Made by a program: the position numbers and the translations under genes
DNA from: an uncultured Ruminococcus sp.
GTDB taxonomy: Bacteria > Bacillota > Clostridia > Oscillospirales > CAG-272
Direction of reading: 5' to 3'
Assembly (NCBI GenBank): GCA_902762505.1
Contig: CACWOQ010000012.1
Span: 2,481 to 66,480 of the forward strand
Length of the DNA: 64,000 nucleotides
The notes under the pieces: model-generated
What the model was told of the DNA's origin: nothing
What the model saw: only the letters and a program-made list of their open reading frames with translations
The model's database searches: none
Shown here: piece by piece, positions 1 to 64,000 of the stretch
How the letters are laid out: every line of letters starts with the position of its first letter
Numbering within the stretch: position 1 is the stretch's first letter

Positions 1-2
1 TG

Positions 3-236
3 TATCTCCATCCCGGCAAAAAAGCGCTTGATTTCGCCGAGAAGCACGGTGAGGACAACTTCGGCTGTCACAACACGGACGCCCATCTGCGTTCGTCGAT
101 AATCGGCAGGAACGTGACGGTAGTCATCGAAGACGGCGAAGCCGATCTCGGTGAATTCGGACGCGTGCATTTCATAGACTGGGATCAGACGCGCGGACGC
201 GAACGCACCGTGCAGATAATGATAATAGGAGAATAA
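3..236 (+). CDS. YjbQ/UPF0047 family protein, 3' part (truncated by window start)
   Basis: Manual translation ...[54 protein letters not shown] matches the YjbQ C-terminal pattern; TAA at 234-236. Confidence 0.8.
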
Positions 237-279
237 GGTCAGCCTTGGGGCGTAAGCCTCAAGGCTTTTCCGCCGTAAA

Positions 280-2772
280 ATGGAAACAAAGAAAACACCG
301 GACAAGATACTCGTACGCGGGGCGCGCGTCCATAATCTCAAAAACGTAAACGTCGATATACCGCTCGGAAAGATCGTGGGCGTAGCCGGCGTGTCCGGCT
401 CCGGAAAATCGTCGCTTGCGCTCGGCGTGCTTTACGCGGAGGGCTCGCGCCGGTATCTGGAATCGCTGTCCACGTATACGCGCCGCAGGATGACTCAGGC
501 GGGCAGAGCGGACGTTGACGAGGTCAGATACGTCCCGGCGTCGCTCGCGCTGCATCAGCGCCCCGGAGTGCCGGGCATACGCTCGACCTTCGGCACGGGC
601 ACGGAGCTTTTGAACAGTCTCAGACTTATGTTCTCGCGTCTGTCGAGTCACAGATGCCCGAACGGACATTACGCGGAGCCGACGCTCGCCGTCGCCGCGG
701 AGCAGGCTGTCGTCTGCCCCGTCTGCGGGGTAAGCTTTTACGCTCCGTCCGCTGAGGAGCTCGCCTTTAACAGCGAGGGCGCGTGCAGAAAATGCGGAGG
801 AACGGGCACGGTGAGGACCGTCGACCGCTCCACCCTCGTGCCGGACGAATCGCTTACGATAGACGAAGGCGCTGTCGCGCCGTGGAACAGTCTTATGTGG
901 TCGCTCATGACGGACGTGTGCCGCGCCATGGGCGTCCGTACCGACGTGCCGTTCCGCGAGCTTACGGATGAGGAAAAAGAGATCGTATACGACGGCCCGA
1001 TGGTAAAAAAACACATATTCTACCGTCCGAAAAGCAAGGAAAGCGTTACCGCCGGAGAAATGGATTTTACGTATTACAGCGCGACGGCGACGGTTATGAA
1101 CGCCCTTGCGAAGGTGAAGGACGAGGCGGGCATGAAGCGCGTCGAAAAATTCCTGAAGGAAGAGCCGTGCCCCGAATGCGGAGGCACGCGCTTATGCGAG
1201 CGCGCACGCGCGCCGCGCCTCTGCGGCAGGTCGCTGCCGGAGGTCTGCGCGTATCCGCTCGGTCAGCTTGTAAAATGGGTCGACTCCGTTCCCGAAGGCC
1301 TTCCGGAATATATGCGTCCGATGGCGAAGAGCATTTGCGAATCGTTTGACGACGCGTCGGCGAGGCTGATCGAGCTCGGACTTTCGTATCTGTCGCTTGA
1401 CCGTCCGTCTTCCACTCTTTCGACGGGCGAACGCCAGCGGATGCAGCTCGCGCGCGCCGTCAGAAACCGCACGACGGGCGTTCTGTACGTGCTTGACGAG
1501 CCGTCGATAGGTCTGCATCCTTCAAACATCGTCGGGCTTTGCCGCGTTATGGACGATCTCGTCGCGGACGGAAACTCCGTCGTCCTCGTCGACCACGATC
1601 TTCAGATCATGTCGCATGCGGATCACCTGATAGAGCTCGGTCCCGGCGCCGGAGCGGACGGCGGCAGAATCGTCGCTCAGGGGTCGCTTGAAGAGGTCAG
1701 AAACGATCCGGGATCGCTCATAGGCTCGTATCTGTCCGGAAAAAGAAGCGCGACGGTAAGATCCGCCGCGAAGGACGTTTTCGCAAACGGGACGATCACG
1801 GTGAAGACGAAAGCGATACACACGGTCAAGCCGCTCACGCTGTCGATACCGAAAGGGATGCTCACGGTCGTGACCGGTGTTTCCGGCTCCGGCAAAACGA
1901 CGGCGGTGCTCGAAAGCCTCGTCCCCGCGCTCAGATCGCTTACGCGCGGCGACAGGATGCCGGACCACGTGCAATACGCCGACGCGCCTGGCATAACCGC
2001 CGTAAAGATGATCGACGCGACGCCGATCGGCATAAACGTCCGCAGCACCGTTGCGACGTACGCGAACGTCCATGACGAACTGCGGAAAATATACGCAAAG
2101 ACAAAAGACGGAAAAGCCGCCGGCTGCAAAGCGGGCGACCTGTCGTACAACACGGGAGCCCTGCGCTGTCCGGTCTGTGACGGGACCGGCAGCATCAGCC
2201 TTGACGTTCAGTTTTTGCCGGACGTCGAGATCCCCTGTACGGAATGCCGCGGCTCGCGTTATTCAAAAGCCGCGTACGGCATAAAGTATAAGAACGCGGA
2301 CGGCGTTGAAAAGTCTCTTCCGGAGCTTATGAGCATGGACGTAAAATCAGCTCTTTCGTTCTGCAGGGATATAAAGAGCGTCGAGCCGCGTCTGCGGACG
2401 CTGTGCGGGCTCGGTCTCGGATATCTGACTCTCGGCGAGCAGACGCCGAGCCTTTCCGGCGGCGAGGCTCAGAGACTCAAGCTCGCGTTTGAAATGGGCA
2501 GAGGGCAGGACGACGCCGTATTCGTATTCGACGAGCCGACGATAGGACTCCACCCGTCCGACGTTTCAACGCTTCTGTCCGTACTTTTCAGCCTGCGCGA
2601 TAACGGGGCGACCGTAGTCGTGATAGAGCACGACACGGACGTCATACGCTCGGCGGACCACGTCATAGACATGGGTCCGGGCGGAGGAGACGAGGGCGGA
2701 CGGATAGTATTCGAGGGCACGCCGGATGAAATGAGGCGCTGTCCGGAAAGCGTCACCGGCAGATTTATATGA
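280..2772 (+). CDS. uvrA: UvrA-like ABC ATPase (short, class II/UvrA2 type)
   Basis: GARVHNLKN start, two Walker A motifs ([16 protein letters not shown]), LSTGE/LSGGE signatures, CxxC zinc fingers; 830 aa. Confidence 0.9.
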
Positions 2773-3593
2773 GGAATGAAATGAAAACAAACGAAACAGG
2801 ACGCGCGGATCTTCACGTACATACGAATCTTTCACTCTGCGCGCCCGGGACCACGTTCGTCTCGTCATATCTGCCGTACTGCGGCGACGAGGGCGTAGAT
2901 ATACTCGGCATATCGAACCATCTTTACGCTCATATGACGGACGTCCGCGGCGCGGATTATATGGAGTATATACTCCGCGGCAGAAAAGAGATCGAGGCGA
3001 TCGAAGACCCCGGAGTCAGGATAATATTCGGCTGTGAATCCGAGCTTTTTTACGGACAGGAGCCGGGGCTCAGCCACCGGGATGAGCATAACTTCGATTA
3101 CGTGTTACTGGCGCCGAGCCATATTTTCAATCAGATGGGCTTTTACCGCGATTACGATCTGTCGGACGCCGGCAAGGTGCGCGATCTGATCCTGAAGCAG
3201 TTCGAGCGGGCGTGCATGGCCGAATATGAGATCCCGTCCGGCATCTGCCATCCGCTTTATCCGATATGCTGTCCGTGGGAGCAGGAGGTCGTGGACGGAA
3301 TGACCGATTCACAGCTTACGGAATGCTTTGAGCTTGCGCGGGAGAAAGGAAAAAGCATTGAGATACACGCGTGTCTGTACAGACACGGAACACAGCTTGA
3401 CGGGGAGGGACTTTCGCCGTCTTATCTGAGAATACTGTCGTTTGCGAAAAAATGCGGGTGCAAATTCCACTTCGGCTCCGACGCGCACGCGCCGGACGCC
3501 TTCATCGGATCGCACGCCCGTTTAAGACGCGCGGCGGAAAGAATAGGTATCAACGGGGACGATATGTGGCGCCCGTGGGAGGAGATAAAATGA
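2769..3593 (+). CDS. PHP domain metallophosphatase (HisJ-like)
   Basis: DLHVHT, ISNH, GICHP and GSDAH PHP motifs; start may be ATG 2781. Confidence 0.8.
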   Translation: MRNEMKTNETGRADLHVHTNLSLCAPGTTFVSSYLPYCGDEGVDILGISNHLYAHMTDVRGADYMEYILRGRKEIEAIEDPGVRIIFGCESELFYGQEPGLSHRDEHNFDYVLLAPSHIFNQMGFYRDYDLSDAGKVRDLILKQFERACMAEYEIPSGICHPLYPICCPWEQEVVDGMTDSQLTECFELAREKGKSIEIHACLYRHGTQLDGEGLSPSYLRILSFAKKCGCKFHFGSDAHAPDAFIGSHARLRRAAERIGINGDDMWRPWEEIK

Positions 3594-4465
3594 CACCTTT
3601 TGAACAACTTTGCAAGACCCTTGAAGAAAAAGCGCCCGGCGCGTATATGGCGGCGGAAATGACGGTCGACGGTTACGCAGAACGGAAATTCCGTTTGGGC
3701 GACGGCGCTCATAATCTGTACTCGATAAGCAAATCGGTGACTTCGTGCGCCGTCGGCATGCTCGAGGAGGAGGGAAGGCTGAAGGACACGGATACGGTGT
3801 ATTCGCATATCCCGGAGCTTTTCCCGGAGGATCACGACCCGAAGTGGAGCGTCGTCACGCTTGCCGACGTCATGCACCATAAAACGGGGTATAAAGAAGA
3901 GGCGAACATCGATATCGACGTGATGGACTTCCGGGCTGACGGGCATGAGGATTTTCTGAAACATATACTCAGCCTGCCGCTCGTGTACGAGCCGGGAAAA
4001 GGACCGTTCGTATACTGCGATACGAACTACTATCTCATCGGCCGCGTTGTCGAAAAGATCACGGGCGTGACGCTCGGCGCGTTTTTGCAGACGCGCATGT
4101 TCAATCCGCTGAAATGGCGCGGAAACGCGTGGGGCGTATGCCCGCAGAACCATACGCTCGGCGGGACCGGGCTTTTCGCCACCGCGCGCGATCTCTGCGC
4201 CTACGGCCTGATGCTCGCCTGCGGCGGAGAATTCGAGGGAAAAAGGATCCTTACGCCGTCGTGGATCGAAAAAGCCAAGGGCGAGCCGGGAGAATACGGA
4301 TACGGCTTCACCAATTCTCATTCGGAGAAGTTTTTCATAACCGGCGGCGCGTACGGGCAGTGCCTGTACATAATACCGGAAAAGAAAATGTCGTTCTGCG
4401 TCCTGGGACACGATATGCCGCTTGACGCGATACACAAGGAGGTCCTGCCGCTTTATTTGCCGTAA
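3590..4465 (+). CDS. Serine hydrolase, beta-lactamase family
   Basis: SISK (SxxK), YCDTNY, GAYGQ; ATG 3590 overlaps upstream TGA (ATGA), GGAGG RBS. Confidence 0.85.
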   Translation: MTPFEQLCKTLEEKAPGAYMAAEMTVDGYAERKFRLGDGAHNLYSISKSVTSCAVGMLEEEGRLKDTDTVYSHIPELFPEDHDPKWSVVTLADVMHHKTGYKEEANIDIDVMDFRADGHEDFLKHILSLPLVYEPGKGPFVYCDTNYYLIGRVVEKITGVTLGAFLQTRMFNPLKWRGNAWGVCPQNHTLGGTGLFATARDLCAYGLMLACGGEFEGKRILTPSWIEKAKGEPGEYGYGFTNSHSEKFFITGGAYGQCLYIIPEKKMSFCVLGHDMPLDAIHKEVLPLYLP

Positions 4466-4482
4466 AACGGCGCGGCGGACAG

Positions 4483-4541
4483 ATATAAAAAGATACCGTT
4501 ACGGGGGCGTAATCGCCCGGAACGGTATCTTTCCTTTATAT
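4483..4541. terminator. Bidirectional intrinsic terminator
   Basis: AAAGATACCGTT...AACGGTATCTTT stem with inner GGGCG/CGCCC, between convergent genes. Confidence 0.75.
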
Positions 4542-4551
4542 CCGCGGCAGG

Positions 4552-4962
4552 TTATTTGAGACGCGGAAGTATGCGTTCGAACCATTCGTCGGCTTGCTTT
4601 TTCTCCTCGTCCGACGCGCCGGAGAACGGCAGAAACGAGCTTTGAACGAACAGAACGTCGTCTATCACGTTCGCGCCGCTTTCCCTGAGCTTTGCGATGA
4701 ATTCCGCGGCTTCCTTTTCGGGTCTGTCGGTGTACAGCGCCACGTTTTTGACTGTGCCCGGCTTCAGATTCGAGCAGAAACGGCGCACGTCGTCCGGCAG
4801 CTTCAGAAGCGAAGACATACCGAGCACAAGAAGCTTTTCCCTGTCAAGCGAGTAGTCCGGCGGTATCTTGTCCGGCTTGTATTCATCCGAGTTCTTTGAA
4901 AGATACTCCGCAAGATCCACCATCTTTTTCTTTTTCGAAAAATAAATCACTCTCATTTTCAT
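4552..4962 (-). CDS. Flavodoxin-like fold protein (degenerate)
   Basis: N-terminal VIYFS strand, alpha/beta pattern and C-terminal 'ADEWFERI' helix resemble short flavodoxins; AGGAG RBS. Confidence 0.55.
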   Translation of the reverse strand: MKMRVIYFSKKKKMVDLAEYLSKNSDEYKPDKIPPDYSLDREKLLVLGMSSLLKLPDDVRRFCSNLKPGTVKNVALYTDRPEKEAAEFIAKLRESGANVIDDVLFVQSSFLPFSGASDEEKKQADEWFERILPRLK

Positions 4963-4986
4963 GGCAGCGCATCTCCTTTTTTTCTT

Positions 4987-5015
4987 ATTATATCACCTTT
5001 GATCCGGCAAGTCAA
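4987..5015 (-). promoter_or_regulatory. sigmaA promoter of the flavodoxin-like gene
   Basis: TTGACT-17nt-TATAAT with TG extension on minus strand. Confidence 0.7.
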
Positions 5016-5151
5016 TAGCCTTTTGAAATAAAAAATGTCTTTGATAGGAAACATTCAGTTCTTATTACTGTAAAAAATAAATGTTGAAATAGGCGTTCAG
5101 CGGTGATAAAATTGAATAAAAAGTAATACAGTCAAGAAAGGTACGTAAACA

Positions 5152-7044
5152 ATGAAAAAAATCATCGTGTTTCTGATGGCGGCAGTCATGATATTGGCTT
5201 CCTTTACCGTGTCGCCCGTTGCCGTATCGGACGACGACCTTCCGACTCTGGTATACGAACCCGTGACGTGTACGGTGAAAACGGGTGAAAGAGCCGTTCT
5301 GAGCGTTACGGCGTCCGGAGACGATCTCGTATTCAGCTGGCTCATGCAGACGAGCGAGGGCGGAGAAGACCGCACCTTTGACTTTACAAAGGACGCGGGC
5401 GTTAAGGGCTTTGAGGCGCTTGACGGCACCGGCAAGATGAAGGTATCGTTCAAGACCGAGACTCTTGAAAACGGCAGAGTAAAGCATCAGCTGATAATCG
5501 ATAACATACGCGATTTCAACTACGGCGCCGTCGCGACCTGCACAGTGGCGAACAAAGCGGGTGCAATAAACTGCGACCCGGCGACAATATATACGTCCGA
5601 CAACGCGCCGAAGCAGCTGACGGTCGAGCTTATAGCCGAATTTTCGGTAAGACGCTTCAAGCTCGTAAAGCTCGCAGCCAACGCGTATATCCCCGAAGGC
5701 GCGGGATATACGGATGACGATATAGAATACAACTGGTATAAAACTCCGGACGGAAAGAAGGAGCACGGCGTTGCGCTCGACGAGCACGATCCGATCCTCA
5801 TGGCTGACGCGTACGCTACGTCGCCGGGACCCCATTCCTTCTACTGCCAGATATACGTCAAACACGGTATAACCGATTTCTTTTATGAGACCGGCGTAAC
5901 GCATATGAGAGTCTACGAACCTATATTCGATATGACGTTCGATAAGAAAGAGGTCAGAGTATTCGAGGACGAGGACGTTACGATAAACATGAACGTCACG
6001 ATCGACCCGGAAAAGGACAAGGGCGAGCTCTCGTATCAGTGGTATAAGGGCGGACACCCCGCGGATATCAATATAAAAATCCCCGGCGAGAACGGAAAGA
6101 GCATCACGCTCAAGGGCGGCAACAAGGCTGCGATCGAGTATTATACCTGCGTCGTTACGAACAAGACGAGCGACGACTTTGAATTCGACAACTCAGCCGA
6201 CGACAAGCCTTACGTCAAGGTCATATTCACCGGCGACAAGCCCGTAAAAATAGTGAAGGAGCCTTATGACGCCACAGCGAAGGCGGGAAATGAAGTGAAA
6301 TTCTCGGTACAGGCTGAGAACGCCGCAAGCTATCTCTGGTATCTTGTCCCCGCGGACGGCGGTACGCCGGTCCCGCTCAACGGCGCGTCGGATATTACGG
6401 CGGAGGGAGCGGAAACGGATACTCTCACGGTGAAAGCCGCGCCCGGGCTTGACGGCTGCGCGTTTTACTGCCTGATCAAATCCCCGGAGGGCTGGGAATT
6501 CAATACAAGAAACGCTCTGCTCACCGTTGAGGCGGATCAGAACGCCGATTTCCCGAAGGTCACGGATCTGAAGGATTCTTATACAGCCCACGTCGGAGAA
6601 GAGATTACGATCACCGTCAACGCCTCCGTCAACGACGGCGGTACGCTCCACTATCAGTGGATCGTGTGCGACGAAAAGGGCAATATCATCTCAAGCATCG
6701 AGAACAACGACAAAAACACCTTCACCCCGGACAATACAAAAGCCGGCGTGACATACTATATGTGCTCCGTAAGGAACGAAGTCGAAGGAAAGCACGACAG
6801 TACGAGCCTGACGTATCCGGTCAGGGTCGAATTCGTCGAGGCTGTCATCCCGGAGGGGACCGAGACAGAGCATAACACGGAGAATAATACGGATACACAG
6901 ACGGATAACGTACCCGGCGGCTCCGAAGGACGCGGCAAAGCCGTGATCATCCTCGGCGCAATCGTCGCGGTGCTCGCGCTCGCGCTTGCCGGCACGGGAA
7001 TATTCGTCCTTATCAAAAACGGAAAAAAGAATAAAAAACAGTAA
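5152..7044 (+). CDS. Secreted, C-terminally membrane-anchored protein with tandem Ig-like domains
   Basis: Signal peptide; repeated 'V.A....L.YQW...YxCxV' Ig units; E/T-rich linker, TM helix, basic tail. Confidence 0.75.
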   Translation: MKKIIVFLMAAVMILASFTVSPVAVSDDDLPTLVYEPVTCTVKTGERAVLSVTASGDDLVFSWLMQTSEGGEDRTFDFTKDAGVKGFEALDGTGKMKVSFKTETLENGRVKHQLIIDNIRDFNYGAVATCTVANKAGAINCDPATIYTSDNAPKQLTVELIAEFSVRRFKLVKLAANAYIPEGAGYTDDDIEYNWYKTPDGKKEHGVALDEHDPILMADAYATSPGPHSFYCQIYVKHGITDFFYETGVTHMRVYEPIFDMTFDKKEVRVFEDEDVTINMNVTIDPEKDKGELSYQWYKGGHPADINIKIPGENGKSITLKGGNKAAIEYYTCVVTNKTSDDFEFDNSADDKPYVKVIFTGDKPVKIVKEPYDATAKAGNEVKFSVQAENAASYLWYLVPADGGTPVPLNGASDITAEGAETDTLTVKAAPGLDGCAFYCLIKSPEGWEFNTRNALLTVEADQNADFPKVTDLKDSYTAHVGEEITITVNASVNDGGTLHYQWIVCDEKGNIISSIENNDKNTFTPDNTKAGVTYYMCSVRNEVEGKHDSTSLTYPVRVEFVEAVIPEGTETEHNTENNTDTQTDNVPGGSEGRGKAVIILGAIVAVLALALAGTGIFVLIKNGKKNKKQ

Positions 7045-7055
7045 CGTGTAAATGA

Positions 7056-7296
7056 AAGCTCCCCGAAGCACGCGCTTGCGGTGTACTTCGTAAGGAAGTA
7101 CACCGCAGCTAAATTCGCTTCGCGAGCTAAATTGACCTTCGGTCAGCTAAATTCGCTTCGCAAGCTGAATTCGGCTGCGCCGAGCTTACAGGCGAATTTA
7201 ATTTAGCTGCCGCAAAGCGGCAATTCAGCTGATTTATACATCATTCCTGCGTCGGTTTGTTTCTTCCTTACGCAGCCTCTCCTTTCGGGGAGTTTT
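7056..7296. repeat. Multi-hairpin repeat element / candidate structured RNA between convergent genes
   Basis: 13-bp hairpin 7077-7107; AGCT(A/G)AATT at 7107, 7125, 7145, 7163, each followed by a mini-hairpin; inverted copies at 7200 and 7222; flanks AAAGCTCCCCGAA / TTCGGGGAGTTTT. Confidence 0.8.
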
Positions 7297-8886
7297 TTAT
7301 TCAACGCCGATCATGAACGCGTTCGGCGGTATCTTGCCTGAGCTTTGAAGCTGCGCGCTGTTCCGCGTCACGTTGTTTTCAAACGCGTACGCAAGCATCG
7401 CGGTCTTGCTGCCCGCCGGTACGTGTACGAGTACCGTATCGGCTGAGATTATTTCGGCTTCGGCTGTATTCTGCTTGCCCGCCGTGCCGACGGAGAACCC
7501 GGCGACGGTCTCTTTGTACGAGGTCGATCTCAGCCCTTCGCCGACGTTTTTGAACTTTACTGTTACCGTTTCACCGTCCTCGGACAGAACGGCTGACACG
7601 GGCTCGGGCGGGAGGCTGTCGTTTTCGGTGCCGATGTTGAACTGACGGAATAAAACGGCTGATACGATGCGTCTCGCAAGCTCGTCTTTTTTGAACGAGT
7701 GCATATGATCGTAATAGTATTCATCCGGTCCGAGGTCGAACGAAGGGATGAGCGTGCAGTCCGCGATCTGCTTCGCGGCGTTGTACTGTGATACGCGTAT
7801 GTTTCTGACAAATCCGAACTGAGCCTCCGATTTTTTCGTATATGAGCAGAGCTGAACGTTGTATACGGGAAAATCGTATCCGAAAAGCTGTCTCATCCCG
7901 GTAAAATATCCGTTCACGTGATCGGGGTATTTCTTCGCGCTGCCGCTGTTCTGGGCTTCGCTTTCGCCCTGGAAAAAGATCATGCCGCTGACTGAAAGAC
8001 CGACGAACGGATGCATCAGAGTATTGTAATAGCCGCCTTGAAGCGCAACGGCTCCGCCCTTGAAGCCCAGCTCCGACGCGAGCTCCTCCGGCATAAGCTC
8101 CTGTATCACGGCGCCTGCCGCGCCGGTGCAGATCACGCCGACGGGAACGCCTGTCCCGGCGGCGAGCCTGCGGGCGAAGAAGAACGCGAGCGCGCTCGTC
8201 CCCATGCAGTTCGCCTCGTCGGGAAGCTTTCAGCCCCAGCTGTCCGACAACAGATCGGATTGCGGAGTTTTTTGCTTTTCACGCTCGGCAAGCGCGGCGA
8301 CGCCGGACTGCATCACGAAGCGGATCGGCTCGTTTTCGTCAAACTCCGTCTTGTTTATCGCGCCGTATATCTGCGACAGCGTCACCTCGGCGTTTGACTG
8401 ACCGGAAAGCAGCCAAACGTCGCCGAAAAGCACGTCGTCAAACGCCGCCCTGTTGCCGAATTCATCCTCTATGAGCACGGATACAGGCTCTGCCGACGCC
8501 TGCCGCGGGGGAAACGTCAGCTTCCACCGTCCGTCCGAAACGGACGTGAGATAAGATTCCGTACCGACGGTGCCGCGTATCACGGAGCCGTCTCTGTTCG
8601 AGGTCCCCCAGACAGAGTATTCACGGTCACGCTGAAGTACCATGTGCGAGCCGAATACGGCAGGCACGTGAAGCTCGGCATAAGGATCCTCGGAGGGCTC
8701 GAACACGAGCTCCGTTTCCGTGTCGGTCTGAGGCTCCGTTTCCGTCACGGGCGCGGTCTCCGTCTCCGTCTCGCGCGGCACGCATTCCGTCACGGTTTCC
8801 GTTCCGACGACGGAAGGCTCGGCTGAGCACGACGCCGCCTGGATGAGTATGATCAAAAGAAGCAGTACGGATAGTATTTTTTTCAT
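7297..8886 (-). pseudogene. Sialate O-acetylesterase (SASA/DUF303) family lipoprotein interrupted by an in-frame TGA at 8230-8232
   Basis: 5' ORF has LHVPAVFGSHMVLQR and DVWLLSGQSNAE; 3' ORF has GVPVGVI, FFQGESE, DHMH; both in the same frame (..SWG*KLPDEANCMGTSA..). Confidence 0.85.
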
Positions 8887-8904
8887 TTTATATTCCTTAT
8901 TTTT

Positions 8905-9777
8905 TTAAACTCCGGTCAGATCGAAATTCGGCGTATATTGCGACGAGGCTGACGACGGCTCCTGAAAAAAGCCCTTGAAGCCGAGCCTGAGCGCGGCGTC
9001 GGATACTCTTCTGTATTCAAGCTTCGTCAGCCGTCTGTTTATCTCCCTGTGTTCTGATGCGCCGTACATCGGCGTGTACTGCGCCATAAGAGACAGAAGA
9101 TATTTTTCGGTACCGAACAGAGAGGAAAGACGCTCGAGCACGGATATGCTTTCTTCCTTGTGCGACGGCAGAACGAGATGCCTTACGATAACGCCGGACG
9201 TCATCATCCCGTCGTCTCCGTATTCACAGCCGCCGCGCTGGCGCAGCATTTCCCGCAGAGCCGCCTCCGCTGCCTCCGGATAATCGGGAGCGGAGGAATA
9301 CGCGGCTGACAGTCCGGGGCTTACGTATTTGAAATCCGGCAGATAAATATCGACGTATCCGTCAAGCAGCTGCAGCGTCGAGACGCGCTCGTATCCGGAC
9401 GTGTTGTATACGACCGGAACCGCCGGGCGGTAAATATTGAGCGCTTTGATGATATCCGTGACGTACGGGGTGGGGGATACGAGGTTGATATTATGTACGC
9501 CCTGCGCTTCGAGCCGTTTGAATATCTCGGACAGCTCGTACGGCGTCACCGGCTTGCCGGCGCCTCCGCGCGAGATCGGAGTATTCTGACAGAAAACGCA
9601 GCGCAGCGGGCACGCCGGAAAGAATACGGCGCCGGAGCCGTTTTTTCCCGAGATCGGCGGCTCCTCGCAGTAATGCGGCGCGGCTCGGCATACTCTGAGC
9701 GTGTCGGCGCCGCATACGCCGCGTTGATCCGGGCGTTTTGCACCGCATTTTCTCGGGCAAAGTGTGCAATTTAACAT
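8905..9777 (-). CDS. Radical SAM protein, PflX-like
   Basis: CTLCPRKC, EEPPISG, CPLRCVFCQN, DIYLPDFKY, GVIVRHLVLP. Confidence 0.88.
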   Translation of the reverse strand: MLNCTLCPRKCGAKRPDQRGVCGADTLRVCRAAPHYCEEPPISGKNGSGAVFFPACPLRCVFCQNTPISRGGAGKPVTPYELSEIFKRLEAQGVHNINLVSPTPYVTDIIKALNIYRPAVPVVYNTSGYERVSTLQLLDGYVDIYLPDFKYVSPGLSAAYSSAPDYPEAAEAALREMLRQRGGCEYGDDGMMTSGVIVRHLVLPSHKEESISVLERLSSLFGTEKYLLSLMAQYTPMYGASEHREINRRLTKLEYRRVSDAALRLGFKGFFQEPSSASSQYTPNFDLTGV

Positions 9778-9785
9778 AAAAATCC

Positions 9786-9814
9786 TTTACAAATCCGTTT
9801 TTATGGTATATAAT
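9786..9814 (+). promoter_or_regulatory. sigmaA promoter
   Basis: TTTACA-17nt-TATAAT upstream of GGAGG RBS and ATG 9837. Confidence 0.6.
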
Positions 9815-9836
9815 AAAGAAAACGGAGGTCGTTGTT

Positions 9837-10967
9837 ATGTGGGAAAGAATTGACGAATTGTGCCGGGAGGCGACAGAGAATTATCTCGTGCCGTCAGCCG
9901 TCGCCGCTGTGGGCGACAAAAACGGAGTATATTATAAAAAAGCTTTCGGATGGTCGCGCGTCATCATGAACGAGGATGAGCCGGACGGAGTTTTCAAGGG
10001 TCCGATACCGGATAACGCGATACCCGCGTCGACCGATACCGTGTACGACATGGCGTCTCTGTCCAAACTGCTTTCGACGACGATGGTCGTTCTGCGCCTC
10101 GTCGAGGAAGGGTATATGACACTTGCGGACACGGTCGGCAGATATTTCCCCGACGCGCCGGAGGATAAACGGAATATTTCCGTAAAACAGCTTATGACGC
10201 ATTGCAGCGGTATCACCGCTCATTTCAACCTTGAATCCGAATGCGAAAAAGGGTTCGATATCGCGCACGCCGTTCTGAACTATCCGCTGAAATATGAAGC
10301 CGAAACAAAGGTCGAATACACGTGCATGGGATATATCCTGCTTGCGAAAATGGCGGAGGTCTGCACGGGAAAAAGACTTGACCAGCTTGCCGACGAATAC
10401 GTTTTCGGACCGCTCGGAATGAAACGGACCGGCTACTGTCCGAAGGAGAACGCAAGGTTTGAGCTTGCCGATATAGCGACCGAGGAATGGTCGCCGAGAT
10501 CGCGCCGGTACATACACGGCGTGGTCCACGACGAAAACGCGAGATGGTCTGGCGGGATATCCGGAAACGCCGGAGTTTTCTCCTGCGTCGACGACCTGTG
10601 CCGTTTCGGAGCCATGCTCTCCGGCAGAGGAGAGTTCGAGGGCAAAAGATTCCTGTCCGAAAATACATTTGAGCTTTCGGTAAAGAACCATACCCCGTAC
10701 GGCCCGGAGTCGAGAGGGCTCGGCTTCCAGCTCACCACAGGCGGCTACAACGCCACGGGAGACCTCTTTTCACCGTATTCATACGGGCATAACGGATTCA
10801 CCGGAACGTCGCTTTACTGCGACAGCAGGACCGGCATGTACGTCGTGCTTCTGACGAACAGAGTACATTACACGCGCAAAAGCGACGGACTTTACCGCTT
10901 CCGCCGCGCGCTTCACAACGCGGCGACCGCGGAGTACTCACGTATGATTATACAACGTCAGGTGTGA
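9837..10967 (+). CDS. Serine hydrolase, beta-lactamase family (AmiE/EstB-like)
   Basis: YDMASLSK, YTCMGY, GVVHDENA, GHNGFTG, LLTNRVH. Confidence 0.88.
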   Translation: MWERIDELCREATENYLVPSAVAAVGDKNGVYYKKAFGWSRVIMNEDEPDGVFKGPIPDNAIPASTDTVYDMASLSKLLSTTMVVLRLVEEGYMTLADTVGRYFPDAPEDKRNISVKQLMTHCSGITAHFNLESECEKGFDIAHAVLNYPLKYEAETKVEYTCMGYILLAKMAEVCTGKRLDQLADEYVFGPLGMKRTGYCPKENARFELADIATEEWSPRSRRYIHGVVHDENARWSGGISGNAGVFSCVDDLCRFGAMLSGRGEFEGKRFLSENTFELSVKNHTPYGPESRGLGFQLTTGGYNATGDLFSPYSYGHNGFTGTSLYCDSRTGMYVVLLTNRVHYTRKSDGLYRFRRALHNAATAEYSRMIIQRQV

Positions 10968-11010
10968 AATGTTGTGATTGTAATGTTGAATTTTTGTAAA
11001 AGGTAGTGTT

Positions 11011-13440
11011 ATGATTAAAAAAATGGCAGCCGTAATAACGGCTTTGCTTCTGGTTTTCTCGGTCTTCGTCCACGCGGCGCCTTCTCCGGATCAGCTGATA
11101 TACAGTCCCGATTTCAGCGGAGGCGGGCTTCCGTCGGGGACGGACGTCATATTCGGAGACGACGGGTATATAGGAGTCGAGGACTCCGCGCTCGTGCTCG
11201 AAGCTGCGGCGACGTATCCCCCGGTCACGACCGTACTGTTTCCGCATAAGGTGACGGAATCCGTGTTCACGTATTCCGCCGATATCGTCGTGCGCGATTA
11301 TCTGTCGGGCAACTGCTGGTTTTCGCTCTGCTTCTGCGCCGTGAACGAGGATCTTTCTTATCAGTTCACCGCGTTCTGCGGCGACGGCGGAGTCTGTTTC
11401 AGATTCAAGAACGGCGCCTCTTCCTGGAAAACGCTGTCGTCCTCGGGTCTGCATACTCTTGCCGGGCAGGAAGGCGTTGAAAGCTTCGGCGAAAACGGGA
11501 TCGTACGCGATACCGCGGTAAGGTTCGCTGTCACGGTATCGAACGGCGTCGCCTACGGGACCGTTGACGGCGTGACCGTGCTTGAAGCGAGGATCGCTGA
11601 CGGGACGGTCGGATACGTCGGTATAGACGGCAGAGGAGTGAAGCTCGACGTTTCGAACGTCACGGTAAGCACGTCCGTACCGGACGCGGTGTCCGCGGCG
11701 GACGCGTTCGGCTGCCGTACCTACCGTCAGCCGGGCGGATTATGCGAGCCGCCGCTGCTTATCCGGCGGGATAAGAACACCGCCGGCGGATATACCGCCG
11801 ATTCCGCGCGCCCCGGCGCCGTGATGATGACGGTGCGGTTTTCCTCCGGGGTGCTTCACGCGTATGACGGAGCGGTCGATCTCGGACCTCTTAATCAAAG
11901 ACTCGAGCTTATAAAGGATCTGTGCATACCCGCGTTTTTCGTCTCTGACGACACAGCCGCTGCGGCTCTGTCCGGATATATGACGGAAAACGGCGTGCTT
12001 GACGCGTTCGTCGTCGTTACGCGTACGTCGCTTTTACCGCTGTTTCGCGGCAATCCGTACGCGCGGCTCGTTCTCGATCTGTCGTCGCGCGACGCGGCGG
12101 ACGTTTCCGAAACCGTAAAAACCCTGTATTCCAACGGCATAAGAACGGTGATGCTTTCTTCGATAGCCGCGGATCCCGATACCGTATTCGCTCTGCATAA
12201 AATGCTCGTTTCGGTCTGGTCTTCGGCGGGATCGTCTCACTCGGATGAGATAAAAGCGCTGCTGTCCGGCGCCGACGCCGTGGTCACAGCCGATCACGCG
12301 AGCCTCTCATCGTTTCTCTCATCCGTGACGGATACGCTTTCCGTCAGACGCCCTGTCGCCGTGTCGGACGGCGGAAACGTTGCCGCCGCCCCGTACGGCA
12401 CGCTCAAAGCCGTGCTTTCGGCGCTCGACAAGGGAGCGTCCGCGGTCAGGCTCAGAGTCAGATCGAGCCGTGACGGGATCGCCGTACTCTGTGAAGGCGA
12501 GACGACGGTCGGGATGTCGTCCGTGATCCCGGTATCTTCGTCCGGTATCTCGTCTCTGAAATCTTTGACATATTCGGACGTCCGCATGAGCGACGACGAC
12601 CGCATCGCAACGCTCGAGGAGCTTTTTGAAAAAGTATACCGCGAGTATGAGGATTCCGTGTTCCATATAGACGTATACGATAAGACCACCGCGGAGAGGA
12701 TACTCACCCTCGCCGATGAATACGATATGAAACAGCGCTGCGTGATCCTGTCGGACGATCCGGAGATCCTGTCGGCTGTCGCCCTGAACGGCGGCGCGTC
12801 GGCTTACACCGGCGTTATAAACGTATGGGACGGCAGAGGCACGGACGCGTCTCTTTGCTCGATGATCGGCGTGCTGTGCAGGTACAATTCGGTTTATTAC
12901 GGCGATCCCTCGTACGTTCCCGCCGAATTTCTTTACGAGCTTCACGATAGAGGCGTGCAGGTCGTCGCCTCATCGGGAGAAGCCGGACTTCTCGACGGAT
13001 ACGACGCCTTTGCCGCGCCGTCGTCCGAGACGGCGAAGCTTCCTTACGGCCTGTACGCGACGGTCGACGCCGACGGCAGGCTGAACGTAAAGCTGCGCTG
13101 TCTTGACGGAGCCGAGCGCGACGTCACTGCGCTTTGCTCGATCCTGCCCGTGAGCGGCTCTCCCGTTCTTTCGTCGGGCGCGGTTTCAGGCAGCGGCGAA
13201 TTCATCGTGACGTGTCCTTTCACCGGCGACGACGGAAGAAAGTACAAAACGGCGTCGCAGGTGCTTTCCGTGACGGAGAAGGGGACGGAAACGGGGGCTG
13301 AGACCGAGCCGCAGCCGTCCGGCGGCGGCACTCTGACGGCGGCAATAATCGCCGGAGGCGCCGCAGTCGTCGTCGGAGGGCTCCTGATCCTCGGTTTTAT
13401 GAGCCGTAAAAGGCGAAAAACGGAGCAGGAAGACGCCTGA
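11011..13440 (+). CDS. Secreted, membrane-anchored protein: concanavalin/DUF1080-like domain plus degenerate GDPD-like barrels
   Basis: Signal peptide, C-terminal TM and basic tail; RPVAVSDGG...APYGTLKA...GASAVRLRVRSSRDG...IATLEELF follows GDPD spacing. Confidence 0.6.
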   Translation: MIKKMAAVITALLLVFSVFVHAAPSPDQLIYSPDFSGGGLPSGTDVIFGDDGYIGVEDSALVLEAAATYPPVTTVLFPHKVTESVFTYSADIVVRDYLSGNCWFSLCFCAVNEDLSYQFTAFCGDGGVCFRFKNGASSWKTLSSSGLHTLAGQEGVESFGENGIVRDTAVRFAVTVSNGVAYGTVDGVTVLEARIADGTVGYVGIDGRGVKLDVSNVTVSTSVPDAVSAADAFGCRTYRQPGGLCEPPLLIRRDKNTAGGYTADSARPGAVMMTVRFSSGVLHAYDGAVDLGPLNQRLELIKDLCIPAFFVSDDTAAAALSGYMTENGVLDAFVVVTRTSLLPLFRGNPYARLVLDLSSRDAADVSETVKTLYSNGIRTVMLSSIAADPDTVFALHKMLVSVWSSAGSSHSDEIKALLSGADAVVTADHASLSSFLSSVTDTLSVRRPVAVSDGGNVAAAPYGTLKAVLSALDKGASAVRLRVRSSRDGIAVLCEGETTVGMSSVIPVSSSGISSLKSLTYSDVRMSDDDRIATLEELFEKVYREYEDSVFHIDVYDKTTAERILTLADEYDMKQRCVILSDDPEILSAVALNGGASAYTGVINVWDGRGTDASLCSMIGVLCRYNSVYYGDPSYVPAEFLYELHDRGVQVVASSGEAGLLDGYDAFAAPSSETAKLPYGLYATVDADGRLNVKLRCLDGAERDVTALCSILPVSGSPVLSSGAVSGSGEFIVTCPFTGDDGRKYKTASQVLSVTEKGTETGAETEPQPSGGGTLTAAIIAGGAAVVVGGLLILGFMSRKRRKTEQEDA

Positions 13441-13496
13441 ATGTAAAAAGATATCAAACTTTGCGTTTAATTTAATAAAATTTTTATATTTCGCTG

Positions 13497-13525
13497 TTGA
13501 CAAAACGCGCGTTTTATGATATACT
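13497..13525 (+). promoter_or_regulatory. sigmaA promoter of the str operon
   Basis: TTGACA-17nt-TATACT with TG extension and AT-rich upstream region. Confidence 0.85.
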
Positions 13526-13594
13526 GACCACAATTGTGTATATAAACCACGTATTGTGCCGCCCGAAAAACGCGGCGCCCCGAAAGGAAAGAGT

Positions 13595-13849
13595 ATGAAG
13601 CCCGCAGATGTGGCAAAAAGCGATCTCACCGTAGGTTACAACAGTTCGCTTAAGCTTGTCAGAGCAGGAAAAGCGACGCTTTTATATGTCGCGAACGACT
13701 GCGCGCCGCACATAAAGACGGCGGCGAGACAGATGGCGGACGAATACGGCGTACCCGTTGATGAGACGCGCGGCATGGCCGCGCTGCAGCAGATGTGCGG
13801 TATCGACGTGGGATGCGCCGTGTGCGCGGTACGCAGAAAAGAAAACTGA
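13595..13849 (+). CDS. L7Ae/YbxF family RNA-binding protein
   Basis: VG..SLK...GKA.LLYVANDC...CGIDVGCAV; canonical position before rpsL; AAGGA RBS before ATG 13595. Confidence 0.88.
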   Translation: MKPADVAKSDLTVGYNSSLKLVRAGKATLLYVANDCAPHIKTAARQMADEYGVPVDETRGMAALQQMCGIDVGCAVCAVRRKEN

Positions 13850-13921
13850 TACCGAACGGCAAAGGCTATCCGGTGCCTTGCCTTTAGTATAAAACATATT
13901 CCGTGTGAAAGGAGGAAATCC

Positions 13922-14338
13922 ATGCCGACATTCAATCAGCTCGTTAAGAACGGCCGTCAGCAGAAAGTGTACAAATCCAAGGCTCCCGTGCTTCAGAAGA
14001 GCTACAACTCGCTGAAGAAACGCGCTACGGATCAGAGCTCTCCCCAGAAGAGAGGCGTCTGCACCAAAGTCACCACCGCTACACCTAAGAAGCCGAACTC
14101 CGCTATCCGTAAGATCGCGAGAGTCAAGCTCGTCAACGGTCTTGAGGCAACGTGCTATATCCCCGGTATCGGCCACAACCTGCAGGAGCACAGCGTAGTT
14201 CTCATACGCGGCGGCAGAGTACGTGACCTTCCCGGTGTACGTTACCACATCATCCGCGGTACGCTCGATACTCAGGGCGTCGCCAAGAGAATGCAGGGCC
14301 GCTCGCTCTACGGAGCAAAGAGACCCAAAACCAAATAA
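13922..14338 (+). CDS. rpsL: 30S ribosomal protein S12
   Basis: [27 protein letters not shown]. Confidence 0.99.
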
Positions 14339-14495
14339 TCTCACGTCGTTGTGAGAGGAGTACAGGAAAGTATTCTATATATGACGGCATAAATCATACG
14401 GAAATGTTTTGTATTACCGTTTGACCGCCGCATTTACGGATCTTATTTTTCGAGTACCTATGATATCATAAATCTATATGAAGGAGGGAAGCATA

Positions 14496-14966
14496 ATGCC
14501 GAGAAGAGGTCAAATATCAAAGAGAGACGTTCTGCCGGATCCGCTGTATAATTCCAAGCTCGTAACGAAGCTTATAAACAACATCATGCTGGACGGTAAA
14601 AAAGGCGTTGCTCAGAAGATAGTTTACGACGCATTCGAGATAGTTGAAGAAAAATCCGGAAAGAATCCTCTCGAAGCGTTCCAGGCGGCACTTGAGAACA
14701 TCATGCCGAAGCTGGAAGTAAAAGCTCGTCGTGTAGGCGGCTCCACGTACCAGGTTCCTATGGACGTACGCCCCGAAAGACAGAGAACGCTCGGTCTCCG
14801 CTGGCTCACGAGATATTCGAGAGAACGCAGCGAGAGAACGATGGCCGCTCGCTTAGCAGGCGAGATTCTTGACGCCATGAACAATACCGGTTCTGCCGTT
14901 AAGAAGAGAGAAGATACGCATAAAATGGCTGAGGCTAACAAGGCCTTCGCACATTACAGAGTTTGA
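14496..14966 (+). CDS. rpsG: 30S ribosomal protein S7
   Basis: MPRRG..., [23 protein letters not shown]; AAGGAGG RBS. Confidence 0.99.
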
Positions 14967-14986
14967 TTTCAGGAGTTGTTTTGTAA

Positions 14987-17065
14987 ATGCCGAGAGAATA
15001 TCCGCTTGAATTAACAAGGAATATCGGAATAATGGCTCATATCGACGCCGGTAAGACGACTACCACGGAACGCATACTGTTCTACACCGGTAAGACTCAC
15101 AAGATCGGCGAGACTCATGACGGCTCCGCAACCATGGACTGGATGGAACAGGAGCGTGAGCGCGGTATTACGATCACGTCTGCCGCGACGACCTGCTTCT
15201 GGAGAGGAAACAGGATAAACATTATCGACACCCCCGGCCACGTTGACTTCACGGTAGAGGTCGAACGTTCGCTTCGCGTACTTGACGGTGCTGTCACCGT
15301 ATTCTGCGCAAAAGGCGGAGTCGAGCCTCAGTCTGAAACTGTCTGGCGTCAGGCCAACAAGTATCATGTGCCCAGAATGGCTTATGTCAACAAGATGGAC
15401 ATAATGGGCGCAAACTTTTATCGCGTTGTCGATATGATCAGGGAAAGACTCAAAGCCAATCCCGTCCCGATACAGCTTCCGATCGGTCAGGAGGATTCGT
15501 TTATCGGTATCATCGACCTTATGGAGATGGTAGCCGATATAAACTCCACCGACGATCAGGGAAAAGTAGTAAAAATCGAAGAGATCCCCGCGGACATGCT
15601 CGATAAAGCCAAAGAGTACCGTGAAAAAATGGTCGAGGCCATTGCCGAGACCGACGACGCTCTTATGGAAAAGTTCATATCCGAAGAGGAGATCACCGTC
15701 CCGGAGCTTAAAGCCGCTCTGCGCAAAGCCGTGATAGCCAACGAGCTGATACCCGTTTGCTGCGGCACGTCCTTCAAAAACAAGGGCGTACAGAAGCTGC
15801 TTGACGCGATCGTGGATTATATGCCCTCGCCTCTGGACGTACCCGCAATCAAAGGTACCGTCCCCGGCACGGGCGAACCGACTGAACGCCATCCGAGCGA
15901 TTCGGAGCCGTTCTCCGCACTCGCTTTCAAGATCATGACCGACCCGTACGTCGGAAGACTCTGCTTCTTCAGAGTTTATTCCGGCACCGTCGTCGCAGGT
16001 ACCACCGTGTACAACTCGACGAAGGGCACGCGTGAGCGTATGGGCAGACTCTTGCAGATGCACGCGAACGACCGTAAGGATATAGACTGCTGCTACTCCG
16101 GCGACATCGCCGCCGTTGTCGGCATCAAAAATACCACGACGGGCGACACGTTCTGCGACGAGAAAGCCCCGATCATACTTGAAAGCATGGAATTCCCGGA
16201 TCCCGTTATCCGCGTCGCCATCGAACCGAAGACCAAAGCCGGTCAGGAAAAGATGGGCATCGCTCTGTCGAAGCTCGCGGAAGAGGACCCGACGTTCCGT
16301 ACCTATACCGACGAAGAGACCGGTCAGACGATCATCGCCGGCATGGGAGAGCTTCACCTTGAGATAATCATCGACAGACTGCTGCGTGAGTTCAAGGTCG
16401 AGGCTAACATCGGTAAGCCCCAGGTCTCCTACAAAGAGACTATCAGAAAGGAAGCTTATTCCGATACGAAATTCGCCCGTCAGTCCGGCGGACACGGTCA
16501 GTACGGTCACGTCAAGATCAGTATCGAGCCGAACGAACCGGGCAAAGGCTACGAATTCGAGAGCAAGGTCGTCGGCGGTGAAGTCCCGAAGGAATACATC
16601 CCTGCGATCGACGCGGGTATCCAGAGCGCGCTGCAATCCGGCGTGCTTGCGGGCTACAACGTCGTTGACGTAAAAGTCACGCTGCTCGGCGGTTCGTATC
16701 ACGAGGTGGACTCCTCCGATATGGCGTTCAAGATCGCGGGTTCAATGGCGATCAAGGACGCGCTGAAGAAGGCGGACCCCGTGCTTACCGAACCGATAAT
16801 GAAGGTCGTGGTCATCGCTCCGGACGAGTACTACGGTACGGTCCTGGGAGATCTCGCTTCAAGGCGCGGTCAGGTACAGAACACGGAGAACCTCACGGGT
16901 TCCGTTGAGATCACCGCTTTCGTACCGCTGTCCGAAATGTTCGGATACGCGACCGATCTCCGCTCCTGCACGCAGGGCAGAGGCAACTACACCATGGAGC
17001 CGAGCCACTTCATGCAGGTGCCGAAGAGCATCCAGGAAGACATCATCTCCGGTAAAAAGAGATGA
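14987..17065 (+). CDS. fusA: Elongation factor G
   Basis: [33 protein letters not shown]. Confidence 0.99.
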
Positions 17066-17144
17066 TCAAACTCCCTGTAACGGGGAGAAAATAAAGTAAG
17101 TAATTTAAAATGAAACGCAGTTTCACATTAAGGAGGAAATAACA

Positions 17145-18350
17145 ATGGCAAAGCAGAAGTTCGACAGAACCAAAGATCACGTTAACATTGGTACTATAGG
17201 CCATGTTGACCATGGTAAGACCACCCTTACCGCCGCTATCACCAAGGCTCTCGGTCTCAAGAACGGCAACGTTGAATTCATGGCGTACGACCAGATAGAC
17301 AACGCTCCCGAAGAGAAGGCCAGAGGTATCACAATCAACACCAGACACGTTGAGTATGAGACTGACAAGCGTCACTACGCGCACGTTGACTGCCCCGGGC
17401 ACGCCGACTATATCAAGAACATGATCACCGGTGCTGCTCAGATGGACGGCGCCATCCTGGTTGTTGCAGGTAACGACGGTCCTCTTCAGCAGACTCGTGA
17501 GCACATCCTGCTCGCCCGTCAGGTCGGTGTTCCCGCGATAGTCGTCTTCATGAACAAGACCGACCTCGTTGACGACCCCGAGCTTCTCGAACTCGTCGAG
17601 ATGGAGATCAGAGATCTTCTTAACGAGTACGATTTTCCGGGCGACGAGATCCCGATAATCAGAGGCTCCGCTCGTGAAGCTCTTGAATCCACTTCCACCG
17701 ACCCGAACGACCCCGTATACGCTCCTATATACGAGCTTATGGATGCTGTCGACAACTACATCCCCACTCCTGACAGAAAGGCTGACCTGCCCTTCCTGAT
17801 GCCTGTTGAGGACGTATTCTCCATCACCGGCCGCGGCACCGTCGCAACCGGCAGAGTAGAGCGCGGCACCGTTAAAATGGGTGATACCGTTGAGATCGTC
17901 GGTCTTTCCGATGAAAAGCGTTCCACCGTCGTTACCGGCGTTGAAATGTTCAGAAAGCTTCTTGACCAGGCTCAGGCAGGCGACAACATCGGTCTGCTTC
18001 TCCGCGGCGTCCAGAAGAAAGAGGTCGAAAGAGGCCAGGTCGTTTGCAAACCCGGTTCCATTCATCCGCACACCAAATTCAAAGGCCAGGTCTACGTTCT
18101 GACCGAAAAAGAAGGCGGCCGTCAGAAACCGTTCTTCCCCGGCTACAGACCCCAGTTCTATTTCAGAACGACTGACGTTACCGGCGTTATCAGCCTTCCC
18201 GAAGGCGTTGACATGTGCCGCCCGGGCGATAACGTTGTCATGATCGTTGAGCTCATCACCCCGATCGCTATCGAAAAAGGTCTCCGCTTCGCTATCCGTG
18301 AAGGCGGCAGAACCGTCGGTTCCGGCGTTGTTACCGAAATAGACGAATAA
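17145..18350 (+). CDS. tuf: Elongation factor Tu
   Basis: [28 protein letters not shown]. Confidence 0.99.
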
Positions 18351-18377
18351 GTCTGAGCTTCCCAAAAACTGAATATT

Positions 18378-18506
18378 ATTATTTTCGGGGGAGCCTTTAA
18401 GGCTCAGGTGAAATTCCAAACCGGTGGTAAAGTCCACTAACAGCGCAAGCTGCCGAGCAGGCGAAATTCCTGCACCGACGGTAAAGTCCGGATGAGAGAA
18501 AATAAT
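18378..18506 (+). ncRNA. FMN (RFN) riboswitch, variant with an inserted hairpin
   Basis: P1 ATTATTTTC/GAAAATAAT; GGTGAAATTCC, ACCGGTGGTAAAGTCCAC, GGCGAAATTCC, CCGACGGTAAAGTCCGGATGAGAG core; upstream of an ECF S-component. Confidence 0.92.
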
Positions 18507-18538
18507 GGCGCTTCAAACACGCCTAAAGAAAGGTTTTA

Positions 18539-18570
18539 AAGCCCCCGGTTTTATATCGGGGGCTTGTTCT
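18539..18570 (+). terminator. Riboswitch expression-platform hairpin (terminator and/or RBS sequestrator)
   Basis: AAGCCCCCG-GTTTTATAT-CGGGGGCTT followed by GTTCT, just before ATG 18574. Confidence 0.7.
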
Positions 18571-18573
18571 ATT

Positions 18574-19194
18574 ATGAAAAAAGAGAGTAAAAAAGTTCTT
18601 TATAAGCTTATAATAACAGCGGTCATGTCCGCTATCGCGACGATTCTGATGCTGCCGATGTTCGAAATAGTCGTTCCGTTCATGCCGCCGTACATAAAAT
18701 TCGATTTTTCGGATTTTCCGGCGCTGTTTACGGGATTTGCCGCGGGACCGCTCTGGGGCGTTCTCGTGTGCCTTATCAAGAATCTGATACATATACCGAT
18801 GGGCAGCACCGGCGGTATCGGCGAGATAGCCAACTTCGTTATCGGCGCGGTATACGTGCTCGTGTCTTCGCTTATCCATATAAAAATGAAGAACCGCGCG
18901 GGCGTTATCGTCGGCGGTGCGGCAGGCTCCGTCGCAATGGCGGCGGCCGCTTTCCCGGTCAATCTTTTTATCGTGTATCCCGCTTATACGCGGATATACT
19001 TCGGCGGATCGGTGGAAAAAGTGATCGAGACTTATTCAAAGATCCTGCCGTGGATAAAGGATCTGCCGCAGGCGCTGCTTGTATTCAACACGCCGTTCAA
19101 CGCGGCGAAGGGACTGATACTGACGCTTATTGCCGCTCTTGCGTATTCCGCGCTTCTTCCGCTGCTTAAAAAGCTTGAGCTGAAGCTTTCGTGA
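18574..19194 (+). CDS. ribU: ECF transporter S component, riboflavin (RibU-like)
   Basis: KFDFSDFPAL...GP..G...LIKN...GIGEIANF...PFN..KG; preceded by an FMN riboswitch. Confidence 0.85.
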   Translation: MKKESKKVLYKLIITAVMSAIATILMLPMFEIVVPFMPPYIKFDFSDFPALFTGFAAGPLWGVLVCLIKNLIHIPMGSTGGIGEIANFVIGAVYVLVSSLIHIKMKNRAGVIVGGAAGSVAMAAAAFPVNLFIVYPAYTRIYFGGSVEKVIETYSKILPWIKDLPQALLVFNTPFNAAKGLILTLIAALAYSALLPLLKKLELKLS

Positions 19195-19201
19195 TCACCA
19201 C

Positions 19202-19230
19202 TTGACAAACCGCGCGCAATTTGATATAAT
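19202..19230 (+). promoter_or_regulatory. sigmaA promoter
   Basis: Perfect TTGACA-17nt-TATAAT with TG extension. Confidence 0.85.
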
Positions 19231-19256
19231 ATAAAAAAAGCAAGGGGCGCGTTGAG

Positions 19257-20192
19257 ATGAAACTGAAAAAAATCACCGCCGCGATCATACTCACGGCGGT
19301 TTTGCTTATATCCCTGTGCTCGTGCGCGGACAGGGAAGGATATATGACGAACAACTGCGGTAAAGACGGCGTCGCCGCGCTTATATCCGAGTATCCCGAG
19401 CTTAAAAACAACGGATTCACTAAGAAGACGACGTATAATATCACACCGGACGGATTCGGCGACGTAAAGCTTTTCAAATCGTCGGAGACAGCGTATACCG
19501 TCGCCCTGTATCCGGGTTACAGCTATACGTACGTCGATATTTCCGGTTCGCCCGGTTTGATAAGCGCATCCCTGTGTGACGCCTACGGCAGAGGAGAAGC
19601 CGACATTCTTTTCACGTACTGCGACGACGCAACGGGCAACAGCGGCATAGGCATATACGACGGGGTGCTCGGTTATTCGAGGTCTGTCGCAAGATTTGAC
19701 GGTTCCGTCAAGCTTTATCTCAGCAGAGAAGAGGCGAGGGAGGGAATGCCCGTCGTGTATTCCGTTCTCACCGTCACCGTCACGGAGTTTAAGAACAACC
19801 CGGCAGATCTCGGCTGCGTCGCGGTCGGCGAGGCGGGGACCGTCACCTTCGGAGCGGACGGACCCGTGTTCAACGCAAACAAAGGCAAAGACGTGAACGT
19901 GGTACCGGTAAAATTCACGGACGTCAGCCGCGTGATCATAAGTACGGTCAGCGAAACGAAAACGTACGACGATAAGGATGAGATCGAGGCTGTCGGCAAA
20001 ACGGTACAGTCGCTTGACGGCGGAGAGGAAAGAACGGCGCCCTCGGGCGGTACGACTTATATCATCGCGTTCGTTTATCATGACGGCTCGGTCGGTTACG
20101 TTTACTACAACGACACGGGAGCGTTCAAGCATCACGGCGGTGCATGGTGCAGCGCCGAGCCGGGACGGAGCATACTGCCGGCATCGGAATAA
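19257..20192 (+). CDS. Hypothetical lipoprotein
   Basis: Basic N-terminus, hydrophobic stretch, LCSC lipobox; own promoter and terminator. Confidence 0.75.
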   Translation: MKLKKITAAIILTAVLLISLCSCADREGYMTNNCGKDGVAALISEYPELKNNGFTKKTTYNITPDGFGDVKLFKSSETAYTVALYPGYSYTYVDISGSPGLISASLCDAYGRGEADILFTYCDDATGNSGIGIYDGVLGYSRSVARFDGSVKLYLSREEAREGMPVVYSVLTVTVTEFKNNPADLGCVAVGEAGTVTFGADGPVFNANKGKDVNVVPVKFTDVSRVIISTVSETKTYDDKDEIEAVGKTVQSLDGGEERTAPSGGTTYIIAFVYHDGSVGYVYYNDTGAFKHHGGAWCSAEPGRSILPASE

Positions 20193-20193
20193 T

Positions 20194-20218
20194 AAAAAAC
20201 CGGAGCGATCCGGTTTTT
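20194..20218. terminator. Bidirectional intrinsic terminator
   Basis: AAAAAACCGGA-GCGA-TCCGGTTTTT. Confidence 0.8.
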
Positions 20219-21092
20219 ACTTTTTGTTTTCCAGATAAGCCCGGACTGTCATACCGGTCTCGCGCTTAAAGTAGTATGAAAGATAGTACGGAGATGAAAA
20301 ATCCATTACGGACGCAATGTCCTTAACGCTGTGTCCGGCGGACAGCAGCTCCATTACACGGCTGATCCTTAAACTGTGGAAGTACTTCATTACGCCGCAA
20401 CCGGTGAAGCGGCGGAAAACCTCCTTAACTTTGCCGGGCGACTCGTATACGCCCCGGCTCACGTCGTCAACCGTGAGGTTTTTGTCCGCGTTATCACGCA
20501 GATATGCCATTATTTTCGCATAGCACAGCGCCGACGCGTCGCTTGACGGCATATCTCGCGCCGATTTGCCGCGTTCGATAAGCGAAAGACATAAGAGCTC
20601 AAGCAGAGTCCTGATCGACTGGACGTGTACGTCGTCTGCGGAGACGGACGAAAACGCGCGCGTCAGCGCAAGATCGCCGTGCGCATCGTCGCCGAAAAGT
20701 TTGACGAGGTGACCGATGATCCCGTCGAATACTGAGTTCTCCGATGAAGAAGAAGTGTATTTGCCGGGAAACAGATCAGAGGCGGATCCGTACAGATCGA
20801 AAGTGAGAGTCAGCAGACGGCAGCTTTCTCCGCGTTCCACCCACATGCTGTGGAAACTGTCCGGAGAGTGCAGGATCATATCTCCCTTACGGCAAATATA
20901 GGTGTCATCGTTCGTCGTGACTGTACAGACGCCGTCGTCGACGTAAGAAATCTCGCGGAAATGATGGCGCTCGCCCGGAAAAACAAAACCGTCCGAATAC
21001 GTTGTATATATGACGGTATAAAAGTTTTTAACTCCGAGAAGCGGGTAAACCGGAATCGGTGAAATCGATAAACGTTTGTTTTCTTCTTTCAT
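20217..21092 (-). CDS. AraC family transcriptional regulator
   Basis: N-terminal cupin (GERHHFREISYV, PDSFH); C-terminal HTH FSSPYYLSYYFKRETG. Confidence 0.9.
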   Translation of the reverse strand: MKEENKRLSISPIPVYPLLGVKNFYTVIYTTYSDGFVFPGERHHFREISYVDDGVCTVTTNDDTYICRKGDMILHSPDSFHSMWVERGESCRLLTLTFDLYGSASDLFPGKYTSSSSENSVFDGIIGHLVKLFGDDAHGDLALTRAFSSVSADDVHVQSIRTLLELLCLSLIERGKSARDMPSSDASALCYAKIMAYLRDNADKNLTVDDVSRGVYESPGKVKEVFRRFTGCGVMKYFHSLRISRVMELLSAGHSVKDIASVMDFSSPYYLSYYFKRETGMTVRAYLENKK

Positions 21093-21211
21093 ACGGACCT
21101 GCCGAATTCGTATTTTTATTGGATAAATTAGTATTGCGAAGCGCAATAAATACGATTATAATAAGAGTATACGATATAAAATAATATTTGTCAATACCGG
21201 AGGTCAAAAAA

Positions 21212-22363
21212 ATGAGCAAAATCAGACTCGGATTTTTAGGCGTCGGTCCCCGCGGATCACAGCTTGTTGACTGTTATTCCATGCATAACGACGTTGAGTT
21301 TGTAGCGTTTGCGGATATAGCGGAAAACAGATCCGCACAGGTCGCAGACGCGTATAACCGTGATCACGGCGGAGACGCACGTGCGTTCACTTGTTATGAG
21401 GATATGATGAAAGAAGCGAAGATGGACGCGCTTATCATCGGTATAGATCCGGACAAACAGGTCGATTACGCGGTCGACGCCATGCATAAAGGTATTCACG
21501 TCATGACGGAAGTGCCCGCGGCGTTTACGATCAAACAGTGCCGCGACCTTGTGGACGCGGCAAGAGCCACCGGGTGTAAATACCAGCTTGCCGAACAGAC
21601 GAGGTACTGGAACTTCGTTAAGGAATGGCGTAAAATGGCGGCGGCGGGAGAGTTCGGTAAGATCTATTACGCTGAGGGCGAGTATCTTCACTACGAGCCC
21701 TATTGGGATCTGCTTCGGAACAAAAAGACGAATTACGCCGTATGCCCGAAGACTCCGGACGAGATGAACGACCCGGACTGCGTGCCGTCGTGGAGGTATT
21801 ACGCGTTCATTGAACCGATACTGTATCTGCCTCACGAGCTGTCCCCGCTGCTTTCCGTCACCGGCGGCAGGATCGTTAAGGTGAGCTGCATGGGTACGCG
21901 CCGCGGAAGTTATGCTGAACCGCACTTCGATATGACGGATATACAGACGGCGCTTATGTATAACAGCGACGACGTCATATTCTCTCTGCGCGCCGGTTTT
22001 TCCGCGCCGTACGGGAGCAAAGCCCAGACGTTCGCACACTGGTATCAGATAAAGGGGAGCAAATCGTCGGTTGAAACGTGCCGTACCACGATCGACACGA
22101 TGAAGATATTCCATCCGGAGACGAGCTGGCTTCCCGCGGACTGGGGAACGGTCGACCCGGAACAGCCGGAGTTTATTCGCACGGCGCTTCACGGAGGATC
22201 GGATTTCTACCCGATCATGTATTTTATCGATGCAATAAAGAACGATACGACGCCTCCGATGGACGTATATAAAGCGGTCGAGACCGCGGCGCCTGCAATA
22301 ATCGCCGCCGAATCGGCGAGACGCGGAGGCGAGCTGCTCGAGGTGCCGGATTTCAGAGCGTAA
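21212..22363 (+). CDS. Gfo/Idh/MocA family NAD-dependent oxidoreductase (GH109-like)
   Basis: GVGPRG Rossmann motif, EVPA, AEGEYLH, LYLPH, HGGSD; GGAGG RBS. Confidence 0.85.
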   Translation: MSKIRLGFLGVGPRGSQLVDCYSMHNDVEFVAFADIAENRSAQVADAYNRDHGGDARAFTCYEDMMKEAKMDALIIGIDPDKQVDYAVDAMHKGIHVMTEVPAAFTIKQCRDLVDAARATGCKYQLAEQTRYWNFVKEWRKMAAAGEFGKIYYAEGEYLHYEPYWDLLRNKKTNYAVCPKTPDEMNDPDCVPSWRYYAFIEPILYLPHELSPLLSVTGGRIVKVSCMGTRRGSYAEPHFDMTDIQTALMYNSDDVIFSLRAGFSAPYGSKAQTFAHWYQIKGSKSSVETCRTTIDTMKIFHPETSWLPADWGTVDPEQPEFIRTALHGGSDFYPIMYFIDAIKNDTTPPMDVYKAVETAAPAIIAAESARRGGELLEVPDFRA

Positions 22364-22367
22364 ACGT

Positions 22368-24020
22368 ATGAAAATTTGTTATTACTTTGATGAAAGCAGA
22401 AAAAAAGTCTGCAACAGCGCGGGGCTCGATTACACCCCGGCGTATATTCCCGTAATGCTGAAAACAGCCGGATTGACGGGCTCGCCCGTTTCCGCATCCG
22501 GCGTCCGTGAGCTGTCAGCCGGCGACGTTCTGATCATCGGCGCCGAAACTCTTGACCCAAACGCCGCGGAGGATATAAAAAAAGCCGCCGACAGAGGCTG
22601 CCGGATAATAGGTTTCGGCACGGAGGCTCCGGAGCTTTTCCCTGAGACGGAGCCGTTCGAGCCGGGCGGCGGCGCGTATGACGTAAGCGGATATTTCAGA
22701 TATTCAGACAGCGTGTCGCTTCCGGTGATAGGGCGTGTCGCCGCAATAAAAAACGCGCCCGTTCTCGGTACGTTTGAGAGTCTGAACGGTTGTGCGGTCC
22801 CGGCTTATTCGGCTGACGGCGGTGTTTATTACTATTCGTTCGATCTTCCGCTGACGTTATGGCACGCCGCCGACGGCAGACCCACGTATGAGCCGCGCCA
22901 GGACTTTGTGCCGTTCGGGCGCGTGCCGGACGGCTGTGTTCTGCCTGACGACTATGATTTTGACGTGCCTTACGCCGATGAGTATATGAAACGAGTATGC
23001 GATGCCGTCGGTTTTCCGCGCGTTTTCGAGCTTCCGGCGGATAACGACGATATATACGACTTTTCTCTTTATTTTGCCGGCGACGATGACGCCGGCTCAG
23101 CCGACAACGATATTTACGCCGCGCGCGAAATGGCGAAGCGCGGACTGCCGTATCATATAAACCTTATGCCGGCAAACGATGAAGGCGATTTTGTTATAAA
23201 CAGGGATCAGTACGAATATCTCGGGTCGATCGGATGCGAAACCGATCTGCATTTCGATTTTACCCGTTTCGAATATTCTGAAGACGGATATAAAAAGCAG
23301 GCGGGGATGTATGAAAGAGCGTTCGGCAATAAACCTGTCTGTCCCGTGAACCACTGTCTGATTCAGGCAGGCGAGGCGGCTGACAGATACCGTTATCAGT
23401 CGGCTTGCAAAGCGATAAGCGACAACAACCGTTTTCAGACGAAACCCGATAAAAACAATATAAACGCTTTCAATCTTACCGGATTTGCGTCCGGCACCTC
23501 GTATCCGCGCTTTGTGCTCGATAACGCCGCGCACGGCAACGCCCCGATTCCGTTCTGCGAGATAAACAACTCGTATTACGAGCCGAGAATATATACCGGG
23601 GCGCCGGAGGAGTATGAAAAACTGGAAAAATATCTCGACGCCGGTTCAGACCGCGCTATGACGCTTCAGCTTTTCCTTCATCCGCACTATATCTCCGGAA
23701 AGATCGGATTCGATCCGTCGCCGGCTCTGCGCGCTCTCGATCACGCGCTGGCTTATATAAGAAATAAAAAAATGAAAGTGTGGTTCACCGCGCCGCAGGC
23801 GCTTTCAAAGTGGTGGCACAGCCGCGCCGAATGCGCGATAACGGACGTAGAGAACAACGGATTTGTCTTTGACAACAGGACCGGAAGGCAAGCCGCCGTC
23901 GTGCTTCCGTGCCGCGTCAATACGGTTTTCGTGAACAATGAAAACGACCGTATAATAAAAAAGCGCGGCGTCTGTTACGTTCCGCTTGGACCGGGCAGAT
24001 CTGAAGTCAAATACGAATAA
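22368..24020 (+). CDS. Hypothetical protein with possible NodB/polysaccharide-deacetylase-like barrel
   Basis: GDDDAG, DLHFD, NHCL and FLHPH motifs in deacetylase-like order; 4 nt after the oxidoreductase. Confidence 0.55.
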   Translation: MKICYYFDESRKKVCNSAGLDYTPAYIPVMLKTAGLTGSPVSASGVRELSAGDVLIIGAETLDPNAAEDIKKAADRGCRIIGFGTEAPELFPETEPFEPGGGAYDVSGYFRYSDSVSLPVIGRVAAIKNAPVLGTFESLNGCAVPAYSADGGVYYYSFDLPLTLWHAADGRPTYEPRQDFVPFGRVPDGCVLPDDYDFDVPYADEYMKRVCDAVGFPRVFELPADNDDIYDFSLYFAGDDDAGSADNDIYAAREMAKRGLPYHINLMPANDEGDFVINRDQYEYLGSIGCETDLHFDFTRFEYSEDGYKKQAGMYERAFGNKPVCPVNHCLIQAGEAADRYRYQSACKAISDNNRFQTKPDKNNINAFNLTGFASGTSYPRFVLDNAAHGNAPIPFCEINNSYYEPRIYTGAPEEYEKLEKYLDAGSDRAMTLQLFLHPHYISGKIGFDPSPALRALDHALAYIRNKKMKVWFTAPQALSKWWHSRAECAITDVENNGFVFDNRTGRQAAVVLPCRVNTVFVNNENDRIIKKRGVCYVPLGPGRSEVKYE

Positions 24021-24046
24021 AGAGGAGCAGACGCTCCTCTTTATTC
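24015..24046. terminator. Bidirectional terminator spanning both stop codons
   Basis: Perfect 14-bp IR GAATAAAGAGGAGC-AGAC-GCTCCTCTTTATTC. Confidence 0.85.
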
Positions 24047-25222
24047 ATAAAGCTTGTATTTTTCATTATCACGGTCAAATCTGACGGCGTCCGCGTTCCA
24101 TTTTTTCATAATGGCGTCGGTATCCGGCGGCAGGAGCCTGAGATCGCCGTTGCCGACGGACAGATCTATATGGTATCTGCCGCCTTCGGTTTTCGGCGGA
24201 GTGAAGATGAAATCGTCCGGATACATCGATCTGAGCGTGTTGATCACCGCAACGCCGAGACGCACCGGCTGAAGCGCACGCTTGTCCGTTACGTGTATCG
24301 TGACGCCGTAGAGCGTCTCTCCCGCCGATTTCGAAAAATCGGGCCGGAAGTACGCCGGGCTGAAATCAACGCCGGGAAGCTCCGCTTTGCGCAGTTCTTC
24401 GATAAAAGCGTACGGGTCGATAAAGCCCGCGCCGATCATCGAAAACGGCAGAGTTGTTCCTCGTCCCTCCGAAACGTTCGTACCGGCGAGCATACAAGTG
24501 CCGTTGTACAGCAGAACGGAATCAAAGGTGGGAAGATTCGGACTCGGACGGACGAACGGCAGGGACGTGTCGTCCCAGAACATATCGCGCCGCCAGCCGC
24601 TCATTGTGACTACGTGAAGCTCGCAGTTCAGACCGTACCGTCCGTTATAGAACCGCGCAAGCTCGCCGACGGTCATTCCGTGACGTATCGGTACCTCCGT
24701 CAGCCCGATGAAAGAGAGATTTTTACGCTCGGGCAGGCAGCCCTCGACCGCGCCGCCGATCGGGTTCGGACGGTCAAGCACGGTAAGCGGTATGCCGCGT
24801 GCGCCGCAGGCGCGCATAACGTAAAACAGCGTGGAAACGTAGGTGAAATACCGTGAGCCGACGTCCTGCATATCGAAAACGATCATATCGGTAAGAGAAA
24901 GCGCCTCGTCCGACGGCGAGTAGGCGCGCTCCGTGACGGTTTTGTCGGCGGATGAGTAAAAGTCCTCAAACAGACTGTATACGGGAAGCCCCGTGAAACG
25001 GTCGATGCCGCCGGAGATCTTTTCGCCGGGTCCTGCGACGCCGCGCGGACCGTGCTCCGGCGACAGAATGCACCGGACGTCGAATTCTTCATTCAGTATA
25101 TCAACGGGAAATCTCATCGACGATCCGAGCCCCGAAGCGGACGAGATAACGGCAAGCCTCTTTCCCGAAAGAAGCTTGCGTACATCATACTCTTTTATTC
25201 TGTCAATGCCGAGTAAAACCAT
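24041..25222 (-). CDS. namZ: Exo-beta-N-acetylmuramidase NamZ (DUF1343)
   Basis: SPEHG, FDMQDVGSRYFTY, LDRPNPIGG, RHGMTVGELA, PSPNLP, SEGRGTT. Confidence 0.92.
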   Translation of the reverse strand: MVLLGIDRIKEYDVRKLLSGKRLAVISSASGLGSSMRFPVDILNEEFDVRCILSPEHGPRGVAGPGEKISGGIDRFTGLPVYSLFEDFYSSADKTVTERAYSPSDEALSLTDMIVFDMQDVGSRYFTYVSTLFYVMRACGARGIPLTVLDRPNPIGGAVEGCLPERKNLSFIGLTEVPIRHGMTVGELARFYNGRYGLNCELHVVTMSGWRRDMFWDDTSLPFVRPSPNLPTFDSVLLYNGTCMLAGTNVSEGRGTTLPFSMIGAGFIDPYAFIEELRKAELPGVDFSPAYFRPDFSKSAGETLYGVTIHVTDKRALQPVRLGVAVINTLRSMYPDDFIFTPPKTEGGRYHIDLSVGNGDLRLLPPDTDAIMKKWNADAVRFDRDNEKYKLYE

Positions 25223-25268
25223 AACGCACCTCCAACGTATATTTTATCATGAAATTTCAATTATACGA

Positions 25269-25297
25269 TTGACAATATTATTCGCGTATGTTAAAAT
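25269..25297 (+). promoter_or_regulatory. sigmaA promoter of the luxE-luxC operon
   Basis: TTGACA-17nt-TAAAAT with TG extension. Confidence 0.75.
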
Positions 25298-25329
25298 ATG
25301 TACAATAAATATGACAAGGCGGGCAATGA

Positions 25330-26445
25330 ATGCGATACAGACGCAGGGTTTTCTCAAAAAAACCGTTTGACGCGCACGATAACGGAGACTTTGTAAAAGC
25401 CGTCGCGGAGCTTACGCGATATCATATAAAGCACAATGAAAAATACGCAAGGCTTACACAGGCGCAGGGCTTTGATCCGGACTGCCTTGTTGACGACGGA
25501 TCGCTGTACAAGCTGCCGTTCATTCCGACGGTAACGTTCAAAAAGCACGAGCTTTTTTCAATGAAGAAGAGCGCCGTGCCGGTCAAGGTCACTTCGTCCG
25601 GCACGTCGGGCGGCGCCGGCGTTATAGGCTTCGAGCTGTCGGGACTTTGGCAGGCGCTGAAAATGACGCTTAAAATATTCTCATACAAACGCCTTTTCTC
25701 GCCGCGGCTGACGAACTATATCGTCTTCGGCTACAAGCCCGACTCAAAAAACAAAACGGCGGTATCAAAAACGGCGTTCGGCGCAACTCTTTTTGCGCCG
25801 GCGTGTCACCGCGTCTATGCGCTCACAAGGAAAAACGGAAAATACGAGGCTGATCTTGACAAAGTATGCGAAGCGATCGTCAGATTTTCACGCTCGTCTC
25901 ATCCGGTGCGCTTTATGGGATTTCCGTCATATACGTATTTTACGATGAGAATGCTCGAGCAGAAGGGCATAAAAGTCAAGCTTCCGCGCGGCTCTAAAAT
26001 AATGCTCGCCGGCGGATGGAAGCAGTATTACCGCGAGCAGGTCGACAAAGAGGAGTTTTACGAAACGGCGAAACGCGTGCTCGGCGTTGACGACCGCGAT
26101 ATAGTCGAATTTTACGGCGCGGTCGAGCATCCGATAGCTTACTGCGACTGCGAAAACCATCATTTTCACGTAACGTCGTACAGCCGCGTCATAATACGCG
26201 ACGTAAGCACTTTGAAGCCTGTTCCTTTCGGCGAGCCGGGGCTCGTAGAGCTTATAACGCCGATGATAAAGGCTACGCCGATAACCGCCGTTATGACGGA
26301 CGATCTCGGCGTGATGCGCCCGGGATCCGATTGCGGATGCGGCATAGAAGCGCCGTATTTTGAAATAATCGGGCGTGTTGGCCTGAAGGATATCAAGACC
26401 TGTGCCGCCGGCGCCGCAAAGCTGCTTTACGAGGTGAAGCTATGA
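25330..26445 (+). CDS. luxE: LuxE-family acyl-protein synthetase
   Basis: LPFIP..FK, TSSGTSG, GGWK, FYGAVE, TDDLG, FEIIGR, C-terminal KTCA cysteine. Confidence 0.88.
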   Translation: MRYRRRVFSKKPFDAHDNGDFVKAVAELTRYHIKHNEKYARLTQAQGFDPDCLVDDGSLYKLPFIPTVTFKKHELFSMKKSAVPVKVTSSGTSGGAGVIGFELSGLWQALKMTLKIFSYKRLFSPRLTNYIVFGYKPDSKNKTAVSKTAFGATLFAPACHRVYALTRKNGKYEADLDKVCEAIVRFSRSSHPVRFMGFPSYTYFTMRMLEQKGIKVKLPRGSKIMLAGGWKQYYREQVDKEEFYETAKRVLGVDDRDIVEFYGAVEHPIAYCDCENHHFHVTSYSRVIIRDVSTLKPVPFGEPGLVELITPMIKATPITAVMTDDLGVMRPGSDCGCGIEAPYFEIIGRVGLKDIKTCAAGAAKLLYEVKL

Positions 26446-27719
26446 TCCTATATCGCGGAAAAATCTACGATACTGCGTGCCGTGACAAACTTTTGTCCAC
26501 GCTTTATGATGACGTGAACGAAACGCTGTACAAAAGCACGCTTGACAGACAAAAGCTTCTGCGCTCGGTCGACAAGATCGCGTCGGGACTTCTGTCCGGG
26601 AAATACAGTCATCTGATAAAAGAGCTTGATATAGACGGGCTCGACGGGCAGATCGAACGCGCCGCGGAGCTGATGAGATACGAAAACACGGCTGAGCTTA
26701 TAAAAGCGCAGCTTCCGCACGCCGGTTCGGGAGAGGGCGTGAAAAGGTATATCATGCCGTCCGGCGTACTGTTCCATATCGCCGCCGGAAACGCGGACGT
26801 CCTGCCGGCTTACAGCGTGCTTTCGGGGCTTGTCTGCGGAAACGTGAACGTTTTAAAGCTTCCGTCGCAGGACAACGGGATCACGGTGAAAATAATGTCT
26901 AGACTCGTTGAAGAAATGCCGGAGCTTGCGGAGTATATTTACGTTTTCGACACGCCGTCGTCCGACGTGCCTTCGATGATCAAAATGGCGAACGTCGCCG
27001 ACAGGATAGTCGTATGGGGCGGTGACGAGGCTGTCTCCGCCGTGCGCCGTATCGCGCCGCCGAGCGTGCCGATAGTCGAATGGGGGCACAGGATAGGCTT
27101 CTGCTGTGTGACGGGCGGTTTTGAAAAACATGAAGATGAGCTTTACAAACTCGCGGAACATATAATAAAGACGTCACAGCTTTTTTGCAGCAGCTGTCAG
27201 AGGATCTATGTAATAGATCCGGATCCGTATTCGGCTGACCGTTTCTGCCGCTTTTTCCTGCCGATATTACAGGAGGAAAGATACAAAAGACCGCAAAAGG
27301 ATATCGGAGCCGTCGCGGAGGCGACGCTGATACGCTGTTCGCGATCGGTCGAGGCGGCTATGACCGGCGTAAAAACCGCGGACAGGGTCTATACGGGCGA
27401 CGGATGCTCGCTTTCCGTAAAGGATGACCCGGAGCTTGAAATATCCGGATTCTTCGGGCACGTTGACGTCACGGCGCTGTCTTTGGAGGAGCTGTTCCGT
27501 ACTCTGCGCCGAAAGCGCGGATACTTGCAGACCGCTTCGGTGATTGCGGACGGCGACGAGCTTGAGCGAATTGAGAATACCGTAATTCGCGCCGGGGTCG
27601 TGCGGATCACGCCGCCGGACAAAATGTCGTTTGCGTATACCGCAGAGCCTCACGACGGTGTGGCTGAGCTCGGCAGATATTGCAGGATCGTAAGCAAATA
27701 CACGGAGGAAGTGTTATGA
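26442..27719 (+). CDS. luxC: LuxC-family acyl-CoA reductase
   Basis: GVLFHIAAGN, GNVNVLKLPS, WGGDEAV, QLFCSS catalytic Cys, PHDG; ATGA-coupled to luxE. Confidence 0.88.
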   Translation: MILYRGKIYDTACRDKLLSTLYDDVNETLYKSTLDRQKLLRSVDKIASGLLSGKYSHLIKELDIDGLDGQIERAAELMRYENTAELIKAQLPHAGSGEGVKRYIMPSGVLFHIAAGNADVLPAYSVLSGLVCGNVNVLKLPSQDNGITVKIMSRLVEEMPELAEYIYVFDTPSSDVPSMIKMANVADRIVVWGGDEAVSAVRRIAPPSVPIVEWGHRIGFCCVTGGFEKHEDELYKLAEHIIKTSQLFCSSCQRIYVIDPDPYSADRFCRFFLPILQEERYKRPQKDIGAVAEATLIRCSRSVEAAMTGVKTADRVYTGDGCSLSVKDDPELEISGFFGHVDVTALSLEELFRTLRRKRGYLQTASVIADGDELERIENTVIRAGVVRITPPDKMSFAYTAEPHDGVAELGRYCRIVSKYTEEVL

Positions 27720-28669
27720 AAATATCAAATATGAACGTTCCCGGAATCGACACCTCGTTTATAACGGAATTCCCGAACAGAGTATCGGACAAGCTGTATT
27801 GCCGCGATCCGTTCATAATGCCCGCCGGGGGTGACTATTTTCTGTACAGATCGGCGGGTGAGCGCGGAGTCGAGGTCCTTGTCAGCCGCGATCTTGAAAA
27901 CTGGTCCGATCCGATCCCGGTTTATAAAAAACCGGACGGTCATCCGGGCGTAAAGGACTTTTTCTGGGCGCCCGAGTGCCATTATTACAAGGGCGCGTTC
28001 TATCTGTTCACCTCGGTATTCAACCGGGAAATAAATCACAGAAGTATTTCGGTTTATCGCGCGGAAAGCCCGCTCGGACCGTTTACGGATATCGCCGGTT
28101 ACTGCGTTTCGCCGCGCGAATGGGACTGCATAGACGGCACGCTTTACGTTGACGGCGACGGTCAGCCGTGGCTCGTATTCGTTCACGAGTGGACCTGTAT
28201 GCCGGATAACGTCGGCGCCATGGTGACGGCGAAGCTTTCGGACGATCTGTCGCATCTTATTTCGGAGCCGGTGCAGCTGTTTCTCGCAAACGAACCCGCC
28301 TGGACCGATCACGGTGTGACGGACGGTCCCTTCATCGGTATCACGGATTCCGGCAGGATGATCATGACGTGGTCGAATTTCATCCCCGAGACGCCGTACG
28401 GATACGCGGTCGGCGTCGCATTCTCGCAAACGGGACTGATAACCGGTCCGTGGATACAGCAGGATAAGGAAATATACAGCCGCGGGCAAAGACCGGAATT
28501 CATATACGACGGCGGTCACGCCATGATGTTTTACGGGCATGACGGCACGCTGTACATGACCTTCCACACGCCGAACGAGGCGGTGGAAACTTACGAGCAC
28601 GTGGCTGTCATGAAAGTGACCGAAAAGAATGATACGGTTGAGCTTGAGCCGTATAAGATCATAAAATAA
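27716..28669 (+). CDS. Glycoside hydrolase family 43
   Basis: RDPFI, FWAPE, CIDGTL, DGGHAM; ATGA overlap with luxC. Confidence 0.88.
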   Translation: MKISNMNVPGIDTSFITEFPNRVSDKLYCRDPFIMPAGGDYFLYRSAGERGVEVLVSRDLENWSDPIPVYKKPDGHPGVKDFFWAPECHYYKGAFYLFTSVFNREINHRSISVYRAESPLGPFTDIAGYCVSPREWDCIDGTLYVDGDGQPWLVFVHEWTCMPDNVGAMVTAKLSDDLSHLISEPVQLFLANEPAWTDHGVTDGPFIGITDSGRMIMTWSNFIPETPYGYAVGVAFSQTGLITGPWIQQDKEIYSRGQRPEFIYDGGHAMMFYGHDGTLYMTFHTPNEAVETYEHVAVMKVTEKNDTVELEPYKIIK

Positions 28670-28688
28670 AGACAAAGGGGAGTCTGAT

Positions 28689-29567
28689 ATGAAAAAGAAA
28701 GTGATCAAACTCATCATCAGCTTAGTCATAATCGCTGTCGCGGTCGTTATAGGGGTGATAACGAAAGCAATTGATTTTACAAAGATCGATCTGCGGATGA
28801 ATTTCGCGTCGATACTGAAGGTGGTAATAATGGCGCTTTCGGTCGTCGCGGTCGAGACGGTCCTGTCGCTCGCTCTGTCTCTGCCGAAGCCCGAGAATCA
28901 CAGAGCGAGATCCGTTCTTTCGATCCTGTCGAGCCTGCTCAAATACATCGCGTTCATCGTGATACTCTGCTGGGGACTCTCGATCCTCGGCGTCAACGTG
29001 TCGACGATAGTCGCAAGCGTCGGGATCATCGCGCTCGTCGTCGGTTTCTCGGCTGAAAGCCTCATAGCCGACGTCGTGACCGGCGCGTTCATGCTTTTTG
29101 AAAACCAGTACAACGTCGGAGATATCGTCGAGGTGGACGGCTTCCGCGGCACGGTGACGAATATCGGCATCCGTACGACGTCTTTGACCGACCCCGGAGA
29201 CAACGTGAAGATCGTGAACAATTCCGCGATGAAGAACATACTGAACCGCTCGGACAAGCTGTCGCGAAGCGTAAGCGAGATCGCTATCCCGTACGCCACG
29301 GATCTTGAAAAGCTCGAGGAGCAGATCCCGGCTCTCATGGACCGCATTTACGTGAACAGACAGGACGTGTTCAAGGCTCCGCCGAAATATCTCGGCGTGC
29401 AGGAGCTGGCGGAAAGCTCGGTCGTGCTGAAATTCGTCGTGAACGTGGACGAAAAGGACATATATTCCGGCAGCAGACTGCTCAACCGCGATCTTCTGCT
29501 CGGCTTCAGGTCGCTCGGAGTCGAATGCCCGTTCCCGCAGATCGACGTTCATCCGGACAAGGCTTGA
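28689..29567 (+). CDS. mscS: Small-conductance mechanosensitive channel (MscS family)
   Basis: TM helices, VGF.A..LIAD, ENQYNVGD.V, IGIRTT, PFPQ. Confidence 0.92.
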   Translation: MKKKVIKLIISLVIIAVAVVIGVITKAIDFTKIDLRMNFASILKVVIMALSVVAVETVLSLALSLPKPENHRARSVLSILSSLLKYIAFIVILCWGLSILGVNVSTIVASVGIIALVVGFSAESLIADVVTGAFMLFENQYNVGDIVEVDGFRGTVTNIGIRTTSLTDPGDNVKIVNNSAMKNILNRSDKLSRSVSEIAIPYATDLEKLEEQIPALMDRIYVNRQDVFKAPPKYLGVQELAESSVVLKFVVNVDEKDIYSGSRLLNRDLLLGFRSLGVECPFPQIDVHPDKA

Positions 29568-29600
29568 TGAAAACCGTGCGGATAAAGGAGGCGGGGCTTT

Positions 29601-30524
29601 GTGAGATCCGGTAATTACGATGAATACCGCTTTGATCCTGAGCTTGAAGACGGTCACGTCGCCCGCGAATTCACCTTGGCTGACGAATACCGCGAGCCGA
29701 AGGAGTTTGACGCCGTGACGACGGCGAAAACGGCGGATAAAGACGAGACGAGAAGAAAAAGGCTCAAAAAGCTGCTGTTCATACCGCTTTCGTCGGCGCT
29801 TGCCGCGGTATCGCTTGTTTTCGCTTCGTTCAGCGTCGATCCGCTCGGGACTGACGTATTCGGCGCGGATAAGATCGTGTCGTCTCTGTCTTTTCCGGTT
29901 TTGCCGAACGTGGATCCGGATTTCGGCGGCGATTACGCCTGGGCGGGGCAGGGCTCCGAGGAATACGTTCTCGTCGATTCCCATTTTCTCCACGCCGGAA
30001 CGTATTACGGACCGAACGGAGAACAGATAGAAACGCTTGAAGGCGCAAGATATGACAAAGGCAAAAACGTGCTGACGCTCGAAAACTACAACGGCGGATA
30101 TATAGAAACCAACCTTATGGGAAACGGCTTCAAAATCGAGCTGATCGGTGAAAACACGATAGGCGCCTTGAAGATATACGGAGCCATGTACGGCGGAAGC
30201 GTCACGTTCTGCGGTGAGGGATCGTTAAAGATCAACGAAGGACTCAACTACGGTACGGCGTTCACGCTCGAATGCGAGGCGAGCCCCTCGTGCGTCATGA
30301 TCAAAAAGGGCGCCGAAGTCGAGCTGTTCGGCACCGACGCCGCGCTTTTGATCCGCGCAACGACGCTTGATAAGGCGCTTTATACGGAGCCGGGCGTCAC
30401 CGTCGCGGGCGGTGAGGTGAGCGTCACCGGTACGCGGGAGCAGAACGGCGAAAAGCTGTACGATCTTGCCGCACTCGATGAAAACGGAGCGGTATCAAAG
30501 CACGTCGTATTCAAAGCGGAATAA
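29601..30524 (+). CDS. Hypothetical single-pass membrane protein with beta-rich extracytoplasmic domain
   Basis: GTG start after AAGGAGG; acidic N-terminus, RRKRLKK then TM helix; LTLENYNG...GEGSLKI. Confidence 0.7.
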   Translation: MRSGNYDEYRFDPELEDGHVAREFTLADEYREPKEFDAVTTAKTADKDETRRKRLKKLLFIPLSSALAAVSLVFASFSVDPLGTDVFGADKIVSSLSFPVLPNVDPDFGGDYAWAGQGSEEYVLVDSHFLHAGTYYGPNGEQIETLEGARYDKGKNVLTLENYNGGYIETNLMGNGFKIELIGENTIGALKIYGAMYGGSVTFCGEGSLKINEGLNYGTAFTLECEASPSCVMIKKGAEVELFGTDAALLIRATTLDKALYTEPGVTVAGGEVSVTGTREQNGEKLYDLAALDENGAVSKHVVFKAE

Positions 30525-30539
30525 TAACGTATAAAACAA

Positions 30540-30573
30540 AAAAGGACGCATGCCGTGCGGCAGGCGTCCTTTT
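30540..30573. terminator. Bidirectional terminator
   Basis: AAAAGGACGC.TGCC...GGCA.GCGTCCTTTT. Confidence 0.75.
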
Positions 30574-30579
30574 GACGTT

Positions 30580-31431
30580 TTATTCCTTGTTTTTTCCGGA
30601 TCTGTGTCCGAGCGCGTTTTTCGGGCAGACCTTCGTGCATTCCATACACAAAATGCATTCCGTCCCGTTTTCGCGCCTGCGGCTGTTGTCCGTCATATCG
30701 ACGTTCATCGGACAGACACGGCGGCACTTGCCGCAGTTCACGCACAGCGACTTGTCACAGTTGACGCGCAGAAGCGAAAAATAGCTCATCGGCTTCAAAA
30801 ATACAGTCACCGGGCAAAGGTATTTGCAGAACGCGCGGTTGTCTTTCATCACAAACGCAAGGATTACGCCTGATCCGTAATACAGTACGTTCCCTATTAT
30901 GAACGCGTAAAACATGATCCGCTCAAGGTCGCCGACGTGACAGAGAAACAGCGCGGACACGAAAACAAGCGATACCGCAAACGTTATATATCTGATGAAG
31001 CCGAGCTTTTTTCGCGGATGCGCCGGGGTCTTGTACGGCAAAAGATCGAGTACGGCGGCAGTCCAGCAGGCGTAACCGCACCAGCCGCGCCCGAACAGCA
31101 GCGGACCGAATATCTTTGCGACGGCGTAATGGATCGTCGCCGCTTCGAAAACGCCGGTGAAAAGATAGTAGAAGAATCCTTCAAGCTGCATATTCTCGCG
31201 GCAGATAAGCCCGAGATATATGAGCATATAACCGCCGACGAGGATCTGCGTAACGCGCCTCGCGTGGCGGTATCTGTTTATGAACAGTATCAGCCCGAGC
31301 GCGATCGCTGTACCGATATATCCGAAATTGAAAAGATAGAACACGTTGCTCTTAGTAAGCCACAGCGTCAGCCCGACGGCGGCGAATACGGTGAAGAGCA
31401 GTATCGGCATTATGTATTTTTTCAGCTTCAT
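30580..31431 (-). CDS. Membrane 4Fe-4S binding protein (NapH/polyferredoxin-like)
   Basis: GRGWCGYAC, RAFCKYLCP, two CxxCxxCxxxCP motifs, multiple TMs. Confidence 0.88.
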   Translation of the reverse strand: MKLKKYIMPILLFTVFAAVGLTLWLTKSNVFYLFNFGYIGTAIALGLILFINRYRHARRVTQILVGGYMLIYLGLICRENMQLEGFFYYLFTGVFEAATIHYAVAKIFGPLLFGRGWCGYACWTAAVLDLLPYKTPAHPRKKLGFIRYITFAVSLVFVSALFLCHVGDLERIMFYAFIIGNVLYYGSGVILAFVMKDNRAFCKYLCPVTVFLKPMSYFSLLRVNCDKSLCVNCGKCRRVCPMNVDMTDNSRRRENGTECILCMECTKVCPKNALGHRSGKNKE

Positions 31432-32249
31432 ACCGAAAGCATCTGCCTCAGTTCTGCGGCTTTTTCACGCGCGAGGCAAAGAAAGCCGTCTGCGTCGAGA
31501 TCCTTGTATACGTCGTGCGTGTTTCTGTTCGGCTTTGAATTGCGTGTCAATTCAAGCGTAAGCTCGCCGTAAAAGCCGTATTTTTTCAAGCGGTCCGCTA
31601 CCGATCTCCAGTCCGTGATCCCGTCAAACGGCATAAGATGAGCGTCGTCAAGCCAAGTCATTTCGTTTCTGTCCGTCATTCCCATGTTGTCGTTCAGATG
31701 AACGCAGGAAAGACGGCTGCCGTACAGCTCAGTCATATCTCTGCCGTAGTTATAACACAGCTCGTGACCCGTGTCCCAGCAGAACCCGACGTAACCGGAG
31801 CGGAACCTGTCCATCACGGCGGCGAGGTATTCCGCGCCCTCCGTGTTTTCAAACGCAACTTCTATCCCTATTTTTTCGGCGCGCTTTACGACGCGGCAGA
31901 ATCTCTGCAAGCCGATCTCCGTCGGCTCGTGACGGTCCATACCGATTATCGCGTGCATGATGATGCGCGGCACGCCGGCGTCTTTGCATTCATTTACGCA
32001 GGCGATCAGCTTTTCCTTTACGTATTCTCCCTTGTCGCCCGGCTCCCACATAGCGTCGACCTCGTTGAAAGGCGCGTGAACGGACTGATACAACAGCCCC
32101 TCTTTGTCCGCCAGCTCCGCGATACGCCTTGTGTTTCCCTCGTGCCACGAGGTGAAAAAGCCGTCAAAGCCCGCCGCTTTTATATGCGGCAGCATTTCGG
32201 GTACGTTCAGCCCGTATCCTATCCCGGTGTTGATACAAAGCTCGTGCAT
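31428..32249 (-). CDS. Sugar phosphate isomerase/epimerase (xylose isomerase-like TIM barrel)
   Basis: SVHAPF, AFENT, WDTGH, HLND, D.HLMPFDG, LEL. Confidence 0.85.
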   Translation of the reverse strand: MHELCINTGIGYGLNVPEMLPHIKAAGFDGFFTSWHEGNTRRIAELADKEGLLYQSVHAPFNEVDAMWEPGDKGEYVKEKLIACVNECKDAGVPRIIMHAIIGMDRHEPTEIGLQRFCRVVKRAEKIGIEVAFENTEGAEYLAAVMDRFRSGYVGFCWDTGHELCYNYGRDMTELYGSRLSCVHLNDNMGMTDRNEMTWLDDAHLMPFDGITDWRSVADRLKKYGFYGELTLELTRNSKPNRNTHDVYKDLDADGFLCLAREKAAELRQMLSV

Positions 32250-33688
32250 TATTTGTGCCTCCAGGTGGACGGTGAGAATAAGATGATCATCGGCATTATT
32301 TCAAGCCTGCCGAAAAGCATATCGAGCGAAAGGACGATCTTCGAAAAAACGGAGAATCCGGAGAAGTTGCCGGCGGGTCCCACAACGTCGCCGAGACCCG
32401 GTCCGATGTTGTTCAGACACGCGAGGGCTCCGGTGAAGTTCGTCTCGAAGCCGTATCCGTCAACGGAAATGGCTATCGCCGAGATGATGAGGACCGTAAG
32501 ATAAAGCGCGATATAGTTGACGGCTGATCTCACCGTCTCCTCGGGGACCGGCTCGCCGTCTATACGCACCGTGTTGACGGAGCGCGGATGGAGCATGTGC
32601 CTTATCTCGCGAATCGTGTTCTTGAATACGATCAGAAGCCTCGAAAGCTTGACGCCGCCGGCTGTCGATCCGGCGCAGGAGCCTGTGAACATAAGGAACA
32701 CGAGCAGCATTTTCGTCAGTCCCGGCCATTGACTGAAATCACGCGTGGAAAATCCGCTCGTCGAAATAAGTGATGTCGTCTGGAAAAACGAAGCTCTGAT
32801 ACATTCTCCGAAATTCTCAAAGCTGTGATACGTTTGTACGCATATAACGGCGACGGAGATCGCGGCAAGGCTGAGATAAACCTTCAGCTCTTCATTTTTG
32901 AAGATCTCGCGCCATCTGCCTATGAGTATGAAGAAATAGAGGTTGAAGTTTATGCCGAATATCAGCATGAATACGGATATGACCCATTCGGCGGCTGGAT
33001 TGTTGTACCCGGCGATGGATTCGTTCATGACCGAGAATCCGCCGGTACCGGCTGTGCCGAACGCGCTGACGAGCGAATCGTATAGCGGCAGCCCCGTGAA
33101 GAGCAGCGCTATGACCTCCGTTATCGTCAGAACGATATATATGCCGTAGAGGATTATAGCGGTGTGACGGAGCTTCGGGACGAGCTTGCCTTTTGTCGGA
33201 CCGGGGACTTCGGCGCGGAGCAGATATATCGCGTGTCCGCCCTGCGGCAGTATCGCAAGCATGAAGACCAGCACGCCCATACCGCCCATCCAGTGAGTGA
33301 AGCTGCGCCAGAACAGGACGCCGCGCGGCAGTCCCTCTATCACGCGCAGTATGGATGAACCGGTCGTCGAAAAGCCGGAGCACGTTTCAAAAAACGCGTC
33401 GACGTAGCTCGGTATCGCGCCGGAAAGAGTGAAGGGAAGCGCGCCGAAAAGCGACATAAGAAGCCACGAAAGCGCCACCGTTACGTAGCCTTCCTTGGCG
33501 TATATCTTTGTGTTTTTCGGCTTTTGCAGTATACCCGGAAGCGAAACGGCGACGAGTATCCCGACCGTTATGAGAAACGGCATGACAGGTTCGCCGTAGA
33601 TCGCGGCGACGAGCATCGGTACGAGAAGGAACGCCGCCTCGATCAAGAGTATCACGCTCAAAAGGTATAATAGCATTCTGTAATTCAT
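32249..33688 (-). CDS. trkH: TrkH potassium uptake permease
   Basis: FETCSGFSTTG, GTGGF, GSTAGG, NNIGPG, GRLE. Confidence 0.95.
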   Translation of the reverse strand: MNYRMLLYLLSVILLIEAAFLLVPMLVAAIYGEPVMPFLITVGILVAVSLPGILQKPKNTKIYAKEGYVTVALSWLLMSLFGALPFTLSGAIPSYVDAFFETCSGFSTTGSSILRVIEGLPRGVLFWRSFTHWMGGMGVLVFMLAILPQGGHAIYLLRAEVPGPTKGKLVPKLRHTAIILYGIYIVLTITEVIALLFTGLPLYDSLVSAFGTAGTGGFSVMNESIAGYNNPAAEWVISVFMLIFGINFNLYFFILIGRWREIFKNEELKVYLSLAAISVAVICVQTYHSFENFGECIRASFFQTTSLISTSGFSTRDFSQWPGLTKMLLVFLMFTGSCAGSTAGGVKLSRLLIVFKNTIREIRHMLHPRSVNTVRIDGEPVPEETVRSAVNYIALYLTVLIISAIAISVDGYGFETNFTGALACLNNIGPGLGDVVGPAGNFSGFSVFSKIVLSLDMLFGRLEIMPMIILFSPSTWRHK

Positions 33689-33701
33689 AATAACGTCTGC
33701 C

Positions 33702-34346
33702 TTATAATCTGAAGCATTTGCGCAGATCCTTCATATCGCCGATGACGTAGAGCACGTCGCCCTCCGCCATTACGGTATCGGGACCCGGTATGATGACCTT
33801 GTGATCTCTTTTTAACGATATCACGTTGACGCTGTATTTTCTGCGCACGTCAAGCTGTACGAGGTTCTTCCCGACCCATTCCCCGGGCAGAGCCATTTCA
33901 TATATCGAATATTCGGAATCAAGCTCGATGAAATCGAGTATCGCGTCCGATGAGAGCTTTATCGCAAGCCGTTTTGCCGTCTGCTTTTCCGGGTATACGA
34001 CCTCGTCCGCGCCGTTGCGCAGAAGGAATTTTTCCTGCACGTCGTTTGACGCGCGGGATATGACCTGTTTTGCGCCGAGCTCCTTGAGCAGCGCGGTTAT
34101 CTGCAAAGACGACTGAAAATTGTCTCCGATGCTGACGATACACACGTCGTAATCGGATACTCCGAGAGAGCGCAGAAGCTCCGGGTTCGTCGCGTCGCCG
34201 ATCTTTGCGTCGGTAACGTACGGCAGGATCTCGTTTATGCTTTTTTCGTCCGTATCCACCGCCATTATCTCGCATCTGAGCGCGTTCATGGTGGAGGCGA
34301 CGTGGCAGCCGAACTGACCGGCGCCGATAATCAGAACTGATCTCAT
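33702..34346 (-). CDS. ktrA: KtrA/KtrC single-RCK regulatory subunit
   Basis: IIGAGQFG, GDAT, GAD.VVYPE, RCK_C; 214 aa. Confidence 0.88.
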   Translation of the reverse strand: MRSVLIIGAGQFGCHVASTMNALRCEIMAVDTDEKSINEILPYVTDAKIGDATNPELLRSLGVSDYDVCIVSIGDNFQSSLQITALLKELGAKQVISRASNDVQEKFLLRNGADEVVYPEKQTAKRLAIKLSSDAILDFIELDSEYSIYEMALPGEWVGKNLVQLDVRRKYSVNVISLKRDHKVIIPGPDTVMAEGDVLYVIGDMKDLRKCFRL

Positions 34347-34350
34347 AATA

Positions 34351-35697
34351 CTATCCTATCGAAATTTTTTCCATCGGCAGCCGCGAATCGGTATCCGTAC
34401 CGGACGGCAGAGCCGCGTATATAAGCGTCAGCACCCCGACTCTGCCGAGGAACATCAACGCCATAAGGATCACGTGGGAAACGGTCGACAAAGACGGCGT
34501 AAGCCCGAGAGTAAGACCCACCGTGCCGACCGCGGAGCCCGTTTCAAACAGGCAGTCCGAAAGCGGGAGTCCTTCTATGAGACTTATCGCCGCCGCGGAC
34601 GATGTGAAAAGAAACAGGTATATAAACAGTATCGCGCCCGCGTTTCTTACCGCGGATTCGGGGATCCTGCGTCCGAACGCCTCCGCGTCGTCGCACCGTC
34701 TGATGACGGATACGGCGGCGATAAGCAGAACGGCGAGTGTCGTCGTCTTCATGCCGCCCGCGGTCGAGCCCGGGGAGCCGCCGACGAGCATAAGCGCCGT
34801 CATAAGCATTTTGCCGGGACCCGTCATCGCGGACAGATCCGTTGTGTTGAAGCCCGCCGTCCTCGACGTTACGGACTGGAAAAGACTGTGAAGAAGTCTT
34901 GCACCGAACGGCTCGCTCCGGTATTCGGTGAAGAAGAACGCCGCCGCCGGCAAAACAATCAGCGCCGCGGACGTCACGAGTATGATCTTTGACTGTACGG
35001 AATACTTTTTCAGCCTGAGTCCGAACCGCCTCATATCGTCCCACGTCATAAAGCTGATCCCGCCCGAGATGATGAGTATCATCACCACCGCGCAGACGTA
35101 TCCGTTGTCGTGATAGGACGTCAGAGATGAAAACGGCGATCGGACGCCGAAAAGATCGAAGCCGGCGTTGCAGAACGCCGAAACGGAGTGAAAAACGGAA
35201 TACCATATCCCGCGCAAAACGCCGAGATCACGTATGAAAACGGGGCAGAGCAGAACGGCGCCGGCGCCTTCGATCACGGCGGAGGTTTTAAGTATGAACC
35301 CCGTCATTTTAACGATGCCGCCGACCTGCGGCGCGGAGATTGATTCCATCATCGTACTGCGCTGGCGCAGACCGATCCGCTTCCCGGATAGTTTTGCGGC
35401 GGCGACGGCTATCGTAACGACGCCCATGCCGCCCGTCTGTATCAGAAGCAGGATCATCATCTGTCCGAACAGCGACCAGTGCGTCGCCGTGTCAACGGTC
35501 ACAAGTCCGGTGACGCACACAGCCGAAACGGACGTGAACAGCGCGTCGGAAAAACGCGTGAAGCTTCGGTCAGCCGACGATACGGGCAGACAGAGCAGAG
35601 CCGCGCCGAGCAGGACTATGAGCAGAAAACCGCTTATTATGACCTGCGGTGAGGAAAAGCCCTTCCACCGCACGCGTTTGCTTACGGTTTTTCGCAT
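34351..35697 (-). CDS. ktrB: KtrB/KtrD potassium transporter
   Basis: SAVCVTGL, SAFCNAGF, SRTAGF, GSTAGG, SAVGTVGL, MFLGRVG. Confidence 0.9.
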   Translation of the reverse strand: MRKTVSKRVRWKGFSSPQVIISGFLLIVLLGAALLCLPVSSADRSFTRFSDALFTSVSAVCVTGLVTVDTATHWSLFGQMMILLLIQTGGMGVVTIAVAAAKLSGKRIGLRQRSTMMESISAPQVGGIVKMTGFILKTSAVIEGAGAVLLCPVFIRDLGVLRGIWYSVFHSVSAFCNAGFDLFGVRSPFSSLTSYHDNGYVCAVVMILIISGGISFMTWDDMRRFGLRLKKYSVQSKIILVTSAALIVLPAAAFFFTEYRSEPFGARLLHSLFQSVTSRTAGFNTTDLSAMTGPGKMLMTALMLVGGSPGSTAGGMKTTTLAVLLIAAVSVIRRCDDAEAFGRRIPESAVRNAGAILFIYLFLFTSSAAAISLIEGLPLSDCLFETGSAVGTVGLTLGLTPSLSTVSHVILMALMFLGRVGVLTLIYAALPSGTDTDSRLPMEKISIG

Positions 35698-37055
35698 TAT
35701 CTTAAAATATCCTTGATGCTGCTTATCTTCTCGCCCGCGGATACGACGACGACCGTGTCGCCGCTGTTGATCGTATCATCGCCGGACGGGATGATGATCT
35801 GATCCTTGTGGGAGATACAGATGACCAGTACGCCGCGCTTCGGACGGAGCTTTTTGAGCGGTATGCCCGTCAGCCCTTCGATCTCGTCCTTTATGACGAA
35901 TTCAACGGCTTCGGCTTTTCCGTCCATGATCTTGTGGAGCGATTCAATTTCTTCAACGCCCGTCGCGTTCATTTTGGATCTGACGTAGCGCAGGATGTAG
36001 CCGGCTGTCGATGATTTGGGGGAAACGACGCTGTTGATGCCTACGCTCTTGAAGAAATCCACGTATGACATCTGGTTTATCAGCGTTATTACCTTCGGCA
36101 CGCCGATCGACTTGGCGTACATTGAAACGATCGCGTTTTCCTCATCCGAATCGGACAGAGCGAGGAACGCGTCCGTGCGCTCTATGCCCTCTTCAAGCAA
36201 AACCTCCTGCCGCGCGCCGTTGTCGCATACGACGGAGCAGTCGAACTCTCCGGAAAAATCGCGGCAGATCTCCTTGTTTTTCTCGATCACGGTCGAGGTG
36301 AATTTGCTTTTCTTCAAAAGTCCCTGCAGATAGTACGTTACGCGGCTGCCGCCGAATATCATCATATCCTTCAATCTGTGGCGGTAGATCTGCGCCGCCT
36401 TGAAGAACGAGTTCGTATGATCCTCGGGTACGGTCACGCCGATGACGTCGCCGCTTTCAACGTGATAATCGCCGGACGGGATTATTACGTCGTTGCCGCG
36501 AAGCACGCAGCAGACGAGGAATTTCATATTCAGCTCCGAACGCAGCTCGTGCAGAGTCTTCCCGATAAACGGCGATTCCGCCGTTATCACGAATTCCGCA
36601 AGCTCGACTCTGCCGCGGCAGAACGTTTCAAGCTTGGCGGCGGACGGGAAGCGGAGCATGCGGTATATCTCTTTCGCCGCGTAAAGCTCCGGGTTTATGG
36701 TAAGCGAAAGGTTCATATCCGCGCGCATCAGCTGCATAAGCTCGCCGTATTCGGGGTTTCTCACACGTGCTATCGTATGATGCGTGCCGAGCTTGCGGGC
36801 GGCTGAACAGCAAAGGATGTTTATTTCGTCCGACGACGTGACAGCGATAAGCAGATAAGCCTTGTCCGCCCCGGCTTTGCGGAGGACGGAAATGCTTGCG
36901 CCGCTGCCTTCCACGCCGTAAACGTCGCAGTTGTTGCAAAGCTCCGATAAGGCGATCGGATCGTCGTCGACGACCGTTATATCGTGTCCTTCTTTTGATA
37001 ACTGCATGCAGATGGCGGAGCCGACCGTGCCGCAGCCTATGATAATAATATTCAT
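35697..37055 (-). CDS. trkA: TrkA double-RCK subunit
   Basis: IIGCGTVG, TIARVRNPEY, two RCK repeats; 452 aa. Confidence 0.93.
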   Translation of the reverse strand: MNIIIIGCGTVGSAICMQLSKEGHDITVVDDDPIALSELCNNCDVYGVEGSGASISVLRKAGADKAYLLIAVTSSDEINILCCSAARKLGTHHTIARVRNPEYGELMQLMRADMNLSLTINPELYAAKEIYRMLRFPSAAKLETFCRGRVELAEFVITAESPFIGKTLHELRSELNMKFLVCCVLRGNDVIIPSGDYHVESGDVIGVTVPEDHTNSFFKAAQIYRHRLKDMMIFGGSRVTYYLQGLLKKSKFTSTVIEKNKEICRDFSGEFDCSVVCDNGARQEVLLEEGIERTDAFLALSDSDEENAIVSMYAKSIGVPKVITLINQMSYVDFFKSVGINSVVSPKSSTAGYILRYVRSKMNATGVEEIESLHKIMDGKAEAVEFVIKDEIEGLTGIPLKKLRPKRGVLVICISHKDQIIIPSGDDTINSGDTVVVVSAGEKISSIKDILR

Positions 37056-37091
37056 TCTTATACTCCGTGTTCTTTAACGGTATTCAGATAC

Positions 37092-37120
37092 ATTTTACCA
37101 CCATTCAGAGTAAAAAGCAA
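37092..37120 (-). promoter_or_regulatory. sigmaA promoter of the trk/ktr operon
   Basis: TTGCTT-17nt-TAAAAT with TG extension. Confidence 0.6.
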
Positions 37121-37139
37121 GGGGTCAGACGATAAAAAC

Positions 37140-37168
37140 TTGACAAAGAGGAAAAAAATCGTTATAAT
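37140..37168 (+). promoter_or_regulatory. sigmaA promoter
   Basis: TTGACA-17nt-TATAAT. Confidence 0.8.
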
Positions 37169-37196
37169 ATAATAAAACGCCGCCGGGAGGAGTGAA

Positions 37197-38237
37197 ATGA
37201 AAGGACAGATAACAGCGCTTATTAAGCCGGTATCCGGCGCCTGCGGGCTTGACTGCAAATACTGCTTTTACCGCGAGCTCGACCCGGGTGGAGGCGTTAT
37301 GGATGAAAAGACCGTAGACGCGCTTTTGTCGTTTCTGCCGCGCGGCGTCCGGGTCAATTTCGCGTTTCAGGGAGGGGAGCCGCTTTTGCGCGGCGCGGAC
37401 TTCTACCGTGATTTCGCCCTGCGCGTAAAGGCGGCAGGGATCGACGCCGCGTACAGCATACAGACGAACGGCGTCATGATCGACCGTGAGTATTGCCGTC
37501 TTTTCCGCGATCATGATTTTCTTGTTGGTCTGTCGCTCGACGGGACCCGCGCCTGCCACGACGCGGCAAGGGTCGACAAAAACGGCAAAGGAACGTATGA
37601 CCGGGTGATCGCTGCGGCGGAGCTTTTACAAAGCTGCGGCGTACCGTTCGACGTGCTCACGGTCGTCGGCTCGCACAACTGTCACGGCGCGGCGGAAATA
37701 TACGCGGATTATAAAAAACGCGGATTCCGTATCGTTCAGCTCATACCGTGCCTGCCGCCGCTTCATGGCATGGAGGGCGAGTCTTGCGACGTGTCGGATT
37801 TCTTCATTGAATTCTTTGATCTGTGGTACCGGGACGTCAGATCCGGCAAAGCCGTATTTGACGTGCGCGAGTTTTCAGAGCTTTCGGACGCGCTCCGCGG
37901 CGGGCGCCCGGGCTGCCGGTACGGCGGCGTCTGCACGCCGCAGTTCGTCGTCGAATCGAACGGAGATCTGTATCCGTGCGACTTCTACGTGAAGCCGGAA
38001 TACAGGACGGGATCGGTATTCGACACCCCGATCGACGAAACGCTTAAAAGCGAAGGGATGAGGCGCTTTATCCGCGACAGCCGTGAAAACGCGGAGATTT
38101 GCCGTCTCTGCCCGTATCTGTCCGTGTGCCGCGGTATGTGCCGGAGGATGAGGACGCTGTTCCGGCAGTTTCCCGTCTGTCCGTGGGCAAGACTTATATC
38201 ACACGTTACAAAACAAAGGGGCTGTCGCAAGTTATGA
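37197..38237 (+). CDS. Radical SAM/SPASM protein, anaerobic sulfatase-maturating enzyme family
   Basis: IKPVSGACGLDCKYCFY, FQGGEPLL, IQTNG, SLDG, VESNGDLYPCDFY, CxxCxxxxxCxGxC. Confidence 0.88.
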   Translation: MKGQITALIKPVSGACGLDCKYCFYRELDPGGGVMDEKTVDALLSFLPRGVRVNFAFQGGEPLLRGADFYRDFALRVKAAGIDAAYSIQTNGVMIDREYCRLFRDHDFLVGLSLDGTRACHDAARVDKNGKGTYDRVIAAAELLQSCGVPFDVLTVVGSHNCHGAAEIYADYKKRGFRIVQLIPCLPPLHGMEGESCDVSDFFIEFFDLWYRDVRSGKAVFDVREFSELSDALRGGRPGCRYGGVCTPQFVVESNGDLYPCDFYVKPEYRTGSVFDTPIDETLKSEGMRRFIRDSRENAEICRLCPYLSVCRGMCRRMRTLFRQFPVCPWARLISHVTKQRGCRKL

Positions 38238-38341
38238 TTTTTGCGCTTGGCTCTATACAAATGTAACAAAAAATCAGTCTCGCACATTAAAAACGAGACT
38301 GATTTTTTGTTGAGTTTGTTAATGCTATGCGACAGCCCCTT
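38216..38341. mobile_element. 126-bp MITE / IS remnant (IS1182-like ends, tentative)
   Basis: Perfect 14-bp terminal IR AAGGGGCTGTCGCA / TGCGACAGCCCCTT; AT-rich interior with perfect 18-bp hairpin 38265-38311; no ORF. Confidence 0.75.
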
Positions 38342-38344
38342 GTT

Positions 38345-41300
38345 TTATATTTTGAGCCCGTAGGAGCGGAGATCGGCGTCGGAAAGACCGAAATACGATT
38401 TCATGTGCTTTATGACGTTAACGTCGCGTTCGCGGAGCCATCCTTCGACAGACGCTATATGAGTCTCCCAGCGCGTCATCGACGAAGGCGCCGACATGAG
38501 TATGCCTGAGATATATCTGTCGTCGTTTTTGTTGCGGAAGCCCCAGCGCGCGATGTGATACTCCATCTCCTCGCTTATCTCGTTCGTAAGCTCGCGGAGA
38601 AGGGGAAGCAGCCTGTCGGGATTGAGCGTGTCGTTCAGAAGCTCGCAGAATCTTGAAATGAATTTCTTTTTGAACGTGCTGTTTTTGATAAGTCCCTGGA
38701 TTATGCCGTATATCTTTTTATCCTGCTTGAAAACGTAGTTGAATCTGCTTTCTTCGGATGACATGCTCCAGTCGAAATCGTACGGGATCCAGCGCCATTT
38801 CGCCGTGTCCGTCCGCTCGCGGTAGAATTTGATGTTTCCGGGGTCGGTGTTGGCGAAATATATCTGCGATATCCAGTAGTCGATATAGTTGTCAATATCC
38901 ATACGCGAGCAGACGTAGGCGTAATTGTCTTCGTTCGACATATTCTTTGTCGTTACGAATTTGTAAAGCTCGTTGTAATTCGTGCTCGTGCCGGACTGAA
39001 CGATCGACGAGCCCTTCATCCTGTCGAGGTTGTCGGGGTCGGCGCCGGTGTGGTTGGCGACGAATTCGTCTGAAATACGCTCGCGCAGATCGTAAATGCC
39101 GTAATAATCGCCGTTAAGATAAACGACGACCGGACGGTAGTTCATGACCTCGCAGTTTATCTTTCCGAGCAGAGCGCGGGCGATAAACGCGTCGCGTATG
39201 TGCGAGCGGTTCGCGTCCTGGCCCGAGCCGCGGAGAACGAGTGAAGAGAAGACGTTAATGTAATCCTCGCCGAAGAACGGATATACGACCTCTTTTATAC
39301 CGTATTTGTCCTTCAGATTGATCGAAACACTCTTCTGATCGTGTACCCGGCTGTACTGACCGAATACCTTGATGCCGGCGTTGAAGTTGAGCACCTGTCT
39401 GCCGCTCTCGTCGATATACGTGAAGCTGACGGGACGCTCCCAGCTTTGCCAGTAGTTCGCCTTCGGCGCGTCCTTGAAGAACAGATTCTCTTTCTCCGAA
39501 CCGCCAAGCGACGGATCGTCGTATTTCATCGACTCGGTATCAAAGTTCGGACCGTCGGCGAATATACCCGTCTTTTCGGAGAAAAGATCGTTCGGATCGG
39601 CGTTGAGGAATACGACCGGCATGTTGTGCACGCGGCCTACTATGAACGAGACCGAGACCTCGTCCGAGGGAAGGGCGTCGCTCTTGAAAGCGCGTGCGCG
39701 TATCGACGTCGTTTTATCGATCGTTATGGGAGAGCGGTAAAGCGTCGACGCCTGAGTTGGGGCGGTGCCGTCCGTAGTGTAGTAAACGATACATCCCGCG
39801 GGAGCTTTTATCGTCACGGCGGTCCCCGCTTCTACGTATCCGCCTTCAAGGCTGAAAGACGGCGCGCCTACGGATTTTGAATAAGTCACCGTACTGTTTT
39901 TCGCACCGGGAGTGACCTGCGTGAAATAATACAGGGTGTCGTCATCGTCTGATACGCGCCCCGCCGAGGTACGGTCGAAGAGAAGACCGGTGACGACGCT
40001 GTCGACCACGGTGCCGTTTTTATCGTACAGATAAATGTCGTTGCCGTAGCGGTTGAGACCGAGATCGACGTAGACGGAATCCGTCTTGCTGTCGTATTTC
40101 GTCTCGTCGCCGAAATATATGATCCTGTAGCCTCCGGCTTTGACCTTTACCGTCGGCAGCCATACCGCGCGGTCGAACGTCTTTTTTCCGATATAGAGCT
40201 CGGAGAGATCAAGATCGTTTTCCGTCGGGTTTTTTATCTCAACGAAATCGTACAGCTTGTAATAATCGTACAATTCCCCCGACGAATATGATTTTCCGTC
40301 AGGGGAGCTGTCAAGTGTGGCGTTGACTGCGACCACTTCGCTTATATATGCTGTTTTGTACGCCGGATGTCTTGCGCTGTTTATGTCTTCAAAGCCCGGC
40401 ACGTCGTTTTTTGCGTTTCTGGTGGCGCGGGGGAAGAACAGCCATTTATCGGGATTTTCGGGATCGCGTCCGCAGGTCATGTTCGATTCAAGATCGTAGA
40501 CCGTGCATCTGTCCATCTCGTCGCCTCTGCCGTTGTAAATGCCGAGGGACTCTTCCTTGCCGGAGAGGGTGAAGCTTGCGTGCAGCTCGCCGCCCGCGTA
40601 TTCTTTGTCCTTGCCGAGCATGAAGACGGTCAGATATCCGTCGGGCTGAAGCGTTACGTCCGGGAATTCCCATTTCGTCTTGTCCGCTTCGTCGTCCGAA
40701 AGGAACAGGCCTTTGAGCTTTACTACCTTTTCACCGTAGTTGTATATCTCGACCCAGGCGCCGTAATCGCCTTCCTCGTCGGTAAACGTGATGCATTTCT
40801 TCGTTGCGAATTCGTTTATGCGTACCGTGTTTACGGTCTTGTCGGTGAGGTTCAGGGGCTCGTCCGTCGACTGCTTTGGCTGATATTCCGCCGTGCCGTT
40901 CTTTTCACCGGGCGTCGGTTCGCTTAAAAGCACGGTGTGACCGTCCGGCGCGGGCGCCGCGGATATATCCGACGGGCAGTTGGCGGGGATCGTTATCCTG
41001 CCGATCTCGGTGCCGCCGGAGGTGAGCAGGGAAACTGTCTCGCCGGCTTTGCTGAGCTTGAACGGAAGGTGTATCGACGTCGTCTGTTCGTTATAAACGT
41101 TTCTGCCGGACGCCCATATGATTATGTATTCGCCGGGCTTCAGCTTAACGTCGGGCAGGATGCCCTTCGTGCGGTTGTCCGGATTGTCGGTTATCAGGTA
41201 GTTTTTGAGCGATATCTCGGATGAGCCGCCGTTGTAAAGCTCTATCCAGTCGCTGTATTCGCCGTAGTCGTCCGTCAACGTGGATTTGTTTGACGCCATG

Positions 41301-41506
41301 ACCTCGGACAGCATAAGTCCGTTTTCGTTCGGCTTGATGATGACCTCGGGCTGCGGCAGCGTTTCGATCGCTGTATCGGAACCGGGCGCCGACGACGACG
41401 GCGCCGTGCCGCTTACGTCAAACGAATCGTCGGGAGTGCTGAGATCGCACGCGGCGAGGCTTAAAAGCGTAATGACCGCGAGCGCAACCGATATAATTCT
41501 TTTCAT
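38345..41506 (-). CDS. CotH-family kinase lipoprotein with lamin-tail domains and Fn3-associated repeat
   Basis: LAAC lipobox; LTD repeats (SEVMASN..DWIELYN, INEF..WVEIYN, ISEV..DFVEI); YYTTDGTAPT; YYGIYDLRE, NTDPGN, WIPYDFD. Confidence 0.88.
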   Translation of the reverse strand: MKRIISVALAVITLLSLAACDLSTPDDSFDVSGTAPSSSAPGSDTAIETLPQPEVIIKPNENGLMLSEVMASNKSTLTDDYGEYSDWIELYNGGSSEISLKNYLITDNPDNRTKGILPDVKLKPGEYIIIWASGRNVYNEQTTSIHLPFKLSKAGETVSLLTSGGTEIGRITIPANCPSDISAAPAPDGHTVLLSEPTPGEKNGTAEYQPKQSTDEPLNLTDKTVNTVRINEFATKKCITFTDEEGDYGAWVEIYNYGEKVVKLKGLFLSDDEADKTKWEFPDVTLQPDGYLTVFMLGKDKEYAGGELHASFTLSGKEESLGIYNGRGDEMDRCTVYDLESNMTCGRDPENPDKWLFFPRATRNAKNDVPGFEDINSARHPAYKTAYISEVVAVNATLDSSPDGKSYSSGELYDYYKLYDFVEIKNPTENDLDLSELYIGKKTFDRAVWLPTVKVKAGGYRIIYFGDETKYDSKTDSVYVDLGLNRYGNDIYLYDKNGTVVDSVVTGLLFDRTSAGRVSDDDDTLYYFTQVTPGAKNSTVTYSKSVGAPSFSLEGGYVEAGTAVTIKAPAGCIVYYTTDGTAPTQASTLYRSPITIDKTTSIRARAFKSDALPSDEVSVSFIVGRVHNMPVVFLNADPNDLFSEKTGIFADGPNFDTESMKYDDPSLGGSEKENLFFKDAPKANYWQSWERPVSFTYIDESGRQVLNFNAGIKVFGQYSRVHDQKSVSINLKDKYGIKEVVYPFFGEDYINVFSSLVLRGSGQDANRSHIRDAFIARALLGKINCEVMNYRPVVVYLNGDYYGIYDLRERISDEFVANHTGADPDNLDRMKGSSIVQSGTSTNYNELYKFVTTKNMSNEDNYAYVCSRMDIDNYIDYWISQIYFANTDPGNIKFYRERTDTAKWRWIPYDFDWSMSSEESRFNYVFKQDKKIYGIIQGLIKNSTFKKKFISRFCELLNDTLNPDRLLPLLRELTNEISEEMEYHIARWGFRNKNDDRYISGILMSAPSSMTRWETHIASVEGWLRERDVNVIKHMKSYFGLSDADLRSYGLKI

Positions 41507-41519
41507 TTTACTCCTCTTA

Positions 41520-42203
41520 TCAAATGTATTCGCCGGTGCTCTTTACGAGCGTCACGGAGGATACGCCGGGGTATGCGTTGAGCTTGTTCAGGAATTTTGT
41601 GGAACCGGAGATAAGCGTGACCTCCATCGAAAGCTCGACGGTGTTTTCAACGAGAGCCTTTGATTTCAGACGGCTTTTCTTCGTGGATTTTTCGATATAG
41701 CGGACGACGGGTTCCTCGTCGTCGGGGTTTACGTTTATCATGAGTATATAGGAATCCGCGGCGGAGGGCAGGCGGGAGGCGACGATGAGTATCACGCCGA
41801 CGACAACGGCGCCGACAGCCGCGAGACCGAGCAGGTTTGCGCCGCACATGATGCCCGCGCAGATGGAGTAGTACAGGAATACTATGTCAAGCGGATCCTT
41901 TATCGCCGTTCTGAAACGGATGATCGAAAGCGCGCCGACCATACCGAGCGAAAGAACGATGTTCGACGTTATCGTCATGAGGATCAGTGTCGTGATGACG
42001 TCCATCGCAAGAAGCGAAACGGCGAACGTGCGGGAGAAGAGCACGCCGCGGTAGCTGATGCGGTAAACGACGATTATGAGAAGTCCGATGAGTATGGATA
42101 CCGCCATGGTGAGCAGAAATCTGCCCATGCCGAGATCCTGGTTGAAGTTTTCGACGAAGCCTTTTTTGAAAACGTCTGAAAATGTGGTTAAAGAGTATAT
42201 CAT
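41520..42203 (-). CDS. DUF4956 membrane protein
   Basis: SLGMVGALSIIRFRTAIKDP signature; TMs plus C-terminal ACT-like domain. Confidence 0.92.
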   Translation of the reverse strand: MIYSLTTFSDVFKKGFVENFNQDLGMGRFLLTMAVSILIGLLIIVVYRISYRGVLFSRTFAVSLLAMDVITTLILMTITSNIVLSLGMVGALSIIRFRTAIKDPLDIVFLYYSICAGIMCGANLLGLAAVGAVVVGVILIVASRLPSAADSYILMINVNPDDEEPVVRYIEKSTKKSRLKSKALVENTVELSMEVTLISGSTKFLNKLNAYPGVSSVTLVKSTGEYI

Positions 42204-42218
42204 GACGGTGGTCCTTTC

Positions 42219-42923
42219 TTAACTAAACGTTCTTCCGAACACGTATTTTGAACATGAGCTCTGCATCGTGGATTCATCCGGAAGCAGATTTCTTATATGA
42301 TCGGGCAGGAAATGGTCGTATTTGACCTCCAGCACGACCCAGCACGGCGGTACGGTATAAACAAGAGTTCCGTAATCGAGAAACATATCGACGCCGGCGC
42401 CGGAGCCCTTGATATTTGAATCGAGCGTGATCCTCACGTTCGACGCGTCGCATACGAACGCACGGCGCGTGTATTCGACTATCGTCTTTGGGCGGTATCC
42501 CTCGACGTTTATCATATGGTAAAACTCACGGGCAAGATCGGAGTCAAGCGAGAGAAGGCTTTCGCCGCGGCGGTACATTATATCGTCGTAGATCTGACGG
42601 TCTATCCTGACGGATTCCTTTTTGCCGAGCGGTCCGCGCTTGCTTTTACGCTCCAGGCTGATGAAAGAATCGCTGTGGTTGTACGATCTGATACGGTATT
42701 TTTTACGCTTCAGAAGCCCGGCGGCTGTGCCGGCAAGCGATCTTTCGTCCGGCGTGTCAAAATACACGCTGCTTATAAGATATTTGCCGCGGTCTACCGC
42801 GTATTTGTCGAATTTCATCACCTGACACAGACGCGAGGTAAGCTCGGTCGCCTGTACCGGCGTTATGAAGTATTTCAGCTCGTGCCTGTAATCCTGCGAG
42901 GAATCCTGCATCAGGCGGTCCAA
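42219..42923 (-). CDS. VTC-domain (CYTH/TTM fold) polyphosphate polymerase
   Basis: RHELKY, ISSVYFDT, KKYRIRSY, LERK, YTRRAF, RITLD, VLEVKY, SKY; TTG start with GGGGGTG RBS (or ATG 42911). Confidence 0.92.
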   Translation of the reverse strand: MDRLMQDSSQDYRHELKYFITPVQATELTSRLCQVMKFDKYAVDRGKYLISSVYFDTPDERSLAGTAAGLLKRKKYRIRSYNHSDSFISLERKSKRGPLGKKESVRIDRQIYDDIMYRRGESLLSLDSDLAREFYHMINVEGYRPKTIVEYTRRAFVCDASNVRITLDSNIKGSGAGVDMFLDYGTLVYTVPPCWVVLEVKYDHFLPDHIRNLLPDESTMQSSCSKYVFGRTFS

Positions 42924-42944
42924 GACACCACCCCCTTTTAATTT

Positions 42945-42973
42945 AATATATCACATTGTTTAAAGTATATCAA
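42945..42973 (-). promoter_or_regulatory. sigmaA promoter of the VTC-DUF4956-CotH operon
   Basis: TTGATA-17nt-TATATT with TG extension. Confidence 0.65.
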
Positions 42974-42988
42974 GCGGTATTTGTAACA

Positions 42989-44356
42989 TTATCTTATCCG
43001 CTTGCGTTTTTTCTTCTGTCCGCGGTATATCGCTCTTCCGATAACGTAAAGGAACAGAAATACGAAAAACGCGACGATCGAGCCGATCACAACGGGGCGC
43101 TTTACGAAGTTTTCCGTCAGATCGAGCATATACAGGATCCTGCTCTGCGCGACGGAGGTCGTTGTGACGAGCGGAACGCGGCAGACCTCGGAGCCGTTGT
43201 ATTCCACTATGATCTCGCCCGCCTGCGTACCCTGCGCTACCGGCGCGTCAAGCACGGTTTCGGGAACTATGGAGCGGAGCGTTATCTCTGTTTTGACGTC
43301 GGTGCCGACCGGCAGATACATGGAAACCGTCTGCGCGGGGCAAAGCGTGACGACGTCGGTATTCGTGCTGAATCTGACGCCCGTCTCGGTGACGATGACG
43401 CCCTTTTTCAGCACGTCCATATAAGTGAATCCCGTTCTTGCGTAGTTGAGCAGCTTGATCGTGTCGTCGTATTCGGTGAGACGCCCGGTCTCCGAGTCGT
43501 CTCTGCCGCCCATTATGATCGAGAAATAGCGCTTTCCGTCGTATTCCGCGCTCGTGAGCAGGCATTCGCCCATCGTTTCGGTGGAACCGTAGTTCATGCC
43601 GGTGACGCCCGCGGTCTTATAAAGCGGCGTCTGATATGAGCTTATGAGAAAGTTGCGCGAAAGGACGACGTGCTTGCCGACCGTGAGTTTTTCCGTCGAC
43701 GTCATTTCGGTAAATCCCGGGATCGACGCCGCGTGAACGGCGATCTTTATTATATCGGACAGGATCGCGCGGTCGCCGTCGGCTTCAAGCCCGGTCACGT
43801 TTTTGAACACCGTGTTCTCACAGCCGAGCTCGGCGGCGCGCTTTGTCATAAGCGACGCGAATTCCTCAAGGTCCGGACGGTCCGTTTCCACGTTCTGCAT
43901 GTAATAATGTGCGAGTATGGTCGAAACGTCGTTCGCGCCGTGCATCAGCAGTATCGTCAGAAGCTGACGGATGGTCAGGACCTCGCCTTCTTCGAGATAG
44001 ATCGAAAGCCCCGCCTTGTCTTCAAGCAGTTTTTTCGTTACGGTTATCTCTTCGTCGAGCCTGTCGCCGAATTTTTCAAAAATCATTATACCGACCATGA
44101 TCTTCGTCGTCGAGGCGGGACGGAGCAGCTGATCGTCGTTTTTGCGGTAAAGTATCCTGTCGTCGTATTCGCTGTAAACGAGCGCGTATTTCGATCTTAT
44201 CGTAACGCTTTCGTCCTGCGGTATGACGTAGTCCTTCGGTACCAGCACCTGATCGGAGGATGCGTTGTCGCCGGCTGTTGTGTCAACGGCTCCGGCGGCG
44301 GTGCAGAGAATTGTCAGCGAAGCGATAAGCAAAGCCGTTATTCTTTTAAAATTCAT
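42989..44356 (-). CDS. D-alanyl-D-alanine carboxypeptidase (peptidase S11)
   Basis: PASTTKIM, GAND, F.NVTGL, PBP5_C LDAPV; signal peptide and C-terminal TM; KTG motif appears replaced. Confidence 0.85.
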   Translation of the reverse strand: MNFKRITALLIASLTILCTAAGAVDTTAGDNASSDQVLVPKDYVIPQDESVTIRSKYALVYSEYDDRILYRKNDDQLLRPASTTKIMVGIMIFEKFGDRLDEEITVTKKLLEDKAGLSIYLEEGEVLTIRQLLTILLMHGANDVSTILAHYYMQNVETDRPDLEEFASLMTKRAAELGCENTVFKNVTGLEADGDRAILSDIIKIAVHAASIPGFTEMTSTEKLTVGKHVVLSRNFLISSYQTPLYKTAGVTGMNYGSTETMGECLLTSAEYDGKRYFSIIMGGRDDSETGRLTEYDDTIKLLNYARTGFTYMDVLKKGVIVTETGVRFSTNTDVVTLCPAQTVSMYLPVGTDVKTEITLRSIVPETVLDAPVAQGTQAGEIIVEYNGSEVCRVPLVTTTSVAQSRILYMLDLTENFVKRPVVIGSIVAFFVFLFLYVIGRAIYRGQKKKRKRIR

Positions 44357-45228
44357 TTTATCTCCCTGACTGCATCGACGTCCTTGGCTATCTGCGCTTT
44401 GAGTTCGTCGAGTGAATCGAACCTGCGCTCGCCGCGCAGATATGATTTGAATTCCGTTTTTACGGTTTTTCCGTACAGATCCATATCGCAGTCGAGCACG
44501 TGCGATTCGACCGTCACACGGTCAGATCCGACGGTAGGCTTTACGCCGACGTTCGTCACGGCGCGGTACGTCTTGCCGTCTATATGGACGAGACAGTAAT
44601 ACACTCCGCGGCAAAGCGGCGTTATGTCGTCCGGATAATTCTGATTTATCGTCGGGAATCCGAGCCCCGTGCCGATGTGGTTGCCGTGGACGACCGGAAG
44701 GCAAAGCGAGAACGGACGTCCGAGGAGCTTTTCGGCGTGATCCGCCCTTCCCTCTGAAAGAAGCTTGCGAATTGCCGTGGAACTGACGGGCAAGCCGCCG
44801 TATCTGACTTCGTCGTGAACCGCGGCGCCTATGCCGAGCTCTCTCAACTCGGAGCATAAGGTATCCGCGTCGCCTTCGGCTCCCGCGCCGAAGCGGAAAT
44901 TATATCCGCATACAACGTACGAGGCGCCGCACTGTAAGGCGAGTATCTGCCGGCAGAACTGTGCCGGGCTCATATCCCGGAGAGCTTCGAACGGACGGCT
45001 GAAAATTTTGTCGACACCCATGGACCGGAGAATTTCCGATCGCTGTTCGGGCGTTATGAGATGCTTTGACGACCCCTTCGGGGCGAATCCGTCAAACGTG
45101 AAAACGGCGACCTTGCCGCCCGTCGCCCGGGCGAGGGAACGCGCGGTGCTTATAAGCGCCGCGTGACCGATATGCACGCCGTCGAAATTGCCGACGGCGA
45201 CAGCGTATTTTTCTTTTTCAAACGTCAT
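44353..45228 (-). CDS. ribF: Riboflavin kinase / FAD synthetase
   Basis: GNFDGVHIGH, GYNFRFG, VSST.IR, GFPTIN, NVGVKPT, LRGERRF. Confidence 0.95.
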   Translation of the reverse strand: MTFEKEKYAVAVGNFDGVHIGHAALISTARSLARATGGKVAVFTFDGFAPKGSSKHLITPEQRSEILRSMGVDKIFSRPFEALRDMSPAQFCRQILALQCGASYVVCGYNFRFGAGAEGDADTLCSELRELGIGAAVHDEVRYGGLPVSSTAIRKLLSEGRADHAEKLLGRPFSLCLPVVHGNHIGTGLGFPTINQNYPDDITPLCRGVYYCLVHIDGKTYRAVTNVGVKPTVGSDRVTVESHVLDCDMDLYGKTVKTEFKSYLRGERRFDSLDELKAQIAKDVDAVREIK

Positions 45229-45229
45229 T

Positions 45230-45931
45230 TCAAAGAGGCTTGACCTTTATCACCGCGTACCTTCTCGGATAAATATCCGGGGTGCGCTTTGTTTTTTTGA
45301 ATTCTATGATGCATCTTTCCGCATCCTCGCCGGAAAGCTTCAGCACGTGTCCGTGCGCCGTCACGGCGCCGGCTCCGAGTACGTCGGCGGCGCGCTGTGA
45401 AGCGGCAAGCTCGGACACGTCCGTTTTCATCGCGTAGAACGCGCCGCCCTGTCTGACGTAAGGCAGGCAGAGCTCGCATAAAACGGGCAGCGCGGCGACT
45501 GCGCGCGCTGTCACGGCGTCGAAGCTTTCGCGCAGGGGCTTTTTGCACAGCTCCTCGGCGCGTCCGCACAGGGTCGTCACGTTCGACAGTCCGAGCGTTT
45601 TCGCCGCGTGTTCGACGAAAGCGAGCTTTTTGCCCGTCGAATCCATGGCGGTTACGCTGATCCCGGGGCAGAGGATCGCCGTCGGAAGAGACGGAAATCC
45701 CCCGCCGCAGCCGACGTCGAGCAGAGTTGACGCGCCCGACAGATACGGAGCAAGAAGCGCGCTGTCGACCATGTGTCTGCCCCAGACGTCTTCTTCGGTT
45801 TTCAGCGACGTCAGATTGACTTTTTCATTGTATTCGAGCAGGAGCCTGCCGAGCGCGATGAGCTTTTCCTCTTTTTCCGCGTCAAGAAGCCTATCCGCGC
45901 CGTTTTCTTCAAAGCACTGACGGAGCGTCAT
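45230..45931 (-). CDS. rsmG: 16S rRNA m7G527 methyltransferase
   Basis: NLTS, HMVDS, DVGCGGGFP, RAEE, ARAVA, YPR; ATG 45931 overlaps upstream stop. Confidence 0.95.
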   Translation of the reverse strand: MTLRQCFEENGADRLLDAEKEEKLIALGRLLLEYNEKVNLTSLKTEEDVWGRHMVDSALLAPYLSGASTLLDVGCGGGFPSLPTAILCPGISVTAMDSTGKKLAFVEHAAKTLGLSNVTTLCGRAEELCKKPLRESFDAVTARAVAALPVLCELCLPYVRQGGAFYAMKTDVSELAASQRAADVLGAGAVTAHGHVLKLSGEDAERCIIEFKKTKRTPDIYPRRYAVIKVKPL

Positions 45932-48153
45932 AGCGTTATGACTCTGCCGCCGGACGACGCGGCGAAATCGCGGTCGCGCTTGTGGCACGTGAATACGATC
46001 GACTGCGTCCCGGAGGAAGCGAGCGTCTGCATTATGCGCAGGGCGCGCTTGTCGTCAACGCGGGCGAACGTGTCGTCGAAAAACGCGGGCGCCTTGTCCG
46101 GGAATATGAGATCCATGAGCGACAGACGCAGACTGACGTAAGCTATATCCTGCGTGCCGCTGCTGAGCGTGTCGGCGCGGTGTGTCATACCGCCGCCGGT
46201 ATATGATATTTCAAGCTTGTTCGATATCCCGAGCCCGTCGTATTTGCCGCCGGAAAAGCCCTTCATATACTGACCGGCTCCGCGCGCAAGCGTCGGAGAA
46301 ATACTGCTTCTGAGCGCCGCGGAGGCTTCGGCGAGCTTTTCGTAAGCCATGCTCGTCGCCTTGAATTCCATTTGCGCCTCTTCAAGCCGGCGGCGCGCGT
46401 CAAGCAGCTTTGCGTATATCACGGACGGCAGCGTGAACGTGGCGTTCGCCGCCGCGAAGCTCTGTTCCTCTGAGGAGATCTTTTCGGAGATCGCTTCGTT
46501 CTGCCGGACGAGAAGATTCAGCTCGGTCCTGCGTTCGTCGGCGTTGAAGGAGTCGAGCTCGTCCGGCTGAAGCGCTCCGCAAAGGCGGGCGCGCAGCGTT
46601 TCACGGTCGTCGCCCTTAACGCGCTCCGCGGACGTCCTCGTCCTGTACTGCGCCATTTCTATCTGCTTGCGGACGTTAGAGACCTCGGATACGACGGTTT
46701 CGACCTCGGAAATGAGTCCGGGGAGCCCGGATACGTCGGTCTCTCTGTATTTAGCGGAAAATCCGCGTACAGCCCCGTCAAGCTCGGATAAGCGTCTGTC
46801 GGCACGGTCCTTTTCTTCCTTTGCCCTGTTGTATGCCGCGGTGCGCTCGTCGGAGGCGTCCTTCGCGTCGTCAAGTCCGGCGAGAAGATCCGGGATCTCA
46901 TCGGGATCGTCACAGCCGAGCTTCGCGGCGAGCTTTTCAAGCCCGCGTTTCAGCTTCGAAGTCTTTCCGGCGTTATAAGCTCCTATGATCACGCATACGG
47001 TGGCGACGGCGGCGCAGACGGCGCCGTACGGCAGAAACAGCCCGATAAACGCGAGAAGCGCGGCGGTGACGGCAAGCGCTGCCGCCAGAATGAACGGCAG
47101 AGCCGTGTATTTTTTGTATTTGAACAGCTTTTCGTCAAAGCCGTCGTACATATCGCGCAGAGCGTCCACGCCGCCTATTCCCGCGGCGATGCGGAGAATG
47201 CCGGACGATTTCGAGTTTTTCAGCTCTCCGTCGGCTTTTTGCAGTTCAAGCGCGGCTTTTCCCGCGTTTTCCTTCAATTCAACGGCGCTCGCTTGTAAAG
47301 AGTGCAGACCGTCCGCAAATTCACGGTCCGGCAGATAGCCGTTGTTAGAGTATTTTTCGGCGAGCTTTTCAAGCTTGCTCTGACCCTCCGCAAGACTCCT
47401 CAGATTCTCTTCGTGCTCGTCAAGCTCGCGCAGGCGGCGGTACGTGTCGAGATCGTGAAGCTGCGCCGTTATTTTGTCTATGCGCTCCTTGTTCGACTGC
47501 AGACGCGCGCGGCGCGTACGGATCGAATCGTCGAGGCTGAATATATGCTCGGACTCGGATTTTGCGGCGTTGAGTCTGAATTCAAGCTCGGATACGTTGT
47601 TTTCAAGCTCGTAAATCTTTCCGCCCTTGCGGTTCTTGTAATAGAGCGCGACGCGGCTTTCATCGAGCTTTTTCAGCGCTTTTTTGGTGCTGACCGCCTC
47701 GTCCGCGGAGAAGACGATGTTTTCGATTGCCTCGGGCAGACCGGCGCCGCCGACCGCGGAGCCGAGATCTCCGGTGAACGCCGTGTTTTCGAACACGTTC
47801 TCCGGCACGCCGATGAACAGCTCCCACGGCGCTTTGTCGGTGCGGAGCGTATCTCCGTCCTTATAAATGCTTATCCTGTCCTTTGCGCGGGTCAGAAGCA
47901 GTTCGCGCTCGATCCTGTATTCGGAGCCTTTGGACGTGAGCGTGAGAGAACCGGAGCAGCCGGATCTGCCCCACGCGACGTATTTTTCACGGCCGGGCTT
48001 GTCAAGCCCGTAGAAAATGAAGCGTATGAAAGCGCCGACGGTGCTTTTTCCCGTCTCGTTGTCGCCTTCGATGACGTTGAGCCCGTCACAGAAGCTGACG
48101 TCTTTGTCCGACAGCATTCCGAAGGAGACTATATGAAGTTCGTTGATTTTCAT
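45928..48153 (-). CDS. yhaN: YhaN-like SMC/Rad50 family ATPase
   Basis: GDNETGKST, coiled coil with internal TM pair, LSSGTQD, DDTFARVD, FTCH. Confidence 0.85.
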   Translation of the reverse strand: MKINELHIVSFGMLSDKDVSFCDGLNVIEGDNETGKSTVGAFIRFIFYGLDKPGREKYVAWGRSGCSGSLTLTSKGSEYRIERELLLTRAKDRISIYKDGDTLRTDKAPWELFIGVPENVFENTAFTGDLGSAVGGAGLPEAIENIVFSADEAVSTKKALKKLDESRVALYYKNRKGGKIYELENNVSELEFRLNAAKSESEHIFSLDDSIRTRRARLQSNKERIDKITAQLHDLDTYRRLRELDEHEENLRSLAEGQSKLEKLAEKYSNNGYLPDREFADGLHSLQASAVELKENAGKAALELQKADGELKNSKSSGILRIAAGIGGVDALRDMYDGFDEKLFKYKKYTALPFILAAALAVTAALLAFIGLFLPYGAVCAAVATVCVIIGAYNAGKTSKLKRGLEKLAAKLGCDDPDEIPDLLAGLDDAKDASDERTAAYNRAKEEKDRADRRLSELDGAVRGFSAKYRETDVSGLPGLISEVETVVSEVSNVRKQIEMAQYRTRTSAERVKGDDRETLRARLCGALQPDELDSFNADERRTELNLLVRQNEAISEKISSEEQSFAAANATFTLPSVIYAKLLDARRRLEEAQMEFKATSMAYEKLAEASAALRSSISPTLARGAGQYMKGFSGGKYDGLGISNKLEISYTGGGMTHRADTLSSGTQDIAYVSLRLSLMDLIFPDKAPAFFDDTFARVDDKRALRIMQTLASSGTQSIVFTCHKRDRDFAASSGGRVITL

Positions 48154-49280
48154 TGCAGACTCCTTCCCGAAAGCGCTTCAAGCCCGATCTTGAGGGCGAG
48201 CGCGGCGATACGGCGCTCCTCCTCCGTCCCATCGGACAGATACGGCGCCATTGCGCGGCAGAAAGCCCCGCGGATGCCGGGCTCGGATTCGTAACGGTCC
48301 ATATCGAGCGTGGGCTCGGTACGGTCCTCGATCTCTATATATCTCACGCCGTATATGCGCGGTGAAAGAGCCTGTTCGTTCACGATGAGCGACGGCGGCA
48401 CGGATCCGCGGAGCACGGCGCGTACGCACGCCTCGTTTCCGACGGACGCCGCGCGGATCGCCGCGTTGATACGGTCGGCAAGGGCGACCGAGTCCTCACA
48501 GCCGGAGCAGTCGACGTCGGTGACCTCGAATCTGCGCTGTGTGAAGGATCTTGTCCTGAAATCGGCGTAAAGATGACCGTCGCGCTTGTCAAGCTCGGCG
48601 ATGAGCGCGGATTTCTGACCGCATTCGTCAAACGACCTGCCTTCAAGGCATCCGGAATACGCGTAATAAGTGTTCCTCAGCCGTTTGGCGCCGTCCGTAC
48701 CCTTGTGTATATGACCGAGCGCGGCAAAATCGAATCCGGATGATTCAAGCTCGTTTTTGCTTATACTGCAATATCTTCCGCCGACGGGACCGTCAAGCTC
48801 GCAGTGAGCGCATAAAACGTTGATCCTGTCAAAATCGAGCCGCGGTTTTACGGCGAGAGGGTCGACGGACATCGTATCGTCCGTGAACGCCCAGCCGTAG
48901 ACGTCGCAGTTGAGATCGTCAAAGCTGATCTTCGACAGCGACGACGAGCGGAAAATATAAACGTTTTTCGGAAATTCGGTCTTTGCCCACGGCGAATCGG
49001 GTTTGTACGGGTCGTGATTGCCGGGAGAGATTATGAATCTGATATCCGGATTTTTTTCAAATTCCGAGCAGAGAAGAGCGAGCGTTTCACGCGCGGCAAA
49101 GCCGGTGTCGAAAATATCGCCCGGCATAAGCACGAGGTCGATCTTCGCGGTCCTCGCGTAAAGAACGGCGGAGGTGAAGGTGCCTCTGAGCATCCGGCGC
49201 ATCGCCTGAGCGGTCTCCGCGTTTTTCAGTGAAAACGGACTGTCAAGATGCAAGTCCGCCATATGTAATATTTTTACCAT
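48150..49280 (-). CDS. yhaO: YhaO/SbcD/Mre11 family DNA repair exonuclease
   Basis: HMADLHLD, GDIFD, GNHD, ALGHIH, YSGCLEGRSFDECG. Confidence 0.9.
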   Translation of the reverse strand: MVKILHMADLHLDSPFSLKNAETAQAMRRMLRGTFTSAVLYARTAKIDLVLMPGDIFDTGFAARETLALLCSEFEKNPDIRFIISPGNHDPYKPDSPWAKTEFPKNVYIFRSSSLSKISFDDLNCDVYGWAFTDDTMSVDPLAVKPRLDFDRINVLCAHCELDGPVGGRYCSISKNELESSGFDFAALGHIHKGTDGAKRLRNTYYAYSGCLEGRSFDECGQKSALIAELDKRDGHLYADFRTRSFTQRRFEVTDVDCSGCEDSVALADRINAAIRAASVGNEACVRAVLRGSVPPSLIVNEQALSPRIYGVRYIEIEDRTEPTLDMDRYESEPGIRGAFCRAMAPYLSDGTEEERRIAALALKIGLEALSGRSLQ

Positions 49281-49310
49281 TATATAATCCTCTGATAAGA
49301 CAGTATATTC

Positions 49311-49339
49311 ATTATATCAAACCGATTCCGAAAAATCAA
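49311..49339 (-). promoter_or_regulatory. sigmaA promoter of the yhaO operon
   Basis: TTGATT-17nt-TATAAT with TG extension. Confidence 0.7.
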
Positions 49340-49482
49340 TACGATACTTGCAAATAGTTGAAAAATTCGACGGTTGTTTTTTTGCATTTTCTCTCTTTTG
49401 CATACAAGTTAACTCATTTTGCTTGAAATCTTATTATTTTGATGGTAATATTAAGATAATTCTACTTTACGGAGATAATACG

Positions 49483-50049
49483 ATGAAAGAATTTTACGAG
49501 ATCGAGATCGAAGGTCTTAAAAGAAATCTGCCGCTTTGCCCGCTCAACGACAAGCTCAAGATCGGCGCGTTCGTCATTTTCGGCGACGTGGAGCTGACGG
49601 AGGCTTCGGCGGCTGGGCTTCTCAAGATCGCGCCGGCTGATTACGATTATATGATCACAGCCGAGAGCAAGGGAATACCGCTCGTGTACGAAATGGCGCG
49701 TCAGAGCGGACAGAACAAATATTTCCTCGCGAGAAAAGCGCCCAAGCTGTATATGAAAAACATCCTCAAATGCGAGGTCAAATCCATAACCACCGCAAAG
49801 GTACAGACGCTGTATCTCGACGGAGATGACGCGGAGCTTATGCGCGGCAAACGCATACTCATCGTTGACGACGTTATAAGCACCGGCGAATCGCTCAAGG
49901 CGCTTGAAGCGCTCGTCGAGCAGGCGGGCGGCATCATAGCCGGACGCATGGCTGTCCTCGCCGAGGGCGACGCGTGGAACAGAGACGACATAAAGGCGCT
50001 TCAGTACCTGCCCCTGTTCGACGCCGAAGGCGAACCCCTTCCCCTGTAA
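49483..50049 (+). CDS. Purine (adenine-type) phosphoribosyltransferase
   Basis: AESKGIP, ARK, PRPP motif ILIVDDVISTGES; GGAG RBS before ATG 49483. Confidence 0.88.
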   Translation: MKEFYEIEIEGLKRNLPLCPLNDKLKIGAFVIFGDVELTEASAAGLLKIAPADYDYMITAESKGIPLVYEMARQSGQNKYFLARKAPKLYMKNILKCEVKSITTAKVQTLYLDGDDAELMRGKRILIVDDVISTGESLKALEALVEQAGGIIAGRMAVLAEGDAWNRDDIKALQYLPLFDAEGEPLPL

Positions 50050-50050
50050 T

Positions 50051-51076
50051 ATGCTTGACTTCACTTGTGATTACAACAACGGCGCACACCCTTCGGTGCT
50101 GCGCCGCCTTGTTGATACGAACGGCATAACGTCCGGTACATACGGCTTTGACGAGTTCAGCAAAAGCGCCTCCGACAAGATCAGAGCCGAGATCGGGGAT
50201 AAAGACGCCCCCGTGTATTTCCTCGCCGGCGGCACGCAGACGAATATGACGGTGATAAGCTCGTGCCTTTTGCCTTATCAGGGCGTTTTGTGCGCCGCAA
50301 CGGGTCATATAAACGGACACGAGGCGGGCGCCGTAGAGGCGACGGGACACAAGGTCCTGCCGCTGCCGTCGCACGACGGAAAGGTCTTGGCGCATGATCT
50401 GTCTGCTTATATGAAGACGTTTGAAGAAAACGAAAGCCGCGATCATACCGTTTTCCCCGGAATGCTCTATATCTCATACCCCACGGAATACGGCACGCTG
50501 TATTCGCTTACGGAGCTTGAAGAGCTTTCCCGCGTATGCAAACGGTACGGGCTTCTGTTCTTCTGCGACGGAGCGAGACTCGGTTACGGCCTTTTAAGCC
50601 CGGAGTGCGATATTACAATGGCTGATCTGCACCGCATATGCGACGTGTTCTATATAGGCGGTACGAAGGTAGGCGCGCTTTGCGGCGAGGCGGTCGTGTT
50701 CAAAAAAGAAGCGCTTCCCGCTCATTTCATGACGCTTATCAAACAGAGGGGCGCGCTGCTCGCAAAGGGCAGGCTCGCCGGCGTGCAGTTTGACGCGCTG
50801 TTTACCGACGGACTTTACTATAAGATCGCCAAAACCGCGATCGACCGCGCCCGGGAGCTGAAAGAGGTCTTTGCGGCGAAAGGGTACAAATTCTTCATAG
50901 ATTCGCCGACGAATCAGCAGTTCGTCGTGCTGAGCGATGAAAAAGCCCGCGAGCTTTCGAAAAACGTATTGTTCGAGGTCTGGGAAAAGACTGCGGAGGG
51001 CGATACCGTCGCACGCTTCGTCACCAGCTGGTCGACGGCTGCTTCTCAGATCGAAGAGCTCGGGAGGCTGCTGTGA
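50051..51076 (+). CDS. ltaE: Low-specificity L-threonine aldolase (PLP-dependent)
   Basis: GGTQTN, HEAGA, PTEYGTLY, DGARL, IGGTK, RFVTSW. Confidence 0.9.
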   Translation: MLDFTCDYNNGAHPSVLRRLVDTNGITSGTYGFDEFSKSASDKIRAEIGDKDAPVYFLAGGTQTNMTVISSCLLPYQGVLCAATGHINGHEAGAVEATGHKVLPLPSHDGKVLAHDLSAYMKTFEENESRDHTVFPGMLYISYPTEYGTLYSLTELEELSRVCKRYGLLFFCDGARLGYGLLSPECDITMADLHRICDVFYIGGTKVGALCGEAVVFKKEALPAHFMTLIKQRGALLAKGRLAGVQFDALFTDGLYYKIAKTAIDRARELKEVFAAKGYKFFIDSPTNQQFVVLSDEKARELSKNVLFEVWEKTAEGDTVARFVTSWSTAASQIEELGRLL

Positions 51077-51720
51077 AGACAAACGCAAAACGCGCCGTGT
51101 TCATCACCGCGGATATCGCGGCGGCGGTGCTGATCATCCTTTCCGCCGTTTTAGGCATTTTCACGACAGAGGGCAGGCTCTGGATGTCCGGGGCTTACAG
51201 ATTCGTGTTCTTTACGGTGGATTCCAACATCCTCGCGGGTCTGTCCGCGCTGATCCTTCTGCCGTTCAAAATAAGAAGGCTTAAAACCGGCAAGCCTCTG
51301 CCGCGCGCCGCGATCACACTCAGCCTTATATCCGTGTCATCCGTGACGGTCACTTTTATGACGGTACTGCTGTTCCTCGGACCTGTTTTCGGCTTCGGGA
51401 GCATGTACACGGGCAATAATCTGTGGCTTCATATGGTCTGCCCGCTCTTGTGCATCGCCTCATACGTGTTCGACTCGGAATCGGAAGGGTGCGTCAAAGC
51501 GCCGTATACGCTTTTGTCCGTACTGCCGACCGTCGTATACGGCGTCGTATATTTCATCATGGTTATTATCGTCGGACAGGAGAACGGCGGCTGGGCTGAT
51601 TTCTACGGCTTCAATATGGGCGGCAAATGGTATATCAGCATGGCCGCCATGCTCGCCGCGGCTTATCTTATAGGGCTCGGGCTGTGGGCGGCTGAACGGC
51701 TCTGCTCGAAAAAGAAATGA
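51073..51720 (+). CDS. Integral membrane protein (Pr6Pr/FAR-17a-like)
   Basis: FFTVDSN, LHMVCP, DFYGF, about 6 TMs; GTG start. Confidence 0.7.
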   Translation: MKTNAKRAVFITADIAAAVLIILSAVLGIFTTEGRLWMSGAYRFVFFTVDSNILAGLSALILLPFKIRRLKTGKPLPRAAITLSLISVSSVTVTFMTVLLFLGPVFGFGSMYTGNNLWLHMVCPLLCIASYVFDSESEGCVKAPYTLLSVLPTVVYGVVYFIMVIIVGQENGGWADFYGFNMGGKWYISMAAMLAAAYLIGLGLWAAERLCSKKK

Positions 51721-52433
51721 AAACAACGGTATATACAATAAACGCGCCCGTTCCCGCGGACCTGAAATTTGTTTTTTTGTCGGATATACACGAAAAAAAC
51801 ACGGACGAGGCGTACGCGAAAACCGTTTCCGCGGCGCCGGACGCCGTGCTCGTCTCCGGTGACTATATACAGAACGGCGGCGAATACGAAAAGGGGCTCG
51901 CGCTGCTGAAAAAGCTTTCCGCCGGACTGCCCGTGTTCGTATCGCTCGGAAATCACGAATTCAAATTCGGCGGCGATATAAGAGCCGCGACGCGTGAAAC
52001 CGGGGCGTCTCTGCTCGACGGTTCTTTCACGGAGTTTTCCTCCGTTAAGATCGGCGGCCTGACGTCCGGTTTTGAAGGCGCGCGGCAGGGTACGTTCAAA
52101 AAAACGCCCCCGCCCGATACCGGATTTATAAAGGAATTCGACGGCGAGCCGGGCTTTAAGATCCTGCTCTGCCACCATCCCGAATATTATCCGCGTTATC
52201 TGAAAAACACGGGTATAGACCTGATACTTTCCGGACACGCGCACGGCGGACAGTGGAGATTTTTCGGCAGAGGTCTGTACGCGCCGGGGCAGGGTATCTT
52301 CCCGAAATACACGTCCGGCTTGTACGACGGCAGACTCGTCGTGTCGGCGGGCGTCGGCGATTCACATTCCGTACCGCGGATCAACAACGATTACGAGATC
52401 ATAATAATAGAAATTAAAAAAGAGGTCGGTTGA
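51717..52433 (+). CDS. Metallophosphoesterase (YkuE-like)
   Basis: SDIH, SGD, GNHE, HHPE, SGHAHGGQ, PRINN. Confidence 0.9.
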   Translation: MKTTVYTINAPVPADLKFVFLSDIHEKNTDEAYAKTVSAAPDAVLVSGDYIQNGGEYEKGLALLKKLSAGLPVFVSLGNHEFKFGGDIRAATRETGASLLDGSFTEFSSVKIGGLTSGFEGARQGTFKKTPPPDTGFIKEFDGEPGFKILLCHHPEYYPRYLKNTGIDLILSGHAHGGQWRFFGRGLYAPGQGIFPKYTSGLYDGRLVVSAGVGDSHSVPRINNDYEIIIIEIKKEVG

Positions 52434-52447
52434 CCTCTTTTTAATTC
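52413..52447. terminator. Bidirectional terminator
   Basis: AAAAAGAGGTC-GGTT-GACCTCTTTTT between convergent stops. Confidence 0.75.
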
Positions 52448-53607
52448 GATTTGTTTTCGGCTCTCACCTGCGCTACGTTTTTCTGATGCTCAGCCAGCGT
52501 CTTGGCGTACAGCATTTCGCCGCTTTTGCGCGATACGAAATAAAAGTATTCCGTATCAGCCGGGTTTATTGCGGTGTAAATGGCGGACCAGCGGGGGTTG
52601 CAGATCGCGCCGGGGGTAAGCCCGTCGTAAACGTACGTGTTGTAGGGATTGTCGAAATGCAGGTCCTCGTCGGTAATATCCGTCTTATGGACGTTCATTG
52701 CGTAAAGCACGGTCGAGTCACATTCGAGCTTCGGATACTTCGACGCGTTTTTCAGTCTGTTGTGTATGACGCTCGATACGTTTTCCATATCCGTGTTGAA
52801 ATACGCTTCGCGCTGTATTATCGACGCTATTTTTATATAGTCGTCGAAGCTCATGCCGGAGGCGTCGACGTATTTGTAAATATCCTGCGAGACCTTGGAA
52901 TCAAACGCCGCAAGGATCTTGTTTATGATCTGCGTCTCATCCCAGTCGGAATAGAAATAATACGTATCGGGAAACAGATATCCTTCAAGTCTGTATCTGC
53001 GGTCGGGATCCGGAGGCAGCGAGTCGAGGCGCTTGATGAATTCGTAATCGTATTCGCCGTTCTGTATCGCGTCGATAAAGCCCTCGCGCGTGCCTATATC
53101 CTCGCTTATGAAAAGATCTATAATGTTCTCGACGGTATAACCCTCGGGTATGGTTATCGTGACGACGCGGCGCTCGCCCGTCTGCGCAAGGAAGGTCTTG
53201 ATCAGACTGTCGTAGTTCTGTTTCGAGGACGCGGTGTATGTGCCGGGGATAAAGACCTCTCCGTCGTCGAGCTTAAGTCTCGCGTAGAGGCGGAATATCG
53301 CCGGGTATCTGATTATTCCTTTTTCGGCAAGCTGATTCGATACGTCGATAACGGTCGGATTCGCGCCGAGATCGATCTCGGCGGTAACGTCGCCTTTTTT
53401 AAGAGCGAAAACGTCGTTTCCGATCGACAGTATGAAGTATGAAAGCACAGCCGAGGCAATGAGCACGAGCGTTATATACATAACGGCTATCGTTATGCTG
53501 TATATCGCGCTGTGACCCTTGACCTTCAGCACGCGTCCCGTCTCGTCGGTCGGCTTCTTTTTGCCGGACCGCGTCAGCGGCGCGTTGTTTTTGTTGATTT
53601 CAGACAT
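52441..53607 (-). CDS. mltG: Endolytic transglycosylase MltG
   Basis: TIPEG, LEGYLFPDTY, ASIIQRE, HNRL, NPYNTY, GLTPGAICNP. Confidence 0.93.
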   Translation of the reverse strand: MSEINKNNAPLTRSGKKKPTDETGRVLKVKGHSAIYSITIAVMYITLVLIASAVLSYFILSIGNDVFALKKGDVTAEIDLGANPTVIDVSNQLAEKGIIRYPAIFRLYARLKLDDGEVFIPGTYTASSKQNYDSLIKTFLAQTGERRVVTITIPEGYTVENIIDLFISEDIGTREGFIDAIQNGEYDYEFIKRLDSLPPDPDRRYRLEGYLFPDTYYFYSDWDETQIINKILAAFDSKVSQDIYKYVDASGMSFDDYIKIASIIQREAYFNTDMENVSSVIHNRLKNASKYPKLECDSTVLYAMNVHKTDITDEDLHFDNPYNTYVYDGLTPGAICNPRWSAIYTAINPADTEYFYFVSRKSGEMLYAKTLAEHQKNVAQVRAENKSN

Positions 53608-53631
53608 GAGTCCATCCTTTCTTGATGACGT

Positions 53632-54537
53632 CTACCCCTTGATCTTCATTATACCCGCGATGAACGCGAATCCTATACAGAGAACGAAGCCGGGAGACAC
53701 AATGGAGATGAGCAGGGCGCGCAGGCGTTCTGTGAGCTTCGGGAACTTTTCGTTTTCCGACTCGGGTATCGACTCGGCGTCAAGCTCGAGCAGGCGCTGT
53801 GCGCGTGAAAGCGAGAAAAACAGGAACAGAAGCAGAAGCGACGCGAACACGAAAACGAACGGTATCAGACTGTCCGCTTTGGCGGCGGCGTCGTTCAGCA
53901 GCCTGTATGAGAATACGGATAAAAGATTGTAAATGAAATGCACGAGCATCGGCGCGAAGATCGAATGAGTCACCTCGTACACGAGCGAAAGCGCTATCCC
54001 GCATATGAAATAAGTGAAAAAGCCGGATAACGAGAAGTGCATAAGCGAAAACAGGACGGAGGAGAGAAGCGCGGCGCCGATCACGCCGTATCTGCGGTAT
54101 TCGCCGTAGATCACGGACCGGAACGTTATCTCCTCGAATATCGCCGGTAAAAGGCAGTATATTATTACCGTGTAAACGACGTCGGCAAACGACGATCCGG
54201 TGAGGTTTACTGAAACCGTACCCGCATCGGCGCGCGAGCCGAGCCCCATCAGCACGGCGGCTGAAAACATCGTGACCGAAGCGCATATAACAAGGAGTAT
54301 CCCGGACGCGCGGAACGGTCTTATGCCGAGCCCCGCGTAGTCTATCGGTCCCTGCAGCCTTTTGTATATCACGGCGGGCAGCACGAAGATCATCAGCTGC
54401 AAAACGAGCGTTATAAGGAATCTGTTTACGGAAAGCTGTTCCTTCATTCTTATATACGACGACAGGAACACGAGCACGTACACAACGAAACAGAATACCG
54501 GAGTTATATGGTATCCCTTAAGCTTGAGCTTTGTCAA
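53632..54537 (-). CDS. CPBP (Abi/CAAX) family intramembrane metalloprotease
   Basis: EEITFR, FSLMH, HFIYN. Confidence 0.88.
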   Translation of the reverse strand: MTKLKLKGYHITPVFCFVVYVLVFLSSYIRMKEQLSVNRFLITLVLQLMIFVLPAVIYKRLQGPIDYAGLGIRPFRASGILLVICASVTMFSAAVLMGLGSRADAGTVSVNLTGSSFADVVYTVIIYCLLPAIFEEITFRSVIYGEYRRYGVIGAALLSSVLFSLMHFSLSGFFTYFICGIALSLVYEVTHSIFAPMLVHFIYNLLSVFSYRLLNDAAAKADSLIPFVFVFASLLLLFLFFSLSRAQRLLELDAESIPESENEKFPKLTERLRALLISIVSPGFVLCIGFAFIAGIMKIKG

Positions 54538-55111
54538 CTGTCAGAATACCTCCTTCCGTAATGATGACGTCGGTTTTCAGATCGTATTTTCCGTGCGGCA
54601 CCGCGTCCGTGACGAGGCACGAGAACGTTACCGCGGCGAGACTTCCCCTGAAAGCAGACAGAAATCTGTCGTAATATCCTCCGCCGTAACCGATCCTGTA
54701 ACCGTGCCTGTCGACGGCGACGGCGGGAACAAGGCAGAGAGAACAGCAGGGCTCGTCCGGTGAAAATTCTTCACAGCCGTCCGGCGGCTCGGCGATGCCG
54801 TAGTGACCGGTGACCAGCTCCGACGGCGACGAGACTAAGCGGAAAACCATATCGTGCGTGCCGGAAAGGCAGTACGGATAGGCTATGCGCTTGCCGTCTT
54901 TTACAGCCGCCTCCGCGACCGCGGTAAGATCCGGCTCGTCCGGAAGCGCGGCGTATAAAAGCACCGTGTCGTAATACTTATATGATATGCTGCCGGTGAT
55001 CGCCGCGCAGATCCGCTCTTCATACAGCTTTTTCAGCTCCGGGTCAAGACCGCGTCTGATTTCCAGGTATTTCCGACGCAGAGACGCCTTCTGTTTTTTC
55101 AGATCGGTCAT
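54518..55111 (-). CDS. 5-formyltetrahydrofolate cyclo-ligase
   Basis: K..LR, GIAEP, VPAVAVD..GYRIGYGGGYYDR. Confidence 0.93.
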   Translation of the reverse strand: MTDLKKQKASLRRKYLEIRRGLDPELKKLYEERICAAITGSISYKYYDTVLLYAALPDEPDLTAVAEAAVKDGKRIAYPYCLSGTHDMVFRLVSSPSELVTGHYGIAEPPDGCEEFSPDEPCCSLCLVPAVAVDRHGYRIGYGGGYYDRFLSAFRGSLAAVTFSCLVTDAVPHGKYDLKTDVIITEGGILTVDKAQA

Positions 55112-55112
55112 A

Positions 55113-55652
55113 TCAGAGCATAATCGAGGCGGCGACGCCGTCCGCCGCTTCCTTGCCCTTGACGGCGGAAACTATCTCAAGTCCGAACCGGACGGCGCAG
55201 CCCATTCCGGCGGCTGTGATGAAATTGCCGTCGCGCACGACGCGGCTTTCGCTGATCTTCGCGCCGCGAAGGCATTTTTCAAATCCGGGATAGCATACGG
55301 CGGACCTGCCCTCGAGCAGGCCGAGCCTTCCGGGAACGGAGGGCGCCGCGCATATCGCGCAGACGAGACCTTTTGCTTCTGCCGTTTTCAGGACCGCGTC
55401 CTTTACTGTCTCGTTGCCGTAAAGCGTCTCGGTGCCGACGCCGCCGCCCGGAAGAATGACCCCGTCCGGAGCTTTGTCCGACGGATATTCGTCAAGCGTG
55501 ATATCGGTAGTGAAACAGATCCCGTGGGGACCCGCGGCGGTCTTGCCCGATACGCCCACGGTCTTTACCTCTATACCAGCCCGGCGCAGTACGTCGAGCG
55601 TTGCGAGCGCCTCGACCTCTTCAAGGCCGTCTGCACAAAACATATATAACAT
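55113..55652 (-). CDS. DJ-1/ThiJ/YajL family protein
   Basis: GLEEVEA, DVLRRA, LPGG, AICAAP. Confidence 0.92.
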   Translation of the reverse strand: MLYMFCADGLEEVEALATLDVLRRAGIEVKTVGVSGKTAAGPHGICFTTDITLDEYPSDKAPDGVILPGGGVGTETLYGNETVKDAVLKTAEAKGLVCAICAAPSVPGRLGLLEGRSAVCYPGFEKCLRGAKISESRVVRDGNFITAAGMGCAVRFGLEIVSAVKGKEAADGVAASIML

Positions 55653-55656
55653 ACAT

Positions 55657-58215
55657 TTATTCCTCGTTGTTGCCGTATTTTGCCATGAACTGCTCGCGCG
55701 ACATTATGAGCTCGCGCGGCTTGCTTCCGTTCGCGCCGGAGCAGATGCCCATCTCCTCCATCCGGTCGATTATCTTCGCCGCGCGGCCGTAACCGATCGA
55801 AAGCTTACGGTTGAGCAGTGAGGTGGCGACCTTGCCGGCGTCGAACGAGATCTCTATCGCGGAAAGAAGCAGCTCGTCGTCGCCGGATTCGGCGCCTGCC
55901 ATGGAGAGCTTCTTTTTGCCGTCGCTTATGTTTTCGGCTTCCTTGTCTATGTTCTTTATCGCTTCGTCGCTGTAATTCGTCTCGATGCCCTGATTCTTGA
56001 TGAAGCTTACCACGGCTTCGACCTCGTCGTCGGAGACGAACGCGCCCTGAAGTCTCGTCAGCTTCAGAGCGCCGACGGGCTTGTAAAGCATGTCGCCGCG
56101 GCCTATCAGACGTTCGGCGCCGCCCTCGTCGAGGATCGTGCGCGAGTCGATCTGAGAACCGACGCGGCAGGCTATACGCGACGGGATGTTGTTTTTGATC
56201 GTACCGGAGATGACGGAAACGTCGGGGCGCTGAGTACCGATTATAAGGTGCATTCCGGCGGCTCTCGCCTTGGCGGCGATACGCGCTATGGAGCTTTCAA
56301 CGCTGTCCTTCGACGTCGCCATAAGGTCGGCGAGCTCGTCGATTATTATGACCATGATCGGCAGCTTTTCCATCGACGGATCGTTCTTCGCCACGTCGTT
56401 ATAGCCGAATATGTTGCGGCAGCCCGTCGCCTCGATCAGATCGTAGCGGCGTTCCATCTCCTGTACGAGCCAGTTGAGAGCGCCGGCGGCTTTTTTCATA
56501 TCCGTGATTACGGGGACGAGCAGATGAGGGATGCCGACGTACGGCGCGAATTCGACCTTCTTCGGGTCGATCATGATAAGCTTGACCTCGTCCGGTCTCG
56601 CCCTGTAAAGGATACTTACGATAAGACTGTTTATACAGACCGATTTACCCATACCGGTGGCGCCGGCGATGATCATATGCGGCATTTTCTGAATGTCGAG
56701 ATAAGTCGGCTCGTTCGATACGTCGACGCCGAGCGCGCAGAATACGCGGCTTTTCGCGTTTTTGAACGTATCGGTATCGAGCAGGGTCCTGATGTTGACG
56801 GTGAAGGGAGTCTTGTTCGGGACTTCTATACCGACGGTGTCCTTGCCTTCGATGGAGCTTTCAAATCTTACGCCGCCGGACGCGAGCACGCGCGCCAGGT
56901 CGTCTATGAGGTTGCCGATCTTGGATATCCTGACTCCGGGCGCGGGACGGAGCTCGTACCGCGTGATGGTCGGACCGCAGGATATGTTTTCAACGGATAC
57001 CGTGATGCCGAAATTGGAAAGAGTTTCAACGATCTTTTTCGCGTTGTTCCTCGCCTCCTCGGCGCTGATCCCGGCACCCTTGCCGTCTGGCAGGGAGAGA
57101 AGCTTCATCGGCGGGAATCTGTACGGCGCAGGCTCCTTCGGCGGCTGTTTTGCGGGCTCGGGAGAAAGATCCTCGATCCTGACGCCGACGGGCGCGGTGA
57201 CGGCGTCTATCGCATCGTCCCCGTCGTCCTGTTCGGGCTCGGGGTCTTTTACCGGCTCCGGCTTGATCTTCGCCGGCTTTTCGTTCACGGGCTTGTCCAC
57301 GAGGATGCCGTCCTCGAAGAATATTTCGGCGGGCTTTCTTACGAATTCCTCCACGCCTTCGTCATCCGATTCGAGCAGCTCGTCGAGCGCGTCTTTTTTG
57401 TGCGGAACGATGTCCGGCTCCTCGCTGTCGAAATCGTATGCTTTTTTCTTCTTTTTCCGTCCGGATTCCGGTTCGGGATCCGGCAGTATCTGTTCCTGCA
57501 GACGTTTTTGCTGCATTTGCTCTTTGTATCTTTGCGCCTCGGCTTTTTTCAGCTCGGCGGCTTTTTTGTGCTCTTCAAGCTTGGCTTTCTGAGCCTCGGC
57601 TCCGGATCTGACCTTGCGCCCTATGAATTCGGCTATAACGACCGGCGTTATACCGAGCGTGAGAGCGCCGAAAATGATGAAGAGGATCATCGTTATGACG
57701 GCTGTGAAAACGCTGCCGACACCGGCGTGCATCCATTGCGCGATAACGCCGCCGACGACTCCGCCGCCGCGGAAGGGAGTGCATTTTTCATAAAAATCAC
57801 GGGCGGTCAGTACTGCGGGGCTTTCCAGCGTGAATACGCCGCAGAACGACGCTATGCTGATCTGCGCGAGTATCGCCCAAGCCATGCGGAAATACAGCGC
57901 TCCGTTATACCAGAGCCTCTTTAAAAACACGGCGATCAGTATAAGGAACGTCGGCAAAAGCATCGACGTCACGCCGAACGAGCCGAAAAGCCCGTTCCTT
58001 ATCGCGCGCCCGAAGGCGCCCGACGCGTCGGGCCAGATATAGCAAAACAGTAAAAACAGAGCGGTCATACCGCAAAGAAACCGTATCAGAAGCAGTATGC
58101 CGTCCGTTTTGCTGCCGGATCGCGGCTTGCTTTCACCGGCGGACTTGTTCGGCATCGGTTTTTTCGCCGTCTTTTTGGCGCCTGTCTTTTTTACGTCTTT
58201 TTTCTTCGTTGCCAT
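55657..58215 (-). CDS. ftsK: DNA translocase FtsK/SpoIIIE
   Basis: N-terminal TMs, AGATGMGKS, IDPK, IIDELADL, TQRP, gamma domain IGYGRAAKIID. Confidence 0.96.
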   Translation of the reverse strand: MATKKKDVKKTGAKKTAKKPMPNKSAGESKPRSGSKTDGILLLIRFLCGMTALFLLFCYIWPDASGAFGRAIRNGLFGSFGVTSMLLPTFLILIAVFLKRLWYNGALYFRMAWAILAQISIASFCGVFTLESPAVLTARDFYEKCTPFRGGGVVGGVIAQWMHAGVGSVFTAVITMILFIIFGALTLGITPVVIAEFIGRKVRSGAEAQKAKLEEHKKAAELKKAEAQRYKEQMQQKRLQEQILPDPEPESGRKKKKKAYDFDSEEPDIVPHKKDALDELLESDDEGVEEFVRKPAEIFFEDGILVDKPVNEKPAKIKPEPVKDPEPEQDDGDDAIDAVTAPVGVRIEDLSPEPAKQPPKEPAPYRFPPMKLLSLPDGKGAGISAEEARNNAKKIVETLSNFGITVSVENISCGPTITRYELRPAPGVRISKIGNLIDDLARVLASGGVRFESSIEGKDTVGIEVPNKTPFTVNIRTLLDTDTFKNAKSRVFCALGVDVSNEPTYLDIQKMPHMIIAGATGMGKSVCINSLIVSILYRARPDEVKLIMIDPKKVEFAPYVGIPHLLVPVITDMKKAAGALNWLVQEMERRYDLIEATGCRNIFGYNDVAKNDPSMEKLPIMVIIIDELADLMATSKDSVESSIARIAAKARAAGMHLIIGTQRPDVSVISGTIKNNIPSRIACRVGSQIDSRTILDEGGAERLIGRGDMLYKPVGALKLTRLQGAFVSDDEVEAVVSFIKNQGIETNYSDEAIKNIDKEAENISDGKKKLSMAGAESGDDELLLSAIEISFDAGKVATSLLNRKLSIGYGRAAKIIDRMEEMGICSGANGSKPRELIMSREQFMAKYGNNEE

Positions 58216-58230
58216 TTGATAATTGTCCTC

Positions 58231-59049
58231 TCAGCCGCGGATCCCGTACAGTACCGCACAGATCCCGGCGGCAAAACAATAGATTGAAAAGTATTTGAAG
58301 GTCGGCTTTTCGCCGATCGTTTTTATCAGCTTAACTGCGGCAAAGCCTGACAGCGCCGCCGCGGCGGCGCCGCAAAGATACGCGGGGACCGTACCGGCGT
58401 CGGCGTATCTGAACGCCGCGGGCAGCTTCAGAACGCACGCGCCGAGGATCGCCGGGACGGAGCAAATGAATGAAAGCCGCACGGCTTCGTCACGCCGGAT
58501 CCCGAGCAGAAGTCCTCCGGTTACTGTCGCGCCGGAGCGGGATATCCCCGGAAGCACGGCGACGGCCTGAAACAGACCTACGCCCAATGCGTGATAAAAC
58601 CGCGTGTCCTCCGCGATAAGTGTTCCGTTTTTTGCCGAGTCTCCCGTGAGCAGGATCGCGCCGTTGAGTATGAGCAGCGCGCCTACGGCTGCAGGGGACG
58701 ACGATACCCGGTCCGAAAGCTCGCTGCCGCCGCAAACGGCTGCAACGACTACGGGTACGACGCAGAGAAGAGAAAACAAGACCGTTCTTTCGTCACGGCT
58801 GAGCCGATTTTTTCCGGCGATCCGGCGTGGAAGCGAAGCGCAGGCGCGGAAAAGCCCGGGCAGCTCTCTCCGGTAAGCGAAAAGCACGGCGAACAAAGTC
58901 CCCGCGTGAAGCACCGCGTCAAGCCCCGGCAGCTGTGGACCGAAGCCGGTCACCGCCTCGAATAAACAAATATGAGCCGATGAAGAAACCGGAATGAATT
59001 CGCATGCTCCCTGAATCAACCCGAGTATCAATGCCGATAATATACTCAT
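58231..59049 (-). CDS. uppP: Undecaprenyl-diphosphatase
   Basis: QGACEFIPVSSSAH, LPGISRSGAT. Confidence 0.93.
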   Translation of the reverse strand: MSILSALILGLIQGACEFIPVSSSAHICLFEAVTGFGPQLPGLDAVLHAGTLFAVLFAYRRELPGLFRACASLPRRIAGKNRLSRDERTVLFSLLCVVPVVVAAVCGGSELSDRVSSSPAAVGALLILNGAILLTGDSAKNGTLIAEDTRFYHALGVGLFQAVAVLPGISRSGATVTGGLLLGIRRDEAVRLSFICSVPAILGACVLKLPAAFRYADAGTVPAYLCGAAAAALSGFAAVKLIKTIGEKPTFKYFSIYCFAAGICAVLYGIRG

Positions 59050-59131
59050 GACCTGCCTCCCGTACGTTTCCGGTAAGCAGGATATGCATATTCAAATCAT
59101 ATTATAACAAAAATAAAGAGATTTTTCAAGT

Positions 59132-59521
59132 ATGCCGATGAATTTTTTTATGAACGTCAGGAAAGCCGACGAGGCGAGACTCGCCTTTTACGGCGTCGCC
59201 GCGGTGTTCGCGGGCTTTGCGGGCGGACTTCTCGGCGCGGGAGCCGGGCTGTTTCTGTTCATGATCTGCCGCAGGATCGTCGGCGGAAAAGCCGCGCACG
59301 TGTCCGCGCTCTGTGCGACGCTGCCCACGGCTGTCCTTTCCGCGGCGCTCTACGTCCGCGGATCGCCTCAAACTCTGTTTGAAGCTTTGCCGCTGCTGCC
59401 GTTCGCCGCGGCGGGCGGCGCGCTCGGAGCATATCTTATGAGCAGGCTCCGCGTCAGGGCGCTCGGGTATATCACGGCGGCGCTCGCCGTAACGGGCGGC
59501 GTGATCATGACCGTCAGATGA
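59132..59521 (+). CDS. TauE/SafE (TSUP) family half-transporter
   Basis: AGFAGGLLGAGAG, hydrophobic, GGALGA; start uncertain. Confidence 0.7.
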   Translation: MPMNFFMNVRKADEARLAFYGVAAVFAGFAGGLLGAGAGLFLFMICRRIVGGKAAHVSALCATLPTAVLSAALYVRGSPQTLFEALPLLPFAAAGGALGAYLMSRLRVRALGYITAALAVTGGVIMTVR

Positions 59522-59880
59522 GGGAGGCGGTCTGCTTTATCACGTCCGCGCTGGCGGGAATGGGCGTCGGCGGGGGCGGACTGTTTACGGTGTTTTTGTC
59601 GCTCACGGGCACGGGACAGTTGGCGGCGCAGGGAATGAATCTTTTTTCTTACGTCGCGGCGTCGGTTCCGGCTTCGTTCATCGGATACCGGAGATACGCC
59701 CCGGATATGAGGCTTACGGCGTTTCTTTCTTTCTGCGCGTGCGTCGGCTGTATGTTCGGAGCGATGGCGGCTCCTGCCGTGCCGGATAACGCGCTCCGCA
59801 GGATATACGGAGCGTTTACGGCTGCGTCAGGAATCTTTGTCCTGTTCTCCGAATCCGGCGACACCGTCGACCGGAAGTGA
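59518..59880 (+). CDS. TauE/SafE (TSUP) family half-transporter
   Basis: AGMGVGGG, Q..AQGMNL, LRRIYG; ATGA-coupled. Confidence 0.75.
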   Translation: MREAVCFITSALAGMGVGGGGLFTVFLSLTGTGQLAAQGMNLFSYVAASVPASFIGYRRYAPDMRLTAFLSFCACVGCMFGAMAAPAVPDNALRRIYGAFTAASGIFVLFSESGDTVDRK

Positions 59881-60156
59881 AAACGCTATGCCCTGACCGG
59901 GCGTGTCGAGCCCGCAGGTCGTATAAAGCGCGTGAAGTATCGCGTCGCGCAGTTCTTTTTCGGTGAGTATTATTATCACCTCTTTCTGAGGCGATACCGT
60001 CACGCCGAAGAATTTCTCCGCGTCCGCGTTGACGGTCCCGCGCGATCTGGTAACCGTGCCTCCGCGAGCGCCGGCTTTGCGCGCCGCCTCCATGGCGACC
60101 TCGCTGTAGCCTTCGTTTATAATGCAGAATATGGCTTCGTGTTTGAATTCGCTCAT
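59827..60156 (-). CDS. PII-like protein
   Basis: AARKAGARGGT..RGT, KE.I.I, PGQGIAFSLPV. Confidence 0.85.
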   Translation of the reverse strand: MSEFKHEAIFCIINEGYSEVAMEAARKAGARGGTVTRSRGTVNADAEKFFGVTVSPQKEVIIILTEKELRDAILHALYTTCGLDTPGQGIAFSLPVDGVAGFGEQDKDS

Positions 60157-60536
60157 AATAACCTCTGTGTTTCTCTCTTGTCGGATAAGAACCTGTAAGC
60201 CGTCGCGCCGATCATGCTGCTGAACGGGATCGAAAACGCGATACCCGTGCCGCCCTTCACGCTTTTGAATTTCCGGGAAAGCATCGAAAGCAGCTCCGGC
60301 GCGCGCTCGGCTGAAATCATGCTGAGTATGACGCTTTTACGGTCGTTTGCAAGACCGAGCATTTCAAGCATCTGCGATCTCGCGGTACCGTGCGCGGATA
60401 AGAAGCATTGAAGATTCGCACCGCCGTTCTGTATCAGATCGGCGTAGAATTCCGACTTTTCACGGTCTACGATGGTTATGACGAGCTTGAGTCCGTCCGG
60501 CGATTTTACCGCGGGAGCCTGTTCGTTTTTGCTCAT
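60153..60536 (-). CDS. PII-like protein (divergent)
   Basis: KLVITIVDR, HGTA, LGL...K.VI, GGTGIAFSIP. Confidence 0.75.
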   Translation of the reverse strand: MSKNEQAPAVKSPDGLKLVITIVDREKSEFYADLIQNGGANLQCFLSAHGTARSQMLEMLGLANDRKSVILSMISAERAPELLSMLSRKFKSVKGGTGIAFSIPFSSMIGATAYRFLSDKRETQRLL

Positions 60537-60548
60537 ATCATACCTCCG

Positions 60549-62075
60549 TTACATGAATTCGATGATCTGCTCGTCGTCGGCCGACAGGATCTTCGCCATG
60601 GCGCGGCGGGATCTGAGCCGCTCCGCCGTTACGGCGCGGAAGCCGAGGAGCTGGATCGTGATAAGAGGAGTCATGGCGACCATCGCAACGACGCCGAACG
60701 CGTCGAACGGGATCTTTGAAACGTCCTGGACTGTCGCGCACGCGCCGACGGCGAACGGCAGGATGAAGCTTGAGGTCAAAGGACCGCTGGCGACTCCGCC
60801 GGAGTCGAACGCTATCGCCGTGTAAACTCCGGGAACGAGCAGTGAAAGCCCGAGCGAGAGGATGTAACCCGGAATTATATAATAAAGGATACTGAAATCG
60901 AAGATGATCCTTATCATCGAAAGCGCGACGGATATGCCTACGCCGACGGACAGCGCGATCATCATGGAGCGCTTGCTGACGGCGCCGCCGGTCACCTGCT
61001 CGACCTGGTTGTTGAGCACGTGTACCGCGGGCTCGGCGAGGACCGTAGCCATACCGGTGATGAATCCGAACACAACGAGTAAAGCGGGGTGGCTGCCCGT
61101 CGAAAGCTCGGTGCCGAGCTTGAAGCCGACCGGCATGAAGCCTATCTTTACCGCGGTCATGAATATCACGAGCCCGACGAAGGTGTAAAGTATCCCGAGA
61201 ACTATCTGAGACAGCTTTTTCGCCGGAAGCTTCAGCACCGTGAACTGAAGGATGAAGAAGAATACGGAGATGAGAACGAGCGCAGCGGCGACCTCCTTCA
61301 CCGTGTCAAGCAGCGTGTGAAGGACCTGCACGCCGATCTTCGACGAAACGGAATAATCCGGCAGCTCATATCTGAAGCCGCCCGTCGAAAACGCGCCGAT
61401 CATGACGACGGCGAGCACGGGACCAACGGAGCACATGGCGATGGAGCCGAAATTGTTTTCCGCCCCCTTGCTTCGCCCGACGGATGAAGCTATGCCGATA
61501 CCGAGCGACATGATGAACGGCACGGTTATCGGTCCCGTCGTTACGCCGCCGGAGTCGAACGCAAGCGCCGTGAAGCCGCTGCCTCCGCGGAGTATCATAA
61601 CGGCTACGAGCGCGAAAAGCGCAAGATAGAAAAACATGAGATATTGCGGCAGGGGCTTGTTTTTCAGCGTCCTTATCACGGACAAAAGCAGAAACAGACC
61701 CACGCCCGCGCCGACGACGGCGATAAGGACGATCGGCTTCACCATATCCGAGACCTGCCCGGATAAGACCGTCAGGTCCGGCTCCGCGGCTGTGATCATC
61801 ACGCCCATGACAAAGCAGACGATCAGAAGCAGAGCAGGCTTGCCGGATCTTGAAAGACCGGAGCCGATATGCTCGCCCATCGGCGACATCGCAAGGTCGG
61901 AGCCGAGATCGAACAGACCGATGCCGACGACGAGCATCGCGGCGGAAACAAGAAACGCCGCAAGCTCGGCGCCGCTCAGACTGACGAACGGCGTGAAATA
62001 CATGATAATGACTATCGCCGCGACGGGCGCCACGGAGAAAGCCGCTTCTTTTATTTTAGCAAGAAGGATCCTCAA
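60549..62075 (-). CDS. DUF1538 membrane protein (two fused repeats)
   Basis: Two copies of AEP(D/A) and AFDSGGV(TT/AS)GP; likely TTG start at 62075 after AAGGAG. Confidence 0.9.
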   Translation of the reverse strand: MRILLAKIKEAAFSVAPVAAIVIIMYFTPFVSLSGAELAAFLVSAAMLVVGIGLFDLGSDLAMSPMGEHIGSGLSRSGKPALLLIVCFVMGVMITAAEPDLTVLSGQVSDMVKPIVLIAVVGAGVGLFLLLSVIRTLKNKPLPQYLMFFYLALFALVAVMILRGGSGFTALAFDSGGVTTGPITVPFIMSLGIGIASSVGRSKGAENNFGSIAMCSVGPVLAVVMIGAFSTGGFRYELPDYSVSSKIGVQVLHTLLDTVKEVAAALVLISVFFFILQFTVLKLPAKKLSQIVLGILYTFVGLVIFMTAVKIGFMPVGFKLGTELSTGSHPALLVVFGFITGMATVLAEPAVHVLNNQVEQVTGGAVSKRSMMIALSVGVGISVALSMIRIIFDFSILYYIIPGYILSLGLSLLVPGVYTAIAFDSGGVASGPLTSSFILPFAVGACATVQDVSKIPFDAFGVVAMVAMTPLITIQLLGFRAVTAERLRSRRAMAKILSADDEQIIEFM

Positions 62076-62076
62076 T

Positions 62077-63354
62077 TCATTCTCCTTTTGACGAAAGCGA
62101 AGATAACGCTTTGTCAAGGTCTTCAATGATGTCGTCGCAGTTTTCAAGTCCCACGGACAGGCGTACCATGCCGGCGTTTATCCCGGCGGCAACAAGCTGT
62201 TCGTCGGTAAGCTGTCTGTGAGTCATCGAAGCGGGGTGGAGAACACAGGTGCGTATATCGGCGACGTGTACCTCGCGCGACGCCATCCGGAGCGAATCCA
62301 TGAACTTTTCCGCCGGTCCGCGTCCGCCCTTCACGTCAAAGGAGATGACGCCGGAGCTGCCCTTCGGCATATATTTTTCCGCGAGAGCGTGATATTTGTC
62401 GCCCTTCAATCCCGGATATCTTACGGTTTCGACCATCGGGTGACGGCTTAAGAATTCCGCGACCTTCATCGCGTTTTCGCAGTATCTGTCCATTCTGACG
62501 GCGAGCGTTTCAAGACCGAGGTTGAGCAGGAACGCCGAGTGCGCAGACGGGTACGCGCCGAAATCGCGCATGAGCTGCATACGCGCCTTGCCTATATAAG
62601 CGGCGCTGCCGAATTTTTCCGTGTAAACAAAGCCGTGATACGATTCGTCGGGCTCCGTGAATTCGGGGAATTTGCCGTTTGCCCAGTTGAATTTTCCGGA
62701 GTCAACGATCACGCCGCCGCCCTGCAGAGCGTGACCGTCCATGTATTTCGTCGTGGAATGGACGACTATATCGGCGCCGAAATCGAACGGCTTGCACAAA
62801 ATGGGCGTCGCGAACGTGTTGTCTATTATCAGCGGAACGCCGTGTCTGTGCGCGATCCTTGCGAATTTTTCGATATCGAATACGGAAAGCGCGGGGTTCG
62901 CGAGAGTTTCGCCGAAAACAAGGCGGGTATTGTCAGCGAAAGCGGCGTCGATCTTCTCCTCGTCGTCGTCCGCGTCGACGAAGATGCATTCGATCCCGAG
63001 TTTTTTGAGCGTTACGGCGAAGAGGTTGATCGTTCCGCCGTAGATGGTCGGCGCGGAAATTATGCTGTCGCCGGCGCGGCAGAGATTGAGAACGCTCATC
63101 AGACTCGCCATCTGACCTGACGACGTGCACATCGCCCCTACGCCGCCTTCAAGGTCGGCGATCTTTTTCTCGACGCATTCTACCGTCGGATTGGAAAAGC
63201 GCGAATACATATGCGCGTTCGGGAAGTTGAACAGATCTCCGATCTGCTCAGCTGTATCGAAAACGTAAGTCGTGCTCTGTACTATCGGCATTACGCCCGG
63301 CTCGCCGTTTTTCGGCGTGTAGCCTGATCTTATGCATTTTGTTTCGTCTCTCAT
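62077..63354 (-). CDS. metY: O-acetylhomoserine aminocarboxypropyltransferase / sulfhydrylase
   Basis: YSRFSNPT, SSGQ, YGGT, IDNTFATP, HSTTKY (PLP Lys), HPASMTH, RLSVGLE. Confidence 0.9.
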   Translation of the reverse strand: MRDETKCIRSGYTPKNGEPGVMPIVQSTTYVFDTAEQIGDLFNFPNAHMYSRFSNPTVECVEKKIADLEGGVGAMCTSSGQMASLMSVLNLCRAGDSIISAPTIYGGTINLFAVTLKKLGIECIFVDADDDEEKIDAAFADNTRLVFGETLANPALSVFDIEKFARIAHRHGVPLIIDNTFATPILCKPFDFGADIVVHSTTKYMDGHALQGGGVIVDSGKFNWANGKFPEFTEPDESYHGFVYTEKFGSAAYIGKARMQLMRDFGAYPSAHSAFLLNLGLETLAVRMDRYCENAMKVAEFLSRHPMVETVRYPGLKGDKYHALAEKYMPKGSSGVISFDVKGGRGPAEKFMDSLRMASREVHVADIRTCVLHPASMTHRQLTDEQLVAAGINAGMVRLSVGLENCDDIIEDLDKALSSLSSKGE

Positions 63355-64000
63355 TATACGGACTCTCTTTCAAAATAATATTTATGTCTGTGCGTGCGTA
63401 CGCTCATCACGACGCCTATGCACATATATAAGCTTACCATGGACGAGCCTCCGTAGCTGATGAACGGAAGCGTAAGTCCTATTACCGGCAGCGTGCCGAG
63501 GCACATGCCGATATTTTCGATCGTCTGAAATATCAGAAGCGCCGCGATACCTATGCAGATATAACCTCCGTATTCGTGCCGCGCAGTCTGAGCCGCGCGC
63601 AGTATGCGGTATATCACGACGCTTATCAGCGCGATATAGATCAGGATCCCTATGAATCCGAATTCCTCACCCATGACGCCGAGGATCATATCCGTCTCAC
63701 GCGCAGGGTACGTTCCTTTCAGTGGTGAATGAGTGATGGTGCCTTTCCCGAAGCCCATCCCGGTCACCCCGCCGTTCTGCAGCGCGCGGATAGTCTGTAT
63801 CACCTGATAGCCCTTGTCCGTCGGGTCGAGATACGGATCGAAGCCGACGAGGATCCTCATTTTCTGATAGTTTTCAAGTCTGCTCCACAGAAACGGGGCG
63901 GCGACCGCCGTGAGCACCGCGCCGCCTAACAGGTACCACAGGCTCATCTTCGCGGCGATCCACATGAAAATGAATATCACGACGAATACGACGGCGGCGC
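63354..64000 (-). CDS. RodA/FtsW/SpoVE (SEDS) family protein, 5' end outside the window
   Basis: GYQVIQ, G.G.GKG, ETDMI, GEEFGF, LPFISYGGSS; frame stays open to the window edge. Confidence 0.9.
   Translation of the reverse strand, partial: AAVVFVVIFIFMWIAAKMSLWYLLGGAVLTAVAAPFLWSRLENYQKMRILVGFDPYLDPTDKGYQVIQTIRALQNGGVTGMGFGKGTITHSPLKGTYPARETDMILGVMGEEFGFIGILIYIALISVVIYRILRAAQTARHEYGGYICIGIAALLIFQTIENIGMCLGTLPVIGLTLPFISYGGSSMVSLYMCIGVVMSVRTHRHKYYFERESV

Follow-up and report, generated by a model that had tools for sequence, protein, structure and literature searches.

A Clostridia gene trio encoding a Vtc4-like tunnel enzyme, a DUF4956 membrane protein and a CotH-family lipoprotein, a candidate polyphosphate module of the cell envelope

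Kinase-fold enzymes located outside bacteria have, to our knowledge, no obvious phosphate donor, and we know of no defined route by which prokaryotes export polyphosphate (polyP). Both questions are raised by three adjacent genes in a 64,000 nt stretch of DNA from an uncultured rumen bacterium, Ruminococcus sp. (contig CACWOQ010000012.1), referred to here as the window. The original prediction was that a VTC-domain enzyme and a DUF4956 membrane protein export polyP, and that the polymer serves as phosphate donor or substrate for a surface kinase of the CotH family. The observation underlying this prediction was confirmed, and its interpretation is partly supported. The features concerned are as follows.

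42945..42973, minus strand: promoter-like site TTGATA-17-TATATT with an upstream TG, 22 nt 5' of the VTC start (10/12 matches, consensus scan only)
42219..42923, minus strand: VTC-domain (triphosphate tunnel) protein, 234 aa, TTG start, Pfam VTC
41520..42203, minus strand: DUF4956 membrane protein, 227 aa, Pfam DUF4956
38345..41506, minus strand: CotH-kinase lipoprotein, 1053 aa, lipobox, Pfam LTD and CotH

All three open reading frames and their domains were found as first described, and the listing of open reading frames gives the gaps between them as only 13 nt (41507-41519) and 15 nt (42204-42218). Judged from sequence, the genes appear to form a tight chromosomal operon whose candidate products are a yeast-type polyP-making enzyme, a small membrane protein and a lipid-anchored surface kinase. 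A purine-rich ribosome-binding site lies 5' of the TTG start of the VTC gene, and an in-frame ATG follows four codons after it. A sigmaA-like promoter had also been proposed; the consensus site is indeed present, but it counts as a match to the consensus, not as evidence for a SigA promoter, because the region contains 7 such sites compared with 4.1 +/- 1.9 in shuffled sequences. Since no terminator-like site was found between the upstream PBP5-like gene and the promoter-like site, there may also be read-through from that gene. The other neighbours in the window are RibF, RsmG, an SMC-like ATPase, a radical-SAM gene and Trk genes. Contigs 95-99% identical to the locus in four ruminant-gut RNA libraries (from three studies) extend across all three genes and span both junctions, which is a measure of presence in RNA libraries and not proof of a single transcript.

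We found that the 234-aa protein matches Pfam VTC (PF09359) at 9.3e-38 over residues 13-230 (130.5 bits against a cut-off of 23; model positions 2-230 of 235). The five basic tunnel motifs previously picked out are all present in the translation (RHELK at 13-17, KYRIR at 75-79, RITLD at 164-168, EVK at 199-201 and SKY at 225-227), and their charged residues are invariant in an alignment with 59 relatives, which has 20 invariant columns. A profile finds yeast Vtc4 (3g3q) at 2.6e-22, and the AF2 model (pLDDT 91.9) has Vtc4 as its top Foldseek match (3g3r/3g3q, E 1e-13 to 3e-13, TM 0.69-0.74), with YgiF at 4e-8 and other TTM enzymes at 4e-8 or weaker; sequence profile and fold are therefore both nearest to the Vtc4 polymerase. 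Residues K17, R77, R79, K93, Y151 and R153 align with Vtc4 K200, R264, R266, K281, Y359 and R361, mutation of which lowers polyP according to the available part of a study of the yeast complex (bioRxiv 10.1101/2023.01.27.525886). Across the 59 relatives each of these positions is either invariant or at least 90% conserved. Of the nine catalytic residues of Vtc4, mapping succeeded for these six, and none of them is lost here. Equivalents of Vtc4 E426, S457 and K458 could not be aligned, as the profile alignment ends at position 173 and a C-terminal profile alone missed Vtc4. E199, K201, S225 and K226 are nevertheless invariant among the relatives, and collinearity with the Pfam model suggests that the invariant S-K pair in the last strand is equivalent to Vtc4 S457-K458, of which K458 is absent from the inactive Vtc2 and Vtc3 in the part of the same study that was available (bioRxiv 10.1101/2023.01.27.525886).

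The window thus shares with the yeast VTC complex (Vtc4/Vtc3/Vtc1; PDB 3g3q, 7ytj, 8i6v) the Pfam catalytic tunnel family, the nearest fold and six aligned triphosphate-binding residues, and both systems pair the enzyme with a membrane component. However, Pfam finds neither an SPX domain nor a fused Vtc1-type (DUF202) three-helix membrane domain in the window's enzyme, which is a VTC domain alone; its partner is a separate and unrelated MgtC-like protein with an ACT-like tail, and the proposed destination of the polymer is the cell surface rather than the vacuole. As weak evidence on fused forms, a single-protein search found no VTC relative longer than 410 aa and a profile search found one of 692 aa, with VTC as its sole domain match. 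The window's enzyme has no N-terminal hydrophobic segment, and we regard it as a candidate cytoplasmic polyphosphate polymerase. A further difference is that the bacterial VTC proteins carry an invariant glutamate, E15, in the first strand (R-x-E-x-K) where yeast Vtc4 has threonine. Glutamate in such a position is typical of hydrolytic TTM enzymes.

The 227-aa protein matches DUF4956 (PF16316) at 1.6e-12 over residues 43-176 (47.9 bits against a cut-off of 30.6), and all 55 of its aligned relatives match the same Pfam family. The protein has a conserved SxxRFR...G..G motif, and G90, R98 and G117 are invariant. Its plan is an N-terminal amphipathic helix, five membrane helices and a C-terminal ACT-like domain; the ACT-like tail had been predicted and is backed by the AF2 model (pLDDT 87.4), in which five helices are followed by a beta-alpha-beta-beta-alpha-beta unit at 151-221, as well as by fold matches. 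Among solved structures the tail is closest to MgtC C-terminal domains (2lqj and 7qa5, Z 10.3), with a score tied with those of many ACT and ferredoxin-like folds. MgtC proteins (PF02308) likewise have membrane helices followed by an ACT-like domain, and Pfam MgtC is detected at E<=1 in 35/55 DUF4956 family members (best 2.3e-4). The window's protein itself nevertheless falls below the cut-offs of both Pfam MgtC (13.3 bits against 31.4, E 0.11) and NCBIfam MgtC/SapB (19.7 bits against 214), and the likeness to the MgtC family is remote and does not amount to membership.

The idea that DUF4956 takes the place of a Vtc1-type channel fared less well. At E<=1 the only Pfam matches of the protein are DUF4956, MgtC and DUF4383, with none to DUF202, so that no likeness to a Vtc1-type channel was detectable, and in the available text of PMC12345266 the role discussed for the MgtC family is regulation of ATP synthase and PhoR, not that of a pore. 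Such a replacement is, on these grounds, unproven.

The third protein has a lipobox (L-A-A-C) at residues 17-20, three stretches of LTD (lamin-tail domain; PF00932, 2.8e-36), a CHB_HEX_C_1/Fn3_assoc module at 554-615 and a CotH domain (PF08757, 5.4e-46) at 712-1028, which scores 158 bits against a cut-off of 23.8; every element originally listed for it was recovered. A profile of 49 CotH partner domains matches B. cereus CotH (5jd9) at 1.6e-47 over 339 positions. D888 (N-T-D) and D910 (Y-D-F-D), 22 residues apart, align with N-F-D and W-D-Y-D of 5jd9, which has its two aspartates at a distance of 23, like D228 and D251 of B. subtilis, and D888 and D910 are kept in 48/49 and 49/49 partner domains respectively. 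The protein is predicted to be extracytoplasmic, as a surface kinase should be, and it retains both catalytic aspartates. The Bacillus spore-coat enzyme (5jd9/5jda) belongs to the same kinase family, with its D228 and D251 equivalents kept here, but it works with ATP in the interior of the mother cell, and neither VTC nor DUF4956 is encoded next to it, whereas a lipid anchor on the outer side of the membrane is predicted for the window's protein; because of the lipobox and exported-type domains, the place of action of the latter would be a different one.

To see how far the trio recurs we surveyed the neighbourhoods of 115 Clostridia VTC loci and the phyletic distribution of the families in 300 genomes of the class. 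DUF4956 lies directly downstream of VTC on the same strand in 107/115 loci, and the subfamilies of the two proteins agree in 104/107 pairs. The third gene encodes CotH at 53 loci, the beta-helix protein Cthe_2159 at 37 and neither at 25, and both never occur together. An N-terminal hydrophobic segment is present in 53/55 CotH and 37/39 Cthe_2159 partners compared with 2/114 VTC proteins. The VTC tree has two clades, each with 100/100 support, one with 49 CotH, 4 Cthe_2159 and 4 loci with neither, and the other with 33 Cthe_2159, 21 with neither and 4 CotH; at least 11 partner swaps are required on this tree. VTC is found in 145/300 genomes, and 136 of these 145 (94%) hold CotH, Cthe_2159 or both, as against 23/155 VTC-negative genomes. 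Conversely, VTC is present in 101/113 genomes with CotH and 88/101 with Cthe_2159; the 12/113 CotH genomes in which VTC was not detected are joined by B. subtilis. The trio is kept in 8/9 of the closest relatives (rumen MAGs, VTC 70-89% identical), the ninth being cut by a contig end, and homologous trios are also found in an archaeon and in Bacteroidaceae. The trio is thus widespread, as had been believed, and the three domains co-occur far above chance.

The window's genome has one module of each kind. In the second, deep paralogues of VTC and DUF4956 are preceded by a two-component system and have a Cthe_2159 beta-helix lipoprotein as partner. Proteins of the Cthe_2159 family are reported to bind acidic polymers and are not kinases. 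Fuelling a kinase cannot therefore be the whole story, and the alternation of CotH with a non-kinase beta-helix protein narrows the hypotheses: because the paralogous module pairs with Cthe_2159, the common currency of the two would be an exported polyanion and not kinase signalling as such.

The reading that we favour, tentatively, is that polyP synthesis takes place at the membrane and that the polymer then moves outward, where the surface partner uses it; we consider this quite possible. The cytoplasmic Vtc4-like tunnel enzyme would, by homology, polymerise phosphate from ATP into polyP. The MgtC-like DUF4956 protein, to judge from gene linkage, would hold the enzyme at the membrane and pass the polymer or its effect outward. 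If the C-terminal domain of this protein lies inside, its RFR motif would be found where the membrane meets the cytoplasm. The lipid-anchored CotH-family phosphotransferase, standing off the membrane on its three lamin-tail domains, may then use or handle the exported polymer, which could serve as phosphate donor or substrate in an ATP-free compartment. The more specific proposal, that VTC and DUF4956 are a bacterial and archaeal polyP synthase-translocase supplying an outer-face polyanion to interchangeable exported partners (CotH, with an ATP-independent donor or substrate, or Cthe_2159, which would bind or process it), is somewhat doubtful. In favour of export we counted the Vtc4 likeness, gene linkage, exported third gene, phyletic coupling, conservation, RNA libraries and the yeast precedent, in which polymerisation and membrane transit are coupled according to the part of the study available (bioRxiv 10.1101/2023.01.27.525886); against it we counted the MgtC-like nature of DUF4956, E15, the three Vtc4 residues that did not align, the deletion phenotypes in S. 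intermedius described below, the CotH genomes in which VTC was not detected and the Bacillus enzyme. Bacillus CotH has been assayed with ATP.

The most serious rival, although rather unlikely, is that the target of the trio is a secreted polysaccharide or wall polymer, which it modifies or regulates, with CotH phosphorylating a glycan or matrix protein and VTC and the MgtC-like protein forming a regulatory pair (phosphate or energy sensing) instead of an export route. It draws on printed context: in the available portions of the sources, cotH, 'polyphosphate polymerase' and DUF4956 are accessory genes of Gram-positive Pel loci (Whitfield et al. 2020, bioRxiv 10.1101/768473), and the same three families are adjacent at the Pel locus of S. 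intermedius (SIR_1592-1594; PMC12345266, 2025), where deletion of the DUF4956 and CotH homologues altered Pel level and aggregation, the DUF4956 mutant making more Pel (PMC12345266). No such change is reported for the VTC homologue in that portion of the paper (PMC12345266), and a simple linear pathway therefore fits badly. Four of our loci carry PelF and PelG, and seven more, plus one cut by a contig end, have the NELoc-2-type combination of a 723-aa protein, a HEAT-repeat protein and a GT2 synthase, which is frequently accompanied by a GGDEF gene. Seven of them match in order and size the C. perfringens NELoc-2 locus, given in the available part of Lepp et al. (2010, PMC2879425) as VTC, a 222-226-aa membrane protein ('tubulin/FtsZ'), CotH, a 685-aa protein, a HEAT-repeat protein and a GT2 'chitin synthase'; we infer from size and position that the 'tubulin/FtsZ' gene is DUF4956. 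The glycan-associated CHB_HEX_C_1/Fn3_assoc modules of the CotH partners, and the MgtC-like character of DUF4956, also point this way.

Against this, about 42 of the 53 CotH trios, the window's included, lie outside any recognisable exopolysaccharide locus (no synthase genes within 8 kb), whereas according to the available S. intermedius text no such arrangement was found away from the Pel locus (PMC12345266). The window contains neither a contiguous pelDEADAFG set nor the downstream synthase genes of NELoc-2, and PelG gave no match in its genome (89.7% complete). The Pel-locus kinase is CotH plus FN3, in contrast to the window's 1053-aa lipoprotein with three lamin-tail domains, and a polymerase-type TTM enzyme as the invariant partner is left unexplained. 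Polymer modification and polyP export are partly compatible, since the phosphate acceptor could be a glycan.

It is unlikely, but conceivable, that VTC with DUF4956 as anchor makes polyP for intracellular storage, the exported neighbour being co-regulated with it (for example under phosphate or envelope stress) without receiving the polymer. VTC could simply be a housekeeping synthase because the window's genome, 89.7% complete, has no PPK1 or PPK2 match; it has one Ppx/GppA match, and two-component systems adjoin 54/115 modules. However, VTC coexists with PPK1 and/or PPK2 in B. thetaiotaomicron, M. acetivorans and C. glutamicum, the window's genome has two such modules, and co-regulation alone would hardly account for a linkage so close to obligate, and for phyletic coupling, with two unrelated exported families.

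It is improbable that the VTC protein is instead a hydrolase or cyclase with a tunnel fold, its substrate being triphosphate, a nucleotide or some other compound, and that the module signals through the product: E15 would suit such an enzyme, the fold is common to TTM enzymes of other activities and the C-terminal catalytic residues are unmapped, but profile and fold are nearest Vtc4 by several orders of magnitude, the six triphosphate-binding residues are kept, and an invariant S-K pair stands in the last strand, the presumed counterpart of Vtc4 S457-K458. Finally, membership of the CotH family and of the class Clostridia would suit a spore-coat kinase operon as in Bacillus, but this is very improbable, as the original prediction had argued, given a signal peptide with a lipobox, extracellular-type domains that span 700 residues, the ability of Bacillus CotH to work without VTC or DUF4956, and homologous trios in an archaeon, Bacteroidaceae and streptococci, which do not sporulate according to the available part of PMC12345266.

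It had been said that no function was established for the trio, which is fair, although the gene set was already in print at Pel loci and NELoc-2; what is new here is the alternation of CotH and Cthe_2159, the location of most trios outside exopolysaccharide loci and the phyletic coupling. Should VTC and DUF4956 prove to be a synthase-translocase, this would be the first defined polyP export route in prokaryotes and would answer how kinase-fold enzymes can work extracellularly. About half of the sampled genomes of the class carry a Vtc4-like enzyme, almost always with the same membrane protein next to it, and if the module moves polyP outward it would represent a common, overlooked envelope biochemistry of gut and rumen anaerobes, linked to biofilm polysaccharides. 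The window's genome, with its CotH and Cthe_2159 modules, offers two natural systems for comparison.

The three minus-strand genes at the centre of the original prediction were described correctly there: ORF calls bore out their positions, Pfam found the named domains, and all the proposed VTC motifs were found in the VTC translation. The features of the locus are:

42219..42923, minus strand: VTC ORF, 234 aa, TTG start; Pfam VTC, 9.3e-38
41520..42203, minus strand: DUF4956 ORF, 227 aa; Pfam DUF4956, 1.6e-12
38345..41506, minus strand: CotH lipoprotein ORF, 1053 aa; Pfam CotH, 5.4e-46, C-terminal
42973..42945, minus strand: promoter-like site, TTGATA-17-TATATT with TG
37197..38237, plus strand: radical SAM/SPASM gene, anaerobic-sulfatase-maturase-like, convergent with the CotH gene

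The intergenic gaps are 15 nt (VTC/DUF4956) and 13 nt (DUF4956/CotH), and the upstream promoter-like site is a consensus match only; the region has 7 of them, where shuffled sequence gives 4.1 +/- 1.9. The 1053-aa protein starts with MKRIISVALAVITLLSLAAC, which includes a lipobox, and continues through three LTD stretches and a CHB_HEX_C_1/Fn3_assoc module to the CotH domain. A spore-coat role for the trio was rejected on account of this lipobox signal peptide and the 700 residues of extracellular-type domains. The neighbours are core-chromosome genes (UvrA, EF-G, EF-Tu, Trk, MscS, RibF, RsmG, MltG, FtsK, UppP), not those of an island. The radical SAM gene was dropped as a fourth part: it converges on the CotH gene, falls short of the NCBIfam cut-off (267 bits against 349) and has a same-size counterpart beside the trio in only one of nine close relatives.

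We surveyed 301 genomes from the class of the genome that contains the window (G000); one was unscored, and VTC was present in 145 of the other 300. From 148 listed places outside G000, we took the 113 with a start 5000 bases or more into the contig, dropping the other 35 for that alone, and added the two G000 loci to give 115. The HMMs used to label the families were derived iteratively from proteins of the window. Pfam was additionally run on 25 cluster representatives and, at loci lacking either a labelled third gene or an adjacent DUF4956, on 36 of 69 unlabelled neighbours; no hidden CotH, Cthe_2159 or DUF4956 was found among those 36.

It can be seen that the linkage of VTC to DUF4956 is near-obligate, with DUF4956 directly after VTC on the same strand at 107 of the 115 loci and the VTC and DUF4956 subfamilies in agreement in 104 of 107 pairs. 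Between two genes upstream and four downstream, the third gene was CotH at 53 loci, Cthe_2159 at 37 and neither at 25, and never both. Cthe_2159 is described (Close 2014, as cited in a preprint) as a beta-helix binding cellulose and polygalacturonic acid. The third partner, of two alternating kinds, is of an exported type; by a simple heuristic an N-terminal hydrophobic segment is present in 53/55 CotH and 37/39 Cthe_2159 proteins, against 2/114 VTC proteins. The recurrence of the VTC-DUF4956-CotH trio is as the original prediction had expected. Genes for a response regulator and a histidine kinase are paired close by at 23/53 CotH loci, 25/37 Cthe_2159 loci and 6/25 of the loci with neither. 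At two loci (L061 and L069) the gene after VTC is not DUF4956; it encodes a protein of about 1030 aa, in which Pfam finds S-layer homology domains only, and a xanthine/uracil permease gene comes next.

The families are also coupled phyletically. Among the same 300 genomes VTC was found in 101 of the 113 that are CotH-positive and in 88 of the 101 that are Cthe_2159-positive, and one or other partner was present in 136 of 145 VTC-positive as against 23 of 155 VTC-negative genomes; these counts are descriptive, as related genomes are not independent. Of 14 control genomes, VTC and DUF4956 both match only B. thetaiotaomicron, C. glutamicum and M. acetivorans, and CotH matches the same three and B. 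subtilis.

G000 itself carries a second module (C11:33990-40900, equivalent to L012:6991-13907), in which two response-regulator/histidine-kinase-like gene pairs are followed by VTC (244 aa), DUF4956 (223 aa) and a Cthe_2159 protein (565 aa) whose N-terminal hydrophobic segment ends in a cysteine, as in a lipoprotein. The two modules are deeply diverged, with 25% identity between the VTC and 19% between the DUF4956 proteins. The VTC tree has two clades, each with support of 100/100: that of the window's gene has CotH as partner 49 times, Cthe_2159 four times and neither four times, and that of the C11 paralogue has Cthe_2159 33 times, neither 21 times and CotH four times. Well-supported branches force at least 11 partner changes.

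G000 further encodes six CotH proteins (C4:49741-52143, C18:7219-8478, C1:86132-88783, C53:10409-14215, C7:44600-46465 and C9:28765-30564) and two Cthe_2159 proteins (C4:19955-22042 and C4:26643-28532) away from VTC. Several contain CHB_HEX_C_1/Fn3_assoc and LTD modules, with RCC1-like repeats added in one of 1268 aa. They would be further users of a shared substrate, should the module provide one.

A search with the window's single VTC protein, which reaches mostly the CotH-type clade, gave 47 related loci, and the VTC ORF was called by script in 39. CotH adjoins in 36 of these; of the other three, one is truncated inside the LTD region, one lacks both partners, and one, from a Bacteroidaceae, has DUF2490 after the VTC-DUF4956 pair along with Cthe_2159. 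The VTC relatives with 70-89% identity are from Clostridia assembled from rumen metagenomes. Among the nine closest loci, eight have the LTD-CotH form at 1044-1057 aa and the ninth ends at the contig end, and upstream genes of matching sizes are found in seven. The methanogenic archaeon Methanimicrococcus stummii (L143) carries two sets side by side, DUF4956-CotH-VTC and VTC-DUF4956-CotH. Four ruminant-gut RNA libraries, from three studies, yielded contigs 95-99% identical that span all three genes and both junctions; these contigs record presence in an RNA library rather than a transcript, and are silent on strand, transcript ends and expression level.

The VTC protein is homologous to yeast Vtc4, which a profile of 59 relatives (alignment A1) matched at 2.6e-22. 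The AF2 model (pLDDT 91.9) has the Vtc4 tunnel domain as its nearest fold (E 1e-13, TM up to 0.74) and is much further from the other tunnel enzymes, E. coli YgiF (4e-8) among them. According to the VTC cryo-EM preprint (bioRxiv 10.1101/2023.01.27.525886), polyP in yeast needs Vtc4 K200, R264, R266, K281, R361, K458, S457, Y359 and E426, and the inactive Vtc2 and Vtc3 are without K458. In the profile alignment K17, R77, R79, K93, Y151 and R153 align with Vtc4 K200, R264, R266, K281, Y359 and R361, and all six are invariant or nearly so in A1. E199, K201, S225 and K226 are likewise invariant and lie beyond the end of the Vtc4 profile alignment, where E426, S457 and K458 are expected; we infer that they are equivalent. 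A C-terminal profile (A4) did not recover Vtc4 among solved structures, its matches arising only by chance (E 0.18), and a single-sequence search of solved structures gave no match. Unlike Vtc4, which has a threonine there, the bacterial proteins keep an invariant glutamate, E15. The searches for fusions are weak evidence: that with the single protein, the sole coverage of fusions of about 450 aa, found no fused form above 410 aa, and a profile search gave one 692-aa metagenomic protein, P0006, with VTC only, at the C-terminus (residues 467-683), and no Pfam match in its N-terminal 460 residues.

For DUF4956, the AF2 model (pLDDT 87.4) opens with an amphipathic helix, continues through five membrane helices and closes with a beta-alpha-beta-beta-alpha-beta domain. 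This C-terminal domain is nearest to those of MgtC proteins (Foldseek, VIA-align), although the match of the tail to 2lqj (Z 10.3) is tied with many ACT-like folds; fold matches are confined to it, with the membrane part barely covered. Pfam MgtC is touched at E<=1 by 35/55 family members, none above cut-off. Searches of solved structures gave one weak ACT match with the profile (E 0.26) and only designed or low-complexity helices with the single sequence. DUF4956 had been proposed to replace a missing transmembrane channel; we found no link to the three-helix Vtc1 channel, and the comparison is one of analogy, not homology. If the tail is on the inner side, a conserved SxxRFR motif would be placed at the cytoplasmic interface, as would suit a candidate anion-receiving site. 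Complex prediction of DUF4956 with VTC (A2 with A1) scored 0.00 (mark 0.32), evidence neither way.

The CotH active site is also conserved. A profile of 49 partner domains matched B. cereus CotH at 1.6e-47, and D888 and D910 of the window protein correspond to D228 and D251, the known catalytic aspartates of B. subtilis CotH; they are kept in 48/49 and 49/49 partner domains. The single sequence matched no solved structure.

A tentative model, which we consider somewhat more apt to be wrong than right, is that VTC would make polyP, DUF4956 would pass the polymer across the membrane, and CotH or Cthe_2159 would use it outside. The fuelling of a surface kinase, as first proposed, is plausible and unproven, and in one respect too narrow, as some partners are no kinases (Cthe_2159 at 37/115 loci). 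Against export and use of polyP stand the MgtC-like DUF4956, E15, the use of ATP in assays of Bacillus CotH, and 12 CotH genomes without VTC. In S. intermedius, the available part of the report (PMC12345266) describes phenotypes for deletion of the other two genes and none for VTC, which also counts against it. Neither PPK1 nor PPK2 was matched in G000 (assembly 89.7% complete), a further point against export; VTC could therefore have a storage role there. On these searches G000 may have no candidates for a polyphosphate synthase besides its two VTC genes; one Ppx/GppA match was found in it (C28:2588-3325). The gene set is real and recognised in print; we found no biochemical function for the bacterial VTC-DUF4956-CotH module in the literature searched, where supplementary figures may list more taxa.

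Some CotH trios stand beside exopolysaccharide genes. PelF and PelG were found in four surveyed loci, and PelG had no match in G000 at its 89.7% completeness. In seven others (L053, L058, L080, L086, L088, L096 and L101), and in L085 at a contig end, the trio of these Clostridia runs into a conserved set for a GT2 synthase, a HEAT-repeat protein and a protein of 723 aa that Pfam does not match; a GGDEF gene often precedes it. With PelF/PelG in four and this set in seven, synthase genes could not be recognised within 8 kb of about 42 of the 53 CotH trios, among them the window's. The set matches C. perfringens NELoc-2 by gene order and size (PMC2879425). Alongside Pel, it resembles another kind of synthase-dependent exopolysaccharide locus into which the trio is recruited. 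According to the 2025 S. intermedius paper (PMC12345266), the arrangement does not turn up away from the Pel locus, and our Clostridia sample contradicts this.
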